NCBI GenBank assembly: GCA_016748015.1
Contig: JAAOMT010000518.1
Span: 186,001 to 250,000, forward strand
Direction: 5' to 3'
DNA length: 64,000 bases
DNA from: Geosiphon pyriformis uo1
Lineage: Eukaryota; Fungi; Glomeromycota
The notes beneath the pieces were generated by a model that saw nothing but the letters and a program-made list of their open reading frames with translations, did no database searches and was not told the DNA's origin. Numbering within the stretch: the stretch's first letter is position 1; every line of letters begins with the position of its first letter. The position numbers and the translations under genes are program-made. Positions 1 through 64,000 of this stretch are shown here, piece by piece.

Positions 1-489
1 AAACTTTAAATTAAAACTTTAAATTAATATTAACAATTAAACAAACTAAATAATTAATATATTTTTTATTTAAAACAAAAATTAAAAAAAGTCAGTTTAT
101 GTTTTATTTAAATACAAAGATTATAATAAAAAACTTTTATTTATAAAAATCTGTATTTATCAAAAAATTATGCTTATTATTATTATAAAATCTGCCATAA
201 AAAATAATTTAATCATCCAAAACAAAACAAAAAATAAAACAATAAATCATGTTTTATTTATATATAATTATTATTTAATAAAATATAATTAAGTTAATAT
301 TTTAATAAAAAAAAATTTATAACTAAATTTGTTAATATACTTTATTTATTTTAAATAAAGTAAAAAAAACCTTATTTTAAACAATATAAAACAGTATTTT
401 AAACAAAGTGTATTATTAGCAATAATTTTTATTAATAAAAAAATCCAAAAAAATGTTTAATAAATAAAAATCTAAGAATAAATTTAAAA

Positions 490-2950
490 ATAAATACAAT
501 ATTTAATTATGGGTAGCATTTAGATCTTATTTGTTAAGCATAATAATAAAAAAATTTTAGTTATTACAAAGTAAAAAATAAATAAATAATTGACTGTATT
601 TTGTGCATAGTTTTTTTTTTGTAATAGACTTATAATATTTGGTTTTTAAGTATTCTTTATATTATAATATTAATGAATTTTCAACTTGTTTAAGCTTATT
701 TTCTTTATTGGCATTATTAACTTAATTGTTTTTTAAGATTTGATCTTGATTTTGAAGTATAAATACTACTTTTTTATGTTGACCAATAAATTGTCTTAAC
801 TATATTATTATCTTACTATGATTGTTATATTTAATAGTAAGCTAAACAACTTGTTATATGAATTCTTATATTTTACTATATTTTTGTTTTTTCTGTGTTA
901 CAAGACATGAAACATTAATAATGGTTTTAAGTATAATTAAAAAATTTAGAATTACTATTTAGTTGGAAGAATTTTTTGTAGTCTCTTAATTTGTAAAACA
1001 AAAAGCTTTAATAACTAAATTATTGTTTTTTTTTTCATTAGTATACTATTACAAAAGTATTATTTAAATGTGAAACTCTACAATTTTTGAATATAACAAT
1101 ATTTAAAAATAATGATAACAAACAATATTACAAGATATACTAAACAAATATGAACAAAAATAAGAAACAAAATCAACAATTATAATAAAATATAAATACT
1201 TGTTGTTTTCTGGTCATAGATCTGTGATTTTCTACACTTTTTTGATGTTTTTTTATTGGCTTCAGCAATTATTAATTTCAATAAAATTTGTTTCATATTA
1301 TACAAATTCTTAATAAAATTATTTGTTATATTAGGATTGGAATTTTAAATTTCAAAATGTTGTTAGATAAATAACTTGAAAAAGTACATTAGGAAATAAA
1401 TTTTTTTACCTCATTATAAGTATTGATATTTAATAATAATTAACTTACAATAAAGTATAAATATTGTGCTATTTCTAAATATTTCATAAATAAGATATGA
1501 AACATAAGATATTAAGTTATTTGTTTGTTAACTTCAGAAAAGAGATTATGGTTAATTAACATAATTTTTATATAAAATGAAAGTATACAATATTCAAAAA
1601 AACAATTTTATTCTTTATTTTTAAGTTTTGTATTTAATGCACCAGCAAAATTACACAAATTATTATTTGCTAAAAGCATATATTTAATAATATTGTTAAA
1701 GTTTTTAATACAAAAAGTAGTTTAAGTTCCTATAATAAATATTTTTGATGTGAATGCACAAGTTTATACTTGTTAGCTGAAATAAAAAACTCTCATTAAA
1801 TAATTTTTAGTATTAATATATGTTTTAGTAAGTTGTAATTATTGTTCATAGAAATTTTTTTTACATAAATTATTGTAACATAAAAAAAATTATAAACAAA
1901 GCTTTCATATTAATTGTAAAGCTTTGACTTAAGATTCCTTGATAAGTTTTTATTAATGTAAAAAATACAATAAATTTGGTAAATTGTTTTATATACTTAA
2001 GCAATTGCTGCAATTGCTGCAAGATTAACATTAGTAATAAACACTAATAGTTCTGTTATTGTTGCTTTTTTCATCTATTCTATAATTTATTTATACAATT
2101 TGACAGTTTTATCTGATATAAAAACTTGTACAATAAAGTGGAATCTTGTGTTATTGTCTATAATAAAGAAAAAAATAAGTGATATTTGATAGTAGTTGGT
2201 TTTTGTTGTATTGTTATTTAAAACAATATTATAGTACTTTAACTAAAGAACAATTTGTACAAAAGACATCTAAAATACATAGATAAGCCAATTTTTATCA
2301 ATTTCAAACTTTATGATCCATTTAAGATTATTTAATTTGTAATTTATAAGAGTTGTTAATAAGTAAAATATATCATGTTTTTTATTATTATGAACTTTAA
2401 ATCTTTGTATTGTATTTGTAAAATTACAATTAAGAATATATGCTGTTGGAAATTTTATTTTTAATGATTTTTTTTGGATAGTAATTAATAAATTTGTACA
2501 TTTCATAAAAAATTAAATCTTTTAAAGAATATTATTTAAAATTTTTTAATACATTAAAATATATTTTTTACTGTTGGAATATAATAAATAATTGTGTATA
2601 TTGTTAAGAGTAATAAAAATTATTTTGTATAAGTTTTTAATATAATTTATATTAATATGCTAATTATATTCTTGATTTTTAAATTTGGTATTCTAATAAT
2701 TTTGAACATTGATCTTTTTTTTGGTTTGTATTGGCTGTTAAATTCACACCCAAAAGTGCAATATTTAATCCTGCTATTTAAATGTTGTTTTAATTTCTTT
2801 TGGATAACTCTAAATTCTTGTTATTTATTATAGGTTTTTATAATTATATTAATATTTTCTTATGTTTTAAAAGCATAATTGGTACAAAATTTTATAGCTA
2901 AATAAATATAACAAAATCTGATACTAAATATGACTGAAATTATAACCAAT
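490..2950 (-). mobile_element. Heavily eroded MULE (Mutator/FAR1-related) transposase relic
   Basis: Manual minus-strand translation gives decayed MULE motifs: FAR1-like N-terminus (IKYCTFGCEFNSQYKPKK, about 2720-2770), NNNTTKTNYYQISL and DNNTR..VQVFISDKTV..Y (consensus-like DNTAKTNRY..DNNTRSRLVAQAFVSDET), VFITNVNLAAIAAIA (for VTDADPA), AFTSKIFIIGT*TT (for AFT..FTAG.QTT) and FHI..L..Y. ORF 2270..2506 is part of it. Many stops; ends approximate. Confidence 0.8.
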
Positions 2951-3554
2951 GATTTTAATTTTATTTATAAGCACTTGATTACTTAATTAGTTACTAACAT
3001 AATTTTGGAATTGATTAGCCAGCTTTACATTAAGAATAGATTGTAAATTAAAATAGAAATAACTTTAATCTTTTAGCACATGGTTTTTTATTAAACATAT
3101 ATACATATTTTTTTCTAAAAGCAAACTGCTTATTTTTTTTTGCTTTGTGTTTATACTAAAATATTAATCTTAATACAATATATAATATATTATTAACCAC
3201 AATATTAATTAATATATTTAAGTAAATGTTATTTAAAATAGTTTAAAAAGTCAGATTTTGCATAATCTGTTGTTTTTAACATTTTGGAATCTATAGCTTA
3301 TATCTAATACACAAATTTTTATGCTTATATTTATAATATATAAATTTTTCTTATAATTTAAGCACTATTTGAAACAAAAAAAACTTTTTGTTGTGCAAGA
3401 ATAAAAGCAGTTACACCAAAAATTTTGATGTGTTTTCATACTATAATATATAAATAATGTATGTCAAATTTAAAAACTATGTAATATGATATATGTGATT
3501 TATTTTTAACTAATAAAAATGATTAATATTATATAATTTAAAACAGACTGAAAC

Positions 3555-3614
3555 GTCGATCACTGCGTCATATATGGCACGTGTTACATTGCCATATATG
3601 GCGCAGTGGTCGAC
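3555..3614. repeat. 60-bp foldback/mini-MITE with 25-bp inverted arms, flanked by 5-bp direct repeat GAAAC
   Basis: GTCGATCACTGCGTCATATATGGCA (3555-3579) is the reverse complement of TGCCATATATGGCGCAGTGGTCGAC (3590-3614) with 2 mismatches. GAAAC at 3550-3554 and 3615-3619. Confidence 0.75.
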
Positions 3615-4504
3615 GAAACAAATAAGTCACGTGTTATAATATTAAATCACGTGCTTTTCCGAAGTTATTACAAATTTTTTTTGTAACAAGTTATTATAAA
3701 TTCATTAATCCAAATGTTTAATAATCAACTCATCTAATTTTTTATAAGTTTATGTGTTTTATTAATAATTTTTATCAAAAAAAAATAGAAAATTTTGATT
3801 TTGTATTGACTATTGCCAACTAAATAATATTATAATTAAAAATACTTATCTTTTATTATAAATTAACACTATATTAAAAGTTTTTAGCAAATTTAAATAC
3901 TTCTTAGTATTAGACTTAAAAACTAAATATTGAAAAATAACAATAAATTTTAAAAATTATTTAAAAACAGCTTTTATAATCTAAAAAAACTACAAATTTA
4001 ATATAATGTTTTTTGAATTATATAATATATTAATAATTTATAAATATTATTTATGCTGAAATTTTATAGCAATTAGTAATTGTTTATCTAATAATATTAA
4101 TATGTATTTATTATTCTTTAAAGCTTATTTAATTTACTTGTAAAAAATTTTTTAATAATTATAAAAAACAAAATTAAAATTAAAAGTTAAAAAATATTAT
4201 TTTAGCTAAATAATAATGAAAATAAAAAAATAATTAAAAACCAGTTAAAAAAATATTTTATTACTAAAAAACAGTAGCAATAATCTAGATTTTTAAATAT
4301 TTTGATTTATATTTTAAATTTATATTATTACTAATAATATTAAACTTAAATAATTTTATAACAAAAATACTTAATTTAATATTAAATAATTTTATTGAAT
4401 TGAGTTTTTAATCAATTACAAATATATTGTATTTTACAAATTAAGAAGTTTTACATAAATATTAATATTTTTTTAAGAATAAAACAAAATTAATACTTAA
4501 TAAA

Positions 4505-4937
4505 GAGAAAATGTTGTTAGTAGTTGTCAGTTTTGTTCATAGCTTAATTAAAAGACATTGGAATGAGTTATGACTGCTCAGAGCAAAATTCAAAGTAAAT
4601 ATAAAAGGATGTGGTTTTATTAATGATTGTAGTCTGGTTTCTGAAATTCCTGGTGTTGTATCATGCTCTCTTTCTGCTAGTGTTGTTCAACTGCTTGGCA
4701 TTGTTGACTTCTTTGCTGTAAGTTTTGGTTTGCATATAACTTGTTTTTTCTTTTTGGATTTAAATAATAGTGTAAATGTTTATATAAGTGTGTAGTGTTG
4801 TCTTAATTAGCCTTAATGATTAGTCACATATAGTAAGTGTATAAGCCATGTTTAGTTAGATTCTCTTATATGTCTCTATATACTAGGTAGTAGTTAGACC
4901 ACATTCATAAATAAATAATAATAATAATAATAAAAAA
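4505..4937 (+). mobile_element. 5'-truncated LINE copy (3' end of ORF2, 3' UTR and (TAA)n/A tail), related to the LINE at 8.8-15.5 kb
   Basis: 4511-4795 translates to VVSFVHSLIKRHWNEL*LLRAK...SASVVQLLGIVDFFAVSFGLHITCFFF...V*, which aligns with the ORF 8925..9290 C-terminus (SDGVVKLLGVAEAFGIHFGFRKSCSFF). Both share a 3' motif CTAGGTAGT..TT.GACC before the tail. Confidence 0.85.
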
Positions 4938-7499
4938 TTGAACCAAAACCTAATTAAAAACCTAATAATTACATTCATATAATAATATAATAAGCATAAA
5001 AATAAATTATATATTACATTTATGTGACAATATGAAAAATAAATTACAATTATAATCTGACAATTTTTTTGATTAAAAAAAATATGTAAACAATAAAAAA
5101 AATTGTTTATTATGTAAAATTTTTGCTTTTTAACTTTTGTGTAATAAAAAACAATTTTTAAGATATTAAACTTTAATAAAAAAAAAAAGCCAAATAAGTA
5201 AAAAAAAGCATAACTAGTATATCAAATTCAAGTAAAAAAGCATAAATCAAGTATAAAAACATTTTAAATTAATAGAAAAAATTAAAAAAAAAAAATACAT
5301 CTACTGTAAAAAAATTTTATCTTAATAATAATAATAAAATAATACTCATTTTTATTTTTATTAATATTTTTATTTATAATAAAAAAATTATGTTTTGAGA
5401 AAAAACAATACAACAAATCTCTTAAAACATTTAAAAAAAAACTATTTAATCAAATTTAATAATAAAATTTTTAAAATATTGAATAATTTTATTTAGAATA
5501 AAGAAATTTTAATTAATATTTTAATTTTTTTTATTTGATTTTTATTAATTTATTAATTATTTTCTAATTAACAAACTTATATATTTGTCTATTTTTATAA
5601 ATATCTTGTTAGATAGATTGTTTGTTTTAATTAAATATTTATTAAGGTTAAAAATAATAATTTTTGCAAAATTTTTATATTATTAATACCATTAAAACTG
5701 AGATAATAAAAACTTTTTTTATAAAATAAAATAATATTTTATCAAGTTTTACAGATATAAATCTTTATATTATAATTAATATTTTAATTTTTAATATTTT
5801 ATTTATCAATTAGAATGCTCCAAACCATTTATTTTTTATATTTAATACATAAATTTTTTTAAATATACTGTTTTTTTTAGATATTACTGCCTATTAAATT
5901 ATTAGAGATTAATAACTAAAAAAACTATTATTAGATTTTTGTATACTGTATAAGCTTTATTTTAGTGAAAATTTAATTAAAGTTTTTAAATATTGTTAAG
6001 AATTAAGTATATTAATTAAAGTATGTATTATTAAGTTTTTTGTATATATTTACTTTCAAATTCTGATATAAATATTCTAATATTGAAATAAATACTTATT
6101 TATATATTTGATAGTACTTCAAACAATCTTACTTTTATATAAACTCTTAAAAATATCTGTAAAATTAAAAATATTAAATTTGATAAATATAATTAACATA
6201 TTTGCTATATTGTTTATATATTTAATTTTATTGTTTAAAACATATTAATAATATTAAAAATAGATAAAACTAATATAAAAAATAACTTGTTAAAAAAATA
6301 AATCAAAAAAAATATTATAAGAATCAAAAAAATAATTCTAAGAATAAATTATTTTTTAAAAAACTAAATTTTTGAATATAGCTTTGTAAACTTATTATTA
6401 AAATTTATAGCTTACTTTAATATTATAAAAATTTTATATAATAATATAATATTGCAAAAATAAAAGTAAAAAAAGTTATTTTTAATATTAAAACATGATA
6501 GAATTTCATATTTTTATGTTAAAATATACAATAAAACTTTAAATTTTTTTTATCTTTTAAGTTTTATAAGATAAATATTATGTTTTTAAAGATTATATAA
6601 ATTTTTTTTAAAAATTCTATAAAGTTACAAAATTTGTTTTATCTAATTAATGCTTTTAAATTTATAGTTATTGGATAATATAATTGCTATAAATTGTAAT
6701 TTATCTGATTTGTGAATTAAAAAAAGCAAGTAAGAATAAATTAAAAAAATACAAAGAGTTTTGCAAATTAATATAATAAAAATAATAATATTTTTTATTA
6801 ACAGTATTAATTTTGTAATTTTACATTAATTTTTTTTTTATATTATAAAACATATATTATTGGATTGTTATTTAATACTTGTTTTATTAATTTTTGTTTA
6901 TAATTAATTATTAAACAAACTTAAAAATTTTGAAAAAGAAGCAAGTATTAATATTAAAACAAAAATTTAAAAAGTAATTAACAAGTTAAAAACTTATTAT
7001 ATTAAAATAAATTCTTTTATTTATATAATTATAATAAATAAAATTTAATTATAAAGATATAATAATAATAGTAATAATAATAGTAGTAATTATAATCAAT
7101 TTTATAAATATAGTTATAATTATTATTAATATAATTATAATAATAGTTGTAATTATAATTATAAAATCATAATTATTATTATATTATAGTAATAATTTTG
7201 AGATAATTAATTTGATATTAATTTAAATTTTTTTTATTAATTTTTGATCTTCAACTTAAGTTTTTTTATTATAAAGAGCATAATTGAAAAAAACAGTTTT
7301 TTAAATATATTATTTTTAATACATACTAATTAACACCATATACTAAGAAATTAATAAAAAAAAGATAACTTAATTATATATATTTATAAAAAATGGCAAA
7401 ATAAAAGAGATAATAAATTTAAACTTTATCTTAAAATGTTTTATATTACAAAAAGCCAATAATTTCTAATAATAAAAAATAAGCTTAAGTATTTTTTAT

Positions 7500-7945
7500 T
7501 TATTTATATAAAAAATTTAAATTCATTATTTTCAAAAAGTTTATAAATTAAAATATTTTTATTTTGCTGCTATAGCAAAAAATTATCTAATTATACTAAA
7601 TATATTTTTTTTTATTTCTATTTTTATAACAAAACAATCTAATTTAGTTTATATAGTAATAAATATACTAATAAAATAAGCTTTTTTGGAAGATACAAAT
7701 TTTAATTCAAAAAAAATGTAATTTAGAAGTCTAAATAATTTAGATATATATGTGCTTAAAAAATTAATAGTAAAGTAATATTATTAATAATTAAAGTTAT
7801 TATGTAATTTATTTTTATTTGTGTATCTAATTATTATAATTTCAGTTTTTAGTTTAATTCTAGTTTGATTCAGTTTTTTATCTTAAAAAACCAAATCAAA
7901 ACTGAACCAAAAAAAATTAAGCCAAACTAAATTGTTTAAAACATT
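7500..7945 (+). mobile_element. Eroded hAT transposon 3' end (dimerization-domain remnant plus subterminal repeats)
   Basis: KVYKLKYFYFAAIAKNYLIIL (resembles W...EYP.LA.MARDYLAIP) and YMCLKN* (resembles CMCLKSW), followed by AACTG/CAGTT-type repeats at 7840-7930 consistent with CpG-decayed AACCG subterminal motifs. Confidence 0.5.
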
Positions 7946-8924
7946 ATTAATAATTAATTAATTTTAAAATATTAGTATAAAAATTTAATTTTAAAGTAAT
8001 AATAATAAAAAAGTTGGATTTAAAATAAGTTTTTATTAAATTAATTTGTAAAAAAAATAATTCTGAGCTAAGATTTATTTTAAATAAGATATATTTTCTT
8101 AAAGAAAAAAGTTTTTTTTTATATAATTTGTTGTAGTATTATTTTATAATTTAGCACTTTTTTTTTAATGTTTTAGTCAATTAAAAATTTATTTTGTCAA
8201 ACTAAAAGTTATTTTTACAAATTATTAATTATTTAAGTAAACTATTGGGTATTTTATTGAATTTTTAAATCTTTTAACAAATTTTAAATATTATATAATT
8301 CAAAATATTACATAATCTAATTATTACAATTTAGTTATATTTGTATTTTATACAAATCAGATTATTAATTATATAATAATTTAGATAACTTAATAAGATA
8401 ATAAATAATAAATTGAAATAATAATATATGTTAATTAATAATAGAAATTATAAAAATAACTTTATACTAACTGTTAATTAAAATTTTTATTGGTAATACT
8501 ATTATTAAAATTGCTATTAATAATTTTTTTTAACTACATTTAAAATTATAAAATCTATTATAATAATTTCTAATTTTTTTACTTTTATTATATTTTATAA
8601 TGTTTTTTTCAACATATTCTAATAATATTAAAAATATTTTTGGTGTTATTAATGTTATTATTTTAATTAAGTTAAAATCTACTAATTTATAATAATATGT
8701 TGTTGTTTATTTTAAGAACTTTTTTTATAACTGTTGTTTTTAATAATTAATTTGTATTAGTTAAAAAAAATAATGTTAAAATTTTTTTTCTTTTTTTTTT
8801 ATTATCATTTAACAAGCGAGGTCCAAACACTACCTAGAACTATACATCAAAGAAATGATCTAAACTAGGTGTGAATCATGCACTGTCTACACGTGACCAG
8901 CCACTTGAGCCAGTCAGGACAACA

Positions 8925-11900
8925 CTACGCAATTATATTAATTGAAACCAGGTCACCAATACCTGAAAAAAAAGAGCAAGATTTGCGAAAGCCAAAATGG
9001 ATGCCAAAAGCTTCAGCAACACCAAGCAGTTTAACCACACCATCTGAGAATCTCGAAGTTAAACCAGAAATTGAGACAAGAACTGAGCCATCCACCAAAA
9101 TTAGGCCATTTTTTTCTATATAAGCATGATGCTTAACACGGACCAACCAAATGTCACTTTTGAAAGTGACACAAATAGAGCATACAAAATTAGCAATTTT
9201 AATGCCAGTAACTTTGGGAACATGGAAGACAGAAACAGCCTCCTGAAGCCATCCTTTGAAAACAAAACCTTTGCAAAGAGTTGAAAACACTAGGAAATCT
9301 AAGGCACAGACTGACAGCAGCTATAAAATGCTTGAAGCAGGGAGAGAGAGACTAAAAAGCACCTTTCAAGAAGACATACAGGATTCCAAAACCTGATGAC
9401 GAGCCGCATTATCAATAACACAAGAAAACACATGATCAGACACCTCCACCTCACCACAATACAGACACAAAACACTAGGGTAACATTTATCATAAACGTG
9501 TTTTCAAACAGCCATGGGAAGCTGATGGTGCAAGGCCTTCATAAAGTAAGTACGAATATCAGCAGTGCGTCTGCTGGTGAAACCAGTCGCCATATGCAAA
9601 TCAGGGTGCCAAACTCTAGAAGAGGCAAGCCAATCAACATTCGAGCACAAATCGCCAGCTAGGAACCCAGAACTGGAACTGACCTTCCAGTGCATCCAAC
9701 AGACAGAATGAAAAACATCACGAACAAAGTGTCTAGAATTGCCTGAAACAATACCACCACCTGCCAACAAAAACTGTTCAGCCACACGAGGAGAGAGAAA
9801 CCAATTAGAGAGAACTGCAGTGTCAGTGATGCTATTGGCACAATTATTTCTCAACACACCAAAGTGGCCCTTAACCTTGTGCCAGCTAACCTTTAAATTC
9901 TTTCTGTGTATAATATTCTTAATATGCTGGCACTTAACCCAACACCGATTGCGAAAGTCAGAACACACCAAGTCAACCTCCAACTTGCAAGCATCCAAAG
10001 CTGCCTGGCTATCCAAAAACAGGTGAACAGAATGATCCACAGGTACATATTCCAGAGCCAACGCTACAGTCTGCAACTCTGCCAAAGTAGATGACATCAG
10101 ACTCTGAACACAGACACCCAAACCCAAGTTAATGTCCTCAAAAAAGGCAGCAGCCCTAAATTTTTTACCAACTCATCTGTATACACAGACAAACTATCAG
10201 TGCCAACCCAAGAAAGATGATTACATACAGACACAAAACCATCAGAACCACAAATGTCCGCAGGGCCAACACCACTCAAGGCCAATGGAGAGGGAGATGC
10301 ACTACTGAGAAATGCGACAGAGTGCCCAAACCACTCAGGAACCGGGTCACAAGGATCCAGTTTCTTCCACCACTTAAAGATGTACCAGTCGAAGATATCC
10401 CCATGACAATTCCGAAGCTGATTCACAAAGGCAATGCCATAATGCTGGAGAGAAGGCAAGTATTTTAAAAACAGGGATTTGCCCAGAACAGGAGACATAG
10501 GCACCTCATCACGGAACCGAAAAGAGCTGGTCAAGGAGCCACCTAAAGACAAATTGCATTTAAGAAGAACGCGTACCATATCCGACAAGAAATTATTAGA
10601 AATGCTGACACGAATATGAGCCAGTAAACTCAATAGATGAATGGAGTGCCAGCACAGAACTTGCAAGTCGTGAGACCTGTGACTAAACAATCAACCCAGA
10701 ACCCCGCAGGAGTTTGCAAAACTAATAAGTGAAGCAATCTTGCTTTCAGACTGACATTGTGAGAAGAACTTCAGACCATAAAAGAAAGGATGATGAATTG
10801 TGTCACTAGGAAAATTGAGAGGAAGACCAGATTTAAGTTTCAAATCTTTGCGAATCAGAGCATCCCACTTGTCACACACACTAACAGGGACAAAGCTGAA
10901 CTGCATCCTGTAGCTGACTATAGGTTGGAGAACTGCCAATACCAGGTACAAGAACTGCTTATCTGAAACTGCTTTTTTTAGAACCAAATTACTAAAAAAA
11001 CAAACGTCTGAATGTGCTTTAGCCAAACTAGGCTTAGAAAGACCATTAGTTGAGAGAAAGATACCAAGATACTGATGAAATTCGCCTTTTTTGGTTATAA
11101 AAATGGGTGAACCACTAATAAAAAGAGACGGATTGCTGATTTTGGCATTAATAAGAATGGCCACAGTTTTGTTGTTATTGATTGAAATGTCATTAATTCA
11201 AAAAAACTCATTAACAACATTGAGAATATGTTGAGTAATAGCCTGACTGCTGCCAACTCAAATCATGTCATCAACAAAGACCCCAGCAGTGAAGAAAGTA
11301 GAAAACCCAGCCTGAGATTTAGCATGACCACTCCTGGAGACAAAATGGGAATTGAGTCTATATCTGTACACACTCTTCTGACGCTTGACTTCACACAAAA
11401 GAAGATCATAAAATATGCGCCAAAAAAGAGGGGAAAAAACTTCCCCTTGGTCCAACCCATCATGTACACTATAATCATCAGTTAAACTGAAGTTCATTAT
11501 AACCCGATTGGTCCGATTTCTATGAATATTGCTGAAAAAACGAATAAACTTGCCACACATTTTGATTCTGACCAAACACCTCTTGAGATGCTCCCATCCA
11601 ACAGAGTCATACACCTTCCGCATGTCCTGCAACACCAGTCAGAGCTCCCAATTTTTCTCTAAAGCATCCTCCACAACCAAACCAATAGCAAAAATAGGAG
11701 TCTGGTTAGTAGTACTCTTCAAAACCAAAAAATTATCCCCACAAAGAATATCATGAGTACTGCATACCAGCAATATCCTGTCAGAGAAAATCTTAGAGAG
11801 GATCTTACGAGCCGTCTCAATCAAGGCTATAGGTTGGGTATTTGTGAGGACACCTTCTCATTCGTATGGCTTAGGGATTATCGAAATCCAAGCTTCCTTC

Positions 11901-13582
11901 CAAGGACCAGACACAGACTCATGAGACAGACAAAAATTCAGAAGCACCCAGAGCATATCCAGAACAGACCTATTACTATGCATCCACAGCTCATTTGAAA
12001 TACCTGAAAGACCAGCAGTCTTGCCAATAGGCAGATCAGAAACCATGCCAAACAATTCCAAAAACTCAATTGGCTGCATAACACCAGAAAAAGCCTCATC
12101 AAAAATGTAATCCAACAGCCAATACTGATGGTGCCACACATCAGGGACATTGGAAACCACTCTATGCTTCCTAGTCTACTCTTCCATAATATCATCCACT
12201 CTCAATCTCACAGGACCAGGTTCTAAAATCAGCTCATCATCCACAACTAAGTGGTCTAAAACAACTATATGGAAAAGACACTCCAAAACACTCCGAATAA
12301 TGTGACCCTTGTTTAGTTTGAAACTTTCCATCCTCTTTTCGATTGCCGACTTGATATGAGATTCCTCTACACTCCTCAATTCCGCCATTTTAAGTGAGTG
12401 GTAAGTTTTTCTGACCTTGGAGAGAGCTGACTGAACAGTATCAAGAGGAAAACTGGAGAGAAAGAGAGATTTGACCACAGAGGCGTTATCAACGTCAAGA
12501 GAACCCCAGACATCCAACAGTAAAATGAATTTGTCACAACAAATTGACCAAGAAGCTTTAACCAGCTTTGAAATCAAAAGTTCCAACTTATGAAATTTGG
12601 ATGATTCCTTAGTGAAGACACCATCATAGTCTTTAAACCATTTCTTCTTAAACACTTCATCAGCTGAAAGAACCATTATCTTGTGGACAACATCCCACAT
12701 TGCATCCAAATCTAAGAATCGCTGGGAGGCAATAAAATCATCAGAAAACATGGCAGCATTAACTGCCGTAGCACCCCTGAACTTGTCCTATTTCGCGTCA
12801 TCAACACTCTTAAAATTAAACTTCTAACAATTTCTATTCGTCTGTTTGTGAAGAGAGTTCAATTGCACATCCAGCAAACCACCCAAACCCAAAGACACAG
12901 AAACAGCCTGATGATCCATTTCAAAATATTCACCAGCATCAGAAACACCACAGTGTAAAATCGCATTAACCAAATTCGAAGAAACCAAAACATAGTCAAT
13001 CATTTTTCTAACACCCCTAGAGTTTGCCCAAGTAGACATTTTAACAGCTGGGCTTCCGATCAAAGAATTAGCCAGACCCAAATCAAGGCACTTCCTAAAA
13101 CTTGCACACCTACAAGAATCATCTTCATTAAAATCGTCACCAAGAACAGTAAAAGAAGATTCATTGACAGTTTTTACAATAAAAGAGTTGATTTTATTAG
13201 CCTGAGAGAACTGAACTGCCGAAAAGGCACCAGCATAAAGCCCCAGAATTGATACAGAAAGTTTACCCTTGAAAAGTAATTTAATGGACAGGAGTCAACC
13301 AGACACCTCAGAAATCTTGCACACATGACAAGCCAAAGAAATGTCCAAGACAATAGCAACATCTGCACCCAAGTGACCAGAGTCCAAACCAGAAGTGAAC
13401 ACTTGGACACCATCAAACTTATCTGCAATCTACGGACGAATCTTACTCCTCAATTTCGTTTCAGTAATGATAGAGACCATATTGTTCATTTCCTTATGCC
13501 ACCTAATAATGTCCTTCTGCTTAACAAGATTGTTCATGCCCCTGACATTGCATGTAGCAACTTTCTAGACCAAACTGCTTAT
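8925..13582 (-). pseudogene. LINE ORF2: AP endonuclease, reverse transcriptase, RNase H and zf-RVT, disrupted
   Basis: APE: KVATCNVRGMN, ITETKL, IDYVLVS, MDHQAV. RT: IIPKP, RPIALIETARKI, QDMRKVYDSV, GLDQGEVFSP, FVDD. RNase H: VYTD, STLAELQTVALAL, FLDSQAAL, WHKVKGH. C-terminal CLYC..E..DHVF.C. Confidence 0.93.
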
Positions 13583-15368
13583 TGAGTAAGAAGTATAGAC
13601 ACTGAACGCACACCAATACTATTCACTTTGGCCGAAAAACCCAGAATTGTTTCCATTAGACACTTCATGCTGTTTTCCAGCTTAGACACTAAAGACATAT
13701 CGAAAGACACTGCTTCCACAACATTCCCACCACCAGTGAATGCACCCGAACCCTTACTCATCACTATATCCACCCCTTGATCCTGTGATAAAGGGGTCAC
13801 CAACAGCTGACATCCAGAGCTAGGCTGGGGAACCGTTGGTCCGAGTGTATCCAACCTCATAGCCAGCTTACTAACTTGCTCTGCGAGGCTGGCGAGACTA
13901 TGCTCAAGAGCAGCAAATCTATTGTCGACTTCCATCGTAACTGGTAGGGCTTCATCTCCGAAGAGGTGCCGTTATTAACCAAAACATTCCGACTAGAGAG
14001 GGAGAGCGAAAAAGACCCGTGAGCAACCTTTGCCCAAGAGAGACCACCAAAAGAGACCGGACAGACAACTGAAGCCGAGCATTTGGCATAGATAGTTGCC
14101 AGTCTGCTTTTATCTGTATTCAAGAAAACCCTATGCAGCAAATTACCAGAAAGAAATTTCCCACCAACTACACAATCCAATAACGTGTGACCCAATTTCT
14201 CACACTTGGCGCATTTAGCAGAAATGAGACGAGACCAGCAGAGATTGGTGTTCCTAAGTACTGGCATGGTTCTCATAGCAGCATCCAATAATTCAGCAGA
14301 GTCAAAGCAAACAACAGCACACCTGGCCCGAGCATACATAACAGAATGACGATCAATGATGCATGTTTTCTCACTCACAGATCTAACAAAGTCCCAAATA
14401 TCATGCATGTTAGTTTCCATTAGTAATGTGTAGAGCAGCGCCCTATGTTGGTTCCTTGCATCCCATGCTTTCTTGTCTGAATTAGCCCTAGCCACACATA
14501 TAGCATCTTTCTTGATTAGAATAGACCACTTAGCTGTGACCAAATCAGCCTGATCTGATTGCTTGAATTCCACTACCACCTTCTACCACAGCCTGATTAA
14601 TTGCATCTTGATTGCCCTAATAACTCCAAACTCGGATAGCGCAGCGCACACAGCCTTAGCCGATGTTCCAATTGGAATTTCTTTAATGACCACAGCCCAA
14701 TCTGACCGCCCAGAAGATTTTTTAAGATCGGTGTTTATTAGAATCTTTACACTCGCAGTCTTATCAGTAGCTTTCATTAGACTTAATTTGGAAGTGAATG
14801 TCACTTTAATAATTCTTGAGAATTTTGAGGAGATAGACGCCTCTTCAAAACCATTAATTCCAGAAAATAATTTCCTCACCACCACAAGCTTTTCCTAAGA
14901 AGATTTGCCAGCCACCTTATCCAAGCCAATATCCAATGCAAATGACTTTCTGACTGGAATATTGACCAAATTTTTCATAAGAGGAGGGAGTTTAAGAGGA
15001 GCATCCGAAAGAACACCATCATCATCACTATTTCTTGAGAAATTAATCTTTCCCAATGGCTTGCCCAATGCCTTTTTGGCTTTAACTTTTGAACTCGTGA
15101 GTGTCTGATCATAATCTCCACCAGCCAGAGCACCACCTTCACCATAATCAAAGCTGGTCTCCTCTACCAGACACTTCTCTTCCATATCAATACTCTCAGA
15201 CTTAGTAGTATCCCCAGTCTCTGAACTCCATGAACAAACACCAGAAACTTCAGCAACAACTCCTCTATTATTGACACCCTCTGCCAACACATCTCCCTTC
15301 TTCTTTTTCCTTGATACAACCATCTTAAAACCACTCTCAGAACCAGAAATCTTAACAGTTTTTTTCAT
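13579..15368 (-). pseudogene. LINE ORF1 (gag-like, CCHC zinc knuckle), disrupted
   Basis: ORF fragments 14895..15368, 14583..14885, 13857..14579 and 13579..13935. CAKCEKLGHTLLDC = CX2CX4HX4C; coiled-coil C-terminus. Confidence 0.85.
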
Positions 15369-16839
15369 AACAGCAATAACAGAGCCAACAGTGGTCTCAT
15401 AATCAAAAAACGGTTTTGATTTATCATACTGAATGGTAAAAAAACTTCTTTCGAAAAAACTTTAAACTCTTTTTTGGGATTTTTGGATGAAAGAGAAAAA
15501 AAAATTTTTTTTTTTTCTGCTTAATTAAAAAAAAATTATTATTTTAAAAAATACTTTTAAAACCAAATTAGTCAATTTTTTTTAAATATATTGTCTTTAA
15601 AATTAATAATTTGATTTTTTAAGTTGGTATTTATATTTGTTTTATTTCTTATTTTTTTAATTTTTATTATTATTAATACTTTATTATTAAGATTTTTAAT
15701 TTTTTGAAAGTGTTAAATCTTATTGTTTTAAAATTAATACTTTATATAAATATTATATTTAATAAAAAACTTTTAAATATTAGAGTTTAAATTATTTTTT
15801 TGTAAATTGTAAAATATTTTTATTTTTTTATTTTAAGATTTTTTTTAAGTTTACTAATAGTTTTAAAAATATTGATTTATCTTTTATTAATTTAAAATTA
15901 TATGTTAAAGTTACTGTTTTTCTGGTTTTTTTATTGTTGTATCTTTGGTTTTATTTGTTATTATATCTGTTATTAATTTTGCAATTGGTTTTAAACTGAA
16001 TTTTTCAAAATTCCAGATCTTAAATTTGGTTGTATTAATTAAATTTGTTGTTAAACTAATTAATTTTTTGGTTATTTTAGTTACTTCTCTTTTAGTTAAG
16101 AATATGTGTAAAAATTTTAAAGTAAAAAAGAATTAAATTATTAAAATAAATGCTTTTAAGAACTTTGCTAGTCTTTTAATTGATATGTTTAAAAACTTTG
16201 CTAGTCTTAAAACTAAGCTAAAATTTAATAATAACATAGATAAAAATAAAATTGATGTTGCTAAAACATTTTTTTGAATGAAAATACTTTTGAATATTTG
16301 GTTATTTTGTAATAAATGTGTAGTTTTAATATTAAAAATAGTATTAAAAAAACTAGACTGTTTTTTAATAAGTTTTTTTTTGATAGTTAAAATTTGAATG
16401 GTATTATAGAGAGACTTAGTAAATTAAATTTACTTTTAGCCTCTTTTAATTTAGCTTAATTAGTGCTTTGACTGATTTGAATGGTTAGTTACATGGGAAA
16501 AATGTGTAAAACACGTTTAATTTAAGATTCTTGGTAAATCATATTGTATTAAATAGTGTTTAAGCACACTTTGTTGAAAATTGAATAAATTCCAATGTAA
16601 ACTATTTAATAATATTGGCAAAAAATTACAAAAACCAAAATAAATCTCTTATTTAAAAATATTATTAATGTTTAATTAGCAAAATTATAACTTTAAATAT
16701 AATGATATATTTAGCAAATAATAACATTAATAATATTGTTTTTTTAAGCAATATTTTTTAAAAATATGTAAATTCTACAATCGAATATTCTAACAATAGG
16801 AAAAAACGCTTTAATAATCATTGTTTAAAAATATTACTT

Positions 16840-17265
16840 TCAATTGAGTTAAATAATTTGTCTTTTTAATGTATCACTAGTTTTGCTATTTGGTTAGCTT
16901 CATTTCTCAAGAAAGGAATCTTACCTGAACAACAGATACTAACAACCTTACTTTACCGAGTTTTGGTTTATCAAAGGGTTTTATTATGTTTCTGTCGACT
17001 CACTAAAGTCTGATATTTTTTTGATTAAAAAGTAGTTATCAATATTATTAAAATAATATTGTAACCAGAGTAGAATTGTTTAAATTATTTTTCCTAAACT
17101 ATAACATGGTTAGTTACCAAGTCCTTTTTGTAGAATGTTATATTGGGTTGTCAAAGTAAAATAGTGAGGAAAAAATCGCCGGAAAAATAGGTATTTTACT
17201 AAGATAGTGAGAAATTCGAGGCTTTTGTTATTCAAGGAGGAAAATCAAAAGGGAAAATTTTGAGG
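16840..17265. repeat. Dispersed non-coding repeat (MITE-like, imperfect TIRs), copy 1
   Basis: Near-identical blocks shared with 52760-53425 (TTCTCAAGAAAGGAATCTTAC; TAGTTACCAAGTCCTTTTTGTAGAATGTTATATT; TTTTACTAAGAT..TGAGAAATTCGAGG). Confidence 0.7.
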
Positions 17266-18000
17266 TATAGTAATTTTCTTGAAGTTAATTTCTGGGTAAA
17301 GAATTGTTTGGAGTATTTCACAAGAATATTTCTTCAAAGTGATTGTGTGTATTTAAAAGGTAAATATCGAGTTTGATTGTTTGTTTGGTTGTCTAAACAA
17401 GGTACTTCCAAAAAGAAGGCTGGTCATTTATAGAATCAACATGGGTTTGAGGATGAGTATGAAAGTGGAAAATAGTGGTAATTGTAAGGGATTCCCTCTT
17501 AATTATGACCAAGTTGTTAAATCAAGGAGTGTGTTTTAGGCAAATAAAAACCAGAGTTTGAGTAAATAAAATTAGGAAGTCGTGTTTTAGAGAAAATGTG
17601 GAGTTAAAGCAGGAGAAGGAGCAGGATAGGAGGATAGGAGGATATGAAATAACTCTTGTTGATCTTTTATGTGCTTTAAAGGAGGGGAATAGGTTTGGCT
17701 CAACCAGTCCCATTAAATGCGATCACGAATATGGTAGTTGAAAGGGAGAAGCTTCCAAGGCTAGAGGGAAAATAAATCCCTAATTGAATCAGAAGTGGAA
17801 GGAGTAATAGGATTAACGGACCGAAATTATCAAGTTTGAAAGGATGATATTATATAGCGATTAAAATAAATTATTTTAAAACGACAAAATTTCTGATAAG
17901 ATTATCCAGGAGGTTGGAAATTAAAAGAATTTACAAAGATTGGATTTAGTCAGAAATAAGGTGAAATGCAAGAATAGTTCTCTGGGCAGATAAATAATCA

Positions 18001-20336
18001 CTAGTTGTGAATATTGAGCTCCGTAACATTCAGACCTGTAGCATTATTGGGATCTTCCTTGGGAATGTCGTCGTTATGTTTTATGGTCTTTACCATAAAA
18101 TCTAAGAATCGTTTACCGTACAAATTGGGATTCACAGCCGATATGTTATTCTAAAGTTTTTGAATATTTTACCCAAAGATGAATGAGAAATATGTAAAAA
18201 TAACAAGTAGAAGCAATTTTTAAACTCACCTTGTCGTTATTTAAAGATTTCCAAGCATGTTCAACCTTTTTGGCAGTGTTGTATGGAGTCAAAATATCTA
18301 TTATTCCCAAGTAATATATCTCATTTGTGGAATGATTTTGTTCGTCAGTCGCCGCAAAACCCCCATCATCTGTGTAGAATATACAGTTGCGACGTCGACT
18401 ATTAATAGCAAAACCATATATTTCAAGAAGGAATTAATATACTAGACTAACAAAGACTCTCGGATAACCTTGCAGATACTTTACTCAGAGAATGAATCGA
18501 GCGTAAGCTTTGTCGAAGAAGGATCTAATTTAAGAGGATCAGTGGCGACGACAGCTTTTCGAAGAGCAGAGACTTTACTCTCTCTTTTATTATGTGATGG
18601 TGCTCGCTCCAGTTTTTTGGTATCAGGCTAAGTTTTGAAATATTGAGAAATTTAGAAAACATGTAATTGAGTAAAATTCCCAATTTGTAAACCAAAATCG
18701 ATAACATACCTCAAAAACAGTCAAAATGCCCTCCCGAATATTTTCTTTATTGCCACGAGAGGTATCATGTAACCCAACCAAAAGGCTATAATCCATGATA
18801 TTTAGACGTTGAAGCAGCTAAGGAAGGGAATTTTGCTTAATAATTAAGGCCAGAAGGAATATTATCTGAGAAGGCATTAATTAATCTTACCACGACGTCT
18901 ATTTCAAGTTGGTCGACAAAGAGTTTCCGCTTTTCAGGACCTAGTTCTAAATGGCGATTTCTGTTTTTCCAATTGAGATCTTTTAAAACAGCGCGAGGGT
19001 TCGTCTTTGCAAGTTCCTCATTAAGCTCCCGTCCAACGGTGGAGCCCTTTAAAAAAGCCCATTATAATTAGCATATATGGAAGGATGCAGTGAAAAAAAA
19101 ACAAAGGGGTTCTTTACCTTTAAATCATAGATTTCGTGAATATCTCGATGGGGAGGAAATATATTATTCATGACGACAAAATGAATTTTACTACCACGAG
19201 GCAATTTCACTCGATGAAGACCGTAAAAGCGCGATAATAGGGTATTAGGATTGCGCTTTATATGCTACCATATTAAATACAAAGTTAAGTGATGAAACTC
19301 ATAGAATGCACTTATAAAAATTTCATTCAAAAATACCTCGTGATATTTTTTCAAAATCTTGCGTAGAAATTTATGTTCGGTATGATGTATCGTCTTGATA
19401 ATGAATCTATAATCCCGAGAGAAATAGAAAAAACTTCCACTCTTTCCAGGCGAGTTCAATTCAGACAAAATATATTTGCTAGTCAATGAAACCAGGTAGT
19501 CAGCAGGGTCAATCCGGAAATGATCACGAAGACTACGGAAAACCCATGGGGCATAATCCTTAAATTTGAAGTCATATTTGGCTGATGGTGTAAGTTCATT
19601 ACCGGTGCTAATAAAAATATAAGAGAAAAACTTGATTTTAGAAAAGGGTCCTTTTGGTCTTCCTCCTAATGGTTTTTCTCTTCAAAATAAATAATAATCC
19701 ATAAGATGAAGCAGAAGTAGATTTACATACATATCAAAGGCTAGTTTGTGAGCTGCTCTGTAATCATCATCAGTTAATTCCCGCGGGATTTTAGCACTAC
19801 ATCTTGAAACCTGTCAGAATAAGAAGAAAATTATTTTATTTGCAAATCACTTTATTAATCCTTTAATCAAAGATTCAAAAAAACACTTACGCCAACTCTG
19901 ATTCCTGTTAACATGTTATACATCAAAACATAGTTCACATGATCTTCCCCTATTCTAGTACCGATGAAGTTACCATCATCATCATCATCCTTTTCTTTGA
20001 TTTTCTTTTTTGACAAACGTCTCTTTTTGATAGTTTCAACCCATCTTTGTGCTTCCTCGTCTAATTCTCGTGGCTCCGTTAAGTCAGCACTGTATGTATT
20101 ACGCCGACCAAGTTTGTGCCGCTTTTTTCCAGGTAATTCAGTATCAGAAGGACTCGAGTAACCGGGTATATGGTTATTTTTCTTTCCTTTACCTGCAGTC
20201 GTTGCGGATCGTTGAGGAGGGATTTGAATTTGAGGTTCTGAAGGGATTGCTGATATACTATTCGGCCGTCTCTTTGGTGGTTCTGTATAACTTCGTGATG
20301 AATATGTTGGGAACATGAAAGAATCTTGTAAAATAC

Positions 20337-20378
<42 letters not shown>

Positions 20379-21106
20379 GATTATAATTATCATGGTCATT
20401 ATTGGGAGAATGATTTGATTCAGGAGATGTAGTGGTATGATCTGGCATCGAATCATTCACAATATTTGTGGGGAAAGTTACAGATTTTTTATCTTCAGGT
20501 GTCGCAGGTTGATCAGACATAACATTTGTTGTAATAATTTTTAGAGGTGTTCGTGGTGAAGTGTTGTTTGTAGTTATGGTTGTTGTGGTGGTGGCTGTTG
20601 TCGTTTGCCCATGAATTCCTGTAATTTCGTTGACAAGCACAGTCTGTGCTTGAACTGTGAACGTACTTTCAGAAGAAATATTGTCCATACTGGTAGTAGT
20701 TGTAGTTACTTGTTGCTGGGCGTTGAGATCACCAATATTTTGGGTGACAGTGACGATATTCCTTGGGGATGATAGCTTTGTAGAATCCGTATCATGAACA
20801 TTTGTAGGTGAGGTGGTTAAAGGTAACCCAGTGACGGCGGTCGTTGTTGTTTGGGTCATTGTGGCTGAGGGAATGCTCAATGGTTGAACGACGTTGCTAG
20901 GGGGTGAGTGTCGTCGTTCTGAAATCTGGAGTTTCTCGGCTTTTTTATCAACTGCAACTTCTGCGTTTTTTGCTATATTTTAAATAAGGAAGTTGATAAT
21001 AAAATTCTAATATTTCCTTAAAGGAAAAAAAAAAGAAATTTAACATACCAAACTTAGAAACCTTTTGTGGAGATTTGTGTTCGCTCACTACAGAAGCGAC
21101 CATCAT
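18001..21106 (-). CDS. MSS4: 1-phosphatidylinositol-4-phosphate 5-kinase (multi-exon)
   Basis: [111 protein letters not shown]; GT-AG introns; ATG 21106, TAG 18001. Confidence 0.93.
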
Positions 21107-22090
21107 TTTCACGACAAAAATTTGAAGAATAAAACTCTGACGACAATAAGATGTCGTAGAGAGTGTTCAAAGGTTTGATGAATTTATGAAAAATAAGGAC
21201 CTCAGTTGAAAAAGGAAGGTAAAGAAAGCTTTAGGTGATAAAGAGTTAGTTTATTAGCGATGACTACCCAAAAAGCTCGAAAAAAAGCTATAATATGTTT
21301 AAAGACGCGCAGCGGAAGCTTAAATAGAGCGATAAGAGGAAGCCAAACCTTTTTGTTTTGAATCTCAAAAAGGTTAAAAACTAAAATCGAAGTTATTAGT
21401 TAGTTGGAAGAAGGAAACTGAAGAGGTTGATCGAGGGTCAAAGGAAGAAGGGACAAATAAAAAACTAATAAGGAAAGCTATCGAAAATAGCATTTTTCTA
21501 GTAGAAATAAAGCAATTTATATGATGTCAGATGGCTCGCATCTTAACTGGCTGGGTTTTCCAAGAATAGTAGCGGTGTCTGACATTCATTTCCAAATATT
21601 ATTTGTTGCTGAAATGGTCAAATGTTCACCAATTATCGAAACATGTCGTAGAAGCTGGATGAACATCATAATAAAGCAAATTTCCAAATCTTGCAGACCT
21701 CCTAACAAGTGCATTTGACTATTATGTGGCTGGTGCTCGAGAAGAAAATTTTCGATAAAAGGAAAATCAGGTCGCTTTTTACCTTGGATGCTTTGGAACT
21801 TGAGTAGAAATCGACCTTAGAAATTTGAAGTTTTAATATAAGTCTATTGGTTATTTTAATTGTGTAGCCATGGGGGTAATTAAAAAAGTAAATATAAGTA
21901 GGTTCGAAAATAGAATTTTAAGATGTGTCGAATACGAAAATAACTTTAAAATTAAACCAATAAAAGCAATAAAAGCAATAAAAGCAATAAATAAATAAAT
22001 GAATGACTGATGAATGATGAATTATCTTACTTTGAATCATAATAATTACGTAAAATTAAAAGTAGAAATGATTAAACATGATATGTTTAT

Positions 22091-22203
<113 letters not shown>

Positions 22204-23069
22204 TAAAAATATGTTGGTTTTAAACAAATAATTGACCAACGCTAAATATCACTGTTTTATTTATTGCTTTTGCTAAAAAACAGATTTATTAATTTAAATT
22301 TCAAATTGTTTTTTTTTAATGTAATAATTAATTTTTTAGTTTAGCTCTTTGATAATTAGATATTTAATTCATGTTTATTTTTTATAAAATCTAATATTTT
22401 ATAAAGCTAACATTTTAACATATTCAAAAATATGAAAAATTAATATTTTTTACTTTAGAAATAAATACAATAAAAAGCATTTAAATATTTATTTTTTAAT
22501 ATTAAGAAGTTCTTAATTTAAAATAATTAAGTTAAAATAAATTTTAATTTTTCAAAACGATATAAGTAACACTTTTTATTAAATTAATTAATAAAAAATA
22601 AAAAACATAAAAAAGAATTTTAAAATATTTTGTGTTAAAATTGTCAAGAAAATTATTTTTTAAATTTATTATAAATAAAATTATTTTAATAATTAAAACA
22701 TAAAAATATTTTTAAATAAAGATTAAAAAAATAAAAAATTAAAAGTTATTATTTTGAAAAAATAACGGCAAAATAAAAATAAAAAATTATTTATCATAAT
22801 ATATTATTAAATTAAAATATTGGTTATTAAAAATATAGAAATTATAAATATATATTAGCCATATTTTAATGAATAGGTTTTTTTTTCATTGAACCAAAAA
22901 TATTAAACTTTCAAAATCTAATGGAATATTTATTTTATCTCGTTATGCTTAAGTAAGTATTTACATTTGTCATAAACTAAATATAAGTATTGATATTCAT
23001 ACCTTATGAAAGAATAAGTATAAAATTATTCACATTATTTGAATGTTTGGAATAAACAAAAGCAGGAAA

Positions 23070-23930
23070 TTAATGAGCATTCAGAACAGAAGGATAATGA
23101 TGTTAACGATGAAAATTATGAAGATGAGAAGGGGATCTTAGAAGTTTTCTGACTCTGTAATGTTTTTACCTTTTTAAGGGAACTGTGGTGTCGAATGGAT
23201 CAACATTGGTACAGTTTTATGCTTATTCTTGGATCATTCATTTTGATAATTAAGAAATGACATCTCTGTTTAATTTAATGGATTGGCAAGAGACAAAAAG
23301 TCGGCCGTTAGCCTTATCACCGCTCCATCCTTTTATGGTAAAGTCAATGTCAAGATTTGCCAAACTTGAACAACTTTTTACCGACCAAAGAACATCCAAT
23401 ACAATCATGAAAGATATTATAATGCGGAATGGATAGATTTGCTGGTGCGCAATATGTGCTTGTTTTACCAATTTTTAATTGCATATATTTTTATCAATTC
23501 TCTCATCTCCCATCCTATTCCACTTTTTTATTAATTTTAGGCTCAAATTATTCCGGAAATCTCATCTGGAAGACTGATATTTGCTTTTTCACTGTTGATC
23601 ATTGTCTACATATTCTTAGTAATATAGAGGTAGAACGGCTATGTATCATTTAAGTTTTTGGCCATCTTTTTTTTAACCTTTCGCAACAACATTAAGAAAA
23701 AACAGAAAAAAAATGAAAATAAAAGGAAAATCGTTCAAAGACTTGACGCAATCATCAAAAGTAATGATAACAACTATCAGTATGACGCAATCGAGGTTGT
23801 AAAAAGCTTTCAAGCTATAGCATCGACTAAATGGCTTGCTGAAAGTCTTAAGCTTGGGAAGGCTCCAACGCGTAGATTATAGAAATTTCTTAATAAAGCA
23901 ATTGTAAGTGGTTGGATTGCAGAACTCAGG
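23070..23930 (+). pseudogene. Degenerate gene of a Mucoromycota PD-(D/E)XK/REase-like hypothetical family
   Basis: RLDAIIKSNDNNYQYDAIEVVKSFQAIASTKWLAESLKLGKA followed by QL*VVGLQNS|gt; D...E.K spacing is reminiscent of REase-fold effector-type proteins. Intron-like GT/AG sites, stops and frameshifts. Family assignment is from memory. Confidence 0.4.
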
Positions 23931-24478
23931 TAGATCGGACAGAGAGCCACTGGATTACCAATATAACAACAAGATTGAATATTCTTGAATGCGTGCAATA
24001 AGGAGTCTCTGAATTCGGATTAATCACGTGAAATTCCTAGTGCTATCAGATCTCTTCAAGTTATTAACCAACTTTGGGTGAATGAAAGTGACCTGCATTT
24101 TTGTCTTATATGATGGTATAATAAAAATAATCTTAATTGCCTTTTCTTCAATTCAAAATTCTTGAATTTTTGAGATCATTAAAAGTCGATATACTTGCAA
24201 GATGAAAGAACAGTTTTTTGAAGAATTAATGGGGAGTTAATCAAAATACACCCCCTCATAATCTCGTCTTTAAATAGTCCTTCAAACCAGCATTGACACA
24301 TGGTCATCTCAAGGCTTAAAAAAAATATATTATTTTAAATTTATGCAAATTTTACAAATAAAAACTTTTTGTCAAATAAAATAATAATAAATCCGTGAAC
24401 TAGCTTACAAAATCAGAAAGAATTGAAAAACCCTCATATCTTTAGTTGCTAAATGGATAAAAGTTTCTTGGAATGCAT

Positions 24479-24512
<34 letters not shown>

Positions 24513-24953
24513 AATAATAATAATAATAATAATAAATTATCTGGTATAAAGAATGAGGAACAAGAAAAAGTTAATAATAATTTTAAGATTTTGTTTAATG
24601 GGACTGGAAGAATGAAGAAATTTTTAACTTTTTTGGTTTTTTTTCTTATAGAATTAAAGAATCAAGGTATATTATAAAGGTTTATTCAGTAAATGAATTT
24701 TCATATTTCGTCTAATAATCTAATATAAAATTATTGGATCGGGAACGTGATTATAGCAGAATTTCTAAATATCTGATTGGTCAGCTGTTTATTTGATTCA
24801 CTTTCAAATTATTTTCGCGTCTTCGAGCATTGTAGCTTCCACACACAAACATCATTTAACATAGCCTTCAAATTCCAATATCATTTCGGGACAAAAACAA
24901 ACTTTCTTTTCTCGTCCCACACTCGAGACTTTTCAGAAAGGAGTACAACCACC

Positions 24954-27590
24954 ATGAATAACCACTCAAAACGCAAAATAATAAAGTCTCGTGTTTCAAC
25001 TACACGCATTAAAGGGTCACGTTTCAATCCAAGCGACCTCTCGAACTCTCTAAACCCGTTAACCGGCCAAGAAGGACAATATGCTCAATTGCAATCCATT
25101 CGTTCATCTGGTTTATCAGTAAACAGTGAAAAAAGAACTAGCAATCAGCCTCAAGACTCTCGCCTTCCTCGTTTCTCACGAGGCGAAACCAGAGGTGAAA
25201 AACGCCGCAATAACAGTCCCGTAGAACATAGGCAAGCCCAACGACCGAAACAAGAAGGAAGCAAACAAGAAACACTACCGATATCCCACCCTGAGTTGAT
25301 GGTCACTGAGCCTGGTCCCGATGTTTTATATGGTTCCTCTAAAGCAGTAACCGTTGAAAACAACACTGGCTTAGTTTCAAAGAACAAGACTAAGGTTAAG
25401 TCTACTAAAACCAACCAGTCTCTAGCTAAAAGCACAAACTTAGTCTCATCCTCTACCTCGCTGACAATTGAAAATGAGTTTGAGTTTCCTAGGTCAACCA
25501 ATACAACTACGTCTTTAGCAAAAAATGCAGCTGTTTATCCACGACTGGTGACCAAAAATATTCCAAATGAATCAGCTGCCAAGTCAAATACTAATTTTAA
25601 ATCCAATTCTCACAAGCCAATTTCAAAGTCATCATCAGCCTATGTACCACCATCGATATCTAAAGCGGCAAGTTTTAAAAGCAAAACCATTACGAATTCC
25701 AAGGCAGGAACTAACTTGAACAATCCTTTGGCTTCTAACAAGGATATTCCTGGTTCAAAAAGGTTGAACGAATTAGCATTAAACATCTTACCCAATCCCA
25801 ACAGTCAGACTGGAAGCGTGAAAGGATCAAACAATTTCAACAGGAATCAAACTCTTTCAACATCTGTACTCGATTCCCATTCAAACACGACCTGCTTTAC
25901 TTCCGGTCCTAATATTGATCAACTTAACGTACAACTCGCCGACCTGCGAAAAAAATTAGAGGTAGAAATTGTAAAAAATACAGAGACAAACGATGAACTC
26001 GTTGCCATCCAGCTCGAGAAACTTGAGGCAGATGAGCAAATCAAAACCTTACACGATACAGTGAAAAAAGGGGACGACAGGATATCTTTCCTCGAACAAA
26101 TCCTCAATGAGGATGAAAAAAAAATCACCCAACTGGAGCAGGCTTTGAAAAATTGTGATCAACAAATCATTCAATTAGAACAAAAATTGAAAAATTACGA
26201 TCAGCAGGTCATCGAATTGGAGCAAAATTTGAAAAATCGGGAGATTCTAATAGCTCAAGTGCAGAAAGAACTTACGGGTCGCGAGGAGACGATTAATGCT
26301 TTAGCTCAACAATTGAATGATCGTGATCAGAATATAAATCTATTGACCCAAGTAGTGAATAAGCGTGATCAGACGATCGATGGTCTATCGTCCGAGTTAC
26401 AAGATAAAAATACGATGATTGGCCAATACACTGCAAAACTACGAGAGCAAGAAGAATTACGCCGTAAACTTCACAACGAGATCCAGGATATTCGTGGCAA
26501 TATCCGAGTATTTTGTCGGGTTCGTCCTTGCCTTGATGCTGAGTCAGCAGAGTGTGCTGACCTGAAGTTTCCTCCAGATGATGATAAAAAATTAGTTTTA
26601 ACGAGGCACAGAAACAATTATTTGGGAATCGACATTCCAATTCGTAAAACCTTCATCTTCGAAAAAGTTTTCCCGCCACAATTCACTCAAGAACAGATTT
26701 ATTCCGAACTCCAATACATTGTACAATCTGCTGTAGATGGTTACAACGTATGTATATTTGCTTATGGACAAACAGGCAGCGGTAAAACGTACACTATGGA
26801 AGGAATAGCAAATGGACCCCCTGAAACTGAAGGCGTAATTCCTAGAGCTATTCGGCAAATTTTCCAAATCACGCAAGAGTTGAAATATCAAAATTGGGAA
26901 TATGAGCTCATCGGTCAATCATTGGAAATTTACAAAGAAGAAATTCGAGATCTGCTTGTTAATGCGAATGGAATTGGCATTCCTACCCTTCCAACTGACG
27001 AAAATATCTCTGGAAAAGATCTCGAAATTGAGTTCGATGATATCGCTAGAACAACAAGAATTCCAGGCCTTGTGAGTGTGGCAATTGATTCATTAAAAAG
27101 GGCAAACCAAATCATAAAAATTGCTTCTGCAAATCGAGCCGTGTCTGCAACAGCTTGCAATGAACGGTCATCAAGAAGTCATAGCATCTTCATGGTGACA
27201 ATAAAGGGTTTTAATAAGGATACCGGAGAAGTGAGGACCGCCCTACTAAATCTCGTCGATCTCGCTGGTTGTGAACGGATATCAAAATCCGGATCGAAAG
27301 GATTGCAACTTGACGAGGCGAAGATGATAAATAAGAGTCTCTCCGCATTACGGACGGTAATCGAGGGAATGGCGAAGAAAGACTCTCATATCAAGTTCCG
27401 TGATTCAAAGCTCACTCGGCTGCTCCAACATTCTTTAGATGGCCAATCAAAAACGCTAATGATTTTGAGTGTGTCGCCCATGAAATCCGATTCAGATGAG
27501 AGTCATTCGGCTTTGGAGTTTGCCGAAATCGCGTCTTCGGCTCACATCGGGCAAGCCCGAAGGAATACGCGGGCGAGCTCCAAAGCCTGA
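24954..27590 (+). CDS. Kinesin-14 (Kar3/KlpA-like, C-terminal motor), single exon, about 878 aa
   Basis: Low-complexity tail, heptad coiled coil, GNIRVFCRVRP, FAYGQTGSGKTYTM, NERSSRSH, LVDLAGCER, INKSLSAL, FRDSKLTRLLQ. First true ATG (ACCATG) at 24954. Confidence 0.95.
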   Translation: MNNHSKRKIIKSRVSTTRIKGSRFNPSDLSNSLNPLTGQEGQYAQLQSIRSSGLSVNSEKRTSNQPQDSRLPRFSRGETRGEKRRNNSPVEHRQAQRPKQEGSKQETLPISHPELMVTEPGPDVLYGSSKAVTVENNTGLVSKNKTKVKSTKTNQSLAKSTNLVSSSTSLTIENEFEFPRSTNTTTSLAKNAAVYPRLVTKNIPNESAAKSNTNFKSNSHKPISKSSSAYVPPSISKAASFKSKTITNSKAGTNLNNPLASNKDIPGSKRLNELALNILPNPNSQTGSVKGSNNFNRNQTLSTSVLDSHSNTTCFTSGPNIDQLNVQLADLRKKLEVEIVKNTETNDELVAIQLEKLEADEQIKTLHDTVKKGDDRISFLEQILNEDEKKITQLEQALKNCDQQIIQLEQKLKNYDQQVIELEQNLKNREILIAQVQKELTGREETINALAQQLNDRDQNINLLTQVVNKRDQTIDGLSSELQDKNTMIGQYTAKLREQEELRRKLHNEIQDIRGNIRVFCRVRPCLDAESAECADLKFPPDDDKKLVLTRHRNNYLGIDIPIRKTFIFEKVFPPQFTQEQIYSELQYIVQSAVDGYNVCIFAYGQTGSGKTYTMEGIANGPPETEGVIPRAIRQIFQITQELKYQNWEYELIGQSLEIYKEEIRDLLVNANGIGIPTLPTDENISGKDLEIEFDDIARTTRIPGLVSVAIDSLKRANQIIKIASANRAVSATACNERSSRSHSIFMVTIKGFNKDTGEVRTALLNLVDLAGCERISKSGSKGLQLDEAKMINKSLSALRTVIEGMAKKDSHIKFRDSKLTRLLQHSLDGQSKTLMILSVSPMKSDSDESHSALEFAEIASSAHIGQARRNTRASSKA

Positions 27591-27919
27591 AGTGATAAAA
27601 TGGCTCGATTATTAAGAAATTTAAAGAGTTTTGGAATGTGTAGAGGTGTTAAGGCAAACGTAAAATTTTATATTTTTTAAAATATCATAAAAACCCGATA
27701 AATTTTCCCAAAATGGTAATTGAAATTGTCATGCAGCAATTTATGAGCATTACAGTCACAAATTGAAAAAATTCTTATGGTATACGGCCCTTTAAATCGG
27801 TATAAAACTGTATCACCAGCTTCCGGATAATATTCTGGGAGATTTACTTTTATTTTAATTGTTTATTCAATCTTCAAAACTCCATTACTAAAGGTTGCTT
27901 TAAATAACAACTATACGAA

Positions 27920-28545
27920 ATGGTATGGTCCAGTATAGCTGGCTGGGGTGCCTTTGGGTTTGGAGTTCGTGTGTTTGCCCTATGTCTTGAAGGCAGGCCG
28001 CCATTTGGTAGTAAGTTATCGCAAGTTTGTTTTATTAGCTATATCTGATTATGTAATTTTGAATGTGGAAAGTGGTTTCGGGTTATTAAGAAGGAATTGG
28101 AATTTGGACCATGTTTTAAAAATGTGGACATAAAAGGGCGTGAAGATTAGTGGGATATAAAGGGTATTTGAAGTTGACTATTAGGCATTATCAAAACGAA
28201 TGACATAAACGGTATGGCCACATTACGCAAGACCTGAATTGTATAGCACACTCATAAAGCAATACACCTGATCCACATCGAGGCATCCATAATCCCTTTC
28301 GCTTACTCTCTCAAACATTTTTTGTCGTAGATATGAAAACACACATGGGACACGTGATCGTATTCGGTGCAATAGGATATTATTTACACGGAGTTGAAGA
28401 AAGACAGATGGCCGTGATTAAACGTCGAAGGGAAGAACTGATGCAACGTCGTGAGCGTCGAAAAGAAATTGAAGTGCGACGAGCTGCTTATATCAAAGAA
28501 CATGGAATCCAGGAATGGGGTCCCCAAAGTGGTTGGGGTACATAG
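27920..28545 (+). CDS. Mitochondrial complex I 14 kDa accessory subunit (NDUFC2/B14.5b-like), 2 exons (27920-28010, 28331-28545)
   Basis: MVWSSIAGWGAFGFGVRVFALCLEGRPPFG|NMKTHMGHVIVFGAIGYYLHGVEERQ...RRERR matches the fungal pattern W.GFG..VR...L.IE.RP.F ... GY...GVE.RQ. In-phase GT-AG intron. Confidence 0.75.
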
Positions 28546-28997
28546 TTATCTAATGGGCTAAAAAATGTAATTTCACTCGTTTCAAGGACATTATAATTGG
28601 AGAAATTTTCAGGAAGGGATTTCAAAAACGCTTTAATATAAACGAGTGCTTAGACCTTGTAATTTGTGATCGCAACGGAATCAGGCTTACGAATTACAAT
28701 TGCAAGCAAGCATGGCAAGCGATATTCAACTGTAATTGATCACAATAAATTTCTAATTTATTTTATTTTTTCATTTGCCTGATTTAAAACTCAACTAAAC
28801 ATAAAATCTAGAAAAAGGGTATTTCTTGAGTCCTGATGTAAAAGGCCTTTTAGTGAGGATCCTACTGCAAGATACCCCATGAGCTCTTTCATCCAATAAT
28901 TATACTATAGGACGTTTGAATTTGGACCAAGGAAAATTTTCCTCGTTGCTTTGCATTTTTTCATTTCGATCCTCGTCCTTTGAAATCCATTCTTCTG

Positions 28998-29597
28998 TTA
29001 TTCTGCCATCCTTTCTTCTCGACGTTTTCTTATAGCCAGAACAGTTCCCTATCATAACATGGAATTAGTGCATTAATACAAATATGTATATTTTAAAAAC
29101 ACAGATCCCCGATCGTTTGAATATTTTCGTACCTTCTTAGCGAACCGTTGATTACGAAGGAATTTAGGATCAACCTATAAGAAAATCAATTTATTAAAAT
29201 TTCCCCAAGAATAAAATTTCAAATATTCTTAATCCCCAAATATATTTTGATTATAAAAAAACTAAAAAATAACTTACACCCTTGAGTGAAGGGTACCGGT
29301 AGGTCTTTGGCTTCTTGATACCGTTTCGATGAGCCTTACGATCTATTTAAACATAAAAAAAAAGGATAGGGAAAGCTCAATTATCAGGTAAAAGGAGGCC
29401 CGAGACTTAACCCGAAGAGTTGGGCGTGAACAGTTGATAAGGCTAAAGTCAAAAACCCCCCCTCTGAAACCAAACGTCAATTTATACATACTTTGGTTAT
29501 GGTTGGTATGGTTTTTGCTTTTTGCTGAGTGAAAGCAAAGTTGAAGTTACCACTATAATACAACTTCCAAAGAAACTAAGAGAAAAAATATACCCAT
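28998..29597 (-). CDS. RPL29: 60S ribosomal protein eL29, 5 exons with 4-nt first coding exon
   Basis: ATGG|CAAAAAGC.. splices to [51 protein letters not shown]...*. Confidence 0.96.
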
Positions 29598-30351
29598 TGT
29601 GTCTTATGCTGGTGGAAACTTTTCTAAACGTTTTTGCGATCAAAATTTCACATTTTTATATTTGCCACACTATCAAGCTTCAGAGATTCACTGATCTGAA
29701 TTTCTTATTTTTGACCTGCTAACATAATAAAATACCGCAATTTATCACAATTAAATAACTAAAATTGAAAACAATTAATTCATATTTAAATATTTCAAAA
29801 ATACGAAATTTAAAATATTTTTTTATTTCAGTTTATGTAAATATAATTATAGCAAATTGCAAAATATTTACATTGTAAAATGGTTTTTTGATAATAAATA
29901 TTTGATATTATTCCTTATTAATTTAAAAAATTAAGATAACAAGTAATTTTTATTAATTTTTAACAAAGATATAATAAAATTAAGATAAAAATTTAATTGG
30001 TATTAAAATATTCTTTGCATATTTTTAGAATTAATAAAGTTATGTGACATATATTAATAAAATAATATTTTACAAATAAATTATATATCTGTTTTATTTT
30101 TCATTTGTTACTTTTATAATTTTTTTATTTATTAAATATTAAAAATATTTGAATTGAAATGTAATATTTTATAAATTATATTTTGGTTATTAATTTGTAT
30201 AAATATAAGAAAAATTTTCAATTTGTTAATAAATAAAAAATTTTTAAAAATAAAAATCAAATTATTTAATTTTCAAACGGACGAATCATGGGTGGTTGGC
30301 CGATAATCAAATAACAAAGAAATGCTGTTTGCTCGATAGTTTAAGGAAACT

Positions 30352-32699
30352 ATGAAATCTTTCATTGCTATAGCTGAAGAATCCCATTTTCCTCTGGAAA
30401 ATTTGCCTTATGGCATATTTTCGACTGTTGATTCTGTAAGTTGTGGGTAAATTATCTTGGGGAATGTTTTACCTGTATCCACAAAAATTTATAGTAGGAC
30501 ATATATAGCCGGCGGTTGTCACCGAGTCTAGTTTCCACCACTCTTGCATGGGCCTAATAAGTTTGTACTAAAACTAGCGGCTACACACCTTCTATAGCAG
30601 TGATGAATTCACATCCTTAATGATCAAGTGAAAATTATCTCGATCGCCAAATCTAATTTTTATTATTATCCATCAAAAGCCAAATCCACGGGTAGGGGTT
30701 GCTATTGGAGATCAAGTCCTAGATCTAGCGGCTATCAATGACCTTTTTGAATCCAACCTTCCGCAGCTACCTAACCCACGTTCAGTTTTCACACAGGTCT
30801 TATCAAAAAATCTTTTAACCAATATAATATCAATTATATCAAATTAAATCCTTAAATTCTTCATACAAAATAAAAGTCCTCATTGAATCAATTTATGTCA
30901 CTCGGAAAACAAATCTGGCAAGCAACACGTAAATTCTTACAAAGAATTCTCGCGGCAGATAATTCCGAATTACGTGACAATCATCAATTACGACAACGAG
31001 CATTTGTGCCACAATCTATGGCCACAATGTATTTACCGGCTTCCATTGGAGATTATACGGACTTTTATGCGTCAAAGGAACATGCGACTAATGTGGGGTG
31101 TATGTTTCGGGGAAAGGATAATGCGTTAATGCCAAATTGGTGAGCTATTTTGTTGAATTTTTCTGATGAATTCATTTTTTATGATTAAAGAGCGCGTGTT
31201 GCTTTTTGTTGCACAGGGTACATTTGCCGGTTGGATATCACGGTCGATCTTCCTCAATCGTTGTATCAGGGACAAATTTAAAAAGACCTAATGGTCAACG
31301 GTTGGTGGCTAAGGATCAACCACCCGTCTTTGGGCCATCATTGAAGCTTGATTATGAATTGGAAATGGTGGGGAATTTAGATTTTTATGGCAAAAAAATG
31401 ATGATTTTAGAATGGGAATAGTTTTTAACCAGTTTTAAGATCACACAAAAATCAGGCATTTTTTGTGGGCACAGGTAATCATCTTGGTGACTCGATTCCT
31501 ATTGAAAAAGCCAAGGATCATATTTTTGGTTTGGTTCTCATGAATGATTGGAGTGGTGAGTAATTCAGTTTTAGACAAATATTTTGAAATCAAATTCAGA
31601 CTTTACTGATTAGTATCTCGGCAATTTGCTTTTTTTAGCTCGAGATATTCAGTGTAAGTTTGAAAGGATCAATTGCTTTATACGTGTAAACTTCAATTAA
31701 ATAATGTTCCAACTTTTTTTAAGCCTGGGAATATGTCCCTTTAGGTCAGTAATTTCTTTACTATTGGTTAGCAATTTCGAAGGTTGATTTTTTATTCATT
31801 ATGGATGTCCGATCAAATCGAATACCGAAAAGGTCCATTCCTTGGCAAAAGTTTTGGGACCACAATTTCGCCATGGGTTGTTACTCTAGATGCGTTAGAA
31901 CCATTTATCGTTCACGGTCCTCATCAGGTATTTTAGTCTCCATTGATTTATTATATATTTGATTTCGATATATTCCGCATCTAAACATTAATATTTTTCC
32001 CTTTTTGATTTATCGTCCATTGCAAATGATTCTCTTGCTTATAATCATTTCGTGTGTATATTACTAAGGATCCCAAGCCATTACCATACCTTCGCGAAGA
32101 AGGCCCTACCGCATATAATATTCATCTGGAGGCAAAGATGAAAGGTAAGAGCCTGAAGCAATTTAAACATTCATATGAATTATATAAGATACATTGACAG
32201 AAATTTTCAAATTGAAATTACCTTTTTTTCCTATAAGCCTCAAATAGTTCAGTCTACAAAACGTTAACACGGTCGAATCTTAAATACATGTACTGGTCAA
32301 TTACTCAGCAATTAGCGCATCACACGGTGAACGGATGTAATAGTCGTTCTGGGGATTTATGTGGTACTGGAACAATAAGTGGCGAGGTATCGAAATTCAA
32401 TTTTATTTATATATATTTGTATTTTTTATGCAATATCATTATATGCTAACTTGAAATATAAATTCCCTCAAAATTTGGATGCATGTTACCCCTGATAGAC
32501 CAAGGATGCGTACGGCTCGCTACTCGAACTCACATGGAATGGTGCAAACGAGATTCAACTCGATGAGGGGATCACTCGGAAATTCATTGAAGATGGGGAT
32601 GAGGTGTTGTTGACTGGATATTGTCAGGGTGATGGTTACCGTGTCGGGTTTGGTGAGTGTCTAGGTACGATTTTACCGAGTATTCCCAGGGCTATCTAG
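30352..32699 (+). CDS. FAH: Fumarylacetoacetase (multi-exon, includes micro-exons)
   Basis: [111 protein letters not shown]. Confidence 0.96.
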
Positions 32700-33164
32700 T
32701 AAAACTATTACTCTGGCCGCCGATTGATTTTGGAAGGATGGCTATATTGAATTGAAAACTTTTTTATTTTTTTAATCATCATTGTGTTAATTTAGTTAGA
32801 AATATTTACTTGTAATTTGTTTAGAATACGATTTTCAAGAAAAATTTGTCTTGCTGATCCAAAATTGAGTCCTAGTTTTTTTTAACACTAATTACTCGTT
32901 ATGAATGAACCCAAGCGAGAATTATTGGGATCTAGCAACTGGTATACACGGCTTCATGAGTGAGCAATGAATAGATAATTTTGGAAACCATGTATATCAC
33001 AAATTATTATTTATTCCTTCCATCTGACATAATCAGTTGAAACTCAATGTTACTAGATTTTGATTTGGTGACAAATCTCGTGACCATGAAGATACCGTCC
33101 ATATTAATAAGATCTAACCCGAAAAATTTCCCACGATATTCACTTTTTACCTTTTCCTCACAGA

Positions 33165-35447
33165 ATGCCCTCTCTTCAGTTGAATCCTCCAAGTGAACTA
33201 GGCTGCCCCATACCTGCTAATACGCCGCATGCCATTTCCGTTACATTACCCACTTGGAAAGATAATGTTGATTATGAGGAAGGTTGTGAGCGTGTGCTAA
33301 GTCGCATGTCAAGTGGTTATCCGAGATTTTTTATCCACAACTATATCAAAAAGGTTCGAAAAGGGCTTTATGTTTTTGTTTTTGGGCTCGTCATTTTAGG
33401 GATGAATGTCGAATTTCAAGAAAAAAACTTCTAATAATCAAATCAATATATTGATCGATGCTAATTGATGATTGTTTTTTCCTTTTTCCTTAGCTAATGG
33501 CACATTGTGAACAAAAGTTCGCAAAAGTCACTGAAACCTGTCTCCTATTTCCGTCTCGAAAAGTGGCCCAAAGATGCCGTGATTATCTGAAACAATATTA
33601 TACATCGAATCAAATGTCATCATCTTTTGGAAATTCAGTTAATGTGTCACGTCTTGCAGAATTTACGGTACTTGCACCTACTGTTGAGCATAGAGACAGA
33701 TCATTGCCCGGGGCTGTTACACTTTACGTTGTAATGTTTCCTAAGGACGCTTTTCCTATTGCTCAATCGTTTTGGCAACATACTGGTGAGGGAATATCAT
33801 CTCGTCTGGCAGAATATGTGCTTCGTTTGCTCGAAACTAAAAAGCACGAAGAACAAATTCATAAAGAATTGATTAATCAAAGATCTCCATTTCGGAAACA
33901 TTATTCTAATTCTCGAATTCCAACTGCTGTCACGCTTCAGAATTGTTCAGATTCATCCAGCAATTCTATAACCGCTCTTAACTCCCGCTGTGATGAGAAT
34001 GGAGACCTTATAGAAAATGCAAATTTTGAGGAGAATTCATATGTTGAGGAGCGATATGGTCGTAATCTTTCAATTGGGTTTGCTGATAAAGCAAAGATTG
34101 TATTGAAACGTCGAATTGCTGGTGTATTAGGCGTGGAGGATGTTGTAGAAGACTTAGAGGATATCGCATTAAAGAACATTGAAAACCAATCTGAACGTGA
34201 TGTTTTTGGAGTTTCAGAGGATGATGTATATCTTTATCCATGTGGGATGAGTTCGATCTTTCATGCTCATCGATGCTTACTTGCCTCTTTTACAGCTAAC
34301 AAGAGTGTTTGTTTTGGGTAAGTGAATTTATTTCATTTCATCAAATTACTCATTTTCCTTTTTGATCTATCACATTATTTTGTCCTTTTACGATTTTCAA
34401 ATTCAGATTATATTTCATTTGATAGTTTTCCTTATGTTGATACTTTGAAAATTTTGCAAAAATTTGGACCTGGCTGCCACTTCTTTGGCCATGGTTCTAG
34501 CACGGACATTGACGCACTTGAAGATTTGCTCCATTCAGGCGAAAAAATACTGGGTCTATTTTGTGAATTTCCTTCAAATCCTTTATGTAAATCTCCCGAT
34601 TTAAAACGTTTACGGACTTTGGCAGATCGATATGATTTTTTAATTGTGGTGGATGAGACTATTGGCAATTTTGTTAATGTTAAAGTTTTAGAATGGGCAG
34701 ATATGATTGTTACTAGCCTTACAAAAATTTTTAGTGGAGATTCTAATGTTATGGGAGGAGGGTAGGTATCATTCAAGGTTTTATTAAAATTTTCACATCC
34801 ATCAAGTTGGATCATCATTTTTCATAAACACCATCCTATTTTAAGATTAATATTAAATCCTCAACGACGGCATTACAAGAAACTAAAGGAGACCTTGAAA
34901 CTGGAATACGAAGATCTTTTTTGGGCTGAAGATGTGATATTTTTGGAGCGAAATTCTCGTACATTTCGAGAGCGTATCGCGAAAATAAATGCGAATGCCG
35001 AAAGTTTATGTGACTTTTTGTGTAAGAGTCCCAAAGGTTAGTCAAAACGGTTAAAAAATTTGAAGAAATCGCATTGTGAAATAATAAGCATATTGACTTA
35101 TTTCTATTTCAGTTAAGAAAATCTATTATCCAAAACTCATAACTTCAGAAATTTATTCACAATATATGAGGACGAAAGGCAGCTATGGGGGCTTATTTTC
35201 TGTTACTTTTCATAATGATCTCGCCTCTCAACAATTCTTTGATGCTCTTCCAATTGCAAAGGGACCATCACTTGGCACCAATTTCACCTTAGCATGCCCA
35301 TACACGATCTTAGCCCATTATATGGAACTAGATTGGGCTGCTAAATTCGGTATTGAAAAAGGACTTATTCGAGTGAGTGTGGGATTAGAAGACAAAGAGA
35401 AACTGCTTGCAACATTTCAAACTGGCTTAGATGCTATCAAAATTTAA
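33165..35447 (+). CDS. Cystathionine gamma-synthase (Str2/Met-7 type), multi-exon
   Basis: [63 protein letters not shown] (PLP lysine), [23 protein letters not shown]. Confidence 0.93.
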
Positions 35448-35770
35448 AAAGGATAATGAAGTATCCGAATCGAGAACATTCTGGAAAATTATTATTATAA
35501 CAAATTGTAATAGCTTGGTTTTGCCGTGATTCCGGACGATTAAACCTTTATTATTCCAAATAATATTGAATCGAAGATTTTTAAAACACGATTCGATCGA
35601 TTGTTCTATAACATAAAATGGGAAAATTTCGCTTGTGCAATGGCAACTGTCACGTGATATTTTTCATTATTGTGCGAGCTTTTGTAATTGTACTTAAATG
35701 GAGTACGATATGAAGTTATGAAATGCTCATCATAATAATTACAACCTACAACAGGGAAACAAATTAGCTG

Positions 35771-35863
35771 CGGATCAGGTTTAAAACCACCATCAGCGGA
35801 TGGATTATAATACATCAATAACACGCAATACTAACCATTGCTATGTAACGCCTATCATTTCCT
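35771..35863 (-). ncRNA. Candidate omega-RNA scaffold / element right end
   Basis: After re-inversion it directly follows the RuvC coding end (stop TGA at 35815). Three short hairpins: GCAAT/ATTGC (35825-35841), CCATC/GATGG (35790-35803), GGTTT/AAACC (35778-35788). Location expected for TnpB/Fanzor guide scaffolds. Confidence 0.45.
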
Positions 35864-36459
35864 GCATCACTGGGACCAAGGTTCCTCCGGGAAACCCAAA
35901 CGGATGGCTCTGTTCATGCAGTCTCCAGTGATCCCGGCGTCCGTACACCTTTTAAATACTTTCCCATGAAAGGTGTAGGCAAGATTGGCATTCTATTAGA
36001 CTTATGGCTCGCGCTTGCAAGTGCTTGGACGATCTCACCTCCGAAAAGGAGAACTTAAGAATAAAATGGCCAGATGATTTTTCGGATGCGGGGAAAAGCT
36101 ATACAATTCTAAAGTAAAAATTCACCAGGAATCGATTAGATTCTTTACCCGCGAATTCATTCCTCCTTTTGAAGTGTCGGACATGGTGAATCGCAAGACA
36201 AGAAAAATTACCCGAAAAACTGTCCGGAAAATGCTTTGTTCGGCCATTATTCCTGTCGATAACTTCTGATCAGCAAGGCCGAGAAATTAGGTCGTGTTAT
36301 TATTCGGAACGAAGCTTCAACATCCAAAACTTGTAGTCAATGTAGCAAAATCTAAAGAATCGAAGGGTTTGAAGCGTAAAACGGCCGGAACTGTGGGATT
36401 GTGATAAATAGAGATGAAAATGGCGTTCGAGAGATCTTCCTCCGGGCATTACTTGATGC
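35864..36459 (+). pseudogene. Fanzor2/TnpB RuvC-zinc-finger half, inverted relative to the rest of the gene
   Basis: VSSDPGVRTPF (RuvC-I D at 35930), IPPFEVSDMVNRKTRKITRKTVRKML, RNEASTSKTCSQC (shifted RuvC-II E at 36311, typical of Fanzor2), GRNCGIVINRDENGVREIFLRALLD (RuvC-III D at 36413). Confidence 0.9.
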
Positions 36460-37200
36460 TGTTTTTGTGTCTGGTATACCCAGATAAATTTCCACTCATT
36501 AGTTTTGCGATAGTAGGTGAGCTTGCCATCCAACATTATCTCGGGAGGAACGGGGCACCCATTATTATGCCTCTTTTTTTTGAAATTAAGGGGTAATAAA
36601 GCACGCATGTCATTATCCAAAATAGTGGTAGGCTTATAACGATGTGTAGTAAGCATCGACGGATTACAAAGATGAATGATATAGAAACATTCAATGTGGA
36701 TTTTGGAAACTTCTAGCACAAGTTGTCATTGTTTGTCACAAATTTTTCTAGATTGAGTGTGCTAATAGACCTTGCCGATTCGGATTACGCCTAATTACTT
36801 CTTCCCTAGCAAGGAATGTTTGATCGATTGCCTGATCGATAATATTCGCAGGCGCCTCCGAAGCAACAGTCTGAGAACACAGAACAGTTCGTATGAAATT
36901 GCGCTCGCCCCATATTAGCTATTTGGAGTTTCTTGTCTTCGTGCTCATTACCTCTTTTCCTGCCCGAACATTTGTGTAAAGCTCAAGTTTATCTTTGATG
37001 GGTTGAGGCTTTACCCAACCCTGTTTTGATTGATCGATATGGAAATTTTTGTACAAAAGCGCGATGTTGACAACAGTATTGGTAATGTTGTCAAGCCCAA
37101 CCACCGCTTCAAGGGCTGCTTTGAGGATGGTTCGGATACACCTTGATTGACAGTGTACAGTTGAGAGTATCTTCCATCTTCTGACATTCGCGACGAGCTA
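36460..37200 (-). pseudogene. Fanzor2/TnpB N-terminal half (HTH/REC/WED region)
   Basis: IKVYPNHPQ..LKRWLGL..HYNTVVN (HTH_OrfB-like KIRIYP..Q..L..W.G..R..YN), EAPANIIDQAID, PPEIMLDGKLTYYRKTNEWKFIWVY; disrupted by stops and frameshifts. Confidence 0.7.
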
Positions 37201-37545
37201 CTTTCGCTTTTCCCTTACGCTTTTCCTCTGTTCTAACGCTATCGTCAATGGGGAGCAGCTCTCCTTCCCCGTATGCGACAAATAAAGACCGTGTTAATGG
37301 TAAGAATTAATGTCTTATAAGAGTTCATGCTCTTCAGAGGTTGCATTGTTGAAGAGAATCAGAATGAAGGAAAAAGATGTATTAGAAAAGTCAATCACTG
37401 TGGATGACCAGAATTTCTGGCACCATTCCGCGGCTTGTTCGTTCGAAAAGGAGTTGCTTTTTGTTGCTCGAAATCCTTCTTTTACTGCGCACTAGAGACA
37501 CGGATATAATCTTATTATCAGAGGTGGTGGGAATGGTATCAGCAT
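37200..37545 (-). pseudogene. IS607-family TnpA serine recombinase remnant
   Basis: YIRVSSAQ*KKDFEQQ (37508-37461; catalytic YxRVS motif), LFERTSRGMVPEILVIHSD*L, EHELL*D and INTVFICRIRGRRAA (about 37298-37254), in collinear order with frameshifts and deletions. Confidence 0.8.
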
Positions 37546-37992
37546 TTTGAAACGTTTAGCTCAGGTGAGAAGGTATTTATTTTCGCGATTTTGAACCTGA
37601 TAAGCATTACTAAGCGACTAATTATTGATAGGCATTTATAAGCAAATTTTTTTGCTGTTTACTTTTACCTGGAATGAGTTACTTACAAGAGCAAGTCAAT
37701 CATCACTAAATCACATCACAAGCACATCAATTCTCAAAAACGTTGAATGGTTCAGCGCAGAAGCAAAATTCAACTACCACTAAAACGGTGTACGAAATTA
37801 GCACCCTAAAAAAGCACCTCAAAAAGGTGGGTTTCCCTTCAATAAGTTCCCTCTCAAACTGGTCGTCACTCTGCTCCGCACGCGCTCTAATAACTTACAC
37901 AAAGACTCGAAAATTTTCTCCACATTGGTCTCATCTCTTCTATATACTTTTACCGACACACAGACTCTTTATAAAACCTTACTTTTAATATA

Positions 37993-39330
<1,338 letters not shown>

Positions 39331-40495
39331 CCTGGTGAATAAATTAAAAGGACCAAGGCCGCTAAAGATAGCCAAAATGCACAAGAGTTTATTGCGGGTT
39401 AGCTTCACCTATTTATCCTTTTATGCATTAGTGGCTCTATATGTTTCTATAGCATTATCTGAATCTTGAGCCATGATTTTTACTTCACTTCTTCCTTTGT
39501 ACCTTTCAAATCGATTTCTCTATACCTGTTTGCCGTTCCTGCACTTTTTCTTTGGCTATCTTTTGTGTTTGCATGGCGGGGCAATTGTGTTTGTGAGCGG
39601 GGGATAAACTGGATGATTGCCGATACTCTTTGTTGTTTGTTGCTCAATGTGTTCTATCATCATTTCTATATAAATTCCTTTTTTATTTTCAATCAATAAA
39701 CTTCCTTGTATCTATGCTAATGGCCCGTTTCTTGAATTTATTGTGACAAAGTCTTGGAAGTCCAATTTACCCGCATTTTACGATTTGGTTGAAGAATCGT
39801 TCCAATGGGTCTATTGGCTACTAGTTTCTGTTTTGGTAAGTAAAATCCTATTCGTCGATTTCATCTAGAAAGGTGATATAACCCTAGGGCTTTGTAAGAT
39901 TGTTTTTTGAGAGTATCCTTGTGGATTCATGTTTGCGAATCTCATCTTTAAGAGATTATTTGTCCTACGTATTCGAAATGGTTGAAGTGCCCGATCTTGG
40001 AAACATGAGATATTATTGAACAGTTTTTTTTGTTTGGTTGTATGACGATTGAATATGTTTAATGTATGGGAATATAGCAAGATTCGAAAGGGAATAAAAA
40101 AAAAGAATATTCTTGATCATCTGATCAAAAGATTACTGGGAGATTATTCTCTTTGTTAATTCCATATATTTTCTTTAGACGGTACTGGCCGAACGGGTAA
40201 AACCTTTCTTGTTTTGGTTGCCAAATTAATTTCTTTAAATACTTTGTCAAATACCGAGCATATTTCCCTTTTTAGACTTTTCAAGAATACCCTAAAAATG
40301 GTACACTGTTTCTTAATGTAATCAAGACTTTAGACTTTAAATAGAACAGACTCGATTTATTAGTCAAATTCAACATTCAATTGGTAATTGGTATGAGGGT
40401 TCAATGGATGAGTTCATCAATGAAGCCGAGATCTTACATAAGAAAAAATTTAAAAAAGTTCACAAGCTGGCTTTTAATATTATCACTACTTCCAA

Positions 40496-42112
40496 ATGAG
40501 AGCTAATAAGAGCAGACACCTTTGGAAAGCAATCAAACCTGCTAAAAAGCGCTGCCAAAAATATACTTCACTTAATAAGGTTCAGAAACGTCAAGACTAC
40601 AATAATCGTCATTTCGTTTCTGATAAGGCTTTCTTTGAGGTCTCTAAAACTAAAATTTCTGAAAACGGGAAGTTTAAGGAAGATATAATACAACCACATA
40701 TTGTCGAGGAACAGAAACCAAAAAATAAAAATGAGTTTAATGGGGTTGCAAGACCAATTGTAATTCAACAGCCGAAGCGGACAAGGCAAATTTATCCTAT
40801 GGGCCTCAAGGCTGGTAAATCGCTAAATGACGTTTCTCAAAAGAATGGCGAAAAAACTATCGATTATGATAACTCAATTGAAAAACCGAAGCTTAAAAAA
40901 AATCCTGCTTATGCCAGAGATCCTAGTCTAAATAATGACACGGATTCCGATGTATTGCCCGAATGTAAACATGGTTTCAAACAAAGACAGCCTGCAACTG
41001 AACACCCAAAATCTAATAACCAAAGTAATTCCTCGGCAAATTCTACTCAATTTAAACAAGGCACTTGTAAGAATCCACAGAGAACGTGTTTTAAATCTGC
41101 AGATCCCGGTGATTCAAATCAAGATGACTTTGTTGAAAAATCAAACGTAAAATTTGAAGAACGGCCACAAGTCGTGAAACACCCAAAACCCAAGAAAACT
41201 CCTCTTGTTGTAGATAATATATCTAGCTTAAAAAAACTCGGCGCTGATTCAATTCAAGAGATCATACTTGGAAACAAGGAACAGCAATTTGCTGCTCAAA
41301 AGCTTGTGAAGAAGAGGGAAGCCTTTTCGGAGACAGATCCTCATCCTTCGAAAGAAGATAGCTTCAATAAAAAGGGAAGCCCAAAACGTATCAAGGTTGA
41401 TGGCACTAGAAGTGCTCAATCATTGACCAATCCTGGTCCTTCAAAATCGGACAAGATTAAGATCCCTAATGGAGACAAAGTTAATGAGCAAGTAAGGCCT
41501 ATTGATAGTAATAATAGTGATACAGTCAACAAAGAAGTTGCACCGAAACCCTCAGTACCACTACCACCACCACCACCACCACGATATATCCTTTTCGTAT
41601 GTGAGTAATGAATTTTGATTCAATTCGATATCCGAAAGACTCGAGGACTTGCTGTCCATTTCGAAGAAGCAAGATTCGACTAAAAATCTTGGCCACGATT
41701 TAAAATTCATCATGTTCAACAGCGAATCTTCCATACTCTACCAAAAAACCAGAACTGGCACTGCATTTTGATGCCGCCGCAGTTCCAAAATCCATTCGTA
41801 TCGTCACCGATAAAGTCACCAAAAAACCGAAAGGCTACGCGTTTATCGAATTTGAAAATGAAATTGCGATGAAACGTTCCCTTCGTTATCATAAGACTAT
41901 ATTTAAGCGTAAAATGGTATTTGGAGCTACTTGTATATACAATGATAAGATATCATCATTTTTCTATTAAAATCTAATTCTTTGTTTCTTTAATTTAGAT
42001 ACATGTTTTAGAGGTTGATTTGACCTCAGGTGATGGTGGAAATATTAAAACTAACCAGCAAAAAATCCAGGTTAAAAAGAAGTTAAATGAAGAGCGAGAA
42101 CCTGTGTCCTAG
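40496..42112 (+). CDS. Lys-rich low-complexity protein with C-terminal Nop6-like RRM; possibly degenerate
   Basis: ORF ends in RYILFV (RNP2). Downstream exons read KSIRIVTDKVTKKPKGYAFIEFENE (RNP1) and VDLTSGDGGN...KKKLNEER (Nop6-like). The splice after RNP2 is unclear and there is an upstream frameshifted coding-like segment. Confidence 0.55.
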
Positions 42113-42776
42113 TATTCCCAGCAAAGCGTTTTTCACTAAAGCCTAAAGATTTACAATTATTTTTTTCATGATTGATTCAGCAAAAAAGTTACGACTTAAT
42201 TTCAGTTTTGCCCCAGGTTTTCAACCGATCAACGAGGCACTCCATTTAATGTTTGGCTGAGAAAATAGAAGATGAATTACGAAAGAAAGTCGAGTAAAAT
42301 GAGTCAGAATTTCAAACATCATTGGACCCATTAAATTCAGTCCTCACTTATCGGAAATTTAAATGGCCTTTTATGACCAAGACTAATAAATTAGATTAAA
42401 TAGGTATGAAGAAATATCACTATTGGAGTGTTATTTTATTAATATATTTCATCTAAGCTCTAAGGCAAGTATCATACTGAAATACCTCGAAAACTTCATG
42501 GGAAATCATTAGCGATTTTTATTCAGGACTTGGGGCATAGATAATTGCAATCGAAATATCGCCAACAAGAGTTTTAAAAAACGAACTTTTATCATAACAT
42601 TATTTTACAATTTTTTACATTTCTCTATAGTCAAAAATCTTTGTTTATACCCAAATTCCTAAGATTAAATAAATATAGAGAATCTTTTGTCACATTCGTC
42701 TTCATCTTATTGGTATCCCACTGTATGATATTTTCTTACACAAAGGGACGTCACTTTACCCTGACGATGCATTTTG

Positions 42777-45100
42777 TTAGACTTCAAGTGATTTGAAGTA
42801 AGACTCCCAAAGAACAATGATCTAAAAAAAAGCTGATGTTAGATCCCTGTAAAAGACAAGACAAATTTTATTCTTACCTGTTTTTGGGTTTCCACCATTG
42901 ACTCTAGAAAAGCTTCCAAAGAATTTTTAAAGTCTTCGACTTTCTCTTTGTCAAACCTGTCAATTTCGGCTTTAATCAACTTGGTGACCCGCTCAAATTC
43001 GTGTCGACAATCTTCCACCTTCCGCTCAGACTTTTTGCATTAAATATTTGATTGCTCAAATCATTACGTATTAAGCAGAATGGTAGAAATACAAAGGATT
43101 GACACATACTTCGACAATATCGGCTAGCATCAGCGTCAGTTTATCTTGTCTGAGTCGACCTTGGGTTTTGATCCTCTCATAATTTGCCTTCTTTTTATGT
43201 AATTCATAGATTACATTCTGCCATGTGTTATAACACTTTGCGCGTGAATTAAATGTGACCTGCAATAAAAATGATAGCAAAAATAGAATAATTATTTCAA
43301 TATAATTACTGAGATTATTCAACCAGATTTCTGATACTGACTTTAATGGAACCGATTAGCCTTATATATTCTTCAACTGTATTTTCTAGAGTGATAACAT
43401 CTCTTTGAGCCTACGAAATTATTGACTCAATTTATTAAGTGAAATATACCATGGGTGGTCCAAATATAAAGAAGTACCTGCAATTCGTGAAGGTCTTTGA
43501 TCTTGTGCTGAAGATCTCCCAGGAGGGTTAAATTACTGGCAACTAATTTATTTTTTTCATACTCTGCACAAGCTAGTGTTAGCATACTCTCGCCGAATTC
43601 TTTCGTAGCTCCCCCAAGATCTATAATTGAGATTGGGGAAAAAGTTTAGACCAGTACTTTGAGAAATCAGGGAAATAGAAGCTTGATACCTTTACGCTGC
43701 TTAACAATCGCCTCGACCGACTTTACCAATGCCTTTAACTGTGATTCCAGGATATCTAATTGGTTTCTACGAGTCTCAAACCACTATTAAACAATAGGAC
43801 TTTTTTTGTATTAGATTATCTTGAAATGTAATTCAGATATGCTGGGAAATCGAAAAAAAGCTCAAGGACACCTCGTCAGTCTCAGTAAACTTATTGAATG
43901 CGGTGGCGCTTGACATAGCATCACTAAGAGATCGCAAAACTCCTTTTGATTCGTTCCTCTTTACCTATGATTCAAATGGATAGAAATCAACATTTAAGTT
44001 ATCCATCACCTTTAATATCAACTTTTACATACATCTGTTGTAAAAGTGTCCGATTCTAAAAATAACCGTAAATCGGAATCACACTGAAGTTCGGGATGAG
44101 AAGTGATTTTTCTCAAACATTTTTCGAGTGCTTTGCGCCGATTTTCAACAAACTCTGTCTGAAAACGAGCTGCAGCGAGCACTGAGAAAAAAAGGAGCAA
44201 AGTTTTTAGGCAAGGAATTTAAATTAAAAGAGACACATTAAATTTTACCGTATATGTGCTTTTCAGGGACAGGTGGCACAATTACGCCAGGCTTATTATA
44301 TGTCAATTGGTTGTAGAGCCACAAAAAATCGCGATAACGTCTCCTAACCGTAAAATCATCACTTTTGAAATCAGGGGACGTTGTCTGTAAAAAAGTAATG
44401 AAAAGTATCAAATTGTTCTAAAGACTTTTGAGAGTTTATTTATATCGAGACACCTACTCTTGTACGGACATTATATAATATGTAACCCGTGAAGGTATCT
44501 CCAATTTGTTGAGGATCTTCAACAGAAATGTCAAATGTTGGTGGGGATTCTCGGTCATGACAACGAGATCCCAGTTTCTGTATTCAAAGATTGGTCATTA
44601 GAGCAGTTTTCCTATTAAGCCCATGGAAAAGAACGAGTGTTAACCTGAGGCGAAGAGAAACCATTATGAGCCCGGTGTGCCGCTAAGTTTGAATGTTTAT
44701 CATCGAAGCTCTCAACTTCACTTTCTGAAGACCTGCTATCATAAGGAAGGGAAATTTCCAAGCCATTTACAGAGGAAACATCAACTTCCTCAAAACTTCT
44801 CCCTTCCTCCATGCGAGACACTTCCTCATTTTCCCTCATTTTGACCTGAATCGGCGGAACGTTCAAGTATAATTCGAGTGGATTTGGTACGCTGGTTGTC
44901 GGAAGAGGACTTGGAAAGTTTTTTTGGAAAATTTGAGAATTTTCTACATAATTGGTAGCAGAACTGGAGGTTTTTAATGGTGAAACGGCATCATGAAATG
45001 GGTTTGACAAGTCCACATCATTCAAAGTGTCAGAAATGGTATTTTTTGGAGGCTGGTCAAGTAAATCGTCAAAATTGTTTTCAAAAGTTGGGTTGGTCAT
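42777..45100 (-). CDS. VPS5: Retromer sorting nexin (PX-BAR), multi-exon
   Basis: PX: FTVRRRYRDFLWLYNQLT..KPGVIVPPVPEK, FVENRRKALEKCLRKITSHP. BAR: LIKAEIDRFDKEKVEDFKNSLEAFLESMVETQK..IVLWESY. Confidence 0.88.
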
Positions 45101-45312
45101 ATTCAGAAAGGTTGTGTACGTTAACTAAAAAGTTCATCAATGAACTTATTTATTTTCTGACACATTCAACCTTCTGTGAACCCAAGTTTTAAAAAATAAC
45201 AATAGCATTAATTTTTTTTTAATGTCAAATTCAGAAATTTTTACTTTTTAAGCCACTTTTTTTTGCATCACTTAATTAGGATTTTATCAAAAAATCTTTT
45301 GGTAGCCATTTT

Positions 45313-45314
<2 letters not shown>

Positions 45315-45371
<57 letters not shown>

Positions 45372-45402
45372 GTCATTATTATTATTATTATTATTGTCAT
45401 TA
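45315..45402. repeat. (ATT)n microsatellite
   Basis: Trinucleotide run with two GTC interruptions. Confidence 0.95.
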
Positions 45403-45725
45403 TCGTTTTCGGCTATCATCAATTATACATATATTTATTGTCTAAGATTTATCAATTTATACAATTTCGAAGATTTACAATAATTTTTGTCAATTTGAAA
45501 AATATATTTTATTAAACATTTTCGAATTTGTTAAACATCTTTAAAATTAAATGGCAAATATCTTATATTGCAATGAATTTTTGCGTTTCACCATGAATTT
45601 TCTTTCTTAAAAGCAAACGTGAATTAAAATCACCTATCCCGATAGATTCTGTATTCACTTTAGGTTAAGAAACAAGAAAATATCTCATCTCAACAGGCTT
45701 TCTGTTCACAGGGTTAAGTTTTCAT

Positions 45726-46932
45726 TTAATCCTCTTCCATTTCTTCTTCATCAGCTTCCCTGTCACCACCAGATCCAAGGTTTTGTGAAGACCCAGGAAT
45801 GTGCCCAGCTTGCAATAATTTTTCCAGCCGATTAACTTCTTCCAACGTTCGAGCATTTTTGATGGCATCCTATTCAAAAAAAAAAATTTATTAAACTAGG
45901 AAAATAATATATCTAATTTTTGTATGACCGACCTGAATCTTTGCCTGTTCCTCGGCGGTCATTCCAAGCGTAGGTAGATTTGATTTTGGCGGAGCAACAC
46001 CACTACCTGAGGCTATTAACCCTTCCCCTGGTTCAAATGTTTTGGATACCGTTTCGGAAATAGATTTAGCTAAAGATGTAAGTTCGCCTTCAGGTGTTTG
46101 AAAGAGCTTTTTGGCTTCGTCGCGTTCCTAATTTAGGGAGATAATGATGTTTTACTAACTAATGATTAATTTGATTTTTTGAGCGCGGCACATACCACTT
46201 TTCGGATCCTTTTAAAATCCAAAACTCTCACGCTTGGAATCTTCCAGATTACCCAACTCCGATACCATTTCTTTCGCGTAACTGGATTATCAAGAAGACT
46301 AACATACTGCAATCTGTGAGCATTTTCTAATGGACAAAGATCAGCTAGCTCCGTTATATTATTATTGGTGAGAACCAGAGTTGTTAAATTTGGAAGGTAA
46401 TTAGCGATTTGTGGGTCAATTCGTATGATACGATTGTTGGCAAGCAGAAGACACTTTATACGATTAAGCAGAGGAAAATTTCCCAATACGCGGATGTCGT
46501 TATCTGTTAAATCAAGTGTATCATTTTGATCCTGGCGAAATTTTGTTTTGGTTAGGAGGAAATGGACTAAAAGTATAAAGAATACAAAGAAAAAATAATT
46601 GAGGTCTTGGGATATAAGGGATTGGGGTCTCACCTTTGTAACGCCGAGATTTTCGATTGCTGGTATCTTGTTACCTATTAAAGAAACGAACAAAATGCAA
46701 TTCGAGTCAGGGAAAAATACGTGAAGCTGAAAAGATGTTTAACTGCGAAAGTAGGGGAAAAATGTTTAGGCGTGTAAACTACCGGGTTCCGGAAGAAATC
46801 ACCAGGAAGTAAGTGACATCGCTCTTCTAGCCAAGTTTCTCTGTAAAGGATACCTCGCAAATCGAGCTCCCTGTCTTTGACAGCATTAATATAGCTTGCG
46901 GAACGTTCAACTAACTCTGGGGTGAGTTTCAT
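45726..46932 (-). CDS. U2 snRNP A' (Lea1/SNRPA1), LRR protein, multi-exon
   Basis: MKLTPELVERSASYINAVKDRELDLRG|NKIPAIENLGVTK|DQNDTLDLTDNDIRVLGNFP..LLANNRI..LSLLDNPV..YR.WVIWKIPSVRVLDFKRI; C-terminal AIKNARTLEEVNRLEKLLQAG. Confidence 0.93.
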
Positions 46933-47150
46933 TCTTACGAAAGTGAGAGTAGAACACGTTAATTTAAGGTGAAATAGATCAAAGACTTTTCTGGAAAGAG
47001 GTAAAGATTGTTTATTTCTCCGGTATTTGAAGATCTCTTTTCCAGACAATGCAATTTTGCATCTATTTATGAAAAACGTTTTTCATGTCAAAATTCCGTA
47101 GCTTATCATGCTATTAATTCTAATGATAGTTTTCAATTTTTATAATAATA

Positions 47151-49303
47151 CGACAGGATGAAATCTGAGATAACAAATAGTAAAACCTGCGATGATCAGC
47201 CATCTAATGTAAAACCTGCGATAGATTGGGTAAAACCTGCAATAGGGTAAAAACCTGTAAACCCCGTGATTGTATCAAGTGAAATCTGCCATAAATAAGA
47301 GCAACGGCACCTTTTGAGGGCAGACCCAATTGAAGGTACTGTAAAGTCGACCAAACTAAGTGGCATAACTTTGAATGGAAAATTCAAACAAGTAATAATG
47401 TTATTATTGAAACAGGTAAGCTTAAAAATAGAGGTCCTTCTTTATTACATATAGCAAACAGTTTTTAAGAACAACGGCACCTTTTGAGAGCAGACCCAAT
47501 TGAAAGTACTGTAAAGTTGACCAAACTAAGTGACACAACTTTGAATGGAAAATTCTTTACAAATAACGATCAGTTTTTATTACAAAAAACTTAAATCTTT
47601 TCATAGATGACAAAATTCATTGTATAACCACTTTTGGGAGGAGGACGCGAACTTCCAATTGCTATTGCCCTTGCTTTGTAGGTTTTTTGCAACTCATCGT
47701 ATTGATACCAGCCAGAATTTTTAACATTTTCGAAACGAACATCGGCAATATGATGGATGCCGTTACAAAAAGAAACTCCTATGAGGCGATATTAAAAATT
47801 AATAAATAAATACATTAAGTGATAAACTTAATTCAAATTTACCTTTGTTTTATAATTTGATTTCCTTTAGGAAAATTGATTTCTTCTGGTAAATCTTTGT
47901 TTTGAAGAGACGTCTTTTCATTAATAGTGCTAATTCCCGTAACATTGATGACAAGGATTAGAGGCAGTCGCTGGTCGATTTGTCTTTTTGATACGGTATC
48001 ACCTGTGCATCGGTAAAAATACCTAAGAAAAGGTTAGAATGCAAAGCGAAAATAGAGGAAAAAATATGGACACTTTACTCAGTGTTCAAGGCAAGACTTG
48101 AAATAATTGTTTCCTGATAATACCAGAACCTGCAGTTTTTTACAAATTAAATTATGTGCATTAATATAAAACAATAGGATAACCAATAGTAAAATCTGCA
48201 ATGATCAGCCACATAATGTAAAACCTCCAAGGGTCATAGATTGGATAAAACCTGCAATAGGGTAAAACTCTGTGATTGTATCAGGTGAAATCTATAATAA
48301 ATCGCATCTTATTGGCTATATTATATAAAAAACAGTCTATCGTCATGTTCGTTCAATATATTTATATTAATGCAAATAATTTAATTTGTAGAAAACCACA
48401 GGTTCTGGTATTATCAGAAAATAATTATTTTGAACCCTGGCAAAATTCTTATGTTATTGTCTGTGGATTAGAATTCAAATCGACAGATGGAGAGGCTCCA
48501 AAAATCATTCCCACAAATGTTTGCATGACTGAAAAATGTGTATCATTGGAGACTGGTAAAGTGTCTATTTTTTCCTCTATTTTTGCTTTGCATTCTAACC
48601 TTTTCTTAGGTATTTTTACTGATGCACAGGTGATACCGTATCAAAAAGACAAATCGACCAGCGACTGCCTTTAATCCTTGCCATCAATGTTATGGGAATC
48701 AGCACTATTAATGAATAGACGTCTTTTCAGAACAAAGATTTACCAGAAGAAATCAATTTTCCTAAAGGAAATCAAATTATAAAACAAAGGTAAATTTGAA
48801 TTAAGTTTATCACTTAATGTATTTATTTATTAATTTTTAATATCGCCTCATAGGAGTTTCTTTTTGTAAGGGCATCCATCATATTGATGATGTTTGTTTT
48901 GAAAATATTAAGAATTCTGGCTGGTATCAATACGATGAGTTGCAAAAAATCTACAAAGCAAGGGCAATAGCAATTGGAAGTTCATGTTCTCCTCCCAAAA
49001 GTGGTTATACAATGAATTTTGTCATCTATGAAAAGATTTGAGTTTTTTGTAATAAAAACTGATCGTTATATGTAATAAAGAAGGACCTCTATTTTTAAAC
49101 TTACCTGTTTCAGTAATAACAGTATTACTTGTTTGAATTTTCCATTCAAAGTCGTGCCACTTAGTTTGGTCGACTTTATCGTTGCTCTTAAAAAATGTCT
49201 ATTTTATCGCAGATTTCACCTGATACAATCACGGGTTTTAAGGTTTTTACCCTATCGCAGATTTTACATTACGTGACTGATCATCGCAGATTTTACCCTA
49301 TCG
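47151..49303. mobile_element. TA-flanked TIR element forming a 2.15-kb imperfect palindrome, with a third internal TIR copy and duplicated gene-fragment cargo
   Basis: TA|CGACAGG (47151) and CCTATCG|TA (49303). TIRs of about 110-140 bp made of AAAA(C/T)CTGCGAT repeats; a further TIR copy at about 48175-48300; about 47560-48165 is the reverse complement of about 48360-49070. Confidence 0.85.
48400..49041 (+). pseudogene. Intron-containing fragment encoding a USP/C19-like cysteine protease C-terminus (inverted copy at about 47590-48135)
   Basis: Left-arm translation: RLPLILVINV...LPEEINFP..|GVSFCNGIHHIADVRFENVKNSGWYQYDEL...MNFVIYEKI*, resembling a His-box plus W..YD motif. GT-AG introns present in both arms. 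Confidence 0.55.
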
Positions 49304-49938
49304 TATAATAATAATATAAAATTAAAATATTATATTTTACATAAAGTATGCGTAAATTGTAATTTTTTAATTGATAAAATATTATATTAAATTTTGTAAT
49401 ATATAAAGAATCATTGAAATAAAAAAAATGCAAAATATTTAAACAATAAAAAGAAGTATCACTGAAAACATAAAAACTAGCAAGGATTGAAGCATGCCAT
49501 AGAAGATGGATAACGCGTTCTTTTTCGTAGTCATTATGATTTCTAATATAATTTCAACATTTAAAAACTATATTTTTCTAAATCGATACGGCTATTATAT
49601 GCTGTAAAAGAATAACACGAGGTCTTTTGATCAATACTTTTTAAGGAAAGTTTTATATCTGGTACATATCATTGAACAGCCGTTAAAATGGCATATTAGA
49701 CAAAACTCATGCTAATTATTACAATTAAGAAATTAAAAAAAAAGTACAAGAGTTTTACAAGAACCTAAATAGCTATACAATTTTAAAAGTAAAAAAAATA
49801 AATCTATCCAGATAAATTTTACAACCAATGATCCGAAAAATAGTATTAAAATACACTTGCTTGACAATCCTCGTTCAGCGCCAAGAAATGCAGTCATGCT
49901 ACGGATTGAACTAGCGACAATCTGATTGGTTTCGAAAC

Positions 49939-50843
49939 TCATCCCCCAGAACAAGATTCTTTTAAAAATAATCCCGCCCCAATGCTTGCCGCTAACATGG
50001 AAAATCCTAAAAAATAAATGCCAGGACCAAAACTTCCAGCAAACTCTGGGTGGTTATTCTCGAGGGCTCGTAATCCTCTAGTATAGAGATCTAAAGCAAG
50101 ACCAAGGGATAAAAGATTTGAAGTGACGGCAAGTGATAATAAGAATCCTCTGGTGTAATACTTGTCATTGTAGAGTCGAGGAAAGAAATGGAATATGTTG
50201 AGTACAATAGAAATTAATAAGAGGACTAAAATAAGGTATGATATAAATGGTATGCCTGTAATGTGTAAAAGTGTTATAATTTGTGTGATGATAATTAATA
50301 TATATATATATATATATATATTAATTATATATTTGAGAAAAAAATCTACCAAACTTTTTTTTACATTTACACTTTGAATACCTGTACTATGGGTTCCATT
50401 TTTCGAACTCTGTGTGAGATTGGTTACAACATTTGGAAAATATATGTTTAATATTTCTAGGGGATCTATTTTGAAATACAGAGACAATTCAATTATGAGT
50501 TTTTTTGAAAAATCAAACGGCGTTTTTTATTGAAGAAAAAATAAATTAAACACCCACATTTACTAAAAGGCGAAACAGTTAATCCATTCGGTTTTTTAAC
50601 ACATCCAAGGAAGTAGTGTTTATCCCTCCCATAACAATAACCATAAAACCCAAAACGAACCCAAGTTGGCTCATTCTCGAGGACTTTTTGTAATGAGGTT
50701 GAATTGGTCAACCGTAGCTCGACATGATGTACTCCGCGAAGCGAGTAAGTACCTGAACCAGCTATGACAAACAGTGTAAGAAAAAATGCGAGTAAGGAGA
50801 ATAGTAACCCGATAAAATCGATAGGTTGAACAATAAAACGCAT
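49939..50843 (-). CDS. SUR7/PalI-family tetraspan membrane protein
   Basis: N-terminal TM helix, extracellular loop with RFGFYGYC...C motif, three further hydrophobic helices and G.G...L near the C-terminus; introns near 50490-50560 and 50262-50382. Confidence 0.7.

Positions 50844-64000: not shown

Follow-up and report, generated by a model that had tools for sequence, protein, structure and literature searches.

A decayed IS607-type transposon copy with an inverted Fanzor2-type nuclease module in an apparently fungal chromosome

A 1,858-bp segment (35798–37655, sense on the minus strand) of the window, i.e. the whole 64,000-nucleotide stretch of Geosiphon pyriformis DNA analysed here, was identified as a single copy of an IS607-type element, with a serine-recombinase TnpA and a TnpB/Fanzor2 nuclease. 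We consider it, with a probability of about 90%, to be the dead remains of one IS607-type DNA transposon in a eukaryotic genome, with its nuclease module inverted, and a member of an old, decayed family. The homology, anatomy, inversion and decay of the relic, and its family of copies, are shown by the results below. The copy contains at least 21 stops besides frameshifts and the inversion, and is today without coding function. It is flanked by a Cys/Met PLP-enzyme gene on one side and a UBC-type E2 gene on the other. Elements of this kind have been described already (Bao & Jurka 2013; Yoon 2023; Jiang 2023), and the relic adds one member.

The first-pass annotation had placed a relic pairing a serine-recombinase TnpA with a Fanzor-type TnpB at 35771–37650, hidden from the ORF track in gene-dense eukaryotic surroundings. 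Every motif that it cited was found at the position given, the nuclease showed DPG and the shifted glutamate, the longest ORF was of at most 141 codons, the flanks carried spliced genes, and the ends now put at 35798 and 37655 lie close to those it gave. The features of the relic are listed in Table 1.

Table 1. Positions of the parts and motifs of the relic within the window
Feature	Position	Strand	Remark
IS607-type serine recombinase TnpA remnant, catalytic domain only	37250–37545	-	interrupted by stops and frameshifts
YIRVSS	37491–37508	-	TnpA catalytic motif
ERTSRGMV	37421–37444	-	TnpA remnant motif
INTVFICR..GRRAA	37275–37298	-	TnpA remnant motif
Fanzor2/TnpB, N-terminal two thirds	36459–37451	-	codons ~2–351 of the 567-codon family frame; at least 13 stops
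Basic NLS-like stretch	37178–37225	-	N-terminal nuclease part
IKVYP	37133–37147	-	N-terminal nuclease part
LKRWLG	37095–37112	-	REC-like middle comes next
Inverted nuclease block	35885–36458	+	codons 352 to ~562; at least 8 stops
RuvC-I DPGVRT	35930–35947	+	inverted block; context SSDPGVRT
PPFEVS	36162–36179	+	inverted block
RuvC-II alternative glutamate, NEASTSKTC	36308–36334	+	inverted block
Zinc ribbon, CSQC and RNCG	36332–36343 and 36386–36397	+	one of four Cys lost
RuvC-III NRDENG	36407–36424	+	inverted block
Left end (LE)	37546–37655	-	alignments of 8 + 13 sibling ends
Right end (RE)	35798–35884	-	alignment of 15 sibling ends

In a six-frame HMM search, PF07282 (Cas12f1-like TNB / OrfB Zn ribbon) was matched by 36245–36436 (plus strand), with a score of 42.1 bits (E = 1.2e-8) that exceeds the curated cut-off; the match contains three TAA codons. 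The recombinase remnant of the window was too decayed to give an HMM match. When the stop-free pieces of the window were searched one by one against Pfam and NCBIfam, only a 30-aa and a 35-aa zinc-ribbon piece scored (23.9 and 13.2 bits), and peptides for TnpA or for the nuclease N-terminus had no score at all. Since the window peptides were nearly without HMM signal, the identification was mostly drawn from the sibling copies and one intact relative, the 647-aa protein P0006. By tblastn, P0006 residues 360–427 aligned to 36686–36471 on the minus strand (52 bits, E = 1.6e-9) and residues 432–644 to 35885–36469 on the plus strand (summed E ~1e-25), with no further match within the 64-kb window. 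The N-terminal nuclease part was placed by the majority-frame ruler laid on the window, by the P0006 tblastn and by an alignment of sibling pieces (A4).

Coordinates were taken from a majority-rule reading built on 29 copies, which also served for one blastp. This reading gave one 567-codon nuclease frame (~520 codons when counted from the first Met), starting at consensus position 295, in which a basic NLS-like stretch, IKVYP..LKRW.G..RF.YN, RuvC-I DPG, QNEAYTSKTC, a C4 zinc ribbon and DRDENG followed each other from N- to C-terminus. Introns in the family nuclease gene were considered and rejected, the majority reading being one continuous frame. A single alignment of 79 tiling pieces (A1) had collapsed to 372 columns, and blocks were aligned separately (A2–A4 and A6). 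The TnpB/Fanzor motif D-x(125-275)-[TS][TS]-x-x-C4-x(5-50)-RD (Bao & Jurka 2013, PMC3627910) fitted the majority frame as D366...TS515..C..RD545, with DPGVRT, TSKTCSQC and NRDENG as the counterparts in the window.

Fanzors are marked by DPG in RuvC-I and by an alternative glutamate (Ealt) six residues upstream of the zinc finger, with no canonical glutamate ~50 residues upstream (Yoon et al. 2023, PMC10711439). Both fingerprints were present in the family (AVSIDPGVRT and QNEAYTSKTC). At the site of the canonical glutamate (Ecan) the family reads PPFEVSDM, aligned with GKLNVKSI of mimivirus L79, and in the HMM alignment the E of PPFEVSDM falls two positions before the canonical E of Cas12f; judged from these alignments, the family nuclease probably lacks Ecan. 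Among the top 150 representatives, 79 of the 86 full-length proteins carry DPG plus Ealt. A profile of natural sibling pieces searched against PDB matched 9b0l_P (mimivirus 'TnpB-like protein L79', a Fanzor2) at 83.7 bits (E = 1.3e-22), Cas12f at 57 bits and ISDra2 TnpB at 19.6 bits, a ranking of Fanzor2 over IS605 TnpB and Cas12 that covers the C-terminal 148 residues only. QNEAYTSKTC was placed on NEYLTTKTC in the 9b0l_P alignment, and a single piece (L006) gave this L79 structure 46.2 versus 32 bits. The RuvC-I/linker (REC) profile (A3) and an N-terminal piece (L035) had no match in PDB.

The recombinase half was recognized through the siblings. The window TnpA DNA was 72–82% identical to sibling regions (L025 and L027 included), the best of which scored 80.9 bits with NF033518 (IS607 transposase model) over profile positions 51–184; pieces of L025 and L027 matched positions 50–74, 89–142 and 127–184, and the model had 37 matches across the genome. 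Direct tblastn of sibling TnpA pieces on the window gave weak scores of 27–31 bits. In collinear siblings and in the majority reading, TnpA frames at consensus ~130–700 overlap the 567-codon nuclease frame. The same tnpA-before-tnpB order was found in the window on the minus strand, ahead of the inversion point, and the 3' part of the TnpA remnant overlaps the start of the nuclease frame.

In IS607 TnpA, an N-terminal MerR/winged-helix DNA-binding domain precedes the catalytic domain (Chen et al. 2018, PMC6188088). All family matches began at profile position ~48–54, and since similarity starts only at about position 50, this domain is absent; the element had been proposed to derive from a complete autonomous one, a claim that does not agree with a family TnpA of this form. 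Only ~125 nt separate the left terminus from the start of the catalytic domain in the family, and this stretch was not alignable to the HTH-coding DNA of a divergent copy (L093, C658) extending over NF033518 positions 14–142. Such a domain defines functional IS607 transposases, and its absence speaks against the reading given here, which does not account for the amplification of the family. On an improbable reading, the spread of a family with an HTH-less TnpA to at least 40 loci would imply trans mobilisation by a rarer full-length lineage (C658-type) or a new recognition of the ends.

IS607 elements have neither terminal inverted repeats (TIR) nor target-site duplications (TSD), and carry an imperfect subterminal inverted repeat and the same dinucleotide (GG in studied elements) at both junctions (PMC6188088). 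Alignments of sibling ends showed no TIR and no TSD, and the flanks were unrelated. The LE terminus was GATGAAAAGATTTGCT in siblings and a degenerate GCAAAAAAATTTGCT in the window, and a subterminal TGCCTATCAATAA motif lay within LE; LE pieces occurred in 38 places of the genome at 78–100% identity. The RE comprised the last few nuclease codons and a non-coding stretch of ~70 nt whose last letters are AATCCATCC, with a flanking G at 35797, and held a decayed form of the family's subterminal hairpin (AATAATAGGC...GCCTATTATT). TGCCTAT(C/T)A motifs were present at both element ends in the sibling alignments. An imperfect inverted match of 20 nt (75%; repeat I4) joined 37626–37645 in LE to 35838–35857 in RE, at unequal offsets of ~10 nt from LE and ~40 nt from RE. 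At the LE junction, CC was followed by GATGAAAAG in most copies (counted flanks: CC in ~5 of 12, CT in 3; the copies are decayed), and at the RE junction AATCCATCC was followed by G or A, a pattern in decayed copies that is consistent with a crossover at CC (GG on the other strand).

By analogy with active elements, the RE is the place where an omega/reRNA scaffold would end. An omega-RNA had been claimed as part of the system, and none could be demonstrated: Rfam gave no match in the element at E <= 1, the RNAalifold consensus of 10 right ends was weak (-6 kcal/mol, practically no covariation), and the folds of single RE copies were mixed (z from -0.5 to -3.8) with a recurring 10-bp hairpin. 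Dead copies are unable to reveal selection on RNA base pairs.

Compared with ~28 collinear siblings, 574 bp of the window copy (35885–36458) were inverted, clean to 0–1 nt and carrying RuvC-I, the alternative glutamate, the zinc ribbon and RuvC-III. In the sibling alignments this block was always opposite in strand to both neighbours, with junctions at the identical nucleotide, so that an inversion guessed beforehand at 35864–36459 was confirmed and its interval made exact. A flipped nuclease module was found in 3 of 31 copies (the window copy, C784 and C661), the three inversions being clean, nested and different in extent, and no inversion of TnpA or of the N-terminal half was found among the 31. 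At the breakpoints of the window copy and of L020, another copy with an inversion, there were no inverted repeats and no shared motif, only the 0–1 nt overlap. An origin of the inversion by the serine recombinase was considered, and no matching CC/GG pair was present at the two breakpoints.

Two other explanations of the strand change were weighed. The region is repetitive, with at least 40 loci at ~80% identity, and an assembly error at a locus truly collinear with its siblings might produce the same arrangement. Short-read Logan contigs from two runs covered both junctions without a mismatch: in run X1, record 1 (11.4 kb) covered 35000–36188 and record 3 covered 36175–36528, and in run X2, record 10 crossed both. 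These contigs and the assembly derive from one sample, so the read support comes solely from the assembly's own source; they are nevertheless independent contigs, siblings at 80% identity could not give perfect-match chimeras, and inversions occur also in L020 and L045. An artefact is therefore very unlikely. The plus-strand RuvC block and the minus-strand block of TnpA and nuclease N-terminus might instead be two copies, or members of two families, that landed head-to-head; convergent coding blocks by themselves are compatible with two fragments, and nested, fragmented copies (e.g. L045) occur in this genome. The blocks are, however, complementary to the nucleotide, codon 351 joining codon 352 at 36458/35885 with zero sequence lost or duplicated at the block borders, and the right-end segment 35884–35798 resumes the original orientation exactly at block end 36458. 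Both blocks also come from one DNA family and have diverged to a similar degree, and the probability of a head-to-head landing is close to negligible beside that of an inversion within one copy.

The family occupied at least 40 loci in the 128-Mb genome. DNA searches returned 121 pieces in 40 scored loci, with long matches at 68–81% identity and short end pieces at up to 94%; pairwise identity had a median of 80% and a maximum of 85%. Single copies lay 9–13.5% from the majority sequence, and the window copy 11.9%. The substitution spectrum was one of GC-to-AT decay, with 45% GC in the majority sequence versus ~35% in the surroundings. RIP-like mutation was rejected, C>T being not raised at CpA (0.103) and mildly raised at CpG (0.168 versus 0.120). 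Intact siblings had been proposed as a possible new nuclease, and there were none among the 68 PF07282 zinc-ribbon matches counted genome-wide, the 37 TnpA matches and the 40 DNA loci; the largest open frames were of 183 codons at the 68 zinc-ribbon matches and of 201 codons at NF038280 matches. The family is old and dead, no scored copy in the genome being intact. Viral hallmark genes were not seen in the loci read.

The closest intact relatives were metagenomic: P0006, on a Logan SRR15128685 contig, and P0155 (648 aa), on an ENA ERZ27397459 contig, with 50.5% and 45.6% identity to the majority reading over ~545 residues. In a tree of 146 columns, whose deep forks were without resolution, both formed a clade with the family (99 SH-aLRT), outside a mostly bacterial clade. 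They share with it HTH_OrfB_IS605 plus the TNB zinc ribbon, PPF..S.M, QNEAYT.KTC and a ...LRALLDGALVL tail, but are intact and have ~110 additional N-terminal residues; no IS607 TnpA was called alongside them on their short contigs. Among the bacterial or viral relatives fetched, the gene directly before that of TnpB encoded an IS607 TnpA in 86 of 112.

Such relatives bear on whether the sequence might be bacterial (a contaminant or a very recent prokaryotic IS607 transfer) or part of an integrated giant virus. Relatives from bacterial MAGs (Synergistota, Planctomycetota, Chloroflexota and Cyanobacteriota) and from large viral contigs are ~50% identical in their C-terminal region, and sibling TnpA pieces scored highest against viral contigs, which makes a viral route of entry plausible. 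On the other hand, both ends of the element adjoin spliced host genes, the at least 40 loci are spread over many large contigs with shared ends and differing flanks, decay runs towards the AT-rich composition of the host, and the family forms a clade of its own with P0006 and P0155; a foreign sequence is accordingly extremely unlikely. The flanking genes encode a kinesin, the Cys/Met PLP enzyme and the UBC-type E2, with GT..AG introns visible in contigs; the DNA thus shows the host to be a eukaryote with spliced genes. The E2 cDNA begins (~37678) only ~20 bp beyond the left end, and the relic might have been co-opted as a promoter or non-coding RNA region of this gene, in which case its persistence would not be purely neutral. 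In run X2, where the neighbouring genes are seen spliced, contigs run through the relic without a mismatch, among them one with a 103-nt skip (36109–36211; GT..AG, minus strand). Against this, X2 is RNA or DNA by guess only, no contig of the RNA-like run X3 matches the interior of the relic perfectly, and the 11.9% divergence matches that of other copies, so that no extra constraint is visible. Co-option is unlikely, though less so than a foreign origin, and a neutrally decaying eukaryotic transposon copy is the reading that we prefer.

With its mode of action taken from established IS607/TnpB biology, the ancestor would have been an element of ~2.0–2.1 kb encoding on one strand a short serine-recombinase TnpA and then an overlapping Fanzor2-type RNA-guided nuclease. 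The recombinase would have mobilized the element in double-stranded form, through crossover between matching dinucleotides and without duplication of the target, and the nuclease, with a guide from a right-end RNA, would re-cut emptied sites; transposition chemistry, guide RNA and past nuclease activity are thus proposed for the family by analogy. A single ancient amplification to at least 40 loci was followed by neutral decay, and in the window copy a clean 574-bp inversion of exactly the nuclease module (codons 352 to ~562) came after insertion.

Annotation gains an account of a 1.9-kb ORF-less stretch together with its repeat family. The relic adds a decayed cellular, apparently fungal, IS607/Fanzor2 family to elements whose known hosts have so far chiefly been giant viruses, amoebae, algae and molluscs, and it gives a dated view of such a family, as one old burst and then neutral decay from GC to AT. 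The window copy itself is of no use for tool discovery, but it leads to P0006 and P0155 as assayable intact relatives, for which the left flanks of the family would predict a TAM ending in CC. How such elements spread and die in eukaryotes is a question on which both the shortened TnpA and the repeated clean inversions in the nuclease part bear. It is improbable, if somewhat less so than an assembly artefact, that a specific process of RuvC-region inversion, combined with trans mobilisation or a new end recognition of the HTH-less TnpA, marks a distinct eukaryotic Fanzor2 lineage; if true, such a lineage would be worth nuclease testing, given the intact 647-aa metagenomic relatives. An inversion process in the RuvC region could be recombinase-mediated or an outcome of self-targeting repair.

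Eukaryotes and giant viruses have IS607-like elements that encode Fanzor2 proteins (PMC3627910; PMC10530073). Mimivirus L79/ISvMimi_1, i.e. ApmFNuc (Fanzor2), resembles the family in an upstream TnpA overlapping the nuclease on one strand, RuvC-I DPG, the shifted glutamate (six residues ahead of the zinc finger), a zinc ribbon of the C4 type, RD(E)NG, a length class of ~520 aa (majority reading for the family), the absence of TIR and TSD and a basic N-terminal stretch (cf. the NLS region of L79). It was the best match of the family among solved structures (9b0l), with the similarity visible in the C-terminal 148 residues. Unlike the L79 systems, the relic is dead and rearranged, and the old family from which it comes occupies at least 40 loci of a cellular genome and has a TnpA devoid of the N-terminal DNA-binding domain; ~70 nt separate ORF and RE in the family, versus ~200 nt of conserved non-coding sequence for ApmFNuc (PMC10530073). 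Prokaryotic IS607 TnpBs with Ealt and DPG, mostly cyanobacterial, have been named pro-Fanzors (Yoon et al. 2023, PMC10711439), and ISXfa1 is a studied IS607 TnpB (Chen et al. 2018, PMC6188088). The family agrees with these in gene order, RuvC fingerprints, subterminal repeats, an imperfect inverted repeat that lies closer to one end than to the other and apparently one dinucleotide at both junctions (CC in the decayed copies of the family, GG on the other strand). In contrast to them, the relic is lodged between spliced genes of a eukaryotic chromosome, its family has an N-terminally truncated TnpA and falls outside the mostly bacterial clade (146 columns), and the family nuclease is longer, of ~520 aa and with an NLS-like extension, versus ~390–430 aa for pro-Fanzors.

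The locus is a dead, newly found member of an already described group, the IS607/Fanzor2 elements: IS607-like elements with Fanzor2 were described in eukaryotes and their viruses in 2013 (PMC3627910), and their RNA-guided nuclease activity, NLS and evolution in 2023 (PMC10530073, PMC10711439). All peptides cited in the first-pass annotation were present in a six-frame reading (see table), and, as it had stated, no single ORF reveals the element, none in the region exceeding 141 codons. GC content of the relic region was 40–44% versus 33–37% in its surroundings. Searched in six frames, the entire 128-Mb genome yielded 68 matches to PF07282 (Cas12f1-like TNB, OrfB zinc ribbon); the one in the window (36245–36436, plus strand, 42.1 bits, E 1.2e-8) had three TAA within it. 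In tblastn, residues 360–427 of P0006, an intact metagenomic relative of 647 aa, aligned to 36686–36471 (minus) and residues 432–644 to 35885–36469 (plus), with a summed E of about 1e-25 and no further alignment within the 64-kb window. These matches exceed chance. Searched singly, the window's own peptides matched almost nothing in Pfam or NCBIfam, so the identification rests mostly on relatives. The proposed relic of an IS607-type recombinase and a Fanzor-type nuclease was borne out by the PF07282 match, the P0006 alignments, the siblings' matches to NF033518 (IS607 family transposase, NCBIfam), and DPG with the alternative RuvC-II glutamate (Ealt).

Features of the relic, its family and the neighbouring genes (window positions; ^, element boundary)
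Feature	Sequence	Position	Strand	Basis
TnpA peptide	YIRVSS	37491–37508	minus	six-frame reading
TnpA peptide	ERTSRGMV	37421–37444	minus	six-frame reading
TnpA peptide	INTVFICR	37275–37298	minus	six-frame reading
Nuclease N-terminus	IKVYP	37133–37147	minus	six-frame reading
Nuclease N-terminus	LKRWLG	37095–37112	minus	six-frame reading
Nuclease block	DPGVRT	35930–35947	plus	six-frame reading
Nuclease block	NEASTSKTC	36308–36334	plus	six-frame reading
Nuclease block	NRDENG	36407–36424	plus	six-frame reading
Left end	...CC^GATGAAAAGATTTGCTTAATAATGCCTATCAATAA...	37655		sibling end alignment
Right end	...TTGCCTATTATTGATGTGTTACAATCCATCC^G/A	35798		sibling end alignment
Family motif (basic, NLS-like stretch)	EKRKGKA.AAR.KRQK
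Family motif	RTLLIKVYPNHPQKQLLKRWLGLTRFAYN
Family motif	AVSIDPGVRTPFTWYSP
Family motif	IIPPFEVSDMVNRKTRKITRKTVRKMLCWAHYRFRQRLI.KAEELG.RVIIQNEAYTSKTCSQCGNIQRIGGSEVYNCRNCGIVIDRDENGARGIFLRALLDG
Kinesin-14-like gene		within window
Cys/Met PLP-enzyme gene		ends 35447
UBC-type E2 gene		cDNA 5′ end about 37678; ATG 37993

With 35600–37800 as DNA query, the genome gave 167 first-look candidates, of which 40 loci were scored, with 121 pieces at 68–81% identity over long matches; relics of this kind proved common in genome-wide searches. In about 28 siblings fetched and aligned, block 35885–36458 was opposite in strand to 36458–37450 and 35797–35885, and the junctions mapped to the same sibling nucleotide, indicating that the siblings are collinear (TnpA, nuclease N-terminus, RuvC, right end). 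The inversion in the window copy was clean (574 bp, 0–1 nt ambiguity, nothing lost) and comprised codons 352 to about 562 of the family frame, the whole RuvC/zinc-ribbon module. Both junctions were matched perfectly by Logan contigs of two source-sample runs, which are independent of the assembler, not of the sample. The strand reversal against siblings and these contigs confirmed the inverted nuclease block that had been proposed. Two other copies carried different inversions in the same, RuvC-coding half: a clean one in L020 (G000:C784:796678-800727, locus 2090–2547), nested inside the window's inverted interval, and a 96-bp inverted piece in L045 (G000:C661:365100-367600, locus 658–753) with deletions on either side. 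Neither a repeat nor a common motif was found at the breakpoints. Three clean inversions, all in the nuclease half, are a modest point beyond routine. Two further loci, L046 (G000:C649:448658-450857) and L047 (G000:C783:1089-4466), had identical scores and ORFs, flanks included, and one sits at a contig end; this looks like a contig overlap or assembly duplication, not two insertions.

The termini were defined by aligning sibling ends, 15 on the right and 8+13 on the left, which gave the window copy a length of 1,858 bp. The alignments revealed neither a terminal inverted repeat nor a target duplication; an imperfect 20-nt inverted match lay at unequal distance from each end, and TGCCTAT(C/T)A motifs were repeated at both ends, all as described for IS607 elements (PMC6188088; PMC10711439). 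IS607 elements recombine at a GG dinucleotide, CC on the opposite strand (same references), and most of the decayed copies had CC at both junctions, which may mark such a crossover. An 18-nt, 83% inverted match (repeat I3) between 35769–35786, in the host flank just beyond the right end, and 37589–37606, inside the left end, could be fortuitous or a remnant of the end of some other copy.

The majority-rule sequence of 29 aligned copies, which served as a coordinate ruler only, contained a single frame of 567 codons, in which the first Met is at 46, KVYP at 112, DPG at 366, TSKTC at 515 and RDENG at 545. This indicates that the ancestral gene lacked introns and had about 520 codons. Family motifs were taken from alignments of natural, unaltered sibling pieces. 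The family's RuvC-I has DPG, and a glutamate precedes the zinc finger by six residues; these are the two fingerprints of Fanzors and “pro-Fanzor” TnpB kin (Yoon et al., PMC10711439). The best solved relative of the C-terminal block profile was 9b0l (83.7 bits, E 1.3e-22, 148 residues), the mimivirus “TnpB-like protein L79”, a structurally solved Fanzor2; Cas12f scored 57 bits and ISDra2 TnpB 19.6. The RuvC-I/linker block and an N-terminal piece had no PDB match. A second, distinct Fanzor-like lineage (L052, G000:C701:384126-387536; L053, G000:C404:444173-447583) had no TnpA upstream and a better kept C-terminus, with a 95-codon open piece (...SEAYTSKTCSQC...IDRDVNGARGIFLRALLNGC); it was likewise broken by frameshifts and AT-rich insertions.

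The C-terminal profile found 10,682 proteins among 1.84 billion representatives, and DPG and Ealt occurred together in 79 of the 86 full-length proteins among the best 150. The nearest intact proteins were metagenomic, P0006 and P0155 (648 aa), which across some 545 residues shared 50.5% and 45.6% identity, respectively, with the family's majority reading. Each had HTH_OrfB_IS605 and a zinc ribbon; no TnpA was called beside them on their short contigs. The link to these intact relatives also goes modestly beyond routine. Relatives in bacterial genomes and IMG/VR contigs had about 40–53% identity over the last 148 residues, and an IS607-type TnpA lay directly upstream in 86 of 112 such loci. 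In a tree of 146 columns, the family pieces formed one clade (95), sister to P0006/P0155 (99), both within an unresolved comb with viral-contig lineages and outside a mostly bacterial clade. The tree agrees with a Fanzor2 assignment and leaves the family's source undecided. The best “bacterial” matches were on short MAG contigs (L094 and L095 are goat-rumen Synergistaceae MAG contigs), and Clostridia MAG contig CALVHV010000159.1 (L107) was identical to a 131-kb viral contig (L175, IMGVR_UViG_3300045988_177042) over the compared 148 residues; some such bins may contain viral or eukaryotic DNA.

NF033518 had 37 matches genome-wide in six frames (top 80.9 bits over profile 51–184), and sibling pieces matched it at 50–74, 89–142 and 127–184. 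The sibling on contig C531 still reads ...FYARVSSAKQKEDLERQK / ...GSGINFKRSEFKTILERTSRGMVSEIVV..., of which the window's ERTSRGMVPEILV and INTVFICR..GRRAA are decayed counterparts (72–82% DNA identity). TnpA similarity in the main family always started at around position 50 of the profile. No more than about 125 nt lie between that point and the left terminus, and no alignment was obtained between this stretch and the HTH-coding DNA of L093, a divergent IS607/Fanzor2 copy on C658 (G000:C658:234500-239500, piece 1753–2328). The main family's TnpA thus lacked the N-terminal DNA-binding domain, which functional IS607 transposases need (PMC6188088), and the first-pass reading of a complete autonomous element was not supported. 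This truncation is another modest addition to the routine. The TnpA frame of L093 still includes the N-terminal HTH/wing (profile 14–142, ...GKIATKTSPSGTLRY...), and this copy could represent the lineage that provided a full transposase.

An omega-RNA was likewise not shown: Rfam gave no match for a guide RNA, and ten right ends gave a weak consensus structure (−6 kcal/mol) without covariation, dead copies being unable to reveal compensatory change. Single-copy folds had z-scores of −0.5 to −3.8 and shared a 10-bp hairpin (AATAATAGGC...GCCTATTATT) just within the right end. The inversion in the window copy parts the ORF 3′ end from the right end.

Copies diverged from the majority sequence by 9–13.5% (window copy, 11.9%), and pairwise identity was 80% at the median and at most 85%, a pattern that indicates a single, old burst. 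C>T changes (0.13 per base) and G>A changes (0.11) predominated, the reverse changes standing at 0.04. Substitutions were slightly enriched at CpG and not at CpA, so RIP was rejected in favour of ordinary AT-biased decay. The window copy is interrupted by frameshifts and by no fewer than 21 in-frame stops, and the suggested intact siblings were not found, there being no open frame above 201 codons around any HMM match in the genome.

The host is a eukaryote, and GT..AG introns of the kinesin-14-like, PLP-enzyme and E2 genes were visible in contigs. The E2 cDNA contig began only about 20 bp beyond the element's left end (region 37655–37993), indicating that the E2 promoter region overlaps the relic. 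Source-sample run X2 was RNA-seq-like, with GT..AG skips in neighbour genes, and gave perfect contigs across the relic (35833–37533), one of which omitted 36109–36211, a piece with minus-strand GT..AG ends; the relic may be traversed by a spliced, non-coding minus-strand transcript.
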